Of a stretch of 64,000 bases of DNA, positions 1 to 64,000 are shown one piece after another. Position 1 is the first letter of the stretch; each line of letters starts with the position of its first letter. The position numbers were made by a program, and so were the translations under genes. The notes under the pieces are model-generated. The model saw nothing but the letters and a program-made list of their open reading frames with translations. It was not told where the DNA came from and searched no databases. Origin of the DNA: an uncultured virus (IMG/VR IMGVR_UViG_3300033066_002331) (taxonomy: Duplodnaviria; Heunggongvirae; Uroviricota; Caudoviricetes); the IMG/VR virus record IMGVR_UViG_3300033066_002331. The stretch is one strand, 5' to 3'.

Positions 1-6798: not shown

Positions 6799-7176
6799 TT
6801 AAGATTCATAAACCTCAAGAACATTTATTGCTTTACCTGTTGGTGTGTCTTCTAAAAAAGTAAAGCATTCTTCTAATTCTTTTGCAAAGCCAAACTCTTC
6901 CATAATAAGCTTAACAGCTTGTACAGGAGGTAATTGTTCGTTTAGAGAAATAGACATATGTCTAATTAATCCGATGGCTGGTTGGTCTTCAATCGTATAT
7001 ACTACTCTATATCCTTCTGATAGATGACAAGAATAAAAACCATTGTCTCCTGGAGGCTCTTGTGCTCCATTTTTTATATCAAGTAAATCATCAATTGAAT
7101 AATGATTTCTTTCTGCGTATTCTTTAACTTCTGTAATTCGAGCCTTAGCTTGCTCATCAATAATTAAAATGCTCAT
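6799..7176 (-). CDS. hypothetical protein
   Basis: ORF in tight operon-like packing. Confidence 0.6.
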   Translation of the reverse strand: MSILIIDEQAKARITEVKEYAERNHYSIDDLLDIKNGAQEPPGDNGFYSCHLSEGYRVVYTIEDQPAIGLIRHMSISLNEQLPPVQAVKLIMEEFGFAKELEECFTFLEDTPTGKAINVLEVYES

Positions 7177-7943
7177 TCTTGTGAAATATTTAAAATTCTA
7201 CAATCTACTTTTGAAATAAGATAACCATAGTAGTCACTCGTTTTGTCACTTACAATCCAAAAATCTTCACTATTTCTTGAGTGTCCTGATAGAATCTCAA
7301 CATTACTTAAATCAGATTGGACAGATTGTCTTACAGGAAATACACAGTCTCTCTTATAATAATACCACCAATCAGATTTAACATTAAAATTGATAACTAC
7401 TAGTTTGGTAGGTAAATCCATTTTTTTTCTATTTTCTTCTAACAAATTCTGATTTTCAATTAATTTTATAATTGAATCAATTGTTTCGACTGAAACATTT
7501 ATAAGATTTTTATCATTACAGCCACAGCTAATAAATTTAACTTGATTAGCATGAGTTTTCATGAAATTAGCAATCGTGATTAATTCATCTTTGCCATAAT
7601 AGTTACCATTTATAAAAGCTTTACCTCCAATCACTTCTACCTTAAATGATTCAATATTCATTGGTTTTTGTTCAATAATTTGTGCCCAAATACCATCTTT
7701 ATAAACAATCGTTCCTTCCCACCAGATTTGATTTTCATTTACAATTTTTGGACTTCCTCCAACTCTTAAAGTTTCAGTATTGCCTAAAGGTCCAGATATA
7801 AAAGATTTTATTGTTGTACCTGAACAATATCCTCTCTTATAAAACTCAACAAGTCTTAAATCATTATCTTTATTTCTTTTCTCTTGTTCAAGAGATTCTA
7901 AAAATTTTCTTGTATCAGATATTTTTTTGTCTAATTCTGTCAT
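7173..7943 (-). CDS. hypothetical protein
   Basis: 256-aa ORF with ATGA overlaps to neighbours. Confidence 0.6.
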   Translation of the reverse strand: MTELDKKISDTRKFLESLEQEKRNKDNDLRLVEFYKRGYCSGTTIKSFISGPLGNTETLRVGGSPKIVNENQIWWEGTIVYKDGIWAQIIEQKPMNIESFKVEVIGGKAFINGNYYGKDELITIANFMKTHANQVKFISCGCNDKNLINVSVETIDSIIKLIENQNLLEENRKKMDLPTKLVVINFNVKSDWWYYYKRDCVFPVRQSVQSDLSNVEILSGHSRNSEDFWIVSDKTSDYYGYLISKVDCRILNISQE

Positions 7944-8407
7944 GATTTTTTTATAAATTCTGCTTTAATATGATGTCCGTGTTTATCCATATCTATCACA
8001 AATTCCAACTCATATCCTTCAGGTATAGCTTCACCATACTCAGTAGTCCAGCCAAAACCTTTCCAACCTTCATTTGCGTCTTCAAACCATTCCTGATATC
8101 CAATTATCGTAGGAACAATGAGAGGTTTTTGTATATTCATTAGAGAAGAAGATGCAGAGACAACAAATAAGTTAAGCTCCATTCTTTGCTCTAAATTAAC
8201 ATTTAATAAATCGAAGAATTTAATTCCCTCAGTTAAATGATTTCGATTTAATAATCCTATTGTAAAGGCCGTCTTATAGATTCTATTATCAGTGTCCTCA
8301 AAGTTTTCAATTAACACTGGGAGAAATATGTCAGACTTTGACATATAATTTTTCTTGAAGTCTTCAAAAGAAATTGTATTATTCTTCTCCATAATCTTTG
8401 TTATCAT
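7940..8407 (-). CDS. hypothetical protein
   Basis: ORF in operon packing. Confidence 0.55.
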   Translation of the reverse strand: MITKIMEKNNTISFEDFKKNYMSKSDIFLPVLIENFEDTDNRIYKTAFTIGLLNRNHLTEGIKFFDLLNVNLEQRMELNLFVVSASSSLMNIQKPLIVPTIIGYQEWFEDANEGWKGFGWTTEYGEAIPEGYELEFVIDMDKHGHHIKAEFIKKS

Positions 8408-8596
8408 TATATGCTTTTAAATTAGCATTTTCAATTGTAAGTCTTTTATTCTCATCTGTAAGAATCTTCAAGTCCTCTAGTCTATCTTGAAATATATCAA
8501 AGCAATGATTAATTATTTCTAATTCAGTTTTAGTTAAATCTTCAACAGATATAGATAATTTATCAGCAATACTTTTTTTATATTCCTCTCTTAAAC

Positions 8597-8959
8597 TCAT
8601 TTTAATTTGTGAGCAAAAGCATAATCTTCCCCTCCATAAAAGATAAATAATTCTTCTTCAGGAGCAATATCTCTTGTGGCAACAAATTCAAGAACTTGTC
8701 TATTTTCAAATTTAGTAAAATAATAATCTACATTGGGTTCTTTAGAATGATTGAATAAAGCTCCATAACCGAGAGCCATTGCAGAATATTTTTTATTATA
8801 CATAAAAACATATGCTGCAAGAGCAGGACATTTATCAACTTCAGAATCAAGAACTTTAATAATTTCAGCACGGTGAATTATTTGTCCTTTATTAATAGAA
8901 ACTGCAGCGAACAGTCCTCTTCCCATTTTTGGGGTCATTTTTACTTTTATCATTTCCAT
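8597..8959 (-). CDS. SET-domain protein (putative lysine methyltransferase)
   Basis: GRGLFA, FNHSKEPN, DIAPEEELFIFYG. Confidence 0.85.
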   Translation of the reverse strand: MEMIKVKMTPKMGRGLFAAVSINKGQIIHRAEIIKVLDSEVDKCPALAAYVFMYNKKYSAMALGYGALFNHSKEPNVDYYFTKFENRQVLEFVATRDIAPEEELFIFYGGEDYAFAHKLK

Positions 8960-9895
8960 TAGTAGTAATTATATTCGTATTTTGTATAGTGATACTCATT
9001 CTCACAAGGTTTAAAAACTATTCCTTCTGATGTAAAATAAGAATCTCTCATATAAATTTCAGCATCTTCAAAAGACTTAAATTGAAGAGTAGTACTATCA
9101 CCGTTTTCTTTTATAGTTAGAGATTTCCAAAAAAACCAGCCTTTTCTTTGTATGAAAAAAGTAGGACTAATTAATTTATTATTCACTTCCTTTATGATTC
9201 TATATTTCTGTGTTGCCATCTGTTATATTTATAGTAGTTTGGTTAGTGTCTAAATTCTCTAAAATTTTCTCACCTATATCTGTAATTACATATGTTAAAT
9301 TCCAACACATAATATCACAGTCAATAAGATTATAATTAATTAAAGGAGAAAGTTCATGCTGATTACAAAAATTTCGTTTAAAAAACCAATCCTCGTCTCG
9401 TTTTTTACCTTCTGCATAAAAAGTACCATAATTTGAACTTTCTTTGAATTCTTGAACATTCAGAAATTCAGAATCTCTAAATTCAGCTGAACCACCAGAA
9501 GCTTTTATTTTTTTTAAAAGTTCTATTGCTTCATCAGGTATTTCATAAACTATCTTCAAGATTAATCTTTTAAATAAATTTCTTCTACGCTTTTGATTTG
9601 TTCTTTAAGCTGCTCAATTTTTAAATTGCCTACAAATTTTGAATCATATGGGCCTTTAAAAAAATTAGAATATTTCATAGTCAATTCCGTAACAGTTTCA
9701 ATTTTTGTGTAATCACCGTTACTTGCTAATAAAATAGCATCTCCACAAAGTGGATTTTTTCCTAAATAGCGAAATGATTTACTATTACCTCTACCTATTT
9801 CGTAGACTTTTTCTTTTAGTTCAAGTGCATGAAACTCTGCTAGTGAATTGATTCTTTCCATATATTCTTATACGAATAAAACAAAAAAAAGTTTC

Positions 9896-10609
9896 TTATT
9901 TTATTCTATTATTAAAGATTTCATAGTTATTCGCTACAGAATTTTTATCATTTATCACAGCAAATACAATATTTTTAAAACATTCTCTATAAGGAGCTAA
10001 ACTAAGATTAAATAATTCTGCAACCATATTTGGGTCATTTTTAAAAACTCCACATCCCCAAGCTCCAAGAATAATATTATCAATTTTATTTTCTCTAGCA
10101 ACTTTAAAAATAATATCCATTTTACGAAGCATTATATTTTTATATTCTAATGGATTTACAGGCTCAGGATTATCAATATGACCTGTATTTAAATTAACTG
10201 CAGCAATTGTGATAACATCACAATACACAGGAAAAACAGTTTTATAATCTTTGTCTTTAATAAATGTTACATCTTTTGAATAAATAAATTCATTAGTTGT
10301 AAGAGGATACATTTCCTTAGAAATCTCGAATAAATTAGAACATCTGAAAAGACATTCTTCTTGAGCTATAGAGCCATTCGCTACACCACCACCAGGGCGC
10401 TTAGAGCTGGCCATATTTAATGCCAATGTTTTTCCTTGAGAAGAATATTTAATGATAGAAGAAACTGTATCAGTTGGTTCCACTGTAACATTCCCATATT
10501 CATTACGTTTTAAATCTTCGAAAGTATACTTTTGACTAGTTGGAGGATTCACCTCTGAACATAATTCTTTAGTATTTTCAAATACTTGTATTAATTCTTC
10601 TTTATTCAT
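9896..10609 (-). CDS. TIGR02452/DUF2263 PARG-like macrodomain ADP-ribosyl glycohydrolase
   Basis: LNMASSKRPGGG, AQEECLFRCSNL, ILGAWGCGVFKNDP. Confidence 0.85.
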   Translation of the reverse strand: MNKEELIQVFENTKELCSEVNPPTSQKYTFEDLKRNEYGNVTVEPTDTVSSIIKYSSQGKTLALNMASSKRPGGGVANGSIAQEECLFRCSNLFEISKEMYPLTTNEFIYSKDVTFIKDKDYKTVFPVYCDVITIAAVNLNTGHIDNPEPVNPLEYKNIMLRKMDIIFKVARENKIDNIILGAWGCGVFKNDPNMVAELFNLSLAPYRECFKNIVFAVINDKNSVANNYEIFNNRIK

Positions 10610-10626
10610 AAATTATAGTTTATAAT

Positions 10627-10664
10627 AAAATTAGCCTTTATACTGTAATATAAAGGCTAATTTT
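10627..10664. terminator. intrinsic terminator-like hairpin
   Basis: 16-bp perfect inverted repeat AAAATTAGCCTTTATA/TATAAAGGCTAATTTT. Confidence 0.65.
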
Positions 10665-10678
10665 AAATGTTTTCTCAA

Positions 10679-11728
10679 TTACATTGGAGCTTCAGGTTTA
10701 ACATAGCCTCTTATTGGCACAAGTCTTACTGTTGCTAAAACTTTTCTTTCTCCATCCTCTAAAGTTTCATCATCAATCCATTCTGTCGTTTGGAAAATTA
10801 TTTCATCTTTAGTGAACTTCAACATGTTTTCCACTGAATTACCAGCAATATATGTAGAAGTATGCTTAGGTCTGTGATGTTCTGAACGTACACCTTCCCA
10901 TTTTTCTGTTTTACCTGGAAGAGTTTTATAAACATCAAATTTATACAATTCAAATTTATAATTATATAATGAAGCAAATTCAGAAAATGGTTTTTTAAAT
11001 AAGTTTATATCACTTATAATGCTTATTAATAAATCAATATTAAGATTTATTAAAGAAATACTATTTTCTAAGTCAGCTTTTAATTCTTTATTTTCAAGTT
11101 TGTCATCAACAATCATATTAAATAAATCTTCAGCAAGTTCAACATACTCCTTTAAAAATTTAACACGTGAAGGTCTATTGATTAAGAACTCACTTACAGC
11201 ATCGTTAGTTGTAAGTAAAAATAAAACTTTGTGGTCATTTGTTAATACTCCATCCATAAAAGATAAGAATGACTCTTGAGTATGATATTTCTTTTCATCA
11301 TCTCTGCCAGAATTTGTGCTAAAAAGTTTTTCAAACTCATCTACAAACAAAACGTAGTCTTGTTTGATATTATTTAAAAACTTAACAAAATTCACACTTG
11401 TAGGAATTGGTTTTGTGAAAATAATTGTTGGCAAATCCATGTCTTTACAAAGTAATTTTGCATTAAGAGATTTTCCTTGACCTTTGTTTCCAGTTAATAA
11501 AACACCCATATTTTTTTTATAGGCATTAAAAGAGATTTTTGCTAATTCTCTCATGTCTTTATCGACATCATAGATTTTATCAGGAAATTTAAAATCTTCT
11601 AAATCTTCCAACCAACAATTCCCAGTGTCTTTATCAAAGTTAAATAAATAATTTTTTGGTTTAAGTTCTTTGTCAATTGTTAAAGAATTAAAGAAGAAGT
11701 ACTTCCCAGAGTCATTTAAGATATTCAT
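10679..11728 (-). CDS. AAA+ ATPase
   Basis: GVLLTGNKGQGKS, VLFVDEFEK, LINRPSRV. Confidence 0.85.
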   Translation of the reverse strand: MNILNDSGKYFFFNSLTIDKELKPKNYLFNFDKDTGNCWLEDLEDFKFPDKIYDVDKDMRELAKISFNAYKKNMGVLLTGNKGQGKSLNAKLLCKDMDLPTIIFTKPIPTSVNFVKFLNNIKQDYVLFVDEFEKLFSTNSGRDDEKKYHTQESFLSFMDGVLTNDHKVLFLLTTNDAVSEFLINRPSRVKFLKEYVELAEDLFNMIVDDKLENKELKADLENSISLINLNIDLLISIISDINLFKKPFSEFASLYNYKFELYKFDVYKTLPGKTEKWEGVRSEHHRPKHTSTYIAGNSVENMLKFTKDEIIFQTTEWIDDETLEDGERKVLATVRLVPIRGYVKPEAPM

Positions 11729-12333
11729 ATTGTTTTTCTTTTTTGCAAATATAAAACAATATTTTAAAACTGCAAAAAAAAATTAAACTTTTTTTATTTT
11801 TTTAAAATCAACTGAAATCTTAGAATCTGTTTTATCTGTATACAAATTAGACGCAGCTCCAAAAAACATTTGTAGAAATGGATTTGCAATAACATTTTGT
11901 AAAACACCATGAACAAGTCCAGGAGTAAAGGCAGTTAAATTTACAACTCTAATTACTAAATCTTTATCAGACATTACCTCTTCTTGTAAGGCATTTGAAT
12001 AAAACTTTGTACCTGCAGGAATTAAATATTTCCCATCAATTTCTATTTCTGTATATTTATCCATTATTCAGTTTTTGTTTGTTCTTTAGGCGGTGGATAA
12101 GGTAATGCAACTACTGTAACACTCAACAAGTGAACTGCTGCCTTAAGCTCTGTAATTCTTTCCTTGGTGCCGTTTATATTGCCCTTAGCTTGTCTTTTAG
12201 ACAATTCATCACTGGATTCATTTGTTTGAATTGCTTCCCAGAACTCAAGGTCTTTTTCCTCTTTTGCCAATTCTCTTCTAAGTTTCGCTAAAGAACAATC
12301 AAATTTTATTGTTTTTCCTGGATTCATATAATT

Positions 12334-13044
12334 TTAATTTTTATTATTTGTTTCAAAATAGCCTTTAGTCTCAAGTTTGCTACTAAAAAAGTTCAAAAAT
12401 AAAACAACAAACATTACTACAACTATTGTTTGAATGCTTACCCAAAATTTTCCCATTTCTGTGACTGGATAATAATCTCCATATCCAACTGTTGCTGAGG
12501 TTATAAAACTAAAATAAATAGAGTCAAACCAATGTTCAAAAGGTTTATTAAAATAATTTTCAGAGCCATAAATAACTCCAAATGATAGTACTGTCTCAAG
12601 ATAATTTATAAAAACCAAAAGCATTGACCTTCGATAAGAACGTGGTTTAGAGAAGATATCTGATGCGAATATAAGTGTTGGAACATACAAAAATGTATCA
12701 ATTATAAACCATAGCATTATACCAAATATAATACCATTATGCTGCCAACCATTTTTTAGTATTAAAACTGGAAAAATAACTTTAAAGATTACAAAAATAT
12801 CCATAGCAAATTCTTGTATAGCAATACCTCTTTTACCAAATATTTGCTTTATATAAGTACCAGGAGATGCGAATTGAAATAACGCTAATAATAATCTTAA
12901 AATTTTTTCTAAGCCTACATCATCATGATGCTCATTATTCCAAATGGACTTTACGTTACGCCATCTCTTTTGAATGGTGTTTTCAAGAGGAGTCTCATTG
13001 TCATAATTTCTTCCAAGAAATAGTTTCTTTAAAAAAGTTTTCAT
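12334..13044 (-). CDS. potassium channel family protein (Ion_trans_2)
   Basis: TM helices and selectivity filter SATVGYGD. Confidence 0.85.
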   Translation of the reverse strand: MKTFLKKLFLGRNYDNETPLENTIQKRWRNVKSIWNNEHHDDVGLEKILRLLLALFQFASPGTYIKQIFGKRGIAIQEFAMDIFVIFKVIFPVLILKNGWQHNGIIFGIMLWFIIDTFLYVPTLIFASDIFSKPRSYRRSMLLVFINYLETVLSFGVIYGSENYFNKPFEHWFDSIYFSFITSATVGYGDYYPVTEMGKFWVSIQTIVVVMFVVLFLNFFSSKLETKGYFETNNKN

Positions 13045-13523
13045 TTATCTGTAATTGAATTTAAAATCTCATGAACTTGATATAATTTTAGGCTGACCTC
13101 TAACATCTTTTCTAAAGAATCTACAACATAAACATTAGATTTTTTATTTTTTAATAAATGTGCTTTTACTAAAGCTCTAGCACGTAAACTTTCCTTAGAA
13201 GCTACAGGGTCTGAATTTTTTAACTCCTCCTTAATATCCTTATCAATCATAATCACAACAGACCTGTGTTCGTTGCTATTTATGGCTTGCATAATAGAAA
13301 ATCCTGTTTCAGCAAGACTCCCTGTACCAAAAGTTTCATTGGTTACAGGAAATAAAATAATACTATCATTAACAAGATGTTCTGCTTCTACTTCAGCTAA
13401 ATCAGGAGACCAATCCGCTACTTGAGGGTTAAAAAAGGGAATTTTTAATTCTTCATACTTCTCTATAAAAGTATTTCTCCAAGAACTTCCTCCACATGTT
13501 CCAAATAATCCTATACAATTCAT
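13041..13523 (-). CDS. nucleoside 2-deoxyribosyltransferase-like protein
   Basis: IGLFGTCGGSSWR...FFNPQV..W...SLAETG. Confidence 0.6.
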   Translation of the reverse strand: MNCIGLFGTCGGSSWRNTFIEKYEELKIPFFNPQVADWSPDLAEVEAEHLVNDSIILFPVTNETFGTGSLAETGFSIMQAINSNEHRSVVIMIDKDIKEELKNSDPVASKESLRARALVKAHLLKNKKSNVYVVDSLEKMLEVSLKLYQVHEILNSITDK

Positions 13524-13537
13524 ATTAACTTTTTTTA

Positions 13538-14263
13538 TTAAAAACCTTGTTTTTCTGGTCTACGACCATGTTTAGAAACATATTTGTCACAACGATTATT
13601 ATAAAACCCACGTTCATTGGCACATTTACATTCATTGCCCATTTTGCACTTGGTTTTTTTAATGATTTTATCATTTCTTTTTTCTTTAAAATCACTTTGT
13701 TTTTTTTGACTTTCAAGAAATTTTTGAGGTGTCATATATTTTCCATGCTCCAAAGATAAAATACTGTCAGGAAAAGCTTCCATAAAGAGAAGATTATGAG
13801 TAGCAACAATAATCTGATTATTTCTCTCAAGAGCTCTTTTAAAACAATCTATCATTTTAAACTGACTTCTAAGGCTCAATGCAGTTTCAGGTTCATCAAG
13901 AATTATGATAGTGTCACTTAACCCATCAATTGTTTTAAGAACTGGCAATAATACTTCCCCATGAGATTGAAAGTGAGACATAAAACTTGACCTATAAGCA
14001 GAAGGATTATCAGGATTTGGAGATTCATGTCTTGGATTATTTTTTTCCATATCCATAATAAAAGCACCTCCTTGTTTAGTATCATCTGTTATAACTTCAA
14101 AGCTTCTATCAGAAGAATTTTTCATAATAATAGACAAATAACTTAAAAGAGTACTTTTCCCAGCACCTTGGTCTCCAACCAATAAAGTAATTGGTTTAAA
14201 TTCAAATTTTTGATTTTTAAAGAAGCAATCTAAATCTTCTTTTAATTTTACTGTTTTAAACAT
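13538..14263 (-). CDS. ABC-type ATPase (AAA_21-like)
   Basis: GDQGAGKST, QSHGE signature, IILDEPETALS, IVATH. Confidence 0.85.
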   Translation of the reverse strand: MFKTVKLKEDLDCFFKNQKFEFKPITLLVGDQGAGKSTLLSYLSIIMKNSSDRSFEVITDDTKQGGAFIMDMEKNNPRHESPNPDNPSAYRSSFMSHFQSHGEVLLPVLKTIDGLSDTIIILDEPETALSLRSQFKMIDCFKRALERNNQIIVATHNLLFMEAFPDSILSLEHGKYMTPQKFLESQKKQSDFKEKRNDKIIKKTKCKMGNECKCANERGFYNNRCDKYVSKHGRRPEKQGF

Positions 14264-14269
14264 AGTGTA

Positions 14270-14839
14270 TTAGTCTTTTTCGCAAAATAAATCACGTTTA
14301 TCAATTGATTCTACTTCTTTTGTATAATGATTTAATATTTTAAATTTTTCATCTTCTGAATCTCTGTAAATCATTATATGATTAACACCTTCATCACTCT
14401 CTAGTTCACTTTCAAAAAAGATTTTTTTAACTTCTTTAAAAGTTGTTTGTAATAAACTACGATTTAATTGAATAGATGCTATAATTTCTTTTTCTGGGAA
14501 ATCTGCTTTTAACTTTTTCAATGTTGATTGAAAAACAGCTAAATCGGCCTCAGGTGTTCTTCCTTCTACATTATTGTGAATATAACCTAAAATTGAAATT
14601 ACATCGTATGCACTTACAAAGCTTAAATCCGAATAATTAAATTCACTTTTAATTAAAATTTCAGAAGGAGAAATTGTATTATTAAATTCATATATAGAAT
14701 CTAAACGTCTAATAATAATTTCTGGAGATATTTCATTTGAAATTATTAGAATCTTTTTTCCATGAGACTTTTCTACTGTCTTGGTAAGTCCATATTGCAT
14801 TTTTCCATGACCTGTGGCACCTAAGATGAATGTAATCAT
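14270..14839 (-). CDS. degenerate DnaB/RecA-like P-loop protein
   Basis: GATGHGK, IISNE, SIQLNR. Confidence 0.5.
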   Translation of the reverse strand: MITFILGATGHGKMQYGLTKTVEKSHGKKILIISNEISPEIIIRRLDSIYEFNNTISPSEILIKSEFNYSDLSFVSAYDVISILGYIHNNVEGRTPEADLAVFQSTLKKLKADFPEKEIIASIQLNRSLLQTTFKEVKKIFFESELESDEGVNHIMIYRDSEDEKFKILNHYTKEVESIDKRDLFCEKD

Positions 14840-14878
14840 TTTTTTCTTTTTTATACGACTTTTTTTTAAAAAAGTTTC

Positions 14879-14913
14879 AAAAAAAAGACCTGAGAACTAT
14901 TTCCCAGGTCTTT
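14879..14913 (-). terminator. intrinsic terminator
   Basis: AAAAGACCTG/CAGGTCTTTT hairpin with a minus-strand T run after the lipoprotein gene. Confidence 0.6.
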
Positions 14914-14934
14914 TCAAGTTGCCGCTTTTGTTTG

Positions 14935-15099
14935 TTATTTGCAAACTTCTACTTTAGCAGAGTCACATGTAACTGAGCATGTAGTGTCTACAACAACTGC
15001 TGTACTATCTGTAGCTGGTGCAGCTACTTCTTCAACTTTTGGAGCTGAACAAGATGCTAATGCTAAGATAAATGCTGATAATAAAATTATTTTTTTCAT
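14935..15099 (-). CDS. small lipoprotein (54 aa; absent from ORF track)
   Basis: MKKIILLSAFILALASC lipobox followed by an Ala/Thr/Val-rich tail. Confidence 0.75.
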   Translation of the reverse strand: MKKIILLSAFILALASCSAPKVEEVAAPATDSTAVVVDTTCSVTCDSAKVEVCK

Positions 15100-15671
15100 T
15101 GATTTAAATTGTTTAATTACTTATATATAGATGAAAATTTTTAAATTATGCAAAAAAAGTGACTTCATCCAGTTTTTCTTCGTATTTTGTCTTCATAATT
15201 TTTTATTCTTATTTTTTTTATCCAATCTTCTCGAACTTCTTTATAAAACTCTAAACGTTTTTGATATTCTTCAGAATCATCAATACCATAACATTTAAAT
15301 ATATAATCTTGTATATGTGATTGACTGAGTTTATCAAGTCTTAAAAAAATGCCTGAGTGTGCATATTCAGCATTGTTATTTTTAGCATTAAACCATAGAT
15401 TAAAATTATCTACATTATAAATAATAAAATCTGGAATAGGTGATGGTCTAAAGACAATAATCTCCTTAGTAAATATTTTCCAAAATTTAATCATCAATTT
15501 GAGGTAAAGTTGTTTGATTATCAATATAAATTAACATTAAAAATAATATTAAAAACAAAATTCCAATTATAAAAAATTTCATTTCATCATGTCTAATATT
15601 ATTACTTTTGAGTTCTTTCCACTCAAAAAAACAAACTACACTAACAATCAATATAACTATTTCTATTAAAC

Positions 15672-15926
15672 TCATTCTTCTGACGTTATAAAATTAAATA
15701 ACTTTTTTGCGACTTCAGTCAGTGTATCTTCAGAAGATAAACCTGCACATTCAGTCTGCTTATCAATCAAACTATATTTTTCTTCTAATTCTATTTCGAA
15801 ATCAACAAGGTCAAAGTCATCTATATTATGGTCTGACATTATATCTCCAGGAAGAATCTCTAAAATACCACGTTTAATAGCAAAAAAATCCTTTAACTCT
15901 TGTTCAATTATCTCTATAGAAAGCAT
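15672..15926 (-). CDS. acyl-carrier-protein-like protein lacking the phosphopantetheine Ser
   Basis: Acidic 84 aa; DHNIDDFDLVDFEIELEEKY matches the ACP DLGxDSLD pattern except for Ser. Confidence 0.5.
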   Translation of the reverse strand: MLSIEIIEQELKDFFAIKRGILEILPGDIMSDHNIDDFDLVDFEIELEEKYSLIDKQTECAGLSSEDTLTEVAKKLFNFITSEE

Positions 15927-16513
15927 TATTTATTTAATTAAATGATACATAATTAAAATTAGCACCTCTCCAAGATTTCTTTATAAAGTTTAATCTTTCT
16001 TTCGGAATTTCAAAACTAAAACTATTTTTTTTCAATTTCAAACTTTTATCTGTAATATCATCAACCACAAATAATTTATTTCCAAAATGAGTACTCACTT
16101 TAATTTTATCTCCTACTTTTGGTATATTCATTAATAGTTATACGGTTTTTTCTTCAGAAGGTTTCAATTCAGCTTCAATAATTGGGTCCTTTTGGTCTTG
16201 AGGAAATAAAGAAAATCCATATTTTTGAGCTACCTTTTCAAGTGCTACAATAGCTACACTAGAACCAGGTATTGCTTGCAAACCAATAATAGCAAGAGCC
16301 TTTCCTAAATCAACTGATTGACCTTTTAAAAAATCAATTTGTTCTTGTGTTACTTCTTTTTTTTGAAGCATTGATTTAAGAATCTTAGCAGCTAAAACAG
16401 TTTCATTTGCTTCTCGCTTAAAAGCATTACCAATTTTTTTTAATTTATTGAATGCTGACTGAAATGCTTCTTTGGTAGTCATTTCCTTTTTTGTTTCATC
16501 TAAATTTTCCATT

Positions 16514-16744
16514 TTATTTATCTGTAAAATCATAGATATATGTTGTATCTGAAACTGTCAAGCCATTAATTGTTTTAGAATTAATTTCTACCGTAGGCTT
16601 TACTGGCTCCTTAAATTTATAAATTTTATTATCACTCATAAAATAATGCATTCCAATAACTATAAATGCTATAATTATTAAACATACCACAAGTATATAT
16701 TTAAATATACCTACAAAAAATTCAATTATTGCTTCTACTATCAT
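16514..16744 (-). CDS. small membrane protein (paralog of 16921-17145)
   Basis: N-terminal TM; C-terminal SDTTYIY. Confidence 0.55.
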   Translation of the reverse strand: MIVEAIIEFFVGIFKYILVVCLIIIAFIVIGMHYFMSDNKIYKFKEPVKPTVEINSKTINGLTVSDTTYIYDFTDK

Positions 16745-16920
16745 TTATTTTTATATTTTTTTTCAAAATCATAAATACCAACTTTAATCACAAGCAAAAT
16801 TATAAAAAGTGGTAAAGTCAACTTCCATGTATTGCTATGAGTAATTAATAATGAAGAAAAAATCATTCCTGCAAAGAAAAAAAGAATTTGTAATAGGATT
16901 AATTGTATTGTTCTCATAAT

Positions 16921-17145
16921 TTAATTAAAAGTGTAAATGTAAGTAGTGTCATTTTTAACAATACCATTTCTATTTTCTGTTTTAATTATTACTTCTGGAA
17001 CAATTTGTTTTTTTGATTCATATTTATCGGCTAACCAAAAATAATCTATAACGCTATATATTCCAGCAATAAAGATTAAAACTATTGCAATAAAACCTAT
17101 AACTAGCATCTCTCCGACACCTTTAAACATATCTCCTCCTACCAT
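16921..17145 (-). CDS. small membrane protein (paralog of 16514-16744)
   Basis: N-terminal TM; C-terminal NDTTYIY. Confidence 0.55.
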   Translation of the reverse strand: MVGGDMFKGVGEMLVIGFIAIVLIFIAGIYSVIDYFWLADKYESKKQIVPEVIIKTENRNGIVKNDTTYIYTFN

Positions 17146-17511
17146 TACTTTTTATTTTTTAAAATTTCTAATTCTAATTCTTTTTGTTTTGTTTTTTCTT
17201 GTTCTATATGGACAGAGTTACAAGATTTTACCATTAAGGCAAGGGCCAACATGAATCCAATAAAACCTATTGAATTTGGCCAATATGAATTTGCAAAAGT
17301 TATTTTCATTTTAAATTAATTAATATTTTTATATAATAAAACCAAAATATTAAGCTTATAAACAGAAAAAGTTTATATACCCACTTAGCATTTTCAGGGT
17401 TAAGTCTACTTTTTAAAAAAATTTCAACATGTGAATTTAATTTAAAGTCTGCTATTCCTAATAACATGATTAAGGCTCCAAGTATTATTACTGTATATTC
17501 TAAAAAAGTTG

Positions 17512-17829
17512 TCATTTTAAATATTTTACAAAGTTAAAAAATTTTCTTGAATTAAGAAAATTTAAATTTGAATCATTTTGATATGCTTCTTTCTCAAATG
17601 AAATTTGCATATATCCTTTACTAATATATTCAATTATATACCAAATATAAAAAGGAATAATCAACATCTCTAATTGCTGTCTGAGATGTATTTTTTCGTG
17701 ATTTATTAATCTAGGAGTTATTTCTGTATCTGGATGTACAAATATAAAAGGAAAAAAAGCAATAGCTCCTATATTCATTCTAAGAATAAATTCAAAAAAA
17801 CGAATAGCTTTTAAATTAACTATTATCAT
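17512..17829 (-). CDS. small zincin-like metallopeptidase
   Basis: INHEKIHLRQ (HExxH) and ISFEKEAY. Confidence 0.65.
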   Translation of the reverse strand: MIIVNLKAIRFFEFILRMNIGAIAFFPFIFVHPDTEITPRLINHEKIHLRQQLEMLIIPFYIWYIIEYISKGYMQISFEKEAYQNDSNLNFLNSRKFFNFVKYLK

Positions 17830-18597
17830 TCGTTTTTTTCTTTAATTCCATACCAATGAGAGTTAATAAACTTCCCATAACAAAAAGGCCTAAACCTGCT
17901 AATATAATATATGACATCATAATTTAACTAAATGTTTTAATAAAATTTTTTCAGAAATTGACTTTTCTTCGATTAAATAAATTAATCTATCCATCTTGCA
18001 ATCAATTTCCTTATCAAACTCAGTTAGAGTTATTCCCAAAAAAGGATTTCTTTGCCACCACCAATCTACTCCACAATTACCAAACCACTCTTTATTTTTA
18101 ACAACTCCTTTATTCCCTCTATTAGCTCTGTCATCGGCCTTAAAAATATTATCAATAAGTTCTATTGATATATTCTTAGGAGAATATCCAAGTTCAATAA
18201 GCCTTTTTCTATCCTTTGGGCTGATTCTCTTGTGTCTGTAATTTTTCATTTTCTTCAATTTTAATATAACCAAATTCAGAGAAAAGAGCAATAGCTTTTT
18301 CTGTATAAAACTCTCTTAGCTTGCCCAATGTAATTCCTTTTTGCCCCTCAGCAAAAAACCATAGAGGTCTTAAAATTTCAACTTTATTTAAATTACGTTT
18401 TATCATTAAATCATATAAAGTACCATTCATCTTATTTTCAAAATCTGTATAATCAGGCTTCTCTCTCGCCATAAAGCCAAGAGTTTTGTATTCGTCTTGA
18501 AAATGGTCTTTTAAAAGGCCATCAATAGGCCCATCGCCTATGTTATTATTATTTCCTACCATTGTATTTTTTATTTATTAAGCAAAGATATAAAAAT

Positions 18598-19158
18598 TTA
18601 TTTATTACTGCCACTTTTGATGCTATATTTATTCCAAATTTCTAAATCTAAATCTGCTGGTTTTCTTTTATGTTTTTTACAATAAGATATAAATTCCTTT
18701 TCAAGCTCCAGATATTTTTTTGAACTAGGAGTTGATTTAGGAGTATTTAATCCTAATTCATCTCTCAGCCACTTTAATATATGAGTGTCTAAAACTGCCA
18801 CTTCTTGATTTGGCCTTGAATGAAGGATATAGAACCTGGCTGTTTTAGGGCCTATTCCAGGAATTTTCTCAAGGTCTGCAACTGAACAGGCGAAAACATC
18901 CAAATCAACGATTTGAGAGAAAGCTTTGACCAATCTATTATATTGACCAAGCTTAGCATTTTGTATACGCTCTAACAATATTCCATCCCATCTATACTTT
19001 CTTAATAAATTAAAAGGAGACCTTCCTGATAAAAATGATTCAAGTTTCTTTGCTTGAATAGAGGCTGTTTTTCCTGCAACAAGTAAACAGAATATAAGAA
19101 ACTCTTCAAGTTCTTCTTTGCTCCTATTATAGTTAGTTATTTTAGTAGGGTCAATCAT
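18598..19158 (-). CDS. HhH-GPD DNA glycosylase (OGG/N-glycosylase-like)
   Basis: IPGIGPKTARF, AVLDTHILKWLR, YLELEK, DLEIW. Confidence 0.8.
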   Translation of the reverse strand: MIDPTKITNYNRSKEELEEFLIFCLLVAGKTASIQAKKLESFLSGRSPFNLLRKYRWDGILLERIQNAKLGQYNRLVKAFSQIVDLDVFACSVADLEKIPGIGPKTARFYILHSRPNQEVAVLDTHILKWLRDELGLNTPKSTPSSKKYLELEKEFISYCKKHKRKPADLDLEIWNKYSIKSGSNK

Positions 19159-21405
19159 TTAGAAGTTTAACGTTAGCATAACTTTTTGTAAGTCTTTCAA
19201 ACCATCAATTGTTTGTGCAACAAGCATAAACGTTTCATCATTACGAGCTGAGTCCTCAGAAAATTCTATATAAAACTTTTCATCCTTACCTTTAAAAATA
19301 CGAATTGAATCTAAAAATAAGCCAGAATGATTTGAAAATGCTATATTTTGATTAGCTGGAGATTTAAGACGAGCTATATATGCAAATGCACAATTTAATT
19401 TTATATCTCCATATTGTACAGAACTTTCTTGAATTTCTGATAAACCTTCTCTTTGAATGTGAGTACTTGTTGGTTTTTGAGATTTAAGAACATCTAAAAT
19501 AGAATTTAACTCTTCTTTATTTAATTTTACACAACTAGAAAATTTAAATTCTTTCATTTCCTTAGATGTAAGCTTTCTAACTCCACTTGTATTTTTTTTA
19601 GCTTTATTTTCTTCAGCTAAATCTAAATCACGTTTCATTGTTTTTAAAATTTCTTTCCATTTATCTACTGGAACATCTCTTGAATCTCCGACAATATCAA
19701 CTTCAACAATTTTTTTCAAATCATTTTTCATAGCTATATAACTACGTCTATTATGATTAGGAGAATCCGATGGGGCTTTAAGTCCAACACCAGTTTCTGT
19801 TTCAAGAGAGTAAGATTTACAATATTCAGATTCTTCAGAATCAATTTTACAAATAAAGAAATCTCCATTTTCTTGAACTATAACATCATCACCTTTTTTA
19901 GAAGGAGTTCCTTTCTTATATGCAGAAACTAATTTGTATTTAACATCAGTGTGTTTATCAAATTTTTGTAAAAAAGCAAGTGCTTGCCTTTTATTTTCTT
20001 TTTCTTCACTTGAATTTTTTAAAATATCCCATGCAACATCAGTTCCATATTTTATATAAGATTCATGTGCATTCTTTGGCATCTTACAAAGTAAAGAATA
20101 TTCTTTTGATAATGGATAAAAAGTTTGTGATTTTGATTCTTGAGTTGAAGTATCATCATTGGAAAAAACTTCTAAAAGTTTTAATTCAGCATCTGTTATT
20201 AATTCTCCAGAATCTTTTTTAGCTTGAATTTCCTTTTTGAATTTTTCGATTTTTTCTAAAATTTCATTAGATTCTTTATGGAAATTCTTTTCCTGATTTT
20301 TAATGCTTCTACTACGAATATTATGTTCTTTTCTAAAAGCAATTAATTTTTTATAGTTTTCAGATTCAAAAATTACATCTAAATCTTTTTTCAATTCTCC
20401 TGAAGGACGGCCTTCAAATAAAGCATTTGAAAATATTGTACTATCTGAGTCTGCAGCACCTTCTTCTATAATAAAGCCTTCTTTATTCCACCCAAATCCA
20501 GTTCCAATAACACATAATAAATAATTTAGCACACTCCATAAATTTGGATAAAGTGAATGGTACTCATAGTTTTTATCTGTCATGAGCTGAATCCACTCCT
20601 CCATAGTTTTATTTTGTTTCGATTGAAGCTCATAAAGAGGGTTTGTGACTCTTTCATCTGTTACATCATCATCATCAAACGGAAATCCATCATTTGACAC
20701 TGAGAATCCCCAAGCATCATATACAATACCATTATATTTTTCTCCATACTTTTCAATAGCTTCTTCTTCTATTTCACTAATAGGATATTTTGGATTTTCT
20801 CCTCCTTGCCCAATAAATCTACAAGAGTTTAATAATCTATCATATTTCCAATAGATATAAGCTAGTTCTTTTGGATGTTCCAAAAGATATTCCATATGTT
20901 TAACAGAAACAGCCAAAAGGTCTTTCCATAATTTATCAAAAGCATAGTCTGTATCTTCTTCTGAATCACTACAAATTTCCTCATAAGAAAAAGGATGAAT
21001 GATTGGTTCATCATCAATAAACCCAATAGGCCTATATCCACGTTTTAGGTCTTTCTTTGAAAAAATCTTTGTGCTAATAATTTTCTTAAGCAAGTCTCCT
21101 GCATCATAATAATTGACATCAAGAGTAACTAATGATAATAAAGAATTTTCATCTCTTTTAAAATAAGGGACCATGATTTTTGTTTCAAGGTCAACTAAAA
21201 TTTCATATAAAAATCTAACTCCTAAATTAGGATAATCGAAATTTCTTTTTAATTCACTTGTACCATCTTGCCAAGTAAAACCTTTTTTAAAAAGTTTTTG
21301 TTGAGTTTCTTTTTGATAATAAGGACTACCAAGTCTAAGTACGACTTTTGTAAAATCTATTTCTTTAGATTCAACTTCTGGAGTTTTCTTTAAAATATCT
21401 AGCAT
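19159..21405 (-). CDS. large hypothetical protein
   Basis: 748-aa ORF preceded by an ECF-like promoter at 21413-21439. Confidence 0.7.
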   Translation of the reverse strand: MLDILKKTPEVESKEIDFTKVVLRLGSPYYQKETQQKLFKKGFTWQDGTSELKRNFDYPNLGVRFLYEILVDLETKIMVPYFKRDENSLLSLVTLDVNYYDAGDLLKKIISTKIFSKKDLKRGYRPIGFIDDEPIIHPFSYEEICSDSEEDTDYAFDKLWKDLLAVSVKHMEYLLEHPKELAYIYWKYDRLLNSCRFIGQGGENPKYPISEIEEEAIEKYGEKYNGIVYDAWGFSVSNDGFPFDDDDVTDERVTNPLYELQSKQNKTMEEWIQLMTDKNYEYHSLYPNLWSVLNYLLCVIGTGFGWNKEGFIIEEGAADSDSTIFSNALFEGRPSGELKKDLDVIFESENYKKLIAFRKEHNIRSRSIKNQEKNFHKESNEILEKIEKFKKEIQAKKDSGELITDAELKLLEVFSNDDTSTQESKSQTFYPLSKEYSLLCKMPKNAHESYIKYGTDVAWDILKNSSEEKENKRQALAFLQKFDKHTDVKYKLVSAYKKGTPSKKGDDVIVQENGDFFICKIDSEESEYCKSYSLETETGVGLKAPSDSPNHNRRSYIAMKNDLKKIVEVDIVGDSRDVPVDKWKEILKTMKRDLDLAEENKAKKNTSGVRKLTSKEMKEFKFSSCVKLNKEELNSILDVLKSQKPTSTHIQREGLSEIQESSVQYGDIKLNCAFAYIARLKSPANQNIAFSNHSGLFLDSIRIFKGKDEKFYIEFSEDSARNDETFMLVAQTIDGLKDLQKVMLTLNF

Positions 21406-21615
21406 ACTATCTTTATACGCAAAATATTGAAAAAGGTTTATAGACTTTTAATATTATCCCAATTTTTTAAAAAAGCAGACAAACTATTATAATCACACAT
21501 ACTTTCAATTTTATTTCCTGTAGAAATACTAATCATACCTCGTCCATTGTCTTTATGAACAATTTTTAACTCATATTCTTTTCCTGTATTATACCCACAA
21601 GAACCATTTTGGCCC

Positions 21616-21942
21616 TTAAATGTTGCTTTTGCTCGTATTGTCATTGTCTTCTTCTTTTTTATAAAATTGATAATCCCCTGTTTGTTTTAAAAAGTCTAAA
21701 TTAGGCTGAAGGGATGATGCTGGAGTTTCTGATTCTTCTGGCACTTCTTTCCTGGCCTTTGGCATTTCAGTCTTAGGCTGATAAACTTTTTTTTCTTTAG
21801 GCTCAGACTTTTTTTCTTTAAGAATATTTGGACAGTTTATTTCACACCAAGCAATATATTGATAATCTATTTTCTTAATCAAGGCAATACTTTTACCAGC
21901 ATATTTACCAGATTTTAAAATAAAATTATCATTAAGTGCCAT
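21616..21942 (-). CDS. DUF3820/ExoX-C-like protein
   Basis: SGKYAGKSI...YIAWC; start likely MALNDNF. Confidence 0.5.
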   Translation of the reverse strand: MALNDNFILKSGKYAGKSIALIKKIDYQYIAWCEINCPNILKEKKSEPKEKKVYQPKTEMPKARKEVPEESETPASSLQPNLDFLKQTGDYQFYKKEEDNDNTSKSNI

Positions 21943-21992
21943 TTTTTTATTTTTTAAAATATTTATATGTATAACAAAAGTAATACAAATAT

Positions 21993-22157
21993 ATGAAAAC
22001 ACAAAATAAAAAAACAAAAGAACAAGATGTAATCTGGCCTATTCGTATGAAAGAGAGTCTTAAAAAACAATTTAAAGAAGTATGTGATAAACATGGATAC
22101 TCTATGAGTAAACGTATTAAAGTTCTTATTCAAGAAGAAATAAATCAAAATATATAA
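21993..22157 (+). CDS. ribbon-helix-helix-like small DNA-binding protein (absent from ORF track)
   Basis: MKTQNKKTKEQDVIWPIRMKESLKKQFKEVCDKHGYSMSKRIKVLIQEEINQNI. Confidence 0.6.
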   Translation: MKTQNKKTKEQDVIWPIRMKESLKKQFKEVCDKHGYSMSKRIKVLIQEEINQNI

Positions 22158-22161
22158 TATT

Positions 22162-22764
22162 ATGAAAAGAAATAGAAAAGAGTACCTCAAAGAATATTAC
22201 AAAAAGAACAAAGAAAGATTAAAAAAAGACTATGAAGATAACAAAGATAAAATATTAGCCTCCAGGAAAGAATATTATTCTAAAAATAAAGATAAAATAA
22301 GAAAAGACAATAAAAAGTATTATGACAATAATATAGAAAAAGTTCTTTTAAACAAAAAAAAATATAGAAGTAAAAATAAACAAATTATAAGCCAAGAAAA
22401 GAATAACTATAAAAAAGAAAGATTAAAAAAAGACCCAGTTTATAAACTAAAATGTAATATTAAATGTTTAATTAGAAATTCTATTTTTTTAAAAGGGTTT
22501 AAAAAAAATTCAAAAACTGCAGAAATTTTAGGATGTACAATAGGTCAATTTAAAGAATATCTTGAATCTCAATTTAAATCTTGGATGAATTGGAATAATT
22601 ATGGTAAATATAATGGCGAATTAAATTATGGCTGGGATATTGACCATATAATACCTTCATCTTCAGCAAGTACAGAAAATGAAGTTATACAGCTAAATCA
22701 CTACACAAATTTACAACCACTGTGTAGTAAAATTAATAGAGATATAAAAAAAAATAAATATTAA
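22162..22764 (+). CDS. HNH-type homing endonuclease
   Basis: Basic repeats, then ILGC...MNWNNYG...WDIDHIIP...NHYTNLQPL. Confidence 0.8.
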   Translation: MKRNRKEYLKEYYKKNKERLKKDYEDNKDKILASRKEYYSKNKDKIRKDNKKYYDNNIEKVLLNKKKYRSKNKQIISQEKNNYKKERLKKDPVYKLKCNIKCLIRNSIFLKGFKKNSKTAEILGCTIGQFKEYLESQFKSWMNWNNYGKYNGELNYGWDIDHIIPSSSASTENEVIQLNHYTNLQPLCSKINRDIKKNKY

Positions 22765-22830
22765 TATCAATTTTCTTTACCAACTCTAAGGATTTTCCTT
22801 CATGTTTACCTGACCTAAAAATCATTTTAA

Positions 22831-23373
22831 CTATTTTTTCAACATTTTTCTAAAAACTGTTGCTCTTCTTGCTTGTTCTTCAACTGCTTTATCTGCCCAT
22901 TTCTTTTTCATATCAAAAGAACTTGTTGGTATAAAAGCACCTGATTTAGGAGCTCCTGAATCTTCCAATTTAATTGCCCATAGAGCAGATGCAATACTCA
23001 TCATATTTCCATAGCCAATTTTATCCCCAAGTGTTTTAACAAGTTCTACTTCTATTTTATGAGAAGCTTCCCATTCTTTTAAAATAGCTGGTTTTTGATT
23101 TTCTTTAAATTCTTCACACAAGGTTTTATTTTTCATAATTAAATCTTCTTTTTGTTTCTTACTTAATTGTTTTATTCTATACTCTTCTTTTGCCGCTTCT
23201 GATTTATTTGTTTTTGTTAAACTCATCATTAATTTTACAGGACCTCTTCCTCTAGTATATTTTGCACCTATACCAGAATTATGAGCTTCAATACGTTTTT
23301 TTAAATTATTGGTAATTCCTGTATAAAAGCTATTGTCAGAGCATTTGACAATGTAAACATACCAAATATCCAT
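22831..23373 (-). CDS. GIY-YIG nuclease with C-terminal extension
   Basis: WYVYIVKCSDNSFYTGITNNLKKRIEAHNSGIGAKYTRGRGP. Confidence 0.85.
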   Translation of the reverse strand: MDIWYVYIVKCSDNSFYTGITNNLKKRIEAHNSGIGAKYTRGRGPVKLMMSLTKTNKSEAAKEEYRIKQLSKKQKEDLIMKNKTLCEEFKENQKPAILKEWEASHKIEVELVKTLGDKIGYGNMMSIASALWAIKLEDSGAPKSGAFIPTSSFDMKKKWADKAVEEQARRATVFRKMLKK

Positions 23374-24163
23374 AATTTATAAAAACTTGCCAGTCCACTT
23401 ACTTCTAATCTTTTTAGGATATGTTTTATGATTATATCCTCCAGAGTCTGTTGTTGTTAATAATAAAACATCATTCTCTATACCGCTATCTATTAATTTT
23501 TTCATTAGCATTTTAAAATAATTAATAGGATAACACGAAGTCTCTCCAGTTTCACTATCTGTATAAGTAGTATTATTACCTCCCATGAAGGCCCAAACTT
23601 TATATTTCTTATTATACTCTTTATGCTTTTTTTCAAAGATTTCATCAGAACCAAAATCTTCAAAATTACTACCATCAGGATAAAACCAAGCTCCATAAAT
23701 ATAAGATTTTTGAGCTTTCATAGACTTATATTGTCCACGTTTTATAACTCTCGGTTTTTCTTTAGGATATAATTCTGTATTAATTTCTTTAAGTGCTTTT
23801 CCTATTTGTTTAACCATAGGAGTTTTTTTCTTAGCTAAAAAAAGTATTGTTCTTCCTGTACTCATAGTGCAAATTTAACGAACTGCAAGTTTATCTCCAA
23901 ATTTATCTTTTAAATTGCGCAAATAATCAGGTCTATAAAGAGCATCTTTTTTTTGAATAAATTCTAATTTACATATTTTTTCTACTTGTGAAATAACATT
24001 AGCACGTTTAACCATAGATAAATCTTCTACAATTAACATTATAATTGTACTTCCAACCTTGTTATAGATATGGACAACATCTTTGCCTATTTTTCTATCT
24101 AAATCAAGTTGCATGCCTTCTAAGTGGTCATATCCACCAAAACTTAAGCGAAATTGATATTCC

Positions 24164-25036
24164 TCAATTACTAATGCTTGTGTTACCATAAAATTGTTTT
24201 TTTATTATTGTTGATAATTGGTCAAAATTTTCAATATACTTTTGCCAAACGTCTGGATTAAGATGAGGTTTACCAAAATTTGAATTAGGTAAGCCTACAT
24301 TTTTAGTTTCTTTTTTTAATACGGAAATAATATTATCTCCATTGTTTAAAAAAAAACATAATGTATTTAAAATTTCATACAATTTTTTAGCGTCTCCATT
24401 AAATTGCAGAGTTCTTAACTCGACACCTTGTTCACTATCTTGTAAATCATTATAATTTTTAATTAAAATACCTCCATCGCCTTTTTTAGCCCAAGAAGCA
24501 GACATATAATTAACAGTTTTACTAAAACCACTTGAGATTCTTTCTTTGGAGCAATATAGTAATTCAAGGGTCATCAAAATCCAATACATCTTAGGTGTTA
24601 ATTTTACATCACCTAAATTAATATGTAAACTATGCTTTCCTTTTGGAATTAAATTAAGTTGATTTAATATGTCAACTTGCTTACAAATAAGCGAAATGTC
24701 ATAAGCAGGATTAAAAGCAAATTCCCAATATTTATCAAGACCATGCGGTATTCCACATTCAATAGTTTTTTCTAATTTTTCCTGCAACTCTTTCTCTGCT
24801 TCTGCTATTTCAAGTTTTATCTTTGTTTTTTCTGAATAATCTAAAGCAAGATAATCTTTTAAGTTGGTGAAATACTTTTTATGTATTTCAGGAAAATAAT
24901 ATTTAAACTTTACTTCAATCTCTATCCCAATAGAAACAGACGAAACTGCAGTATCAAAATGACTAGAATTTACTTTAAATGCAGATTCTAATTTTGAAAT
25001 TGTTTCAGTAGAGATTTTATCAAAATTATTTTGCAT
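24164..25036 (-). CDS. putative amidoligase-like (COOH-NH2 ligase) protein
   Basis: IGIEIEV, WEFAFNP, HSLHINLG, GVELRT. Confidence 0.5.
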   Translation of the reverse strand: MQNNFDKISTETISKLESAFKVNSSHFDTAVSSVSIGIEIEVKFKYYFPEIHKKYFTNLKDYLALDYSEKTKIKLEIAEAEKELQEKLEKTIECGIPHGLDKYWEFAFNPAYDISLICKQVDILNQLNLIPKGKHSLHINLGDVKLTPKMYWILMTLELLYCSKERISSGFSKTVNYMSASWAKKGDGGILIKNYNDLQDSEQGVELRTLQFNGDAKKLYEILNTLCFFLNNGDNIISVLKKETKNVGLPNSNFGKPHLNPDVWQKYIENFDQLSTIIKKQFYGNTSISN

Positions 25037-26809
25037 TTAGTATACCAATTCTGGTTTAACTTCTTCTGTATGATTATCTTTATGTAAAACTCTGTATTTT
25101 ACATAGTATTCATACTTAGCTCCACCAATTATAATATCATCTATTACTACCTTAGCAGAATCCCTTTTAAGATAAACAAAATCTCCAACCTTATATTTAA
25201 GTATTGATGTTGCTTCATCACGATGAACCATTGCTTTAGTTAAAGATTTATATATTGAAAGCTGTCTTACTTCCTTAACTAGTGAATCTCTTTTATAAGA
25301 ACAAGTCGAGTTTAAAATTTCCTCATCTTGAATTTTCTTATTTGCTTCTTTTAAATCTTTATGAATAGTAAAAGCAAAAAACATTATTCCTGCGTATACT
25401 AAAATTCCACATAAAACTTGAAGTCCTACTTTCCAGCCTATTTGATTAGTTGTTTGATTTTCCATAATTTATTTTTTCTTTAAGAAAACTGATTCAAATT
25501 CCTTATAAAGTTTATTATTATTTTTATCCCTCAGATGAACCATTGCTGATTTAATTTTAGCATTTGATATTACTCTATCTAATCTAAGTCCAAAACTTGT
25601 ATAAGAAGAATCTCCATTACCAATAATTAAATTCATTCCTTTATTTTTAAGAGATATTCTGCCACCTCCACGGTCTTCAAATGAGTCAAAAAAACGAATG
25701 TTATAGCAAGAAGATGCAAAACATCTTGGATGTCCATTTCTATTGGCTTGTTGTTTATCTTCCTCAAATTTTTTATTTGCTAATACTGAAAATGTAATTA
25801 AAAAATTTATTGAGGCAGCATCCTGTTTATCTCCATCAACTACATAGGTCCAACTTTCGTTTTCCCACATATTTCTTTCTGTTATAGCTATTAACATATT
25901 TTATTTAAAAAAGGTTTCAATAATTGGCTTCATAAACATTTGCATGTACATATCATCAGTCACCTCAACAGTTTCTGATTCGTGTTCTCCTTTTGACTTT
26001 GTATATACTGCAATTCCAGAGAAACGATAAAATGAATGTTTAGACATTTTAACAGTTTTCTCAGAACTTTTAAATGTTACATTTTCAAGCCCAGATTCAT
26101 CATCTGGAAAAAATTCAATTCCCTTACTTTTTAATTGAGAAACCAGTTTGTTAATACTTGGTTTCATTTTTTCGATGTGTGCTTGTGAATTAAAGCTCAT
26201 ATTTATTTTTTAGTTGTTAATTTAATTTTTAAATCGAATGGCACTCCAAGTTCTAATAATTTAGTTTTAGATAAAGGATATTTAACATGACGTTCATTAA
26301 CTCTAATTCTTTCTCCTGTTATTTTACTAAATGTAGTCCCATATCTTGTTTGAAATAATTTTCCATTATGGATATAAATATTTTCATAGCGCCATTTACC
26401 TTGCCAGCCATGGCAAGCAAATTCATTAAAAGGACATTTTTGTCTAAATAATTCTACACCATTTAAAAAGAAAACCATCCAATTTCTACGTTTTTTATCT
26501 TTACCTAACTTAGAATGTAAATATTTTTCTGTTAATTCAAATTCCATATTTTTTATTTCTTTTGTTTGTTATTAAGCAAAATATTAGTTTGAATATTAAC
26601 TAAACTTTCCATAATATGCTCTTGATTCTCAAGAATTTGAAATAACATACCTGGTATGTTTTGAGGATTTTCATTGGTAGTTATTTTTTCAGTTTCGCTA
26701 ATTCGCTCTCTAAGAGTAGCAATTCTTAACTCTAAATTATTTTTATTAACCCTTTCACGCTCTTCTCTTTCATTTTTTCCTTTTATGAGAGCTATTAATC
26801 TTGTAGTCA

Positions 26810-27445
26810 TTATTTCTTATCTTTTTTTATTGTAACGCCAGCGTTCATAACTTTATAGAGACGCAATTGAACTTGTAAAATCAATTTAATATTTTCATAA
26901 ACAGCTGCTTGCTCAGGAAATAATCTTCTACCAGTTTTAAGTAATGGAATAGTTTTCTGCTCTGTTTCTTCAACATAAGAAACTTGTTTTTCTGGAGCAA
27001 ATCCACCAACCATTGTCATGATATTATGAAATCTATCAATGCCTTTAGCAGGACCAACAATAGGACAAGGTTCCATATCTTTATAATAGATTTCATCAGG
27101 AATTCTTATACCATTTCTAACCTTTGATATTCTTATTGTAGCTTCTCCAACAATCTTACCAAATAATCTCACAAGTTCTTCTAATGTAATATCATAGTCC
27201 TCGTGAATATCATGCAAAAATATGACACATAATACCTCTTCTGGATACATGAAAAGGTCAATCAATGTGATTGCATATGCAGCTTGAGTCACTTGATGTG
27301 AGAATTCAGGGGCTCCATCTTTTCTTGTGCCAGTGTGATGTTTCTCAGCAAAATTCATTGCCTTAACAGCCAAGTGATAGCCTCTACCTTGCATCCATGA
27401 GCGGACGAATAACTTTAATTTCTTGTACTCTTGTTCTTGTAACAT
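26810..27445 (-). CDS. HD-domain hydrolase, RelA/SpoT hydrolase (Mesh1/SAH)-like
   Basis: AEKHHTGTRKDG.P...H, FLHDIHED, KGIDRFHNI. Confidence 0.8.
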   Translation of the reverse strand: MLQEQEYKKLKLFVRSWMQGRGYHLAVKAMNFAEKHHTGTRKDGAPEFSHQVTQAAYAITLIDLFMYPEEVLCVIFLHDIHEDYDITLEELVRLFGKIVGEATIRISKVRNGIRIPDEIYYKDMEPCPIVGPAKGIDRFHNIMTMVGGFAPEKQVSYVEETEQKTIPLLKTGRRLFPEQAAVYENIKLILQVQLRLYKVMNAGVTIKKDKK

Positions 27446-27451
27446 ATCTTA

Positions 27452-28198
27452 TTATTTTAAATTTAAAAATCCAATTTCTCTAACACTTCTTACACCCATT
27501 TTATCAAGTAAAAATCTTTGAACTTCTTTGCTGTGAAAATAATCAAGTACATAATCACTCATATAGTGATTGTCTTTAACTGCTTGAATAAGAACTTCTG
27601 TTGGATATCCACCCCAAAACTTAGCAAGCTCTTCCACTTTGTAATTTTTATCGAAATCTCTCTTTAAGGCTTCTTTCTTTTCTTCAAGGCTTTTATATTT
27701 CTCCTTGATATCATTTCTGTCCCAGGTTGTTTTATCAACATTATCAATTGAATAGAATGCACGTTTAAGAGCAAATAACTGCGATTGTATATAGTCATGT
27801 CCACTTACAGTAACCCCATTAGGATATTTTTTCCATTCATTCTGACAATCATTACACTTATTTACCTCTGTGGTATCGAATTTACCATCAATTTTTCCTG
27901 ATGAAAAACCAGAACCTCCGAAACTGAAATGACCACTGCTACTACCTTTTATTTCACCTTCAAAGCGCTTAATTCTGTCGTTGACTCTTTCACTTTTACA
28001 TTTAGGACAAACGTTATTAAAATTATCTCTTTCCTCTATTCTTTTTATTTCTTCTGCAGCAGCAAGCTTGCTGGCTGATTCTTTTAATTTGGCATATTCA
28101 GTTTTAAGATAATCTAACTGCTTATCAGTTAGTGGTTCAATAACTGCTTTAGTTTCTTTCTTTTTAGATGAGAATATTTTTTTTAAAAAATCTATCAT
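27452..28198 (-). CDS. zinc-ribbon-containing hypothetical protein
   Basis: CPKC ... CNDC. Confidence 0.55.
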   Translation of the reverse strand: MIDFLKKIFSSKKKETKAVIEPLTDKQLDYLKTEYAKLKESASKLAAAEEIKRIEERDNFNNVCPKCKSERVNDRIKRFEGEIKGSSSGHFSFGGSGFSSGKIDGKFDTTEVNKCNDCQNEWKKYPNGVTVSGHDYIQSQLFALKRAFYSIDNVDKTTWDRNDIKEKYKSLEEKKEALKRDFDKNYKVEELAKFWGGYPTEVLIQAVKDNHYMSDYVLDYFHSKEVQRFLLDKMGVRSVREIGFLNLK

Positions 28199-28236
28199 GG
28201 TGTTTTAATCTTATACGTTAATTTTAAAAAAAGGTT

Positions 28237-28869
28237 TTATTGTAAATCATTTTCTTGCTCATTAATTACTCTAAAGGTCATATTTACTCTTGGAGATTCT
28301 TCTTCCTCTTTAGGAACACTATGTTGCCATTTATGTTGTATTTCTCCTGCCATAATCAAAAGACTACCATGCTCTAATTTAATATCTCGTTTTAAAGTTT
28401 TATCTTCTAAATGTTTTAATTTAAATGTTCTAGTAGCACCCAAACTTATTGAAGCTATATAAGGATTTAAACCTAATTCAGGAGAATCATCGCAATGCCA
28501 AGCCACACTATCATCACCATTTCTATACAGGTTTATTAAAACGCTTGAAAAGTCTATACCAGTTTTTTCTTTAAGCTTTGTATTTAATTCAAGCAATTCT
28601 GGTTTCCAAGGTTCAGGAGTCAAATATATTCCAGAGTAAGTAAATGTTTTATTCTCATCTCCATACCAAGCTTGAAGTCTTGGAACCAACTGCACATTAC
28701 CTTTAAAGTTTATTTTGTCTTGTCGCCACTCTGTATATTCCTGAATCTTTGTTAATAACAAATCACCTTCTTCTTTAGTTAAGAAATTTGGATAATAATA
28801 AACTTCTCCATCTTTTGGAAGTAAGTTTATAGTCTCAAATTCTTCAGGCTCAAATAGTGTTAATTCCAT
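28237..28869 (-). CDS. alkB: AlkB-family 2OG-Fe(II) dioxygenase
   Basis: PRLQAWYG, LINLYRNGDDSVAWHCDD, WQHSVPK, RVNMTFR; start MELTLF (28869) preceded by a TAACTTTG promoter. Confidence 0.9.
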   Translation of the reverse strand: MELTLFEPEEFETINLLPKDGEVYYYPNFLTKEEGDLLLTKIQEYTEWRQDKINFKGNVQLVPRLQAWYGDENKTFTYSGIYLTPEPWKPELLELNTKLKEKTGIDFSSVLINLYRNGDDSVAWHCDDSPELGLNPYIASISLGATRTFKLKHLEDKTLKRDIKLEHGSLLIMAGEIQHKWQHSVPKEEEESPRVNMTFRVINEQENDLQ

Positions 28870-28902
28870 GTTGACAAAGTTATAACAAAAAAATGTATAA
28901 AA

Positions 28903-28929
28903 CAAAAAACCTGGATAAATTATCCAGGT
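28903..28929 (-). terminator. intrinsic terminator
   Basis: ACCTGGATA/TATCCAGGT stem followed by a T run on the minus strand. Confidence 0.7.
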
Positions 28930-29011
28930 CATTGGCCTTCGAGTACTTTTTTCCACCACCTCACAATTAAGTAAGATTCTCAGGCTGGCTATGGTCGCAC
29001 GTCATCTTTAG

Positions 29012-29122
29012 TTATTTTTTACGTTTAATGCCACATTTGTAGCATTCTTTGTATTTAATTTCTTTAGAACGATAATTCCAGAAGTGGTCACAGAGGAAAA
29101 GGCTTTTTAGATAAGAAAACAT
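29012..29122 (-). CDS. 36-aa zinc-ribbon peptide (absent from ORF track)
   Basis: MFSYLKSLFLCDHFW...ECYKCGIKRKK; ECF-like promoter variant upstream (29149-29176). Confidence 0.55.
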   Translation of the reverse strand: MFSYLKSLFLCDHFWNYRSKEIKYKECYKCGIKRKK

Positions 29123-29692
29123 AACATTAGGGTTTAAGGGTTACTTCTTCTTACGTAAAAAGAAAAAAAAAGTTTCTATTTTTTCTCAATATCCTTAAAA
29201 TCTTTTTTTCTTGACCAAGCTTTAGCTCTTATTTTTTTTAGAGTATTTTTTTTACCCTTAAGAATTCCAAAAATATTTTCAAGTGTATTTTTATTTTGTT
29301 TTTTCATCTTTACTTGTTAAATGATAGCTTTTACATTGATTGCAAAAATAATATCTTTTTTCTCTTCTATTAAAATTACTATTTCTTGATGATTTAACCT
29401 TTGATAAAATAAGCATAGCTCCTATTTTATCAAAACTTTTTTTGTGACAAATATTATTTAATTTTGATTTCTTCTCCATTATGATTGCAAGAACAGGATT
29501 TTACTCTCCAATGAATTTTTCCAATTATTGTTTTTGTAACAAACTTCTCTTCAGTATTTATAGTAACTATTTCATATAATGAATCATCTTCAAAAATTTT
29601 AAACTCATTAAACTTTTTATATTTTTTACCCAGAGTTCTTATTGTTAAATTAATAATTTCAAACTGGTCTGAATTTAAACTAAATACTTCTG

Positions 29693-30109
29693 TCATAAAT
29701 TTAATTTTTGAACATGAGGTTTACAAATATCAACAACTTTCTTACACATATCAACATCAAACCAGCCGATATGAGTTTCTTTAACATTTATTCCTAATTC
29801 ACCAGATAACCACTTATAGGCTTTACCTCGTGCCTTACCTTTTTTCATTCCAAGCTCTTGTTTTCTTTGCCAAAGTTTATCAAAATAAAAATGAGCAGTT
29901 TGTTTCCATTTTCTTAATTCAGAATTTGCCAATCTACCCAACGCAACTGTTGTTTCTTTATGAACACCAACCCAAGCGCTGCAAGGCCTACAAAGATAAA
30001 TCATACCAAAACTTTCTTTGTAAACAGCTTTGCTATCTACAAATTCAGTTTCAGATTTACAATAAGGGCATTGTTTCCCAAGAATAATTAAATCGCCTTT
30101 TCTACTCAT
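29693..30109 (-). CDS. DUF3268-like zinc-finger phage protein
   Basis: CPYC, YLCRPCSAWVGVH, LGRLAN, HIGWFD. Confidence 0.8.
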   Translation of the reverse strand: MSRKGDLIILGKQCPYCKSETEFVDSKAVYKESFGMIYLCRPCSAWVGVHKETTVALGRLANSELRKWKQTAHFYFDKLWQRKQELGMKKGKARGKAYKWLSGELGINVKETHIGWFDVDMCKKVVDICKPHVQKLNL

Positions 30110-31947
30110 ATACTAAGGGATTATTTATTTCTGTTTTTTATCATAAAATTTTATACGTTTTTCATGATAAAAAGTTTCATTTATTATTATTTAAGAGGAA
30201 TCTTATATTTAACCATAAAATCTTTCATCTTCTCTGCTGCAGTCTTTTTATTAAAATCCGTAGACATTAATTCTTCAAAATCCATGTCATCTAATTCATA
30301 ATAATGAACATAAATTACACTTGCATGAGTTTGAATTGGTGCATCAGGATGAATAAGTCTTTCTGCTCTTTCCGCTTCAGTTTCTTCTGTTGGAATTTCA
30401 ATTTTACGTGAGAATAAATATTTTCCATTATTTGGGATTTCATCAAACATATCAAAAAACCCTACTACTCTTTTTCCTTTCATATCAAAAAAATTATTGT
30501 TTTATATTATTATTGCAATCATTCTGAGGTAGTATTGTTGGGCCTACTGTTACTGGCCATTGTTGTAGAGGCTGAACACATGGACAAGAAGAACTGAAAG
30601 GACTATTTCCTTTACCACAAACAGGACATATCCATCCAGTCATTCCAGGCGCTTTTTTGGGATTACATAATTCACAATTTGCAATTTGCTCATTTGTCTT
30701 ACCGCATTGACATATAATAGCATTTTGCAACGGCAAAGCGTTATCTATGGGTAAATTTTGATTAAACTCACTGTTATTTATTTCTGCTGACATATTATAA
30801 TTATTTTTATTAAATATAATCATTTTTTTAATAAAAAAAAATCCCCTTGTTTATTAGTCATAAATAAATCAATAATATCTTTTGGCGCATATTCTTGCTC
30901 TTTTTGCTGGTATGTTTGTGATGCTTCTATGATTTCAGCCAACACCTTCTTATCAATGCCAAGATTTTTAAATTTATCTAATATTTCTTTTTTAGAAGGT
31001 AAAACTCTAACCAACTCTTTTTCACCTTTAAATGTATAAGACAACATCATGTCTTTCTCATGTCTTTTACAGCCATTGCTTTCTTTACCATATACAGCAA
31101 AAACATCAATTTCTTTTTCTGTTGGGGTCATTAATTTATTACTCATTTTCTACTTTTTTTAAGGTTATTATTGTAAAATAGGCATTATCATCTTCTTTTA
31201 CTTCGATATTTTCTATATCAGAACTATAACGTGAACAATCACAGTCCCATAAAGAGTGATTAATTCCCTTTTTAAAATCAATCATATCCTTTTCCGATAT
31301 ATTTAACAAAGAAAAATGACACTCAACTGTTTTAGGTAAATACTTAGCTTCAAGCATATCCTGATAGGCCATTAACTCTTTCCATTCTCCTTCACTTGCA
31401 GCACCTCTATCAACATCGTTGCCTTTAATTGAATGGTATTTATTAAACCAAACATTATTCAATCTTCGAAGCTCATCAGCTTCTGAAATTTTTACTTGAA
31501 TAATTGTATTAGTAGTAATCGAATCGCAACTAAGTGTTGGAAGATATTTTCTAACAATTTCTTCTCCTACATAAAATCCCAACTGATATGCAAGTGTTAA
31601 TTTAGCCTTTGCCTCAAGCCTCTTATTTTTAAAGGCTTCTTTTTCTTCAGCTGTAAATTTTATCTTGTTTAGCGGCATTTTATTTACCTTTTATTTTTTT
31701 TATTAATAAAGCTAAGCCTATGGCTAATAAAATTATTAATCCAGCAAAAGTATAATAAGCAGCCTTAGGAGTGCCATGATTTTCTGGAGTGACACCATAA
31801 AAATTTTGTTTAGGCTCTTCTGGTTTAGAACAACTCAACATCAAAACTGATGAAGTAATTAAAATTGCTCCAAATAAATAAAGTGACTTTTTCATTTTTA
31901 ATTTATAACTGTTTAATACAATTATACGAAAATATCTTTAAAAGGTT

Positions 31948-32271
31948 TCAATCTTCTGGATTGTACCAAATATATTTAGCAGTTAATTCTTGACCTGATT
32001 CAATATCTTGAATTGTATCTAAAAAAATATATTTATCTTTTTCTACAGTGACTTTACAATTAGGAGATTCAGAATGATTAAAAAAACCACCTAAAGGCAA
32101 TCTTGCCCATCCTCCTTCATCTTTAAACTCTTCATCTTCAGTTTTAAAATGAGTCATACCAATTCTTGTTCCTCCTTTAATGGCTACAACAGAAAATAAA
32201 CCAAGGCCCTCTATTTCAGAATTTTTTATTGTTACGCACTCTGGAAGTGGTTTATAATATTTTTTAGCCAT
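31948..32271 (-). CDS. SET-domain protein
   Basis: GLGLFS, GFFNHSESPNC, DIESGQELTAKY. Confidence 0.85.
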   Translation of the reverse strand: MAKKYYKPLPECVTIKNSEIEGLGLFSVVAIKGGTRIGMTHFKTEDEEFKDEGGWARLPLGGFFNHSESPNCKVTVEKDKYIFLDTIQDIESGQELTAKYIWYNPED

Positions 32272-33019
32272 TGAATTTATCTTTTGCTTTATTGACTAAC
32301 TCTTGTATTTCAGCTTTTAGTCTTTGTTGACGACGATTCCAATCATCAAATAATAACTTTTGATTTACAATAACTTTATTATTATGTTTTAAAACCATCT
32401 TTATATATTGCTGATTATTTCCAAAATTACCTGTATACTTATCAATAGTAATAGTTAAATCAGATTTTGGAGTTGGCATCCACTTAAAATAAGCTGCCGA
32501 ATTATTATCAGACCCTAATTCAAGATTAAATTCTTTTTTAATAAAATCAATTACAGATTTTATTCTTCCTTGATTATATGCATTATAAACATTTTGAGAG
32601 CGTTGTTCTTCTTCTTCATCTTCATCTTCCTGCTCTTCTTCTTCGCAAGATTCACACAAATCATGTTCCCATTCTTCTAATTCACATCCACAATTTGAGC
32701 AGGTTTCTGGCTCTTCCTCCCAGTTATCTTCATCCATTATTCCTTGTTCTCCAAAAGTTCCATTATTTCCAAATAATCTTCTAATCGTCCAATATTCTTC
32801 TTCTGATATTTTCTTGAATTTTAATGATTCTAAAGCATCATCAGAATCATCAAATTCTATTTCTTCTCCATTTGATAGTGTAAGAACACAGTCATTATCA
32901 AATCTATTTCTAATTCTTTGAATTAAAGATTTTTTTTCATTTTCATTTAATACTTTAAATCCACTTACTCCAAATCCTTCAGAGTCATTTTCGTTAAATT
33001 TACACAAATAATATTTCAT
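32264..33019 (-). CDS. hypothetical protein with acidic Zn-ribbon linker
   Basis: CSNC...CESC within an acidic tract. Confidence 0.55.
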   Translation of the reverse strand: MKYYLCKFNENDSEGFGVSGFKVLNENEKKSLIQRIRNRFDNDCVLTLSNGEEIEFDDSDDALESLKFKKISEEEYWTIRRLFGNNGTFGEQGIMDEDNWEEEPETCSNCGCELEEWEHDLCESCEEEEQEDEDEEEEQRSQNVYNAYNQGRIKSVIDFIKKEFNLELGSDNNSAAYFKWMPTPKSDLTITIDKYTGNFGNNQQYIKMVLKHNNKVIVNQKLLFDDWNRRQQRLKAEIQELVNKAKDKFNG

Positions 33020-33031
33020 TTTTTCTTTTTT

Positions 33032-33871
33032 TTATAAATTATATTTTTCTACTTCTTCTTTTAAAATTTTTAATTCTTCAGTAACAGCATTTATATCTTT
33101 TTGAAGAACATCTGCATTTTCATATTCTTCATTTTCTAAAGTTGTTTTCATTTGTTCTTTCATTTCTTCTAATTCAGTTTCAAGAAAATCCAACCAATAT
33201 TGCGCTTGCAATTTATCCTTTGCAACTTCTTTTATATCATACTTTTTATTGACAAAGTTTTCAGCTTTTTTATTTCTTTCCTCAGGAGTTCCATTCATAG
33301 TAATATCTGCAATAAAATTTGAAATTACTTCAAATAAAGTCCAAGTCTTATATCCTTCAAATACAAGCTCGCTATGAATATTATCAATTTCTCCAAGATT
33401 ATGAATTAATATTCTTTCATTAAATCTAAAAAAACAATTTTTCCATATATTAATTGGAAGAAAACTAATATCATGAGGTACATTATTTTGAACTACTTTT
33501 TCAGGTATTAAATATGCTCTTAAATATCCAAACAACATTAACTCATCGTTTAAAATTTCTCCTTCCCAAGACATTTCAATTTCTCCAAATTCATGTGTAA
33601 TATCTGTAGGTTTTTCCATTTCTTCTAAAAATAATTTCAATGGAATACCATCTGCAAATCCATAAAAACATAAGTCTATATCTTTTTCATATCTTTTTAG
33701 ATGATTCATGAAATCTTCAATAGTTACATCTTGTTTAATTTCAACATTTCTATCAAAATAAGCAGAAATTGGTGCATCTAAGAGAGAAATATCATGTTCG
33801 GACCAATCGTTATTTTCTTCTTCCCACTTTGTTGTGGTAATTTTATCTTTGTAAATTATTAATTTTAACAT
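33032..33871 (-). CDS. acidic protein with C-terminal UVR-like coiled coil
   Basis: EMKEQMKTTLENEEYENADVLQKDI. Confidence 0.5.
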   Translation of the reverse strand: MLKLIIYKDKITTTKWEEENNDWSEHDISLLDAPISAYFDRNVEIKQDVTIEDFMNHLKRYEKDIDLCFYGFADGIPLKLFLEEMEKPTDITHEFGEIEMSWEGEILNDELMLFGYLRAYLIPEKVVQNNVPHDISFLPINIWKNCFFRFNERILIHNLGEIDNIHSELVFEGYKTWTLFEVISNFIADITMNGTPEERNKKAENFVNKKYDIKEVAKDKLQAQYWLDFLETELEEMKEQMKTTLENEEYENADVLQKDINAVTEELKILKEEVEKYNL

Positions 33872-35136
33872 AAAAAAAGCTACTGTGTTTTAGTAGCTTC
33901 AAATATAAAAAAAATAATAAGAAATAACAAATTAAATTGTATTATTTTCATCTATATCAGCAGATAATGCATAACCTGTAATATCAAATAAATCTAATTG
34001 ACTTATTAATTGAAATCTTTCTGAATTTTTGTTCTGTAGTTTTTTCTTTGCTTCTTCTATCTCTTGTCCTTTTGCTAAAATTTCAATTAACTTAGGTTCA
34101 TTTAATATATTTTCAAGAGCATATATTTTTTTTGTTTTAAAAGAATTTGTAACAATTTTTTCTCTTCTGCCTTCAAATATACCTTTGGTATATTTTATCC
34201 AACATTCTCCAGGAATAGTTGTAAATGAAATTATATCAGCATAAGATATTTCTCCATTAGAATCAAAAAAAACAATTGGAATTGTTTTAAAATCTTTTTT
34301 ATTAAATCTATCTATTGATTCTTTTAACTTTTTAAGTGAAGTATTTCTAGCAAATTCTTCTTCTCCAGTATTGTAATCTAAATTCAAATAGGCAACCCAT
34401 TCTTCTTTGTCTAAGTCAAATTCTATTTTTGCATTTTTATATATTGTGTGTATTGCAATTCTATTATCCATAATTATTTTCCAGCAGCCAAAGTAATAAG
34501 TCCAGTAATTGTCAAAGTAACTCCAGTAACAATACAAGCAGCCTTCGGCCCCTGCTGAAAGAATGGTACTGTTTGTCTTTTCATGTTATATGATGATGTG
34601 TTATTTGGAGCATAAACATAAGTATAGTTCGAAGTAGTTAAAAAACCAATTGCACTAAATGCAACTCCTCCTATAACTAAACCATGACTTGTTCTGAAGC
34701 CTGAATTTTCATTATATCCATGTTTTGATTGAGCATTTACATTGGTTACTATAGCCAACATAAATAAAAAAGTAAAAATGATTGTTTTCATATTATTGTT
34801 TTTATTGTTTATACTCTTTTCAAGACGTTAAGGTTACAATATTATCCTATGCTTATAAAAACTTGTAGAACCTTTAAATTCTTTTTCGAAAATATCTACA
34901 TAGATATTACCAGCATCTATAACATCAGGAGGGTTGTTTTCATAATCACATTTAGCTTCTATTTCTGAAAACCCGTTTTCTCTTAGATATTCTTCTGCAA
35001 TAGTCTTAGCTTCGTTCATAGATTCCTGGTCTATAATACCATGAAGAAGAACTTCATAACATTTTAACTTAACTTTTTCCAGTATATTTTCATCAATATT
35101 TTTCATGCTATAATATAAGCATTTATATTTAAAAAA

Positions 35137-35559
35137 TCAATTGTAAACACATTCTGGAATTTTAATCTTATGTAGAAACTTTATGTATTCTCTTCCGTCT
35201 TTAGCGTATTTTATTTTAATTAAAAATTGCTCATAATCTCCTCCTTTATACCTACTTTGTATTTTATTCTTATATGCTTTAACACAATCTTGCCATGTTA
35301 CATAACTTGCCACTCCATTTTTAAGGCCAAATAAGTTATTTCTTTTTTTACAAGCAGAAGACTTTAGCCAACCAGTTTCTGCAACTGCTTGTTTCAGAAC
35401 TATCTCAGGAAATTGGACGCTATCTTTGAGTAGCTGTTTGTAAAGATTTTTTAAATTTAAAACAGTAGAATCTGCTGTAATCATTTCATCGCATTTTGTT
35501 TGCGCCTTAGAGACGCTAAAAGCAATTACCATGCTTAGTAAGAGAATTGTTTTTTTCAT
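35137..35559 (-). CDS. secreted glucosaminidase (GH73-like peptidoglycan hydrolase)
   Basis: Signal peptide; QAVAETGW, NNLFGL, KYAKD. Confidence 0.75.
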   Translation of the reverse strand: MKKTILLLSMVIAFSVSKAQTKCDEMITADSTVLNLKNLYKQLLKDSVQFPEIVLKQAVAETGWLKSSACKKRNNLFGLKNGVASYVTWQDCVKAYKNKIQSRYKGGDYEQFLIKIKYAKDGREYIKFLHKIKIPECVYN

Positions 35560-35560
35560 T

Positions 35561-35998
35561 TTATTCCATTTTAATTACCTGCCCATCTTCTATTGACTCT
35601 AATACATAATTAATATCGGTCAACATTTTCTCCAATCGTTTCTTCTTGTTTATCAATGATTCTTTAAAGCTCTTGTTTACTTCCTTAAAGCTTTTGTTTA
35701 CTATTACCATTTTTTGTTGATATGCTAAATCTATTTCATTAAACATATCTTTATAAACAGCATCAGTTTCCATAAGTTTACCATGCTTGTTTCTGTGATG
35801 ACATACGGATGAGTGATTAACATTTAATAGCTTGCCTATTTCTTTTGTTTTCAATTCAGGCTTATATTTCTTAAGCAATACCGAACAAATAACACGAACA
35901 TCAGCAAAAGACCTGAACTTCCTTTTAGAAAGAATCTCTTCTCTACTTAATTTCGTTAATTCTTCAACAATACCTAACAATAATTCAAACTCAATCAT
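35561..35998 (-). CDS. stand-alone DnaA C-terminal HTH-like protein
   Basis: ILSKRK.R...R...EIGKLLNVNHSSVCH. Confidence 0.7.
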   Translation of the reverse strand: MIEFELLLGIVEELTKLSREEILSKRKFRSFADVRVICSVLLKKYKPELKTKEIGKLLNVNHSSVCHHRNKHGKLMETDAVYKDMFNEIDLAYQQKMVIVNKSFKEVNKSFKESLINKKKRLEKMLTDINYVLESIEDGQVIKME

Positions 35999-36080
35999 TT
36001 TATCTAAACAAACACTTTATATTTTTTTTCTAAATATTTACCTTTTACGAAGTTACGAATAAAAAACCAAATAAACAAAT

Positions 36081-36842
36081 ATGGAAAATAGACAAGAATT
36101 AAAAGATGCAGTTAAAAACTTAATTGTCAAACAACTCGCAGATGATATTTTAAAACAAGAAAAAGATAAGTTTGATGCTTTGAAAAAAGAATTAAGTATC
36201 GAACTTACAAAAGTTAAACCAGATGCAGTTAAAGAAGCAATAAATCCAATTATTCCTTCTACTCCTGGAGAGAAAAAAATGCAGGAAAAACTTGGATTCT
36301 TTATGAAAGAAGAGTTTGCAAAGGCTTTCCAAGCAAGGCTTGATGGTATTAGAGCAATGAATAAAAAGGAATCTACTTCATCGCCATTTGACAGAGAAAT
36401 ATTTAATCCGTTTGCAGAGTCAACAAAAAAAATGAATATTGATGAAAGCATGAACTTATCAATGATAGATAAATTAAGAGCATCTCTTAGTAAATCTAAA
36501 ACTGGATTTCCTGAAAAGCTTAAAATGAACGATTTAAATGATAAAGTTTATTTTGGAGATGAAAACCCAAATGCCACAAATAACTTTAATTCTATGCCAA
36601 CAATAGATGAATCTACAAAAAAAGATTTACCTCCTTCTGCTGACACAATTTTATATGAATTCAAATCAAGCCTTAAGTCTTCAGAAGAAATTGCTAAATT
36701 GGAAAAAGAAAGCAAAAAAGAGTTTGATTTAGGAACTAAAAAGAAAGCAAAAAAAGTAATTATAAAAAAAGCAATAAAAAAGCCTGTAAAAAAAACAACA
36801 AAGAAAGTTACTGCAGCAAGTAAACCTAAAAATAAAAAATAA
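36081..36842 (+). CDS. hypothetical protein with Lys-rich histone-H1-like tail
   Basis: C-terminus KKKAKKVIIKKAIKKPVKKTTKKVTAASKPKNKK. Confidence 0.65.
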   Translation: MENRQELKDAVKNLIVKQLADDILKQEKDKFDALKKELSIELTKVKPDAVKEAINPIIPSTPGEKKMQEKLGFFMKEEFAKAFQARLDGIRAMNKKESTSSPFDREIFNPFAESTKKMNIDESMNLSMIDKLRASLSKSKTGFPEKLKMNDLNDKVYFGDENPNATNNFNSMPTIDESTKKDLPPSADTILYEFKSSLKSSEEIAKLEKESKKEFDLGTKKKAKKVIIKKAIKKPVKKTTKKVTAASKPKNKK

Positions 36843-36845
36843 ATT

Positions 36846-36872
36846 AAAGGTGAGATAATTCTCACCTTTTTT
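36846..36872. terminator. bidirectional terminator
   Basis: AAAGGTGAGA/TCTCACCTTT between convergent genes. Confidence 0.7.
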
Positions 36873-36873
36873 A

Positions 36874-37866
36874 TTATCTAAAATAAGAGTTTATAAAACT
36901 ACACAATTCTTTTGTAGTATGAACTACAGGAATTTTATATTTCATAGCCTTATAGGCCATATAATTCATTTTAGGAGCATCTTCAGGAAACCCAAGAACC
37001 AATTTACCACTCTTCATCCATTCTCCAAATTCTATATTAGTTGTAAATGCGGGCATTAATTTTAAATCTCTTGGAACCCAAAATACAATCAAATCAGCAG
37101 CATTCAACCCCTTATCTTCCCACTCTACTTGTTTGTCGTAATCAAAGTTTTCATTAAATTCTTTATTCTCAGGATTTATAATTGTACCCCTAAATCCACT
37201 GTCAAATAATTCTTTCATAAAGTCTGGTCTCCAAGAAACTCCTTCTTTATCTCTCGGAGAAGGACCTGCTATAAATATTGTATTTCCTACCTTAGTAATT
37301 TTATCTCCAGTATATAAAACTCTTTGAGGCATATTTGCACTTAACTCTCCAGCAAATACATTTACATCATAAAATTTTCTAATTGCATTCATGCAAAATA
37401 AAATCTGAGCTTCAGAAATTGGAGTAAAATGCCAAGCGTCACAACTAACATTTATCATATTTCGTTGAACCTTCCATAAACCATGAATATGCCCTACAAT
37501 AGAAAACACTTCCTTATCTGCCTTCTCTGGATAGTGATTCAAATAAACAGTTTCACCATTAGACATTGTAAGATACATTCCATCTTGAATGGTATCAAAA
37601 AGCTCTTCAAGTAAATCTTGATTTCTTGGCACATCATAATTTCCAGTAATTAAATGTTTTCTACCATTTAATTTTTTTATGCACTCTAAGCCTTCATCTG
37701 AAGTAGCTGCATCTCCAACTAAATAAACATCATCATCAATACCAACAACAGAATTCCATTTTTCAATTAATGTATTATCTTGTTCAGAAACAGTTTTAAA
37801 TGGTCTATAAAAAAGGTCAAAGCGGTTGTCTGAAAAATGTTGGTCAGATGTAAAAAATTTAGCCAT
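36874..37866 (-). CDS. calcineurin-like metallophosphoesterase fused to a nucleoside 2-deoxyribosyltransferase-like domain
   Basis: TSDQHF, LVGD, GNYD, HYP, GHIH; C-terminal IFIAGP...SWR...QVEWE...TTNIEFG. Confidence 0.8.
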   Translation of the reverse strand: MAKFFTSDQHFSDNRFDLFYRPFKTVSEQDNTLIEKWNSVVGIDDDVYLVGDAATSDEGLECIKKLNGRKHLITGNYDVPRNQDLLEELFDTIQDGMYLTMSNGETVYLNHYPEKADKEVFSIVGHIHGLWKVQRNMINVSCDAWHFTPISEAQILFCMNAIRKFYDVNVFAGELSANMPQRVLYTGDKITKVGNTIFIAGPSPRDKEGVSWRPDFMKELFDSGFRGTIINPENKEFNENFDYDKQVEWEDKGLNAADLIVFWVPRDLKLMPAFTTNIEFGEWMKSGKLVLGFPEDAPKMNYMAYKAMKYKIPVVHTTKELCSFINSYFR

Positions 37867-37947
37867 ATTAATTAGTTATACCACAAATATATAAAAAAAA
37901 GTTTATTTATGATGCTCAATTTCTAATTTTTTATTCTATTTAATTAT

Positions 37948-38736
37948 ATGAAGATAAAAAAATGTGATTTAAGTGCTCTATTGGAAGATAATTATTTATC
38001 TTATTATTGGATTGGTTTTATACTTGCTGATGGTAGTATATCTAAAAAAAATGAATTAAAAATTTCTGTTAGTTTAAAAGATGAAAACCATCTAAAAAAA
38101 TTACAAGAATTTTTAAAGATAAAAGAAATACATTATTTAAAAACCACTAATGGTTACAACTATGTATCTATTCATGGTTTAGACACAGAAGTAATGAAAG
38201 AATTTTGTAAAAAATTTAGTACAGGTAATAATAAAACATATAATCCAGCAAATATTAATTGGATTACAGATGAAAAATTAATGCTTTCTCTTATTGCTGG
38301 ATTTATAGACGGAGATGGGTGTATAGATAATCAATTTGGAAGACCAGACTTTAAACTAAGAATTAAGTGTCATAATAGTTGGCTTCCAGTTTTAGTAGAA
38401 TTTATTAAGTTCATTTATATGAACGAAGCTTTTGAGCCTGTTCAACCTAAAGTTAATAAATCTGGATATGCAGAACTCACAGTTACGAACACAGTAATAC
38501 TTAAAAATTTAAAGAAAAAAATATTAAATTTAAAATTACCTATTATGAATAGAAAGTGGGAAATTATAGACTTGAATTATATTAGTAGAAATGAAAATGC
38601 AGAATATATAAAAAAACAAGTTATACAATTACTATTAGATGGTAAAAAAAATAAACAAATTTGTCAGATTCTTAATGTCCATAAATCAACAGTTAGTATT
38701 ATTAAAAAAAATTATCTATCTTCCAAAAATTTATAA
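37948..38736 (+). CDS. LAGLIDADG homing endonuclease with C-terminal HTH
   Basis: YWIGFILADGS and LIAGFIDGDGC. Confidence 0.85.
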   Translation: MKIKKCDLSALLEDNYLSYYWIGFILADGSISKKNELKISVSLKDENHLKKLQEFLKIKEIHYLKTTNGYNYVSIHGLDTEVMKEFCKKFSTGNNKTYNPANINWITDEKLMLSLIAGFIDGDGCIDNQFGRPDFKLRIKCHNSWLPVLVEFIKFIYMNEAFEPVQPKVNKSGYAELTVTNTVILKNLKKKILNLKLPIMNRKWEIIDLNYISRNENAEYIKKQVIQLLLDGKKNKQICQILNVHKSTVSIIKKNYLSSKNL

Positions 38737-38774
38737 TAAACAAAAAAGCCAACAATATTTTGCTGGCCTTTTTA

Positions 38775-39512
38775 TTATTCTTCCAATTTAGGAAATTTGA
38801 GGTCTAATTCAAGGAGTGCTTCTGCGACTCTCTTGGCAATTAAATATTCTTTGTACCAATTTTTGTCAGCAGGAACTATTTCCCAAGGAACCTCATTACA
38901 ATTTTTAAATATATCTTGATACGCTTTTCTGTATTGAGGCCATTGCTTTGCAGTTTCTTTATCTCCTGGATTATGTTTCCATTGTTTAGTTGGGTCTTCT
39001 AAGCGTTCTTGTAATCTTCTTGATTGTTCTTCTTCTGAAATATGTAAATAGAATTTAAGTACCACTGTTCCATTATCTTCTAATAATTTCTCAAAATTAT
39101 TTATATGTTGAAAACGTTTTTTAGTAGTTTTTTTGTCAATCCATTTATTAACAGTTGGCACTAAAACATCTTCATAGTGTGAGCGATTAAAAATTTTTAT
39201 AATTCCTTTTTGTGGAACTTCTCTATGTATTCTCCATAAGAAATCATGAGCCAATTCAAGTTCTGTTGGCTTCTTGAAACTTGATATTGAAATACCTTGT
39301 GGATTTACAAAGCTAAATACTGCTTTTGTAGCACCATCTTTACCAGAACCATCTAATCCTTGTAAAACGATTAAGATGCTGTATTTATTTTGAGCATATA
39401 AGATATTTTGACGTTCTCTAATAATATCAATATACTTCTTTGTTTTTTCTTTAATTTCTTCTTTCTTTAAATAAGAATGAGGCTTTGTGGAATATTCTGA
39501 TAGTCTTTTCAT
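38775..39512 (-). CDS. ppk2: polyphosphate kinase 2 family
   Basis: QGLDGSGKDG, SFKKPT, HDFLWR, FNRSHYEDVL. Confidence 0.92.
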   Translation of the reverse strand: MKRLSEYSTKPHSYLKKEEIKEKTKKYIDIIRERQNILYAQNKYSILIVLQGLDGSGKDGATKAVFSFVNPQGISISSFKKPTELELAHDFLWRIHREVPQKGIIKIFNRSHYEDVLVPTVNKWIDKKTTKKRFQHINNFEKLLEDNGTVVLKFYLHISEEEQSRRLQERLEDPTKQWKHNPGDKETAKQWPQYRKAYQDIFKNCNEVPWEIVPADKNWYKEYLIAKRVAEALLELDLKFPKLEE

Positions 39513-39587
39513 GTTTTTTTATACGAAAATTATCTATAAAAGTTTCATTTTAAGCTTTTTTTGAGGAAATTTCTCATATTTATTACT

Positions 39588-39947
39588 ATGAGAAAGACAG
39601 CTACTATATTATTCCATGCAAGACAACAAGCCCACTTTTGGCATCTTGATACTAAATCATATGCTGAGCATAAGGCTTTAAATGAATTTTATGATGGAAT
39701 TCTTGAACTTACAGATAAACTTCTTGAAGTTTATATGGGAAAAGGAAAAAGAATTGACTTTGGGAGTGTTAGAATGACCTTTCATAAGTACGATAGAGAG
39801 AAAATGATAGAATACCTTAAGAAACTTGTAAGATACATTAATAGAGCTAAAAAAGGCCTTAATCCAAGCGATGGAGATTTAGCTAATATATTTGATGAAA
39901 TTTTAGGTCTTACAAATCAAACTTTATATTTACTCACATTAAAATAA
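39588..39947 (+). CDS. ferritin/Dps-like (DUF5856-like) protein
   Basis: HFWHLDTKSYAEHKALNEFYD...YLLTLK. Confidence 0.7.
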   Translation: MRKTATILFHARQQAHFWHLDTKSYAEHKALNEFYDGILELTDKLLEVYMGKGKRIDFGSVRMTFHKYDREKMIEYLKKLVRYINRAKKGLNPSDGDLANIFDEILGLTNQTLYLLTLK

Positions 39948-40197
39948 AAATAGCTCCTTAAATGGAGCTTTTTCTTTTATATACTCTATAGCAAAACGGC
40001 GGATTCATTCCTTGTCTAAAATAAATAAGTTCCTCTCTGTGATTTTTCAAATCTGATTCAGACCTATTTTTACCCTCTCTCAACAACTCCTTATACCACT
40101 CAGTGAATTCATCGCCAGGAGGAAAGTTAGTTTTGTCTTTAAAGACATTCTCAAGCATTTTTTTATAAGAAATATATATTTCTTCAGAGTTTTTAAC

Positions 40198-40266
40198 AAA
40201 ATCTTTTAATTGCTCTTCGTATGTCTTATTTAGAAAATCTTTTAATTGCTCTTCGTATGTCTTATT
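40198..40266. repeat. tandem duplication (33-bp identical copies, 36-bp period) in CDS 39958-40275
   Basis: AAAATCTTTTAATTGCTCTTCGTATGTCTTATT x2, encoding NKTYEEQLKDF twice. Confidence 0.9.
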
Positions 40267-43032
40267 GTTTACCATATCTCAATCCTGGCGTCTTAATTGT
40301 TTCTTCTGTTTCTTTATTTATTTTTTTTTGTTGTTCTTCTATCAGAGGCCTAAATGTCTTTTCTAATTTAGCAGCTTTTAAACATAATTCCTTCAAAAAA
40401 TCAGATGCTAAATAAACAGATATTAATGGCATATTCTTTTGTTTAATTATCCAAAAACAACTTCCAATTCCTGCATGTACATCTCCTATTGTTTTAAACT
40501 CTTCTATTGTCTTACCTTTATGCTTTCCAGTATAAAATTGTAATTTACCTTCTTTTGAAAGGGTGAAAAATTTACACGCAAAAATATTAATATCTTTATA
40601 CATCATAATATTTCAATCTTTTTAGTAAGACTATCTAGTAATTCAGTGCTTGCTCCCATTTCTTGAAACCAACCGAAAATTTCTTGGCAGACATAATTTT
40701 TCTGCTGAACTACAGCATCAGCTGCATCAACTAATTTTACATATGCCTCCTGTTCACCAAAACTTTCAAAATTTATTCCATTACCAACATGAGTGGCTTT
40801 ATTTCTCAATATAACTTTATCATTTAAATATGCTTCTGCAGAAAAAAAATCACTTAAAACTAATTCTACTTTATCTCCAACTTTTCCTAGTGCCAATTCT
40901 TCATATTTAACATCTTGTGTTTTATAAATATTTCCATTATAATCAATTATAACACCAAGTAATCTTGGCATATCTTTTACAAGATTACTTAAATTATGAT
41001 TTTTTAAAGAGATTGTAATTATTGTTTTATTATCTGTTAGTGTTTCACTCAAACCAATTAACCTAATAGCCTTATTTCTATGTCCCATGCTATATTTGTT
41101 AATTTCAGATTCTTTAATAAAAATCTTGTCGCCTTGTGCAAATTTCACAGCTATATGACCTGCTTTATTAGGCGCTTCAAAATCAATCACCTTAAAAGGA
41201 GTCAACAACCTTTTTAAACAATTGAAATTATATAATCTTTCATGAGTTAAAAAAGCTTGTATATTTCTACACATAGAAGCTTTATACTCATCAACAGAGT
41301 TTAAATTATTGTGATTCATCTTTTTCAAATTTAGCTTTTAATTCTTGAAGAGCAGATAAATCACCAAGAGATAAAGAAGCTTTTTTATTTGGATTTTTAG
41401 TTACTTGTTCTAAGGTATTAATACTCTTTTGAAACTTTTCCTCAGGAGCTCTTTTTCTCATTTCAGAAAAAACTGTTTTATTTTTTTCATCTTTTAATAA
41501 CCAAGAAATATGTTTATCATCTCTAAATAATTTATCAATTATCCAGTTATAAAAAACTTGATATGCATCTTGGCAAAGATATTTATCTGTTTTATTTCCA
41601 ATAATAGCCATTTCTCTACCTTTCTTAAACTCTTCGATATGATTTGACTTTTGATGTTTTTCAGGGTCAAGAGCAACAAGCATACTTTGTTTAAAAGCTT
41701 CCAATCCTTTGTCTGAAGTCATATGTTTATATACTTCATCAATACCAAACAATCCTATGCCAGTTATTGCACATTTCATTGGCGCAGATGGACTATCCAT
41801 TACCCTAACAGCTTTTCCTTGAGGAAAATATGCTCTTACAAGATGTGAAATAAAATTTTTCCCTGTTGGTTTACCTTCTTTGTTTTTTGAAGTGTAGATT
41901 TCTTCTATTTTTTTATAAATTTGGTCGAATTTTTCTTTGCTGATGTTTTCCATGTTTAGTTTTTTAAGGTAAAAGAGATATTAGTACAATGATTAATGAA
42001 TAAACTGTAGATAAAATAGTTGCTATAATGATATTTATCAACAACATCAATGTTATTGGTATCCATATTAAATATTTTATACGCATTAAAAACTTTACAA
42101 AATTTCCAATTATCGTATTAAATTCATTTTTAATACCTAAAATTTCTGCACCAACTTTTCCTACGGAATGAGCATCTTCTATTTCATTCCATTTAATAAA
42201 AATAATTCCAGCTTCAATAGCAGTTAATAAAATAAAAATAATAAATGTTATCATCTTAAAGAAAGTATTAATAAAACAAAAAAGACTTTTAAAAGCATTT
42301 GAAATATTGTCATTAAAAGTAATCCATATATAAATCTATATCTAAAGGCCCTAAATGTCATTTCAAATTTTGCAATATTAAATCTAAATTCAATCCACTT
42401 AATTAACATTAGAATAGATAAAACACTTAGTGGTAAATCATAGTACCAAGGCACATTAATAGGTTGTGTATCAATACTATTTAAATCAACTTGAGATGTT
42501 ACTACTATAGCCCAGATTAATTGAGCTAGAATAGAAATAACTATTGAGTTTATCAATGTAGCTTTCGGGCTTAAACCAAACATCAAGACTTGAGGCTGCG
42601 TATTATTTTTCTGTTCCATTCTTATATTTATTTAATTCTAATTCTAAAATAGCTTTTTTAGAAATCATCATTTCTAAATCATTCTTTAATTTTTCATTCT
42701 TTTTTATTAATTCTTTATTAAGTCTTTTAAGTTCTGTAACTCGTGCTTCAACTTGAACAGCTATACTACTGTCAGAAGTAAATTGTTTAATTAAATCTTC
42801 TTTTTCCTTTTTTAATTCTTCATATTTTTGTTTCAGAATTATTAGCTTTTGAGATGCTTCACTTGAAGCAGAACTTGTTAAGTGCCAAGCTCCACATTTA
42901 CAAAAATAACTTCTTGCAGGTATTATTTCTCTTGTTGAAGTTTTTATTAACCTGGCAATATATTCATTAGCCAACTTTTCGTTTGCGAATCTAGCCTTTT
43001 TAAGACATTTCAATTCACTTGTTTCACTTGAA

Positions 43033-43530
43033 CTACTCATAATCACCTCTCCTTATATTTCGTTCAATATCTTTTTGCTTAATAGACTCTCTTTTATCCC
43101 ATTCTTTTTTACCCTTAGCCAATTGAAGCAATACTTTAATTAATCCTTTTTTGTTAAAGATTTTTTCTACAATTATTGTATAACCTTTTTGTGAAATTGC
43201 AACTCCAATCTCATCTATTTCTTCTTTCTTTAATAATAATTTTCTGTCTCTAATTGGGTCATGCTGAACTGCTGCATCTTTAAATTCTGCAATATGCATA
43301 CCTTTTACAAATATTTCTCCATTGTTAATATAACAATAAGAATCAGCAATTGTTGCCTTACCATCTCTAATTGATTTTACTTCAGAGCCTAAAAGCTTAA
43401 TACCTGCAATAAATTCTTTTTCAAAAGCAAAATCATGAGAAGCTTTTCTATTTAAGATAGAAACAGGAGTTGCCTTTTTTTTAGGAATTTCTTGAGTTTG
43501 TTCGGTTGTATGTGTTTTATTTTTTGACAT
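43033..43530 (-). CDS. smpB: SsrA-binding protein SmpB
   Basis: NRKASHDF, AGIKLLGSEVKSIR, RKLLLKKEEI, AKGKKEWDKRESIK. Confidence 0.95.
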   Translation of the reverse strand: MSKNKTHTTEQTQEIPKKKATPVSILNRKASHDFAFEKEFIAGIKLLGSEVKSIRDGKATIADSYCYINNGEIFVKGMHIAEFKDAAVQHDPIRDRKLLLKKEEIDEIGVAISQKGYTIIVEKIFNKKGLIKVLLQLAKGKKEWDKRESIKQKDIERNIRRGDYE

Positions 43531-43569
43531 CAGTTCTTATACGCTTTATATTAAAAAAAGTTTCAGTTT

Positions 43570-44334
43570 TTATTGCTTTTCATCTTCTTTTTTATTCTCT
43601 TTTTCTTGATGTAGTTCTATTGGGAGTTTATAATCATCGCTTAACAGTAAATCTACTACTTGTTTTACTCCAATTGTTGATGGTTCTGCTATTGTAGTTA
43701 TAAAATCTTTACGAGCAAGAGTTCCAAATAATGCAGGATTTTTATCAATATAAAAAATTGGAGTAAATGTTTTTGAATGTCTATATAAACCTGCTGCTGG
43801 ATATACCTGCATTGAAGTACCTATAATAATCAATATATCTGCTTCTCTACAAAAATCTTCAGCATCATTTAATAAAGGTATAGATTCTCCAAACCATACA
43901 ATGTTTGGTCTCATCTGAAAGCCTTCATCGCATAAATCTCCAAGAACTATATCATTATATCCTATATCTTTTATTGTAGAATCATTTCCTGAAGATTTTG
44001 ATTCAGTAAGTTTACCATGAAAATGTAAAACATTTTCAGAGCCAGCTCTTTCATGTAAATCATCAATATTCTGTGTTATAATTTGCACATCATATTTTTC
44101 ATTTAATCTTAAAAGTTCTGTATGTCCAGAATTAGGCTCTACTGTAGCTAACTGTCTCCTTCTTTGATTATAGAATTCCAAAACTAAAGAAGGGTCTTTA
44201 AGCCATCCTTTTGGGCTTGCGACATCTTCCACTTTATGATTTTCCCATAGGCCATTAGAATCTCTAAATGTATTTATTCCACTTTCAGCACTCATTCCTG
44301 CACCTGATAAAACTACTATTTTTTTCTTTTCCAT
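43570..44334 (-). CDS. cobB: Sir2/CobB NAD-dependent deacylase
   Basis: GAGMSAESGI.TFR, TQNIDDLHERAG, RPNIVWFGE, GTSMQVYPAA. Confidence 0.92.
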   Translation of the reverse strand: MEKKKIVVLSGAGMSAESGINTFRDSNGLWENHKVEDVASPKGWLKDPSLVLEFYNQRRRQLATVEPNSGHTELLRLNEKYDVQIITQNIDDLHERAGSENVLHFHGKLTESKSSGNDSTIKDIGYNDIVLGDLCDEGFQMRPNIVWFGESIPLLNDAEDFCREADILIIIGTSMQVYPAAGLYRHSKTFTPIFYIDKNPALFGTLARKDFITTIAEPSTIGVKQVVDLLLSDDYKLPIELHQEKENKKEDEKQ

Positions 44335-44344
44335 TTTTTTAAAA

Positions 44345-44731
44345 TTATTTTTTTATTAATAAAACCCCTTCTTCCGTAAGATGAGAAAACTTAAATCCAA
44401 ACTTTCCATAAAATTTAACTAATTCTTCTAAAGACATATAATCTAAATCATCTGGATAAGCATTCACCATATAACCACTCTCTTTATATTTATTTAGCAA
44501 ACAATTCAGTATTATAGAACCCCATCCCTGCTTTCTATAATCTTTATGTACATGTAATCTATTAATGCAAATAAGTTTTTTAACAGAGCTTAAATTTTTA
44601 TACTTTTTTTTAAATCCTTTTTTTAATGAATTATTATCATAACAACTAAAAAAAATTCTAACTACTTGAGCTTGATTTTTATTTTTAAAAATTATACTCC
44701 CATTTTCTTCATGTATAGATAATATATTCAT
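44345..44731 (-). CDS. GNAT acetyltransferase
   Basis: LHVHKDYRKQGWGS, LVKFYGKFGF. Confidence 0.8.
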   Translation of the reverse strand: MNILSIHEENGSIIFKNKNQAQVVRIFFSCYDNNSLKKGFKKKYKNLSSVKKLICINRLHVHKDYRKQGWGSIILNCLLNKYKESGYMVNAYPDDLDYMSLEELVKFYGKFGFKFSHLTEEGVLLIKK

Positions 44732-44732
44732 C

Positions 44733-46499
44733 TTAATCTAGTTGCTTCAATAAATCTTCAATATGTGTAAATGCTAATCTATAAAAAGATTCGTTAAATT
44801 CAATACCAAAAATATTTTTTAATAAATTCTCTGGAGTATCAGAACCTCCTGCTGCCAAGAAAGAATGATATTTTTTTAAGAATTCTTCTTTATCATTTGA
44901 TTCCTTATACATTTGATATAAATTTAAACTAATAATATTACCAAAAGCATAAGTATAACAATAAAACGGAGTATGGAAAATATGAGGTATTGCAGACCAA
45001 CCATATTTTAAAAATTCTTCGTCAATATTTATATCTGTTCCAAATAATTTTTTAATTTCTGATACCCAAATATTATTAAAGTCTTCGTAAGTTAATGGTT
45101 TATTTTCTAAAAATGATTGATGACATTGTTTTTCAAAATTCACATACATTACTTGTCTAAATACAGTACTAAAAATATCATCTAATCTATCATAGATTAA
45201 TTTTTTCTTTAATTTTTCATCTTGAGTGTTTGCTAATATAGTTTCAAACATAAGTGTCTCATTAAAAATAGAAGCTGTTTCTGCTAAAATTAATGGAGTA
45301 GAATAAGCCATATCAGTTTGTATTTTTGATACATTGCCATGAAAAGCATGGCCTAATTCATGAGCTAATGTTGTGACATCTGAATAATTATCTGTCCAAT
45401 TAAGCAAAACGAATTCTGGAAGAGATTTTGTATACTGAGCATATGCTCCACCTGTCTTTCCATGTTTTGGATATACGGAAATTCTACCATTATCAAGCAT
45501 TTCTTGAGAAAAATCTGCTAATTTAGTATCAACTCCTTTAATTGTATCTATATAAAACTTCCACCCATTTTCAAAAGAAAATTTATTATTATTTTCAACT
45601 GTATATGGAGCATAAATATCATATGTCTCTAATTTATCAACGCCAATAATTTCTGCTTTTTTATTTAAAAATCTATGATATAAAGAATAATTTTTTTCAA
45701 CACTACTTAATAAAGTATCAACAGTTTCATCAGAAACTTCTTCCGAAATATTTCTTTGACTCATAACTGTTTTATATCCTCTTAATTCAATATCTAAAAC
45801 ATTAGCTTTACATACAAGAGCATATAAACTACCAATAACAATTTGATTTTGTCTATTAGAAAAAACTGAAGATAGAGCTTCAAATGCTTTTTTCCTTGTT
45901 TCTCTATTTGGAGATTCACGTAAAGTTCTTACTTCATCTTGTGTAATTTTTTCACCATCTACATCAAAAGTAAATGAAGCAGTTAATTCTCCATATATAT
46001 CATCTTCAGTTGCTTCTGATACTTGCATATATATTTTTTCTTCTTGTTCACTTAAAATATATTTAAGTGAATTTGCATGATTTAAAATTGGATTTTTGTA
46101 AGGCTTCATTATTTCAAGATTTGAATAATAAAGCATTTTTTCATACCCAACTGTTTTTAATTCTTCTGAAATGAAGAGTAATTTTCTATTTGCTTTTTCA
46201 AAAATTTTACCTACCCTTGTATTCTCTTTGTTTAATTCTTGATTTTGTGTATTTAAAGAAGATAAAAGAGAAAGAAAAATATAAACCTTTTCTGATTCTT
46301 TTCCTAAAACATCCATGTCATTATAAAACTCCAAAAACTTTTCATCATTTAACAAAGCTATTTTATTTTTATATTTTAAAACAAAATCTTCTGTTTTAAT
46401 AGTATAAGCCTCAATATCTTTTTTATAATCTTCACTTTGAATAGACTCATAAAAATATTTTTGCAAATCCCATTCTGTTTTAATTGTTTCCATACTCAT
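44733..46499 (-). CDS. pepF: M3B oligoendopeptidase F
   Basis: GKTGGAY, TLAHELGHAFH, AETASIFNE, IPHIFHTPFYCYTYAFG. Confidence 0.9.
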   Translation of the reverse strand: MSMETIKTEWDLQKYFYESIQSEDYKKDIEAYTIKTEDFVLKYKNKIALLNDEKFLEFYNDMDVLGKESEKVYIFLSLLSSLNTQNQELNKENTRVGKIFEKANRKLLFISEELKTVGYEKMLYYSNLEIMKPYKNPILNHANSLKYILSEQEEKIYMQVSEATEDDIYGELTASFTFDVDGEKITQDEVRTLRESPNRETRKKAFEALSSVFSNRQNQIVIGSLYALVCKANVLDIELRGYKTVMSQRNISEEVSDETVDTLLSSVEKNYSLYHRFLNKKAEIIGVDKLETYDIYAPYTVENNNKFSFENGWKFYIDTIKGVDTKLADFSQEMLDNGRISVYPKHGKTGGAYAQYTKSLPEFVLLNWTDNYSDVTTLAHELGHAFHGNVSKIQTDMAYSTPLILAETASIFNETLMFETILANTQDEKLKKKLIYDRLDDIFSTVFRQVMYVNFEKQCHQSFLENKPLTYEDFNNIWVSEIKKLFGTDINIDEEFLKYGWSAIPHIFHTPFYCYTYAFGNIISLNLYQMYKESNDKEEFLKKYHSFLAAGGSDTPENLLKNIFGIEFNESFYRLAFTHIEDLLKQLD

Positions 46500-46755
46500 T
46501 TATATATGTATTTTTTGTTTGTTGTTTTTTTTATTTTTATTTTCTCTAACATAAGATATTTTACCAGTTTCCTGATTGATATTAATCTTATAAGACTTAC
46601 TTATAGAAAGATAATCCCCATCTATAAAAGTATAGAAAAAAGTCCATTCTGTTTCTCCTGATTTAACTAATCCTCTTAAGTTTTGTACTTGTTTCTTTGC
46701 ATTTCTTTTTTTTACAAATTCAAGTATTTTTTCGCTTGTATTCATTGTTTTCATT

Positions 46756-47688
46756 TTAATATTCTTCTTCATTTATTTTTTTATCACAAATTGCATCTAC
46801 TATTTTATTCAATAACTTATAGGTTTTCCATTCTTGATGCTGTGAGCCTGCGCCTGATTGAATCATCCAACCTTTTCTCGTATCAGTTAAAAAACTATGT
46901 ATAATTGTTAATTCAGACCACATTTTAAACATAGAATCTCTATCTGCATTTTTCTCTTTAAATTTCGCTTGATATTCAGTCCAGCCAATTACTAACTTAC
47001 CGTTTTCTCCAATATCATCAAACAATCTAATTTTATATTGAATATTATATTGAAGTTTCATGAGCTCCAACTTTTCTTCGTCTGTTTTTGAATCTTGGTC
47101 TCTTTCATTTATCTCTAAAAGCTCTTTTAATCCTTCTAAAGCAATATTATATTTTCTTCTACACCATTCTTTTGCAGTAATATAATATTCATTACGTGCA
47201 GTTTCTTCTTTATTGTCATTCCAAAATTCTCCTTTATGCTGTTCACAAACAGCATTCCAGACATCTTCTCGAATCATTGCATAGCATAAATCATCAATTT
47301 CGAAATCCTCTGATTCTTTTTCAAATAAAGTTTTATTTTTTTTAGTTTTAAATCCACCCCAAGAACCACGTTCTAAGCCATGAATTATATCTTCCAAATT
47401 AAATTCTGTTAGTGGCTTTTTATCTACTAAAATTTCTTTATATCTTTTTTGTAGAGTTTTCTCTATTAAATCATAATTCCAATCCTTATCAATATTTTCA
47501 ATACTTCCATAGTCATTATATTCTCCACTAATAGGCAAAAAAGCTGAAGCCATTATTCCTGAAGGATAAACATAACAAGATTGAGATAAACCTCCTTTAA
47601 TATTTGATTTTAGGAAAACTAATTTAATTCTTTCACCTGATAAAATAGGTAAATTTGATATCATACATGTTGCGTTCCAGCTACCCAT
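46756..47688 (-). CDS. hypothetical phage protein
   Basis: 310-aa ORF, MGSWNATCMISNLPI...GEYNDYG. Confidence 0.6.
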   Translation of the reverse strand: MGSWNATCMISNLPILSGERIKLVFLKSNIKGGLSQSCYVYPSGIMASAFLPISGEYNDYGSIENIDKDWNYDLIEKTLQKRYKEILVDKKPLTEFNLEDIIHGLERGSWGGFKTKKNKTLFEKESEDFEIDDLCYAMIREDVWNAVCEQHKGEFWNDNKEETARNEYYITAKEWCRRKYNIALEGLKELLEINERDQDSKTDEEKLELMKLQYNIQYKIRLFDDIGENGKLVIGWTEYQAKFKEKNADRDSMFKMWSELTIIHSFLTDTRKGWMIQSGAGSQHQEWKTYKLLNKIVDAICDKKINEEEY

Positions 47689-47787
47689 AATTTTAATTTA
47701 TAAAGCGAAAATATAAAAAAGTTTTTGATTAAACAATTTTTTTTAGAACTAATTTTTGTTATATTTGTACTGACAAAAAAATACTTG

Positions 47788-50700
47788 ATGAATAACAACG
47801 AAAACAAACCAAAAACCAAAATTGTTGGTATATTAACACGAATTATATTTAAAAATGAAGACAATGGATATCACGTTTTAAGTGTTGATATACCTAATCT
47901 GGAAGATACAAAAATCACTCTTTTACAACCCAATCTATATGAAGGAGTTACATATGAATTTCATGGTGAATGGACTGTAAACCCTAAGTTTGGTAATCAA
48001 TTTAAAGCAGAAAGAGCTTTCGAGGTTCAACCTTCATCTAAAGAGGGTTTAAGAGCATATTTACAGTCAAGTTTTTTCCCAGGAATTGGGCCTGTGATTG
48101 CTAATAGGATTGTTCAACACTTTGGAGAAAATGTAATTGATATTATTAATAGTAATCCTGATAAATTATTGCAAGTTAATGGCGTATCTAAATCAAAATT
48201 AGTAGCTATAAAGGCAGCTTGGGAAGAAAATAAGGAAATAAATGAAATAATGATGTTCCTTCAACAATATGGCATTAGTAGCTTATATGCCACAAAAATT
48301 TATGAAAAGTATAAAAAAAATTGTATTACTCAAGTATTAAATAATCCTTATAAATTAGCAAATGATATATCAGGTATAGGATTTGTATTTGCGGATAAAA
48401 TAGCACTTCAGATTGGGTTTTCAGCTGATAGCAATGAAAGAGTAAAGGCTTGTATTTCTTATGTGCTTGAGCAAGGAATTTTGGATGGTCATTGTTTTCT
48501 TTATTATAATCAAATAAAAACTCGTTGTGCAGAATTATTGCAAGTAGATATTGCTGAAAAAATAAGTTCTTTATTACAAACTTTAGAAAATAATAAAGAA
48601 ATAAAATCTTGGAACTTACCTAAGGAAGAAAAAAGATATTATTCAAGAAAACTTTTTTACAATGAAACTTATTGTGCAGAGAAAGTTAATGCTCTTAAAG
48701 AAATAGATTATAAGCTAAAAATTGATGAGTCTTTATTACACTCAAAAAATGATTCAATTCAATTAAGCCAAGAACAATTATTAGCAGTTAAAGGAGTTTT
48801 AGGTCATGGAATTTCAATATTAACTGGAGGGCCAGGATGCGGGAAATGTTTAAAAAAAGGCACTCTTGTATTAATGTATGATGGGTCAAAAAAGAAAGTA
48901 GAAGATATTTTAGTAGGAGACTTATTAATGGGAGACGATTCTAAACCTCGCAAGGTTCTAAGTTTAGCTCGTGGAAAAGAAAAAATGTATGATGTTATAT
49001 CTAATGATGGAAAAGAATGGGGTTGTAATGAATCTCATATTCTATCATTAAAATATAACGATAAGAGTAGAAATATTATTATTAATAATTTAAAGTATAG
49101 TTATGGAGATATAATAGATATTTCTGTTAAGGATTACTTGTCTTTAAGTAAGCGAAAAAAACATCATTTAAAGCAATATTCTACTTCTATTGATTATATT
49201 TCTAAAGATTTATCAATCCCTCCTTATTTATTAGGTTTATGGCTTGGAGATGGAGCTTCTGATAATTCAAGAATTACTAATACAGATAAAGAAATTTTTG
49301 AATATGGAGAAAGTATCGCTGAAAGTCTAGGTTTAAAATATAATAAAAATCTACCAAAAAATAGATGCGAAAATTTCAATTTATCTGGCAAACGAGGACA
49401 TGCATTCTCTACCCTATTAAGAGAACATAATTTAATAAAAAATAAACATATACCAAATATATATAAAATAAATTCTATTGAAAATAGACTTGAATTATTA
49501 GCAGGGCTATTAGATTCTGATGGACATTATAGAAGTGGCAATTTTGAAATTACATTGGTAAATGAAAGCTTATCACATGAAATTTATGATTTAGCATTAA
49601 GTCTTGGCTTTAGAGTTAGCATTAATAATAAAAAAGCGACTCTAAATAGAAAAGATGGTTCTAAATATACCACTAAGGCATATAGAGTAATTATTGGAGG
49701 TTTTTTAAACATAATACCTACAAAAGTTTTAAGAAAAAAAGCAAATAATACTCCTAACAAAAATCCAATGCATAGTGGTTTTAAGCTAATAGACAAAGGG
49801 TTTGGAGATTACTATGGGTTTGAGATTGATGGAAATCATAGATTTGTTTTAGGCAACTATGTTGTTACACACAATACTACTACAACTAAAAAAATAGTTA
49901 ATATGTTACTTGACATTGGAAAAAAAATAGTTCTAGCTGCTCCAACAGGAAGAGCGTCACAAAGAATGACAGAAGTCATAGGAGTTGAAGCATCTACAAT
50001 ACATCGTCTTTTATCCTGGGACCCTGTAAATGGAGGCTTTTTAAAAAATGAAATGAATACAATCGAAGCTGATTTTATTATCATTGATGAATCTTCAATG
50101 ATTGATATAAATCTTGCATATGCTTTATTGGCAGCAACAGCATATAATACACAAATTTTATTTATTGGAGATGCAGACCAACTTGAACCTGTTGGACCTG
50201 GTTCTTTTTTTAAAGACCTTATATCAAGTGGTGTAATTCCTGTTTATAGATTGAATGTTATTTTCAGACAAGGTAAAGAATCAATGATTATAAAATATGC
50301 CCATGAAATAAATAAAGGAATAGTTCCAAATATTGATTCTCCATTGATTAATCCTACTATTTGGTCAGATGGTACAGACTGCTCTTTTATTGATTCTGGA
50401 TTTCCTGAAGGAAATAAAGATAGGAGAGACTATCCTTCTTGGTCATCTCTTAGATATGGATTTGAAGTTACACAAATGATTGTAAAATTATATACTGAAA
50501 TAATGCCAAAATATATAGGTAATGAAAAAGAAATACAAATTTTAATTCCTATGAATGTTGGAGACATGGGTTCTATTAGAATAAATTCTATTATTCAAAA
50601 TTCTGTTAATCCTCAACAAACTGGTAAATCTGAAATAAAACTTAAAGAAAAATTATTTAGAACAAACGATAAAGTAATTCAAATAAAAAATAATTATGAT

Positions 50701-51084
50701 TTAGGAGTATTTAATGGTGATATTGGCAAAATAATAGATATTGATGAACCTAATATGAAGTTGATAGTTAGATTTTCTGAGAATAGAGAAGTCGTATATA
50801 CTAAAACAGATATTTTTGAATTAGACCTTGCATATGCCATATCTATTCATAAAAGTCAAGGTTCTGAATTTGATTGTGTTATTCTACCAATAATGATGCA
50901 ACATTATAGAATGCTTGAAAGAAGTATAATCTATACAGGCTTAACTCGTGCTAAAAAATATGCTGTTTTTATAGGACAAAGACAATCACTAGAAATAGCA
51001 GTAGAAACAAAAGAAACTAAAATCAGACAAACATCATTAAAATATATGCTACATGATGCTGAATTTGCAAACCCAATGATATAA
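47788..51084 (+). CDS. recD2: RecD2/TraA-like SF1B helicase containing an intein
   Basis: GIGPV HhH, NPYKL, TGGPGCGK|intein|TTT, APTGRA, IIDESSM, AYAISIHKSQGSEF; start probably ATG 47788. Confidence 0.92.
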   Translation: MNNNENKPKTKIVGILTRIIFKNEDNGYHVLSVDIPNLEDTKITLLQPNLYEGVTYEFHGEWTVNPKFGNQFKAERAFEVQPSSKEGLRAYLQSSFFPGIGPVIANRIVQHFGENVIDIINSNPDKLLQVNGVSKSKLVAIKAAWEENKEINEIMMFLQQYGISSLYATKIYEKYKKNCITQVLNNPYKLANDISGIGFVFADKIALQIGFSADSNERVKACISYVLEQGILDGHCFLYYNQIKTRCAELLQVDIAEKISSLLQTLENNKEIKSWNLPKEEKRYYSRKLFYNETYCAEKVNALKEIDYKLKIDESLLHSKNDSIQLSQEQLLAVKGVLGHGISILTGGPGCGKCLKKGTLVLMYDGSKKKVEDILVGDLLMGDDSKPRKVLSLARGKEKMYDVISNDGKEWGCNESHILSLKYNDKSRNIIINNLKYSYGDIIDISVKDYLSLSKRKKHHLKQYSTSIDYISKDLSIPPYLLGLWLGDGASDNSRITNTDKEIFEYGESIAESLGLKYNKNLPKNRCENFNLSGKRGHAFSTLLREHNLIKNKHIPNIYKINSIENRLELLAGLLDSDGHYRSGNFEITLVNESLSHEIYDLALSLGFRVSINNKKATLNRKDGSKYTTKAYRVIIGGFLNIIPTKVLRKKANNTPNKNPMHSGFKLIDKGFGDYYGFEIDGNHRFVLGNYVVTHNTTTTKKIVNMLLDIGKKIVLAAPTGRASQRMTEVIGVEASTIHRLLSWDPVNGGFLKNEMNTIEADFIIIDESSMIDINLAYALLAATAYNTQILFIGDADQLEPVGPGSFFKDLISSGVIPVYRLNVIFRQGKESMIIKYAHEINKGIVPNIDSPLINPTIWSDGTDCSFIDSGFPEGNKDRRDYPSWSSLRYGFEVTQMIVKLYTEIMPKYIGNEKEIQILIPMNVGDMGSIRINSIIQNSVNPQQTGKSEIKLKEKLFRTNDKVIQIKNNYDLGVFNGDIGKIIDIDEPNMKLIVRFSENREVVYTKTDIFELDLAYAISIHKSQGSEFDCVILPIMMQHYRMLERSIIYTGLTRAKKYAVFIGQRQSLEIAVETKETKIRQTSLKYMLHDAEFANPMI
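48847..49875 (+). mobile_element. intein with LAGLIDADG endonuclease (343 aa)
   Basis: Starts CLKKGT, ends VVTHN before Thr; LLGLWLGDG and LAGLLDSDG. Confidence 0.92.
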
Positions 51085-51119
51085 AAAAAGGCAGTTAATT
51101 TTTTAACTGCCTTTTTTTT
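51083..51119. terminator. bidirectional terminator
   Basis: AAAAAAAGGCAGTTAA/TTAACTGCCTTTTTTT between convergent genes. Confidence 0.75.
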
Positions 51120-51488
51120 GTTTATTTAAATATTCTTCTTTAGTTTGTAAATGACCTTCATAATCTTCGTCTGATATTTCTTCTACATCTGAAAAGTCTA
51201 TTTCGAGTTTTCTTTTTACATCAGACTCGACCATTCGCTTTGCAAAAAAAGCAGCTTGTGCTGGCACCATCATTTCATAAGTTAAATCACTTTCTTGAGG
51301 ATTGTAATCATCTAAAATTTTAATTTTAAACTTCACCAAATACATTCTCTGGTGAGGAGTTTTAGATTCTTTTACTTTCTTTTTTTTATATCTCTTTAAC
51401 TTAATTTTATGTAAATATCTTTTAAGCTTTGTGATAAACCAAGGAGTAAGCGTCCAAACTTTATTAGAAGGATGAAAGGGAATTTTGC

Positions 51489-52034
51489 TCATAATATATT
51501 ATTTTTCTTTCTCCAAACTTGAGAACAATACTTAATTTGATGATGGCAATCATCTAAGGCATTATGAGCATTTCCAGCAAATTTTGTCATTCCTTTTTCA
51601 TGAGGCAAAAACATAGATATTGTTCTTACACATCTTTCCATCCAAAACTTCCAGGGAATATTCATTCCACAAACCTCATAGGCATCAGTTAATATCCCTA
51701 AATCAAATTTTGGGCCATTACCATAAACTTCACAATCAGAGCCACAATTTTGAACAAATGTCGAAAGCGCAAGCATTGCATCTCCTAAAGATAATGGATT
51801 TTCAGCAAGTGCTTTTCTTGCTTCATCACTTTGCTGCATCCACCACATAACTGTATCTCCATCAACTCTAAGGCCTTTTTCAATACAACTTTGTAAAGAA
51901 ACATTGACATAAAATTCTCTACCAGTTTCTCCAGTACTCATATTAAATTCTACTGCACCAATTGAAACAATAGCTGCTTTTGAGCCTCTGGCCATAGTCT
52001 CTATATCAATCATTATACTTCCAAATTTTTTCAT
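51489..52034 (-). CDS. DEDDh 3'-5' exonuclease (Rv2179c/DUF5051-like)
   Basis: MIDIETM, NGPKFD, HNALDDC. Confidence 0.85.
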   Translation of the reverse strand: MKKFGSIMIDIETMARGSKAAIVSIGAVEFNMSTGETGREFYVNVSLQSCIEKGLRVDGDTVMWWMQQSDEARKALAENPLSLGDAMLALSTFVQNCGSDCEVYGNGPKFDLGILTDAYEVCGMNIPWKFWMERCVRTISMFLPHEKGMTKFAGNAHNALDDCHHQIKYCSQVWRKKNNIL

Positions 52035-52510
52035 ACTAAGATTCTTTTATTTTAGTTATTAACTTATCAATATCTACTGCAACTACCTTTTTCTTTTCAA
52101 ATTCTAATGCTTTAAACCTTTTTTCAGATTCTATATCAAATAAATACCTAACATCTTGAGCATGCTCAAAAGGTATGATAAATTCATGTGAATGGGCATT
52201 ATCTTTTAAACTTTCATCTACTATTGTAATAATAAAATCTCTTGTAGTATTATAAGGCGATAAACAAGCCCATATAAATTCAGATTCAATAAATCTTGAT
52301 TGAGTTCCTAAGGAATAATTTAAATTTGACTTTTTATCTTTTATTAAAGCTATAAATAAATCAACAATCTTTTGTCTATCAATATCCAAAGGTTGTTTTT
52401 CAGTGTGAAAGTACTTAAGTTTAAATCTTTTCCATTTTATCTTTCTACGAACTGAGTTTTTTATAATCTTCTTAAACAACCATTTAAAAAAAGAAACATC
52501 TTTGTGCAAC

Positions 52511-54451
52511 CTATCCATTTTTAATAATTATTTTTAAATCTATTTGTCTTTTAGTTAAATTAACTCCTTCTACATAAACCGTTACTGTATCTCCAAGTGA
52601 AATTTGTTTTCCTGTATCAGAAATAAATTTATGATTTTTTTCATCAAGAGTAAAACCTTGACTTAAAATGTTTTCATTATTACACAAACCTTCACATCCA
52701 TTTTCTTTTATTTCTACAAACAAACCAAATTTACTTACACCTGAAACAACTCCTTCAAATTCTTGGTTTAATTTATTTTGCATAAATTCTACCTGTTTAA
52801 AACGAATTGAATCTCTTTCTGCCTTAGATGCTTTATTTTCCATAGTAGAACAATGTTCACATTGTGTTTGTAATAATGGAGCGGATAAAGTTTTATACTT
52901 TAATAGTTTAAATAATAATCTATGTAAAATAACATCTGGATAACGTCTTATAGGAGAAGTAAAGTGGCTATAATATTTAAACCCAAGACCATAATGTCCT
53001 AAAATTTGAGTTGTATAAATAGCTTTTGCCATTGACCTTACAGCAACTGTTTCTATAATATTTGAATAATTTGTTCCTTTAACTTCAGACAATAACTTAT
53101 TCATATTATTTTTGTTCTCTTCTTCATTATCAGACACATTGAAATCAAAGCCAAATTGTTTCACAAAAGCAGATAATTCTTGTAATCTTTCGAGTGTTGG
53201 AAGAGCATGTGTACGATAAATACAAGGATAACCCTGTTTACCTATAAAAGCAGCTACTGATTGATTAGCCAGCAACATAAATTCTTCAATTAATTTATTT
53301 GAATCTTTAGATTCTTTAAAATAAACACCAATAGGCTGTTTATCCTCATCTAATCTAAATCTAACTTCTTTTTTATCAAAAGATATAGCTCCATTATCAA
53401 AACGAATTTTACGAAATGCCTTAGCCATTTTATCCATAACAAGAACCGCTTCATCAAATGCATCAGAAACTTTAGAAACACCTTCAATAACTTCTTGTGC
53501 TTCTTCGTATGAATATCTCTTACCCGAACGAATTATTACTTTAGCATATCTTTCTTCTAAGATTTGAATTGGTTCTTTTTCTGAAAATTTTATTTTAAAA
53601 ATAGCAGAGAAAGCTAATTTGTCTTCATTTGGTCTAAGAGAACAAACTCCATTAGAAAGTCTCTCAGGAAGCATAGGAATAACTCTATCAACTAAATAAA
53701 TTGAAGTTGCTCTCTTATAAGCTTCTTTATCTAACTCTGAACCTGGAGTAACATAATGGCCAACATCAGCTATATGAACGCCTACTTCATAAGTATCTTC
53801 TTCTTCTAATTTTTTGAATGATAATGCATCATCAAAATCTTTTGCATCCTTTGGGTCAATTGTAAAAGTAATAGTATTTCTAAAATCTTCTCTTTTCTTA
53901 ATTTCAGATTCTGGGATTTCAAATTCTATTGCATCAGATTCGTTTGTTACCCTTACTGTAAAAGTAGAATCAATTTCATTTTCAAATAATATTGATTGAA
54001 TTTCTGCTGTATGTTCTCCAGCCTTACCAAAGATTTGTTTAACAATTCCAACAGGACTTGAAAAACCATCATTCCATCTTGAAATTTTAACTGATACTTT
54101 ATCTCCTGGTACTGCTTCTCCAAGATTTTCTTTTGGCAAGAAGAAGTCAATCGAAAATTTCTTAGAAGTAGTTTTTACAATACAATTTTCTGAATTACCT
54201 AATTGTTCAACAATTCCTACAAATTCTGTTTTAAATCTTTTCTTAATTCCAATTACTTGTCCTTCGTAATTCTTTTTATCTTCGTTAAATATAAGTTTAA
54301 CAAATACCGAATCTCCATTTAGTGCTTTTCCAGTTTTATTTTTTGGAATAAAAATATCTTGATTAATCCCCTTGCTTTCGGAAATTAAAAACGCATCACC
54401 CTTTCTCGTAAATTCTATCGTCCCTGATGAATTTTTTTTAATTCTTGTCAT
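52511..54451 (-). CDS. rnr: ribonuclease R
   Basis: TIDPKDAKDFDDA, VHIADV, IEEFMLLAN, HFTSPIRRYPD, C-terminal S1. Confidence 0.93.
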   Translation of the reverse strand: MTRIKKNSSGTIEFTRKGDAFLISESKGINQDIFIPKNKTGKALNGDSVFVKLIFNEDKKNYEGQVIGIKKRFKTEFVGIVEQLGNSENCIVKTTSKKFSIDFFLPKENLGEAVPGDKVSVKISRWNDGFSSPVGIVKQIFGKAGEHTAEIQSILFENEIDSTFTVRVTNESDAIEFEIPESEIKKREDFRNTITFTIDPKDAKDFDDALSFKKLEEEDTYEVGVHIADVGHYVTPGSELDKEAYKRATSIYLVDRVIPMLPERLSNGVCSLRPNEDKLAFSAIFKIKFSEKEPIQILEERYAKVIIRSGKRYSYEEAQEVIEGVSKVSDAFDEAVLVMDKMAKAFRKIRFDNGAISFDKKEVRFRLDEDKQPIGVYFKESKDSNKLIEEFMLLANQSVAAFIGKQGYPCIYRTHALPTLERLQELSAFVKQFGFDFNVSDNEEENKNNMNKLLSEVKGTNYSNIIETVAVRSMAKAIYTTQILGHYGLGFKYYSHFTSPIRRYPDVILHRLLFKLLKYKTLSAPLLQTQCEHCSTMENKASKAERDSIRFKQVEFMQNKLNQEFEGVVSGVSKFGLFVEIKENGCEGLCNNENILSQGFTLDEKNHKFISDTGKQISLGDTVTVYVEGVNLTKRQIDLKIIIKNG

Positions 54452-54949
54452 AATTTATTTTAAATCAATTTCAAATTTTTTTGCAATCATTTCTACTCCA
54501 AAGGTAGACAATTTATGCAAATTTCCAACTATTTTTTTATCTTTTTTTCTGTCTGTAAGAAATAAGCACCAGTTATCTTCCATAAGACAACCTTTCGACT
54601 TTTTGTATAAAGCATCATATTGAGCCTCTGTATCAATTAAATCATCTGAAAAAATATCAATTAAATAATTGGTACCAATTCTATCTTCTACTTTTTTTAT
54701 TTCGGCTGAAGTAAATGCTCCTCTATTCATTTTTTCTTCTTTTTTGTTCGTCCGTTAATATCTTGACCAAATTATAATACTCATACTCCAAAGCTTTATC
54801 AATCCATTTCTGCAGGAACTCCTCATTCCACTCTTCTAATTTTCTTAATGCTTTTGGATTATTTTCTCCTATTAATAGTACTTTCCTATTTAGAGCATCC
54901 CATTTCGCATTTAATTGTGCCTCAGATTGTATTCTTTTTATTTCATCAC

Positions 54950-56449
54950 TCATTTCAATTGTGATTTCAATTCTGCATAAAAAGCTAATGGCATCCCTTT
55001 AATTGGGAGTCCAGAGACTTGACCATCGCCAATTTCTAATATCATCCATGAACCATCTTCTTTTTCAGCTACATCAATTGTAAAAAAATTGCTATCAATT
55101 GTCTTAGCCATTTCATGCCACTCAACTACATTATGCCATGGAGCATTAGGTAATTTTTTATCTGATTCTACATTTAATTCATGATATAAGAAATCATGAT
55201 TTAAACAAAAGATTCTCCATTCATTTGTAGTTGTTCCATTTTTTGTTTCATACTTTTTAAGAGAAACAACTTCTTTAAAAACTATACCTTCATTAAATAG
55301 TTTACCACGAGCTTCAACAAATTGCTTTACCTTTAATCCAAATTCAGATTCAGATAAAGTTTTTGGTAAAATGAATAAATCAGGATTTCCTTTCTCTGAT
55401 TTAACATAATCTTTAATGATAACATCTGTTTCAAAGTAATCTCTAATAGATTGCCATTGAACATTCTCCCATTCTACTTCGTCTTTATTATATGAATTAT
55501 TTGTCCACCAAGTTTTAGAAGTATAGTCTTTAATATTAGCAAATGACTCAGGAATATGATGACAATTTAAATATTGCTTTATTCCATTAATTAAATTATA
55601 TCCCAAACTTGTTAAATGTTCATACAATCCATTATACTGTAATGAATTAAGCATCCAACTTCTTAAAATGATTTGCTTATTTGGCTCATGCTCTAAAACA
55701 CCTCTAAGATTTGTTTTAAATGTACCTGTTTTCACAAACTCATCATGGTCAAATAAAAAAACTTTAAATCCAGAAAGTTTCGCTGCTTCAAATTCACTAG
55801 CGAATGATGAATCAACTTCTTTTGGACTAAATGGTTCACTTGGAAAAAGAATAATCATTTCCTTAACTCTACCCCTTACAATTCCAAAATCCTTCTTACG
55901 AATTTTACACATTCTTCCATCTGTCTTATGATGAAAAACAATGCCCTCAATATCATTTTCAGTTTTTTCTAAAAATTCTTTAATAGCTTCATAAGTTAAT
56001 CCAGGTAACTCCAAAATTTCACTACCATGCTTAATAAACTTATGACCAATAACTTTTTCTACATTAAAATTTTGAGAAAATCTTTCTGTAGAGATAGTTT
56101 CACCACATAATTCATATGTGCCATCTTGCTTATCTTCTAAAGCGTCAAATGCCTCAAAGAAATATTTATCTTCAGGTTTATTTCTATCACATTTCAACCA
56201 ATGAGGATGATGTCCAGATTTTTCATCAGGCTCTTGACAAGGAATTGCACCTTCAGGAACTGTCTTTCCTTTTTTAACATCAAATCTTTTATATGGCTCA
56301 CCAGAAATAATAGCAGAAGCAATACCATCAAATTTTCTTGTTGCAATTGCTTCTCCGTTTATAACCCATTCATTTTCAGGATTTAATTCATTGAGAACTT
56401 TTCCTAAATCGTTTGGGTCTTTCTTAAAAAGTGTACTTATTTTTTTCAT
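54950..56449 (-). CDS. DUF5565/RLIG1-like RNA ligase fused to an ATP-grasp (DUF4343-like) domain
   Basis: ATRKFDG (KxDG), DIEGIVF, MCKIRK; then MIILFPSEPF...IIKDYVKSEK...NEWRIF...FFTIDVAE...EIGDGQVSG. Confidence 0.7.
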   Translation of the reverse strand: MKKISTLFKKDPNDLGKVLNELNPENEWVINGEAIATRKFDGIASAIISGEPYKRFDVKKGKTVPEGAIPCQEPDEKSGHHPHWLKCDRNKPEDKYFFEAFDALEDKQDGTYELCGETISTERFSQNFNVEKVIGHKFIKHGSEILELPGLTYEAIKEFLEKTENDIEGIVFHHKTDGRMCKIRKKDFGIVRGRVKEMIILFPSEPFSPKEVDSSFASEFEAAKLSGFKVFLFDHDEFVKTGTFKTNLRGVLEHEPNKQIILRSWMLNSLQYNGLYEHLTSLGYNLINGIKQYLNCHHIPESFANIKDYTSKTWWTNNSYNKDEVEWENVQWQSIRDYFETDVIIKDYVKSEKGNPDLFILPKTLSESEFGLKVKQFVEARGKLFNEGIVFKEVVSLKKYETKNGTTTNEWRIFCLNHDFLYHELNVESDKKLPNAPWHNVVEWHEMAKTIDSNFFTIDVAEKEDGSWMILEIGDGQVSGLPIKGMPLAFYAELKSQLK

Positions 56450-56480
56450 TACTAACTTATACGTAAAAAGTTGAATAAAG

Positions 56481-56972
56481 TTACTTAGAAGCGTCTAAAA
56501 AAAGTGTTGGGTCAAGCAAGCTCTCTGGTTGAGCTTCTTCAAGATTCCATATAACAGTCTCTCTAGTTCCAGTTTTATAAAGTTCTATGTGAAGCATTGT
56601 CATTGGAAGCCCCTTATCCTTTTTAAGGACAGTAACTACACGACCAAGTATTTTACCTGCCTTAATTTTTTCTCCTACCTTAAGAGAATCTAATGGCTTA
56701 ATTTCACCATATACAAATACCCCAGTTTTCCCCTCTACAAAAACAGCCTTTGTATTGTTCCACCAAGGACTTGGCGGAACTGCATTTTCTCCTGTAAATT
56801 CTTCAATTTTAACAACAACTCCATCTTCCATAGAAACGACAAGTTGGTCAGGGTCACAATAACAATCTACACCTGTATGAATATCATATTTTCGAACAGC
56901 TGCAAACATACCTTGATGAGATGTGTATTTATATTCGCCCATAAGGGGCCATTTATATTGTATAGTATTCAT
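56481..56972 (-). CDS. M23 family peptidase
   Basis: HTGVD and MLHIE motifs. Confidence 0.75.
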   Translation of the reverse strand: MNTIQYKWPLMGEYKYTSHQGMFAAVRKYDIHTGVDCYCDPDQLVVSMEDGVVVKIEEFTGENAVPPSPWWNNTKAVFVEGKTGVFVYGEIKPLDSLKVGEKIKAGKILGRVVTVLKKDKGLPMTMLHIELYKTGTRETVIWNLEEAQPESLLDPTLFLDASK

Positions 56973-57330
56973 ATTATTCGAACCAGCTAACCATCCATAA
57001 TAGAGGAAGCATGCCCCACATTACATCTGGTTGTTTTGTGAAATAAGAAGTTGCTCCAAGTGCTACAGTACCAAATACTATAGCAAAGGCCTTTGGCCAT
57101 TGATTATTTTGATTCTGAGCCATTTTTATTAGGTTTTAAAAAAAGTTTTACAATCATAAATCCTAAAAATATAATTACAGCATATGAAAATAAAAAGAAA
57201 TTTATTGCCGCAACTAATGCACATACCCACCAATGATTAACTGGTTCGCTTATTTTTAATCTCCAAAATAAACCTACGGTGATTGCCCATATAAGAGGAA
57301 TCCAAAATGAAATTACTGATACTACCATTT

Positions 57331-57630
57331 TTAATTGTTTTTAGTTATTGTTTTTTGTTTATAATTTATTGTAAAATTTGCATACCCTGAGGCATTTCTA
57401 TTTTTATTAATATATAATATATGTTTATTATCTTTAATGCCTAGTAAGCGTTTAAAGAAACTCTTTACGGAGTTTATGAACTTTCTAAAACGACTTGGTT
57501 TATTAATTGAGAAAATCACATCACACATTTTTGCCTTACCCATAGATTCTTGAAATGTTTGTATGGATGTTTCATCTATATTGTTCATAATTTTTTGCTG
57601 TGTTGCTGTAAACTTTATTTCGTTATTCAT
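57331..57630 (-). CDS. small protein resembling a DnaB-like helicase C-terminal fragment
   Basis: ESMGKAKMCDVIFSI...INKNRN. Confidence 0.4.
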   Translation of the reverse strand: MNNEIKFTATQQKIMNNIDETSIQTFQESMGKAKMCDVIFSINKPSRFRKFINSVKSFFKRLLGIKDNKHILYINKNRNASGYANFTINYKQKTITKNN

Positions 57631-58196
57631 ATCCTAAATTATCATGTTCTTCCAATACTAATTCATCCAAAGATACAATAAATTTCATTAACATTTTCAT
57701 TTCTTCATTATAAGCCGCAGACCTAATATGTGTAAATGGATTTATTAAATCTTCTCCATAATCTGCTAGATGTTCATTCATAGCATCTTCTGTTAAAAAG
57801 CAATTAATAAATTTAATTGTTTCATCCTCCTGTTTATCATAAATACAATACAAAGGAAATGATGTACCTTTAATGTTCTGTGTTTTCATAAGCACAGCCA
57901 TTTTTGTTAAGTACTGGTATAATTCTTCAGATATCTCTATTGTCTTCATGATTTTTTTCTTAGAAAAACCTCAAATTCATTAAATAAAAATTTTGAATCA
58001 GTCTCCTGGTCAAACATGTAACCTTCCTTTTCTTCTTTTAAAATTAAATCATGAGCTTCATCAATACAAATAGAACCTTCTTTTTTTATTAATTTTCTCA
58101 AATGATATTTTTGTCCAACAATTAAGTCAGAAACATTTTTAACTCTACTTAAAAATGGATATGTTTCTACTTTATTTCTTTTTCTATATGACATAA

Positions 58197-59378
58197 TTAT
58201 TTACCAGTTGGATTTGATTCATCGAATTCATTATTAATTACCCACAGAGATAATAAAACACTAATAATAAGAGTTAATATAAATGTTAAAACAATTTGCC
58301 ACTCTTTCGGTTCTACAGTAAGGTAATCAAAATCTTTAAATTCTTTACGCTTAAATTTTTGTTCAATTTCTAAACTTAAAAAATCAGCAATACTAGATAA
58401 ATTTAATTTACCCATTCTTTTAATATAATTTCTTGTTTCAATTTTAATATCTTGATTTTCAGTGAAAGAAAAAGGTTTACACCATTTAACATTCATTAAA
58501 TTATCAATACCAATACAAACAATAAATTCATTTTTATTGCCACCTTTCCAAAGACACTCTTGATAATAAGCAGCTTGTTCATCTAAATTTCTAAAAACTA
58601 GAACAAATAACTTTACTTGTTTTTTTGGACCAAGTTTAGCATTTATTATTTGAACTTTGTTTTCAGCAATTTTCTGTGTCGTATCTCCAAATCCAAGAAT
58701 TCCTTTTTGTTTATATCCTTCATAAATTTCAGGATATGAATAAAGTCTATATAATTTACTTTCTTCCTCTGTTACTTCTGGATAATTAAAAATATTATTT
58801 GAAGCCTGTACTCTATTTTCATAAGTATGCTTCGTTACATAGCATTCAATTTTATCATCTACTTTAGGGAAATAAGTTACATACCAATCTCCATCAATAG
58901 AGTGAAAATCTCTATGCTTATCTACAAAATTTTTATTACCCCACTTATTAACTAAACGTTGAAATTCTTGCTGAGAAACTCGTTCTGAATTATTAAATTC
59001 AGTAGCTATTTCCCAATACTCACTATGATAATCAACATCATATAAATGCTCATATCCATCATTAGAATGTCTATAACCACATTGATATTCCTTACCATCT
59101 TTATCTGTACAATATTGGGGGTGAGAACAAGGAATTTCATGTCTACACGAAACTTCTTCATCCCAAGGCTCAGAATATATAGCTTGAGTAATTTTTTCAC
59201 CCCAATACTCTGTATCTGTTGTCTGAGAAGTTTCAGACAAAATTTTCATTATTAAAATCAATAACGTTGGAACTGCAAATAGTATAATAAATTCCCACCA
59301 AATAGTTTTATGATTAAAGAAAATATATAATACAATTGCTGTTAATACAGGTATTAATAATGCGAACCAAATAATCAT
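58197..59378 (-). CDS. membrane protein (partner of the LemA-like gene)
   Basis: Two N-terminal and one C-terminal TM segments around a large soluble domain. Confidence 0.65.
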   Translation of the reverse strand: MIIWFALLIPVLTAIVLYIFFNHKTIWWEFIILFAVPTLLILIMKILSETSQTTDTEYWGEKITQAIYSEPWDEEVSCRHEIPCSHPQYCTDKDGKEYQCGYRHSNDGYEHLYDVDYHSEYWEIATEFNNSERVSQQEFQRLVNKWGNKNFVDKHRDFHSIDGDWYVTYFPKVDDKIECYVTKHTYENRVQASNNIFNYPEVTEEESKLYRLYSYPEIYEGYKQKGILGFGDTTQKIAENKVQIINAKLGPKKQVKLFVLVFRNLDEQAAYYQECLWKGGNKNEFIVCIGIDNLMNVKWCKPFSFTENQDIKIETRNYIKRMGKLNLSSIADFLSLEIEQKFKRKEFKDFDYLTVEPKEWQIVLTFILTLIISVLLSLWVINNEFDESNPTGK

Positions 59379-59434
59379 TATTTCTTATTTTAAATAAAAG
59401 AGCCTCAAATGAGACTCTTTCTAATTATTAATTA

Positions 59435-59986
59435 TTATTTTTTAGGAAATAAATCTATATCGTTATCTTCTCCTGTACGATATACTTCTTTGGTTTTTGA
59501 TGAAGTAACATAAGTTACTTGTAAGTGTGGTCTTCCGCCTACGAACCAAGAAGATGGCATTGTTTCTAAAAGATTATTATGTTCTTGCACAATACTAACC
59601 AATTTCTTTTGCTCAAGTTCAAAACCGTTACGTTTTGATTCAATTACATCTACTAGTTTATCATAAAGCTTAGTATCAAAATTAGGATTTGATTCTGTAA
59701 CCCATTTCATTAATAAATTTTCATCTTTATATCTACCTTCAATAAGAGGAATATAAATCTCTTTAAAAGACTCTTTATATTGTTCGCTAACTTGAGCAAC
59801 TTGTGCAATAGTTTTGAACATATTGTCAAAATTGTTTTTACACAATTGTTCTTGAGCACTTCCTTGATTTTTTAATCTAACTTCTGTATTGCTTGCAGAA
59901 GCATACATAAAGAAAATAATAACTGCTAAAAAAACTGCAGCAATTCCACCTATAATAAAGGGTTTTTTTGATTTTTGGTTTTCCAT
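59435..59986 (-). CDS. LemA-like membrane-anchored helical protein
   Basis: N-terminal TM, helical body, HNNLLETMPSSWF. Confidence 0.55.
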   Translation of the reverse strand: MENQKSKKPFIIGGIAAVFLAVIIFFMYASASNTEVRLKNQGSAQEQLCKNNFDNMFKTIAQVAQVSEQYKESFKEIYIPLIEGRYKDENLLMKWVTESNPNFDTKLYDKLVDVIESKRNGFELEQKKLVSIVQEHNNLLETMPSSWFVGGRPHLQVTYVTSSKTKEVYRTGEDNDIDLFPKK

Positions 59987-60035
59987 GTTCTTTTTATTTT
60001 TATACTCTTATACGTTGTTTTTTAAAAAAGGTTTA

Positions 60036-60545
60036 TCAAAGTAATAAAAAAAGTAAAAGAAGTCCACCAGCAGCAAAACCTAAGCGTAAAATATTTTCTG
60101 GATTTGAAAGCCATATCTTAACATGGTCATGTTCCTTAAGAAGTTCTATCAATTCTTTTTCCCACTCTTTTTTTTCAATCCATATACATTTAGTATTCGG
60201 TAAAAATTTTTCAATTAATTCTTTTTCTTGTATATCATCATCAATATGAATTATAGAATTAATTTTACCTAGAGTTTTATATTTCCATTCTCTATTTGTA
60301 AAAATAACCTTATCTTCTTCAATACCTAACTCTTTTGCAAGTTTAAGTACTTCAACATGTTCATTAGTAATACCTTGTCCTGAATACCCAGGCCCAAATC
60401 TTCTAGTAACAAAATAAACTTCATAACCACGTCTTAAAAGACGCATTACCCAATCTCGTATTATTTTTTTTTGTACATTTAAACTACCATCAAAGTGGTC
60501 TCCTATACAGCCATCGTAATCAAACGTTATAATTGAACTTATCAT
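60036..60545 (-). CDS. HAD-superfamily hydrolase with C-terminal TM anchor
   Basis: ITFDYDGCI, FVTRR, IHIDDD. Confidence 0.7.
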   Translation of the reverse strand: MISSIITFDYDGCIGDHFDGSLNVQKKIIRDWVMRLLRRGYEVYFVTRRFGPGYSGQGITNEHVEVLKLAKELGIEEDKVIFTNREWKYKTLGKINSIIHIDDDIQEKELIEKFLPNTKCIWIEKKEWEKELIELLKEHDHVKIWLSNPENILRLGFAAGGLLLLFLLL

Positions 60546-61212
60546 AAATTTTATATTTTCTATTTAACCTAATTTTATTTGTTGAATTTTCGTATAATAA
60601 ATTTAAAATTTTTTTTGTATCTCCAAAATAATGGGTTCTACATACATTCATAGCTTCGCTTGTTATATATATTGGATGTTTAGATATTTTAAATTTTTCT
60701 TCTAAAAAAGTTTGCAAAGAAATAAGTATTTCTTTAGTTGCAGTAAAACTCATTCTTAAATTTTTATTTTCTATACTTAAACTACCATCACCATCAAAAA
60801 GACCTCTTAAAAAAGACAAATAAAACTTTTCTTTTATTTTAGGAAATTCACATATATAACTTTTTTTATTTGTTATTCCTAAATTTATTAGATAAGACGT
60901 AAATTCTTTAGAATTAATCTGAATCATATATCTTATGTATGTTTTTTTTGTTCTTTTATCAAATTGACTTATTTTTGTTATTGGATGACTTGACTTTATT
61001 GATTTTTTAAATTTTACAATTAAATCTTTATCTTTAGATGATAAAGCTGTTTTATATCCGTCTTTTTGTATAGTACCATCTGATATTATAACTCCTAACC
61101 AATATGCCTTATCATATGAATTAATATTTTTAAAATATTCTAAATCTATATTATGACATTTAATTTGATTTCGTTTAAATGATTTACTTGAATTTATATT
61201 AATATTATTACG

Positions 61213-61848
61213 TTAGCACCAATACTACGGAAGTGCTTTGATATTAATTATCATATCTTTATTTTTTACAGCAAAAACAAATTCACCGACATATCCAGCA
61301 TCCTCACCAAAAATAGCATCACAACTATTTAATTCTACCAAAAAATTATTTGCTATTTCTTCACCCAACGCTTGTTGAAATAGTTTTATTTCTTCATTAT
61401 AATTAGAAGTAATTGCCATATCTCCAATAATGAATAATCCTTGCTGTTTATTAAATCTGTTTCCGTTTTTACCTGTTTTTTCTGTGTAAATCTTATTCCA
61501 TCTATCTAATTTTAAAATATTATAATTAGAAGTATCTAATGTAATTTTATAGCAATTATCGCCAAAATGTTTAGCATAATCAAAATTAACCGCTAAGTAA
61601 TCAAAACCACTTTTATTTTTATCATAAGTTCCATCAACACACTTATAAACTGTTGTTTTGCCGAAGTTTTTTACTTTTTCTATCATTTCTCTTATTTCCA
61701 TATCTATCTTTAGTTAAAAATAGTTCAAAATTAAAATTCATACAAAATAAACCGTACTGGTGCTAACAGCGTATATAAGAAATGGCACAGAAACATTCGT
61801 ACTTAATTTAAACATTCTACAAGTGCCACTTCTCATATACGCAAAACG
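61213..61848. mobile_element. attC-like (integron-type) gene cassette, 636 bp
   Basis: Left junction ACG|TTAGCACCAAT; right end TGGTGCTAAC-palindrome-GCAAAACG|; circularisation restores TGGTGCTAAC...GTTAGCACCA. Confidence 0.8.
61225..61701 (-). CDS. cassette-borne hypothetical protein (weak ADP-ribosyltransferase-like pattern)
   Basis: Single ORF filling the cassette; stop codon 12 nt from the junction. Confidence 0.6.
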   Translation of the reverse strand: MEIREMIEKVKNFGKTTVYKCVDGTYDKNKSGFDYLAVNFDYAKHFGDNCYKITLDTSNYNILKLDRWNKIYTEKTGKNGNRFNKQQGLFIIGDMAITSNYNEEIKLFQQALGEEIANNFLVELNSCDAIFGEDAGYVGEFVFAVKNKDMIINIKALP

Positions 61849-62238
61849 AACTAATAATCTTCTAATTGTTAAAGGTGCTGATTTATTTTCTTTTGCAATC
61901 TTATTAATAGATTTACCAGAAACATATTCTTGTATTATTTGTTTTTCATTTAAATCTTTCATACTTTTTTATTATAAATACAATAAAAAAAACAAAAGTT
62001 ATTACTTTTAAATCAATTGTTATAACATTAAATGACATTATTTATCATTTTAACATTCTTTGAGTTCCACAATTTTTACAAAAAGCGACTTTACTATTTT
62101 CATCTTCTTCTTTTTGTAAACCCATATTATCATTATAAAAGTTCCATACATGAGAAGTTAATTCACATTCATGTTTCTTTGCTTTAAATTGATTAGTAAA
62201 TTCTTTACCGTCATCCGTGATGTATGTTATAATTGTTT

Positions 62239-64000: not shown

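Follow-up and report, generated by a model that had tools for sequence, protein, structure and literature searches.

Comparison with integrons and related gene-exchange systems

In bacteria, genes are captured by integrons, which rely on one special integrase; the abstract of PMC7790495 credits the IntI-specific helix with the innovation. The phage cassettes described here resemble those of integrons in several respects. They hold one ORF each and stand in rows; their sites are imperfect palindromes with AAC...GTT boxes and a G|TT crossover; and the next cassette supplies the distal part of the last box, so that the ends are fully complementary in the circular form alone. The better-folding strand is equivalent to the attC bottom strand, insertion into secondary sites occurs, and a recombinase gene lies at the array end, by a distinct junction that might serve for docking. 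The differences are that the phage enzyme (about 267 aa) is Xer-like and lacks the IntI-specific insertion, that, relative to the site, the cassette ORFs point the other way, that the hairpin is strongly conserved in sequence, with a few subtypes, and that phages carry the system.

Discrete units are also moved by Xer-type recombinases. The CTX phage integrates as a folded single strand at dif, and Acinetobacter plasmids carry dif modules; such mobile DNA relies on host XerCD and on chromosomal dif or 28-bp pdif sites. The present system is similar in its Xer-type recombinase, its short inverted and possibly folded single-stranded sites, and its movement of discrete units; whereas here a phage gene supplies the enzyme, and hairpins about 100 nt long, arranged in rows, form the sites.

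Phage CALINs (Qi et al. 2023, Front Microbiol, PMC9892861) also have attC-type sites between small genes of virulent phages, one of which infects a Flavobacteriia host, and count DNA methyltransferases among their cargo; many of the arrays described here likewise stand without a recombinase. In the consulted parts of that report neither a Xer-like recombinase borne by phages nor an inverted cassette orientation is described, nor are paired cognate ends or a cassette inserted into a gene; the term 'Xer' is absent from its main text (0 occurrences). CALINs comprise at least two attC sites close together without an integrase. The window (the whole stretch of 64,000 nucleotides analysed here) differs in having one site and no cluster; related records such as G007 do fit a CALIN, that record having at least ten elements and no PF00589 match. 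The hairpin family differs further in its distribution among GenBank phages, where blastn with three hairpin subtypes found only LR745206. When the hairpin model R1 was applied to the Polaribacter phage P12002L, weak matches (E about 1e-3) appeared between the minus-strand genes gp53-gp56, and a relaxed hairpin finder returned mostly noise. The published P12002L_attC1 (near 30056) is a different, shorter hairpin and was rejected as a family member; attC2 is also unlike the family.

The PeSLs of T4-type phages (Arbiol et al. 2010, PMC2839356) are repeated stem-loops that separate small accessory genes in large virulent phages; these phages gain and lose units the size of a gene, and small circles were proposed as vehicles. 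The two systems are alike in these respects. PeSLs, as described there, are promoter-terminator units exchanged by homology; whereas the phage family here has a fixed crossover, complementary ends that are specific to each cassette, and a tyrosine recombinase of its own, and shows no promoter-motif enrichment.

A cassette within a LAGLIDADG endonuclease gene

The features of the interrupted gene and its insert in the window are as follows.

60520..61212, minus strand: 3' part of the endonuclease gene, 230 codons plus stop, carrying both LAGLIDADG motifs.
61849..61962, minus strand: 5' part of the endonuclease gene, 38 codons (by translation), with weak HTH-like matches, in frame with 61212 after deletion of 61213-61848.
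61213..61848, minus strand: inserted cassette, 636 bp; its bounds are both the limits of homology to the copy in locus L138 and the stretch absent from the empty-site contig.
61225..61701, minus strand: cargo ORF P0003, 158 aa, the sole ORF of the insert.
61769..61842, minus strand: conserved hairpin (equivalent of L''/L'), with arms 61769-61788 and 61823-61842 and a 34-nt loop.
61750..61767, plus strand: R''-like box CCGTAC-TGGTGCTAAC, adjoining the hairpin; it pairs at 9/10 positions with the other cassette end beyond TAAC/GTTA.
61213..61231, plus strand: distal R'-like box part TTAGCACCAATACTACGG, at the far end of the integrated cassette; in other copies (e.g. copy 1 of locus L025) it stands directly after hairpin-AAAACG.
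61210..61212, no strand: ACG of the left junction; target copy and cassette copy are indistinguishable.
61846..61848, no strand: ACG of the right junction; with the left ACG, the 3-nt stretch that contains the crossover.

On the gene-sense (minus) strand the cassette reads CGTTTT, hairpin, T, GTTAGCACCA box, leader, ORF and TGGTGCTAA box. The hairpin has 20-nt arms that are 90% complementary and scores 106.7 bits with model R1; the insert also has a 14-nt inverted repeat (61212-61225 and 61754-61767, 93% complementary). Both model R1 and the pattern searches found one copy of the element in the window. Three borderline places from the hairpin finder (near 22828, 34150 and 44640) had no R1 support and were therefore treated as chance.

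Without the 636 bp, the two endonuclease pieces (61962..61849 and 61212..60520, minus strand), which share one frame, rejoin as a LAGLIDADG gene of 268 codons. The C-terminal piece matched LAGLIDADG_3 (Pfam, E 1.2e-11) and the endonuclease family phrog_4645 (E 1.2e-40, profile positions 84-303 of 308), and aligned with residues 56-263 of an intact 266-aa homologue (LR756501, locus L002) at 44% identity (E 3e-49). The N-terminal piece of 38 aa gave a weak HTH_7 match in Pfam (E 0.032, below cut-off); BLASTP found no alignment of it with the intact homologue, and its placement by MAFFT was poor. No relatives of the endonuclease gene were confirmed by tblastn among the viral contigs.

The initial annotation of this DNA, made from the sequence alone, had described a 636-bp insert with ACG at both junctions, whose deletion restores an intact 268-aa ORF, and had suggested that an empty allele be sought. 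The translation bears out this description, and so does an empty-site contig from run X1, in which 61209 is joined to 61846 over 443 nt with 0 mismatches (flanks of 87 and 356 bases). Exactly 636 bases are skipped there, and three letters fit either side of the joint. Contigs from two studies span the filled left junction without mismatch (X19 record 8 and X3 record 19), and X19 record 15 spans the right one; run X19 includes contigs of up to 199,652 bases. A 37-nt word across the left junction had 0 matches in the JGI metagenome contigs. An assembly chimera, by which the annotation had said it could be refuted, might be suspected because contigs break inside the hairpin, which is repeated in high copy number in these metagenomes; however, with both filled junctions bridged in this way and the empty form precise to the base, the chance of a chimera is practically negligible.

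It is also very unlikely that the insert is an intron or another element spliced at the RNA level, which would leave the endonuclease gene functionally unbroken. The deletion is exactly in frame, and long-range pairing encloses the ORF as in looped-out intron ORFs; however, no Rfam intron family was found in 60000-62500 at E up to 10 (the scan gave only chance hits of hairpin shape, the best being mir-154, 32 bits against a cut-off of 52), and the junction letters misfit the group I rules, since in none of the four junction registers (0/4) does the 5' exon end in U while the insert ends in G. Moreover, the empty form comes from a run presumed to be DNA (X1 is listed as such, a kind that is guessed rather than certain), and other members of the family sit between genes.

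The crossover was placed at ACG|TT by the junctions, the empty allele and the homology limits, in agreement with the G|TT position first proposed. The window reads AAAACG|AACTAAT at the right junction and ACG|TTAGCACCAATACTACGG at the left, and the two parts are contiguous in L025. Since TTAGCACCAATACTACGG directly follows hairpin-AAAACG in other copies, the insert is a circular permutation opened at G|TT; the window hairpin has no CGTT after it because of this permutation at AAAACG|TTA. The earlier view of a discrete cassette, the circular form of which completes an attC-like site, thus holds, and the TAAC/GTTA boxes are confirmed. The insertion target has only 3 nt (CGT) in common with the cassette site. 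A back-joint in run X1, from 61845 to 61211 with one extra C, is one base off the expected circle junction and may be the circle of a variant or an array; no circular form of the cassette itself was seen. In our view the insert is probably one gene cassette that belongs to an integron-like system of large phages and recombined from a circle into a secondary site.

The hairpin and cassette family

Matches to the hairpin pattern were found in at least 123 viral-contig stretches, and the loci contained 328 elements against 13 in shuffled sequence. TAAC is invariant in the aligned copies (108/108; the search pattern itself prescribed AAC), and CGTT follows the hairpin in 104 of the 108, as hairpin-AAA(A/C)-CGTT. 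Compensatory changes occur at 8 of 15 hairpin pairs of the family alignment. The elements have the attC arrangement R''(..AAC)-L''-loop-L'-R'(GTT..) with the G|TT crossover; the wider RYYY/RRRY consensus is only partly kept. Copies with different cargo, another point on which the first reading had been staked, are numerous, and they lie between genes rather than within them. In a pattern scan of the genome collection, 83 of 121 loci were chance matches, with neither hairpin nor CGTT. The large phages that bear these cassettes probably infect Bacteroidota.

The pairing of cognate cassette ends was compared over 187 distinct bounded cassettes. On average 6.90 of 10 positions pair between the two ends of one cassette (mode 9, which is also the value of the window cassette); whereas the two sides of one hairpin, which are non-cognate, pair at 3.31/10 and random pairs at 3.35/10. 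Only 9 of 3717 random pairs reach 9 (Mann-Whitney p 2e-67). This pairing is an integron signature: over the 187 cassettes the distal R' belongs to the next cassette, and a cassette's own ends complete the site. The orientation differs. Integron ORFs are promoterless and co-directional with the attC top strand, with intI divergent; the longest ORF here is opposite to that orientation in 172 of the 187. The orientation of the window ORF, called atypical in the initial annotation, is therefore the rule in the family.

The hairpins might instead be regulatory RNAs or terminators similar to PeSLs, with genes moving by homologous recombination and the window insertion as an illegitimate by-product. 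They do lie between co-oriented genes on the transcribed strand, which the wobble pairs favour (see below); the hairpin is about 20 times as abundant in metagenome contigs as its flanks; and PeSL mini-circles have been documented (PMC2839356). However, homologous exchange does not predict the sharp switch from cognate to non-cognate pairing at TAAC/GTTA, nor an insertion whose target has 3 nt in common with the site and whose two cassette ends lie exactly at the canonical point, nor a dedicated recombinase at the array end. A PeSL combines a promoter with a terminator stem-loop and is exchanged by homology; the elements here show a fixed crossover and cassette-specific ends. The Bacteroidota-type -7 promoter motif TAnnTTTG was not enriched in the cassette leaders (12 of 178 against 7.6 expected). 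We regard this explanation as unlikely and retain that of an integron-like cassette.

A hairpin transposon of the IS200/IS605 type, which would encode an HUH (Y1) transposase and bear subterminal hairpins at its two ends, was considered and rejected. The cargo has no Pfam match and a tentative ART-like fold, there is only one hairpin, and cargos vary between copies.

The linked recombinase and the array end

The initial annotation had recommended a search for a linked tyrosine recombinase, and one was found in other phages that hold the family. The enzyme adjoining the arrays is a Xer-like tyrosine recombinase of about 267 aa (266-298 aa), present in 6 of the 10 records examined: 5/5 of the first set (by PF00589) and 1/5 of the second. 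The remaining four of the second set had no PF00589 match, two of them being rated 100% complete, and arrays therefore often stand without the enzyme. In four of six loci the R1 elements lie 144-620 nt from the recombinase 5' end, and in a fifth (L126) 769 nt, with the same polarity. In a record of 362 kb (L133) the recombinase starts 45 nt past the end of a cassette with a P0003 homologue.

The cassette rows end just upstream of the recombinase gene at a conserved TAAC|TATNATATAT junction. Five of 7 recombinase loci keep the form TAAC|TAT.ATATAT ahead of the start codon; L131 has a similar junction (TAAC|AAGTATATAT), and that of L126 is different. This junction is a candidate attI-like docking site. 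The cassette ORFs are inverted, and therefore the recombinase gene lies downstream of the cassette genes and is co-oriented with them, rather than divergent as in integrons.

Alignment with IntI4 (2a3v) skipped chain residues 175-259 against 173-209 of the query, which is 37 aa versus 85. With TIGR02249, the NCBIfam model of the integron integrase, the recombinases scored 135-171 bits in two stretches against a cut-off of 265. The linked recombinases thus lack the additional domain (I2 helix region) that is specific to IntI. Of the integron-like system that was first proposed, the cassette logic stands; the enzyme is not an integron integrase, and is shorter and Xer-like. No integrase was found in the window, as had been noted: none of the 53 ORFs scanned matched a tyrosine recombinase in Pfam, and the best tblastn match to two recombinases of the family had an E of 0.37.

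These data also bear on the possibility that the elements are true integron cassettes, merely carried by phages as attC sites in the manner of CALINs, and that a bacterial IntI of the host inserted the window copy. IntI1 was reported to recombine five of six attC sites from virulent phages, including one from a Polaribacter phage (PMC9892861). The AAC/GTT core and the G|TT crossover are as in integrons, and a recombinase is absent from the window and from four of the ten element-bearing records. However, the ORFs are inverted relative to integron cassettes, the arrays stop at a conserved junction with a phage-borne Xer-like gene directly downstream, and no IntI-type enzyme was seen beside any array. 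Insertion by a host IntI is therefore improbable. The enzyme that acted in the window would more plausibly be a phage recombinase of the Xer-like type.

Strand bias and proposed mechanism

Integrons recombine attC as a folded bottom strand with extrahelical bases. Among 108 elements of the present family, 211 wobble cells have A.C on the top strand, which is G.T on the gene-sense strand, and only 5 show the reverse; the wobble pairs of the window hairpin are likewise on the minus strand. The circular-junction site, folded as DNA, has -29.3 kcal/mol for the bottom strand and -22.2 for the top, whereas shuffles of the bottom strand gave -7.3 +/- 2.3. The bottom strand, which is also the transcribed one, folds better by 7 kcal/mol. 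From the cognate-end pairing and the strand bias of the wobble pairs we infer a single-stranded hairpin step; the same two features, lying on the transcribed strand, could instead reflect a role at the RNA level. Since the enzyme lacks the IntI insertion that is used on folded attC sites, its use of single strands is not assured.

Integron-like movement may be pictured as follows. The usual setting is a row of cassettes, each composed of a conserved imperfect hairpin flanked by TAAC/GTTA boxes, a short leader and one small ORF. A cassette would be excised as a circle, in which the two complementary ends complete a recombination site, and the recombinase would exchange strands at ...AAAACG|TTA... 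(TAA|CGT on the gene-sense strand). The strand acted upon might be the better-folding gene-sense strand, equivalent to the attC 'bottom' strand. In the window, one circle would have recombined with an unrelated place in the endonuclease gene rather than a proper docking site, splitting the LAGLIDADG gene cleanly at a target that has only CGT in common with the cassette site. Against this model, the hybrid sites within arrays share only TAAC/GTTA, which looks thin for excision, and the 3 nt common to target and site are few.

Large phages might even run an integron analogue of their own, in which a plain Xer-like recombinase acts on folded gene-sense hairpin strands and drops circular one-gene cassettes, including ADP-ribosyltransferase-like ones, at sites sharing about 3 nt anywhere in phage genomes; such a system could be the ancestral form of the integron or a convergent one. 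We offer this wider proposal tentatively, as possible rather than probable. The integron logic of circular one-gene cassettes, hairpin sites and a G|TT crossover appears here in phages, with a simpler Xer-like enzyme and inverted cassettes. Beyond what arrays can provide, the window adds a natural insertion outside a docking site with a recorded empty allele, which fixes the crossover within 3 nt and shows that the whole cassette moves as a unit. It becomes testable whether hairpin recombination on single strands depends on the helix specific to IntI. The system may also bear on the spread of accessory and probable anti-defence genes among large environmental phages.

The cargo and its homologues

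P0003 matched no Pfam or PHROG family, and as a single query it gave one weak locus only. The structure model has a pLDDT of 90.3, and the best fold matches are ART-fold proteins with Z 5-6.7; all of them are below Z 8, and the assignment of an ADP-ribosyltransferase fold to the cargo is therefore tentative. The protein has a GEDAG motif with a conserved glutamate, E133. Twenty-two homologues were found, with 55-100% identity, and none is named. The window cassette recurs in L138 within an ordinary array (90% aa identity), where the nucleotide homology starts at CG(T/G)TTTG and stops at GCTAACGT. Homologues of P0003 that are 79-80% identical are cassettes in L133 and L134, where their neighbours differ; the more distant ones (L135, L137 and L139-L143) are ordinary genes.

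Insertion of the cassette and its empty allele

The LAGLIDADG endonuclease gene is divided by 636 bases (61213-61848), with ACG at each junction. The main features are as follows:

61962..61849, minus strand, start of the endonuclease gene, 38 codons (translation)
61212..60520, minus strand, same frame resumed, 230 codons to the stop (protein P0002)
61701..61225, minus strand, cargo ORF P0003, 158 aa, on the same strand as the endonuclease gene
61769-61788 and 61823-61842, hairpin with 20-nt arms, 90% complementary
61212-61225 and 61754-61767, 14-nt inverted repeat linking the left end of the insert with the bases immediately ahead of the hairpin, 93%

The 38 and 230 codons lie in one frame, and removal of the 636 bp rejoins the ORF as the initial annotation had proposed. 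Both LAGLIDADG motifs are in the second piece (Pfam LAGLIDADG_3, E 1.2e-11), which also matched the phrog_4645 endonuclease (E 1.2e-40, profile positions 84-303 of 308). An intact 266-aa homologue was found in the 735-kb phage record LR756501; its residues 56-263 align with residues 22-225 of P0002 (44% identity, E 3e-49). The 38-aa head alone gave no alignment with this homologue because it is too short. In both phages the downstream neighbour of the endonuclease gene is a small gene that has a D.DGC motif in its first part.

Logan contigs from four public runs of four studies were mapped on positions 60400-62400. A 443-nt contig from run X1 joins 61209 to 61846 with 0 mismatches and skips exactly 636 bases; three letters at this joint fit on either side. 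In run X19, possibly from the source sample, one contig covers 60400-61789 and another 61819-62400, and a contig of run X3 (61192-61342) reads across the left junction. The empty site and both junctions are real. Two doubts had been raised in advance, namely a missing empty allele and chimeric assembly; since X1 carries the exact empty site, the former does not tell against the insertion, and the latter is not borne out because the X19 and X3 contigs span the junctions. The particular value of this case is that a secondary-site insertion was caught along with its empty allele.

Over the hairpin, contig depth exceeds that of the flanks about 20-fold, and therefore the hairpin is a repeat common to many other genomes in those samples. 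X1 also contains a back-joint from 61845 to 61211, reading hairpin-AAA, one extra C, then CGTTAGCACC; this represents either a variant cassette, circular or in tandem, or an array with the cassette after a like hairpin.

The insertion target

The crossover falls inside CGT of the sense strand (cassette GCTAA|CGT|TTTGCG; gene TTAGTT|CGT|AATAAT), and beyond CGT the target is unlike the cassette site. For the strand swap, a tyrosine recombinase needs the exchanged strand to match over a short stretch directly 3' of the cut; the 3-nt CGT match might serve this purpose here. The insertion point of the empty allele is inside ATTATTA-CGAAC-TAATAAT (61204-61210 and 61852-61858), an inverted repeat whose 7-bp arms are perfectly complementary across a 5-nt spacer. 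It could have arisen by chance, the DNA being AT-rich, or could be a feature attracting the recombinase.

The hairpin family

A BlastN match with 79% identity places the hairpin in a further huge-phage record (LR745206), between small co-oriented genes. The search for a palindrome family was productive: a pattern of shared words matched at least 123 IMG/VR stretches. With the window and locus L001 added, the matches listed numbered 128. Removal of seven with more than three arm mismatches, ten duplicates, and three judged unrelated by eye (L040, L056 and L079) left 108 aligned copies. Compensatory changes occur in 8 of the 15 consensus hairpin pairs. Read on the TAAC...GTT strand, CGTT comes next after the hairpin in 104 of 108 copies, the others being the window, L011, L106 and L113. 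In stretch L025, AAAACGTTAGCACCAATACTACG stands directly 3' of the hairpin, which is the right end of the window insert fused to its left end. Since the two ends are contiguous there, the window insert is a circular permutation of the usual unit, which was opened at AAAACG|TTA and inserted into foreign DNA. Pattern searches and the family model R1 found a single family copy within the window.

In L011 (2487-2600) a family element is followed by CG|AGCACCAATACTAC, the usual cassette start minus the two Ts of GTT, possibly a crossover scar. A further subtype, with a conserved left flank GGAATACATCAGCT ahead of AACAGCGTATATCTGGTTACGGC, occurs in genome-contig loci (e.g. L146, L150, L175, L179, L195 and L257). 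Its metagenome bins carry labels such as Saccharibacteria, Gammaproteobacteria and Patescibacteria, and those of the phage subtypes are labelled Flavobacteri- or Bacteroid-; such labels are weak host evidence.

Comparison with integron cassettes

A structure-based finder (TAAC, a stem paired at no fewer than 11 of 12 positions, GTT) yielded 328 elements in the loci versus 13 in shuffled loci. Pairing was counted over 10 positions beyond GTTA/TAAC for 187 distinct cassettes, each bounded by two elements. A cassette's own ends form on average 6.90 pairs (mode 9), compared with 3.31 for the two sides of one hairpin, which belong to neighbouring cassettes, and 3.35 for random pairs. Nine pairs were reached by only 9 of 3717 random pairs (Mann-Whitney p 2e-67). 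Such a pattern results from recombination at a fixed position within the last box; as in integrons, a cassette's own ends pair, and ends of neighbours do so only at the random level. The window cassette pairs at 9 of 10 positions, in agreement with the complementary 10-bp ends described for its circular form; its one mismatch is A.C on the top strand and G.T on the other. A circular form is the natural intermediate, and none was seen in the data.

The longest ORF runs opposite to the TAAC-to-GTT direction of the site in 172 of the 187 cassettes, the reverse of its orientation in integrons; as a result, the hairpin comes before the gene, and recombinase and cassette genes run in the same direction. 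An ORF pointing at the GTT junction, considered atypical in the initial annotation, is thus atypical against integrons but usual within this family. The cassette leaders are short (median 36 nt), and a Bacteroidota-type -7 promoter motif was not enriched in them (12 of 178 versus 7.6 expected).

Wobble pairs of the stem are nearly all on the gene-sense strand (211 versus 5), and 106 of 108 copies have one at stem position 14. The DNA fold of the circular-junction site is -29.3 kcal/mol on the gene-sense strand and -22.2 on the other. These data are consistent with a bottom-strand preference as in attC. An RNA-level role of the hairpin would fit equally, because the better-folding, wobble-bearing strand is the transcribed one.

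Recombinases linked to the arrays

The tyrosine recombinase domain PF00589 was found in all five element-bearing records of a first set (six genes; 266-298 aa, mutually similar) and in one of five records of a second set. The other four gave no tyrosine recombinase, two of them rated 100% complete. Overall, the enzyme is present in 6 of 10 element-bearing records. In the window no tyrosine recombinase was found, as had been stated for integrases. The nearest models are XerA, XerC and XerD, all below cut-off, and the integron-integrase model matches the recombinases in two stretches only. In the comparison with IntI4 (2a3v), 37 of their residues stand against 85 of IntI4; therefore the IntI-specific insertion is absent from the phage recombinases.

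R1 elements lie 144-620 nt off the 5' end of four of the six recombinase genes and 769 nt in L126; none was detected at the L130 locus at E up to 1. The polarity of all R1 elements near recombinases points away from the gene. In a 362-kb phage, the recombinase gene begins 45 nt past the end of a cassette with a P0003 homologue. A TAAC|TAT.ATATAT junction precedes the recombinase start codon in five of seven loci, with a similar one in L131 and a different one in L126. Tiny units of paired boxes only (GTTAGCAAA...TTTGCTAAC; GTTATGGCA...TGCCATAAC), with neither ORF nor large hairpin, occur in L138 (~1320-1350) and upstream of the recombinase start in L130; they look like empty cassettes.

The cargo protein and its homologues

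P0003 has 22 homologues (55-100% identity), all unnamed. The 12-kb metagenome contig L138 carries the cassette within an array at 90% amino acid identity, and its nucleotide similarity to the window starts at CG(T/G)TTTG and stops at GCTAACGT, which are the cassette limits. Homologues at 79-80% identity in L133 (362-kb phage, rated complete) and L134 (93 kb, at least 10 elements) have the same 3' end (GTAGTATTGGTGCTAAC), different hairpins and different neighbours. Remoter homologues (47-64% identity) lack the element and stand as ordinary genes; at least two of them (L135 and L143) precede apparent terminator hairpins.

Nearly all best structural matches of the AlphaFold model of P0003 (pLDDT 90.3) are ADP-ribosyltransferase-fold proteins, including the diphtheria toxin catalytic domain (Z 6.7), NatT (Z 6.3), RES (Z 6.2), ParT (Z 6.0) and the anti-CRISPR protein 6kyf (Foldseek E 1.8e-3). 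This predicted fold is a lead, not an assignment, because all matches are below Z 8.

Related sites and other genes

The full-text literature search revealed no description of a phage-borne Xer-like recombinase with such arrays, inverted cassettes, or in-gene insertion. Qi et al. (2023; PMC9892861) described phage attC clusters, among others in Polaribacter phage P12002L, and showed recombination of some of the sites by IntI1. R1 gave weak matches in P12002L (38022-39258, E ~1e-3) between the minus-strand genes gp53-gp56. The genes around these matches are a Mom-like gene, one for a DNA methyltransferase, and small ORFs; the site-to-gene orientation is that of the family. The published attC1 of P12002L (near 30056) is a different short hairpin.

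Other genes of the window include:

47725-51084, plus strand, RecD2-type helicase split by an intein (Hint and LAGLIDADG homing endonuclease domains amid the helicase domains)
37948-38736, plus strand, second LAGLIDADG endonuclease, C-terminal HTH
22831-23373, minus strand, GIY-YIG endonuclease
9896-10609, minus strand, PARG-like glycohydrolase
43570-44334, minus strand, Sir2
13041-13523 and 36874-37866, minus strand, nucleoside deoxyribosyltransferase-like genes
43033-43530, minus strand, SmpB
52511-54451, minus strand, RNase R/II-type exoribonuclease
38775-39512, minus strand, polyphosphate kinase 2
8597-8959, minus strand, SET-domain protein

The window is rich in selfish nucleases. The glycohydrolase, Sir2 and deoxyribosyltransferase-like genes, together with the possible ADP-ribosyltransferase-fold cargo, suggest a phage invested in NAD/ADP-ribose chemistry. 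The last four genes are typical of very large phages.
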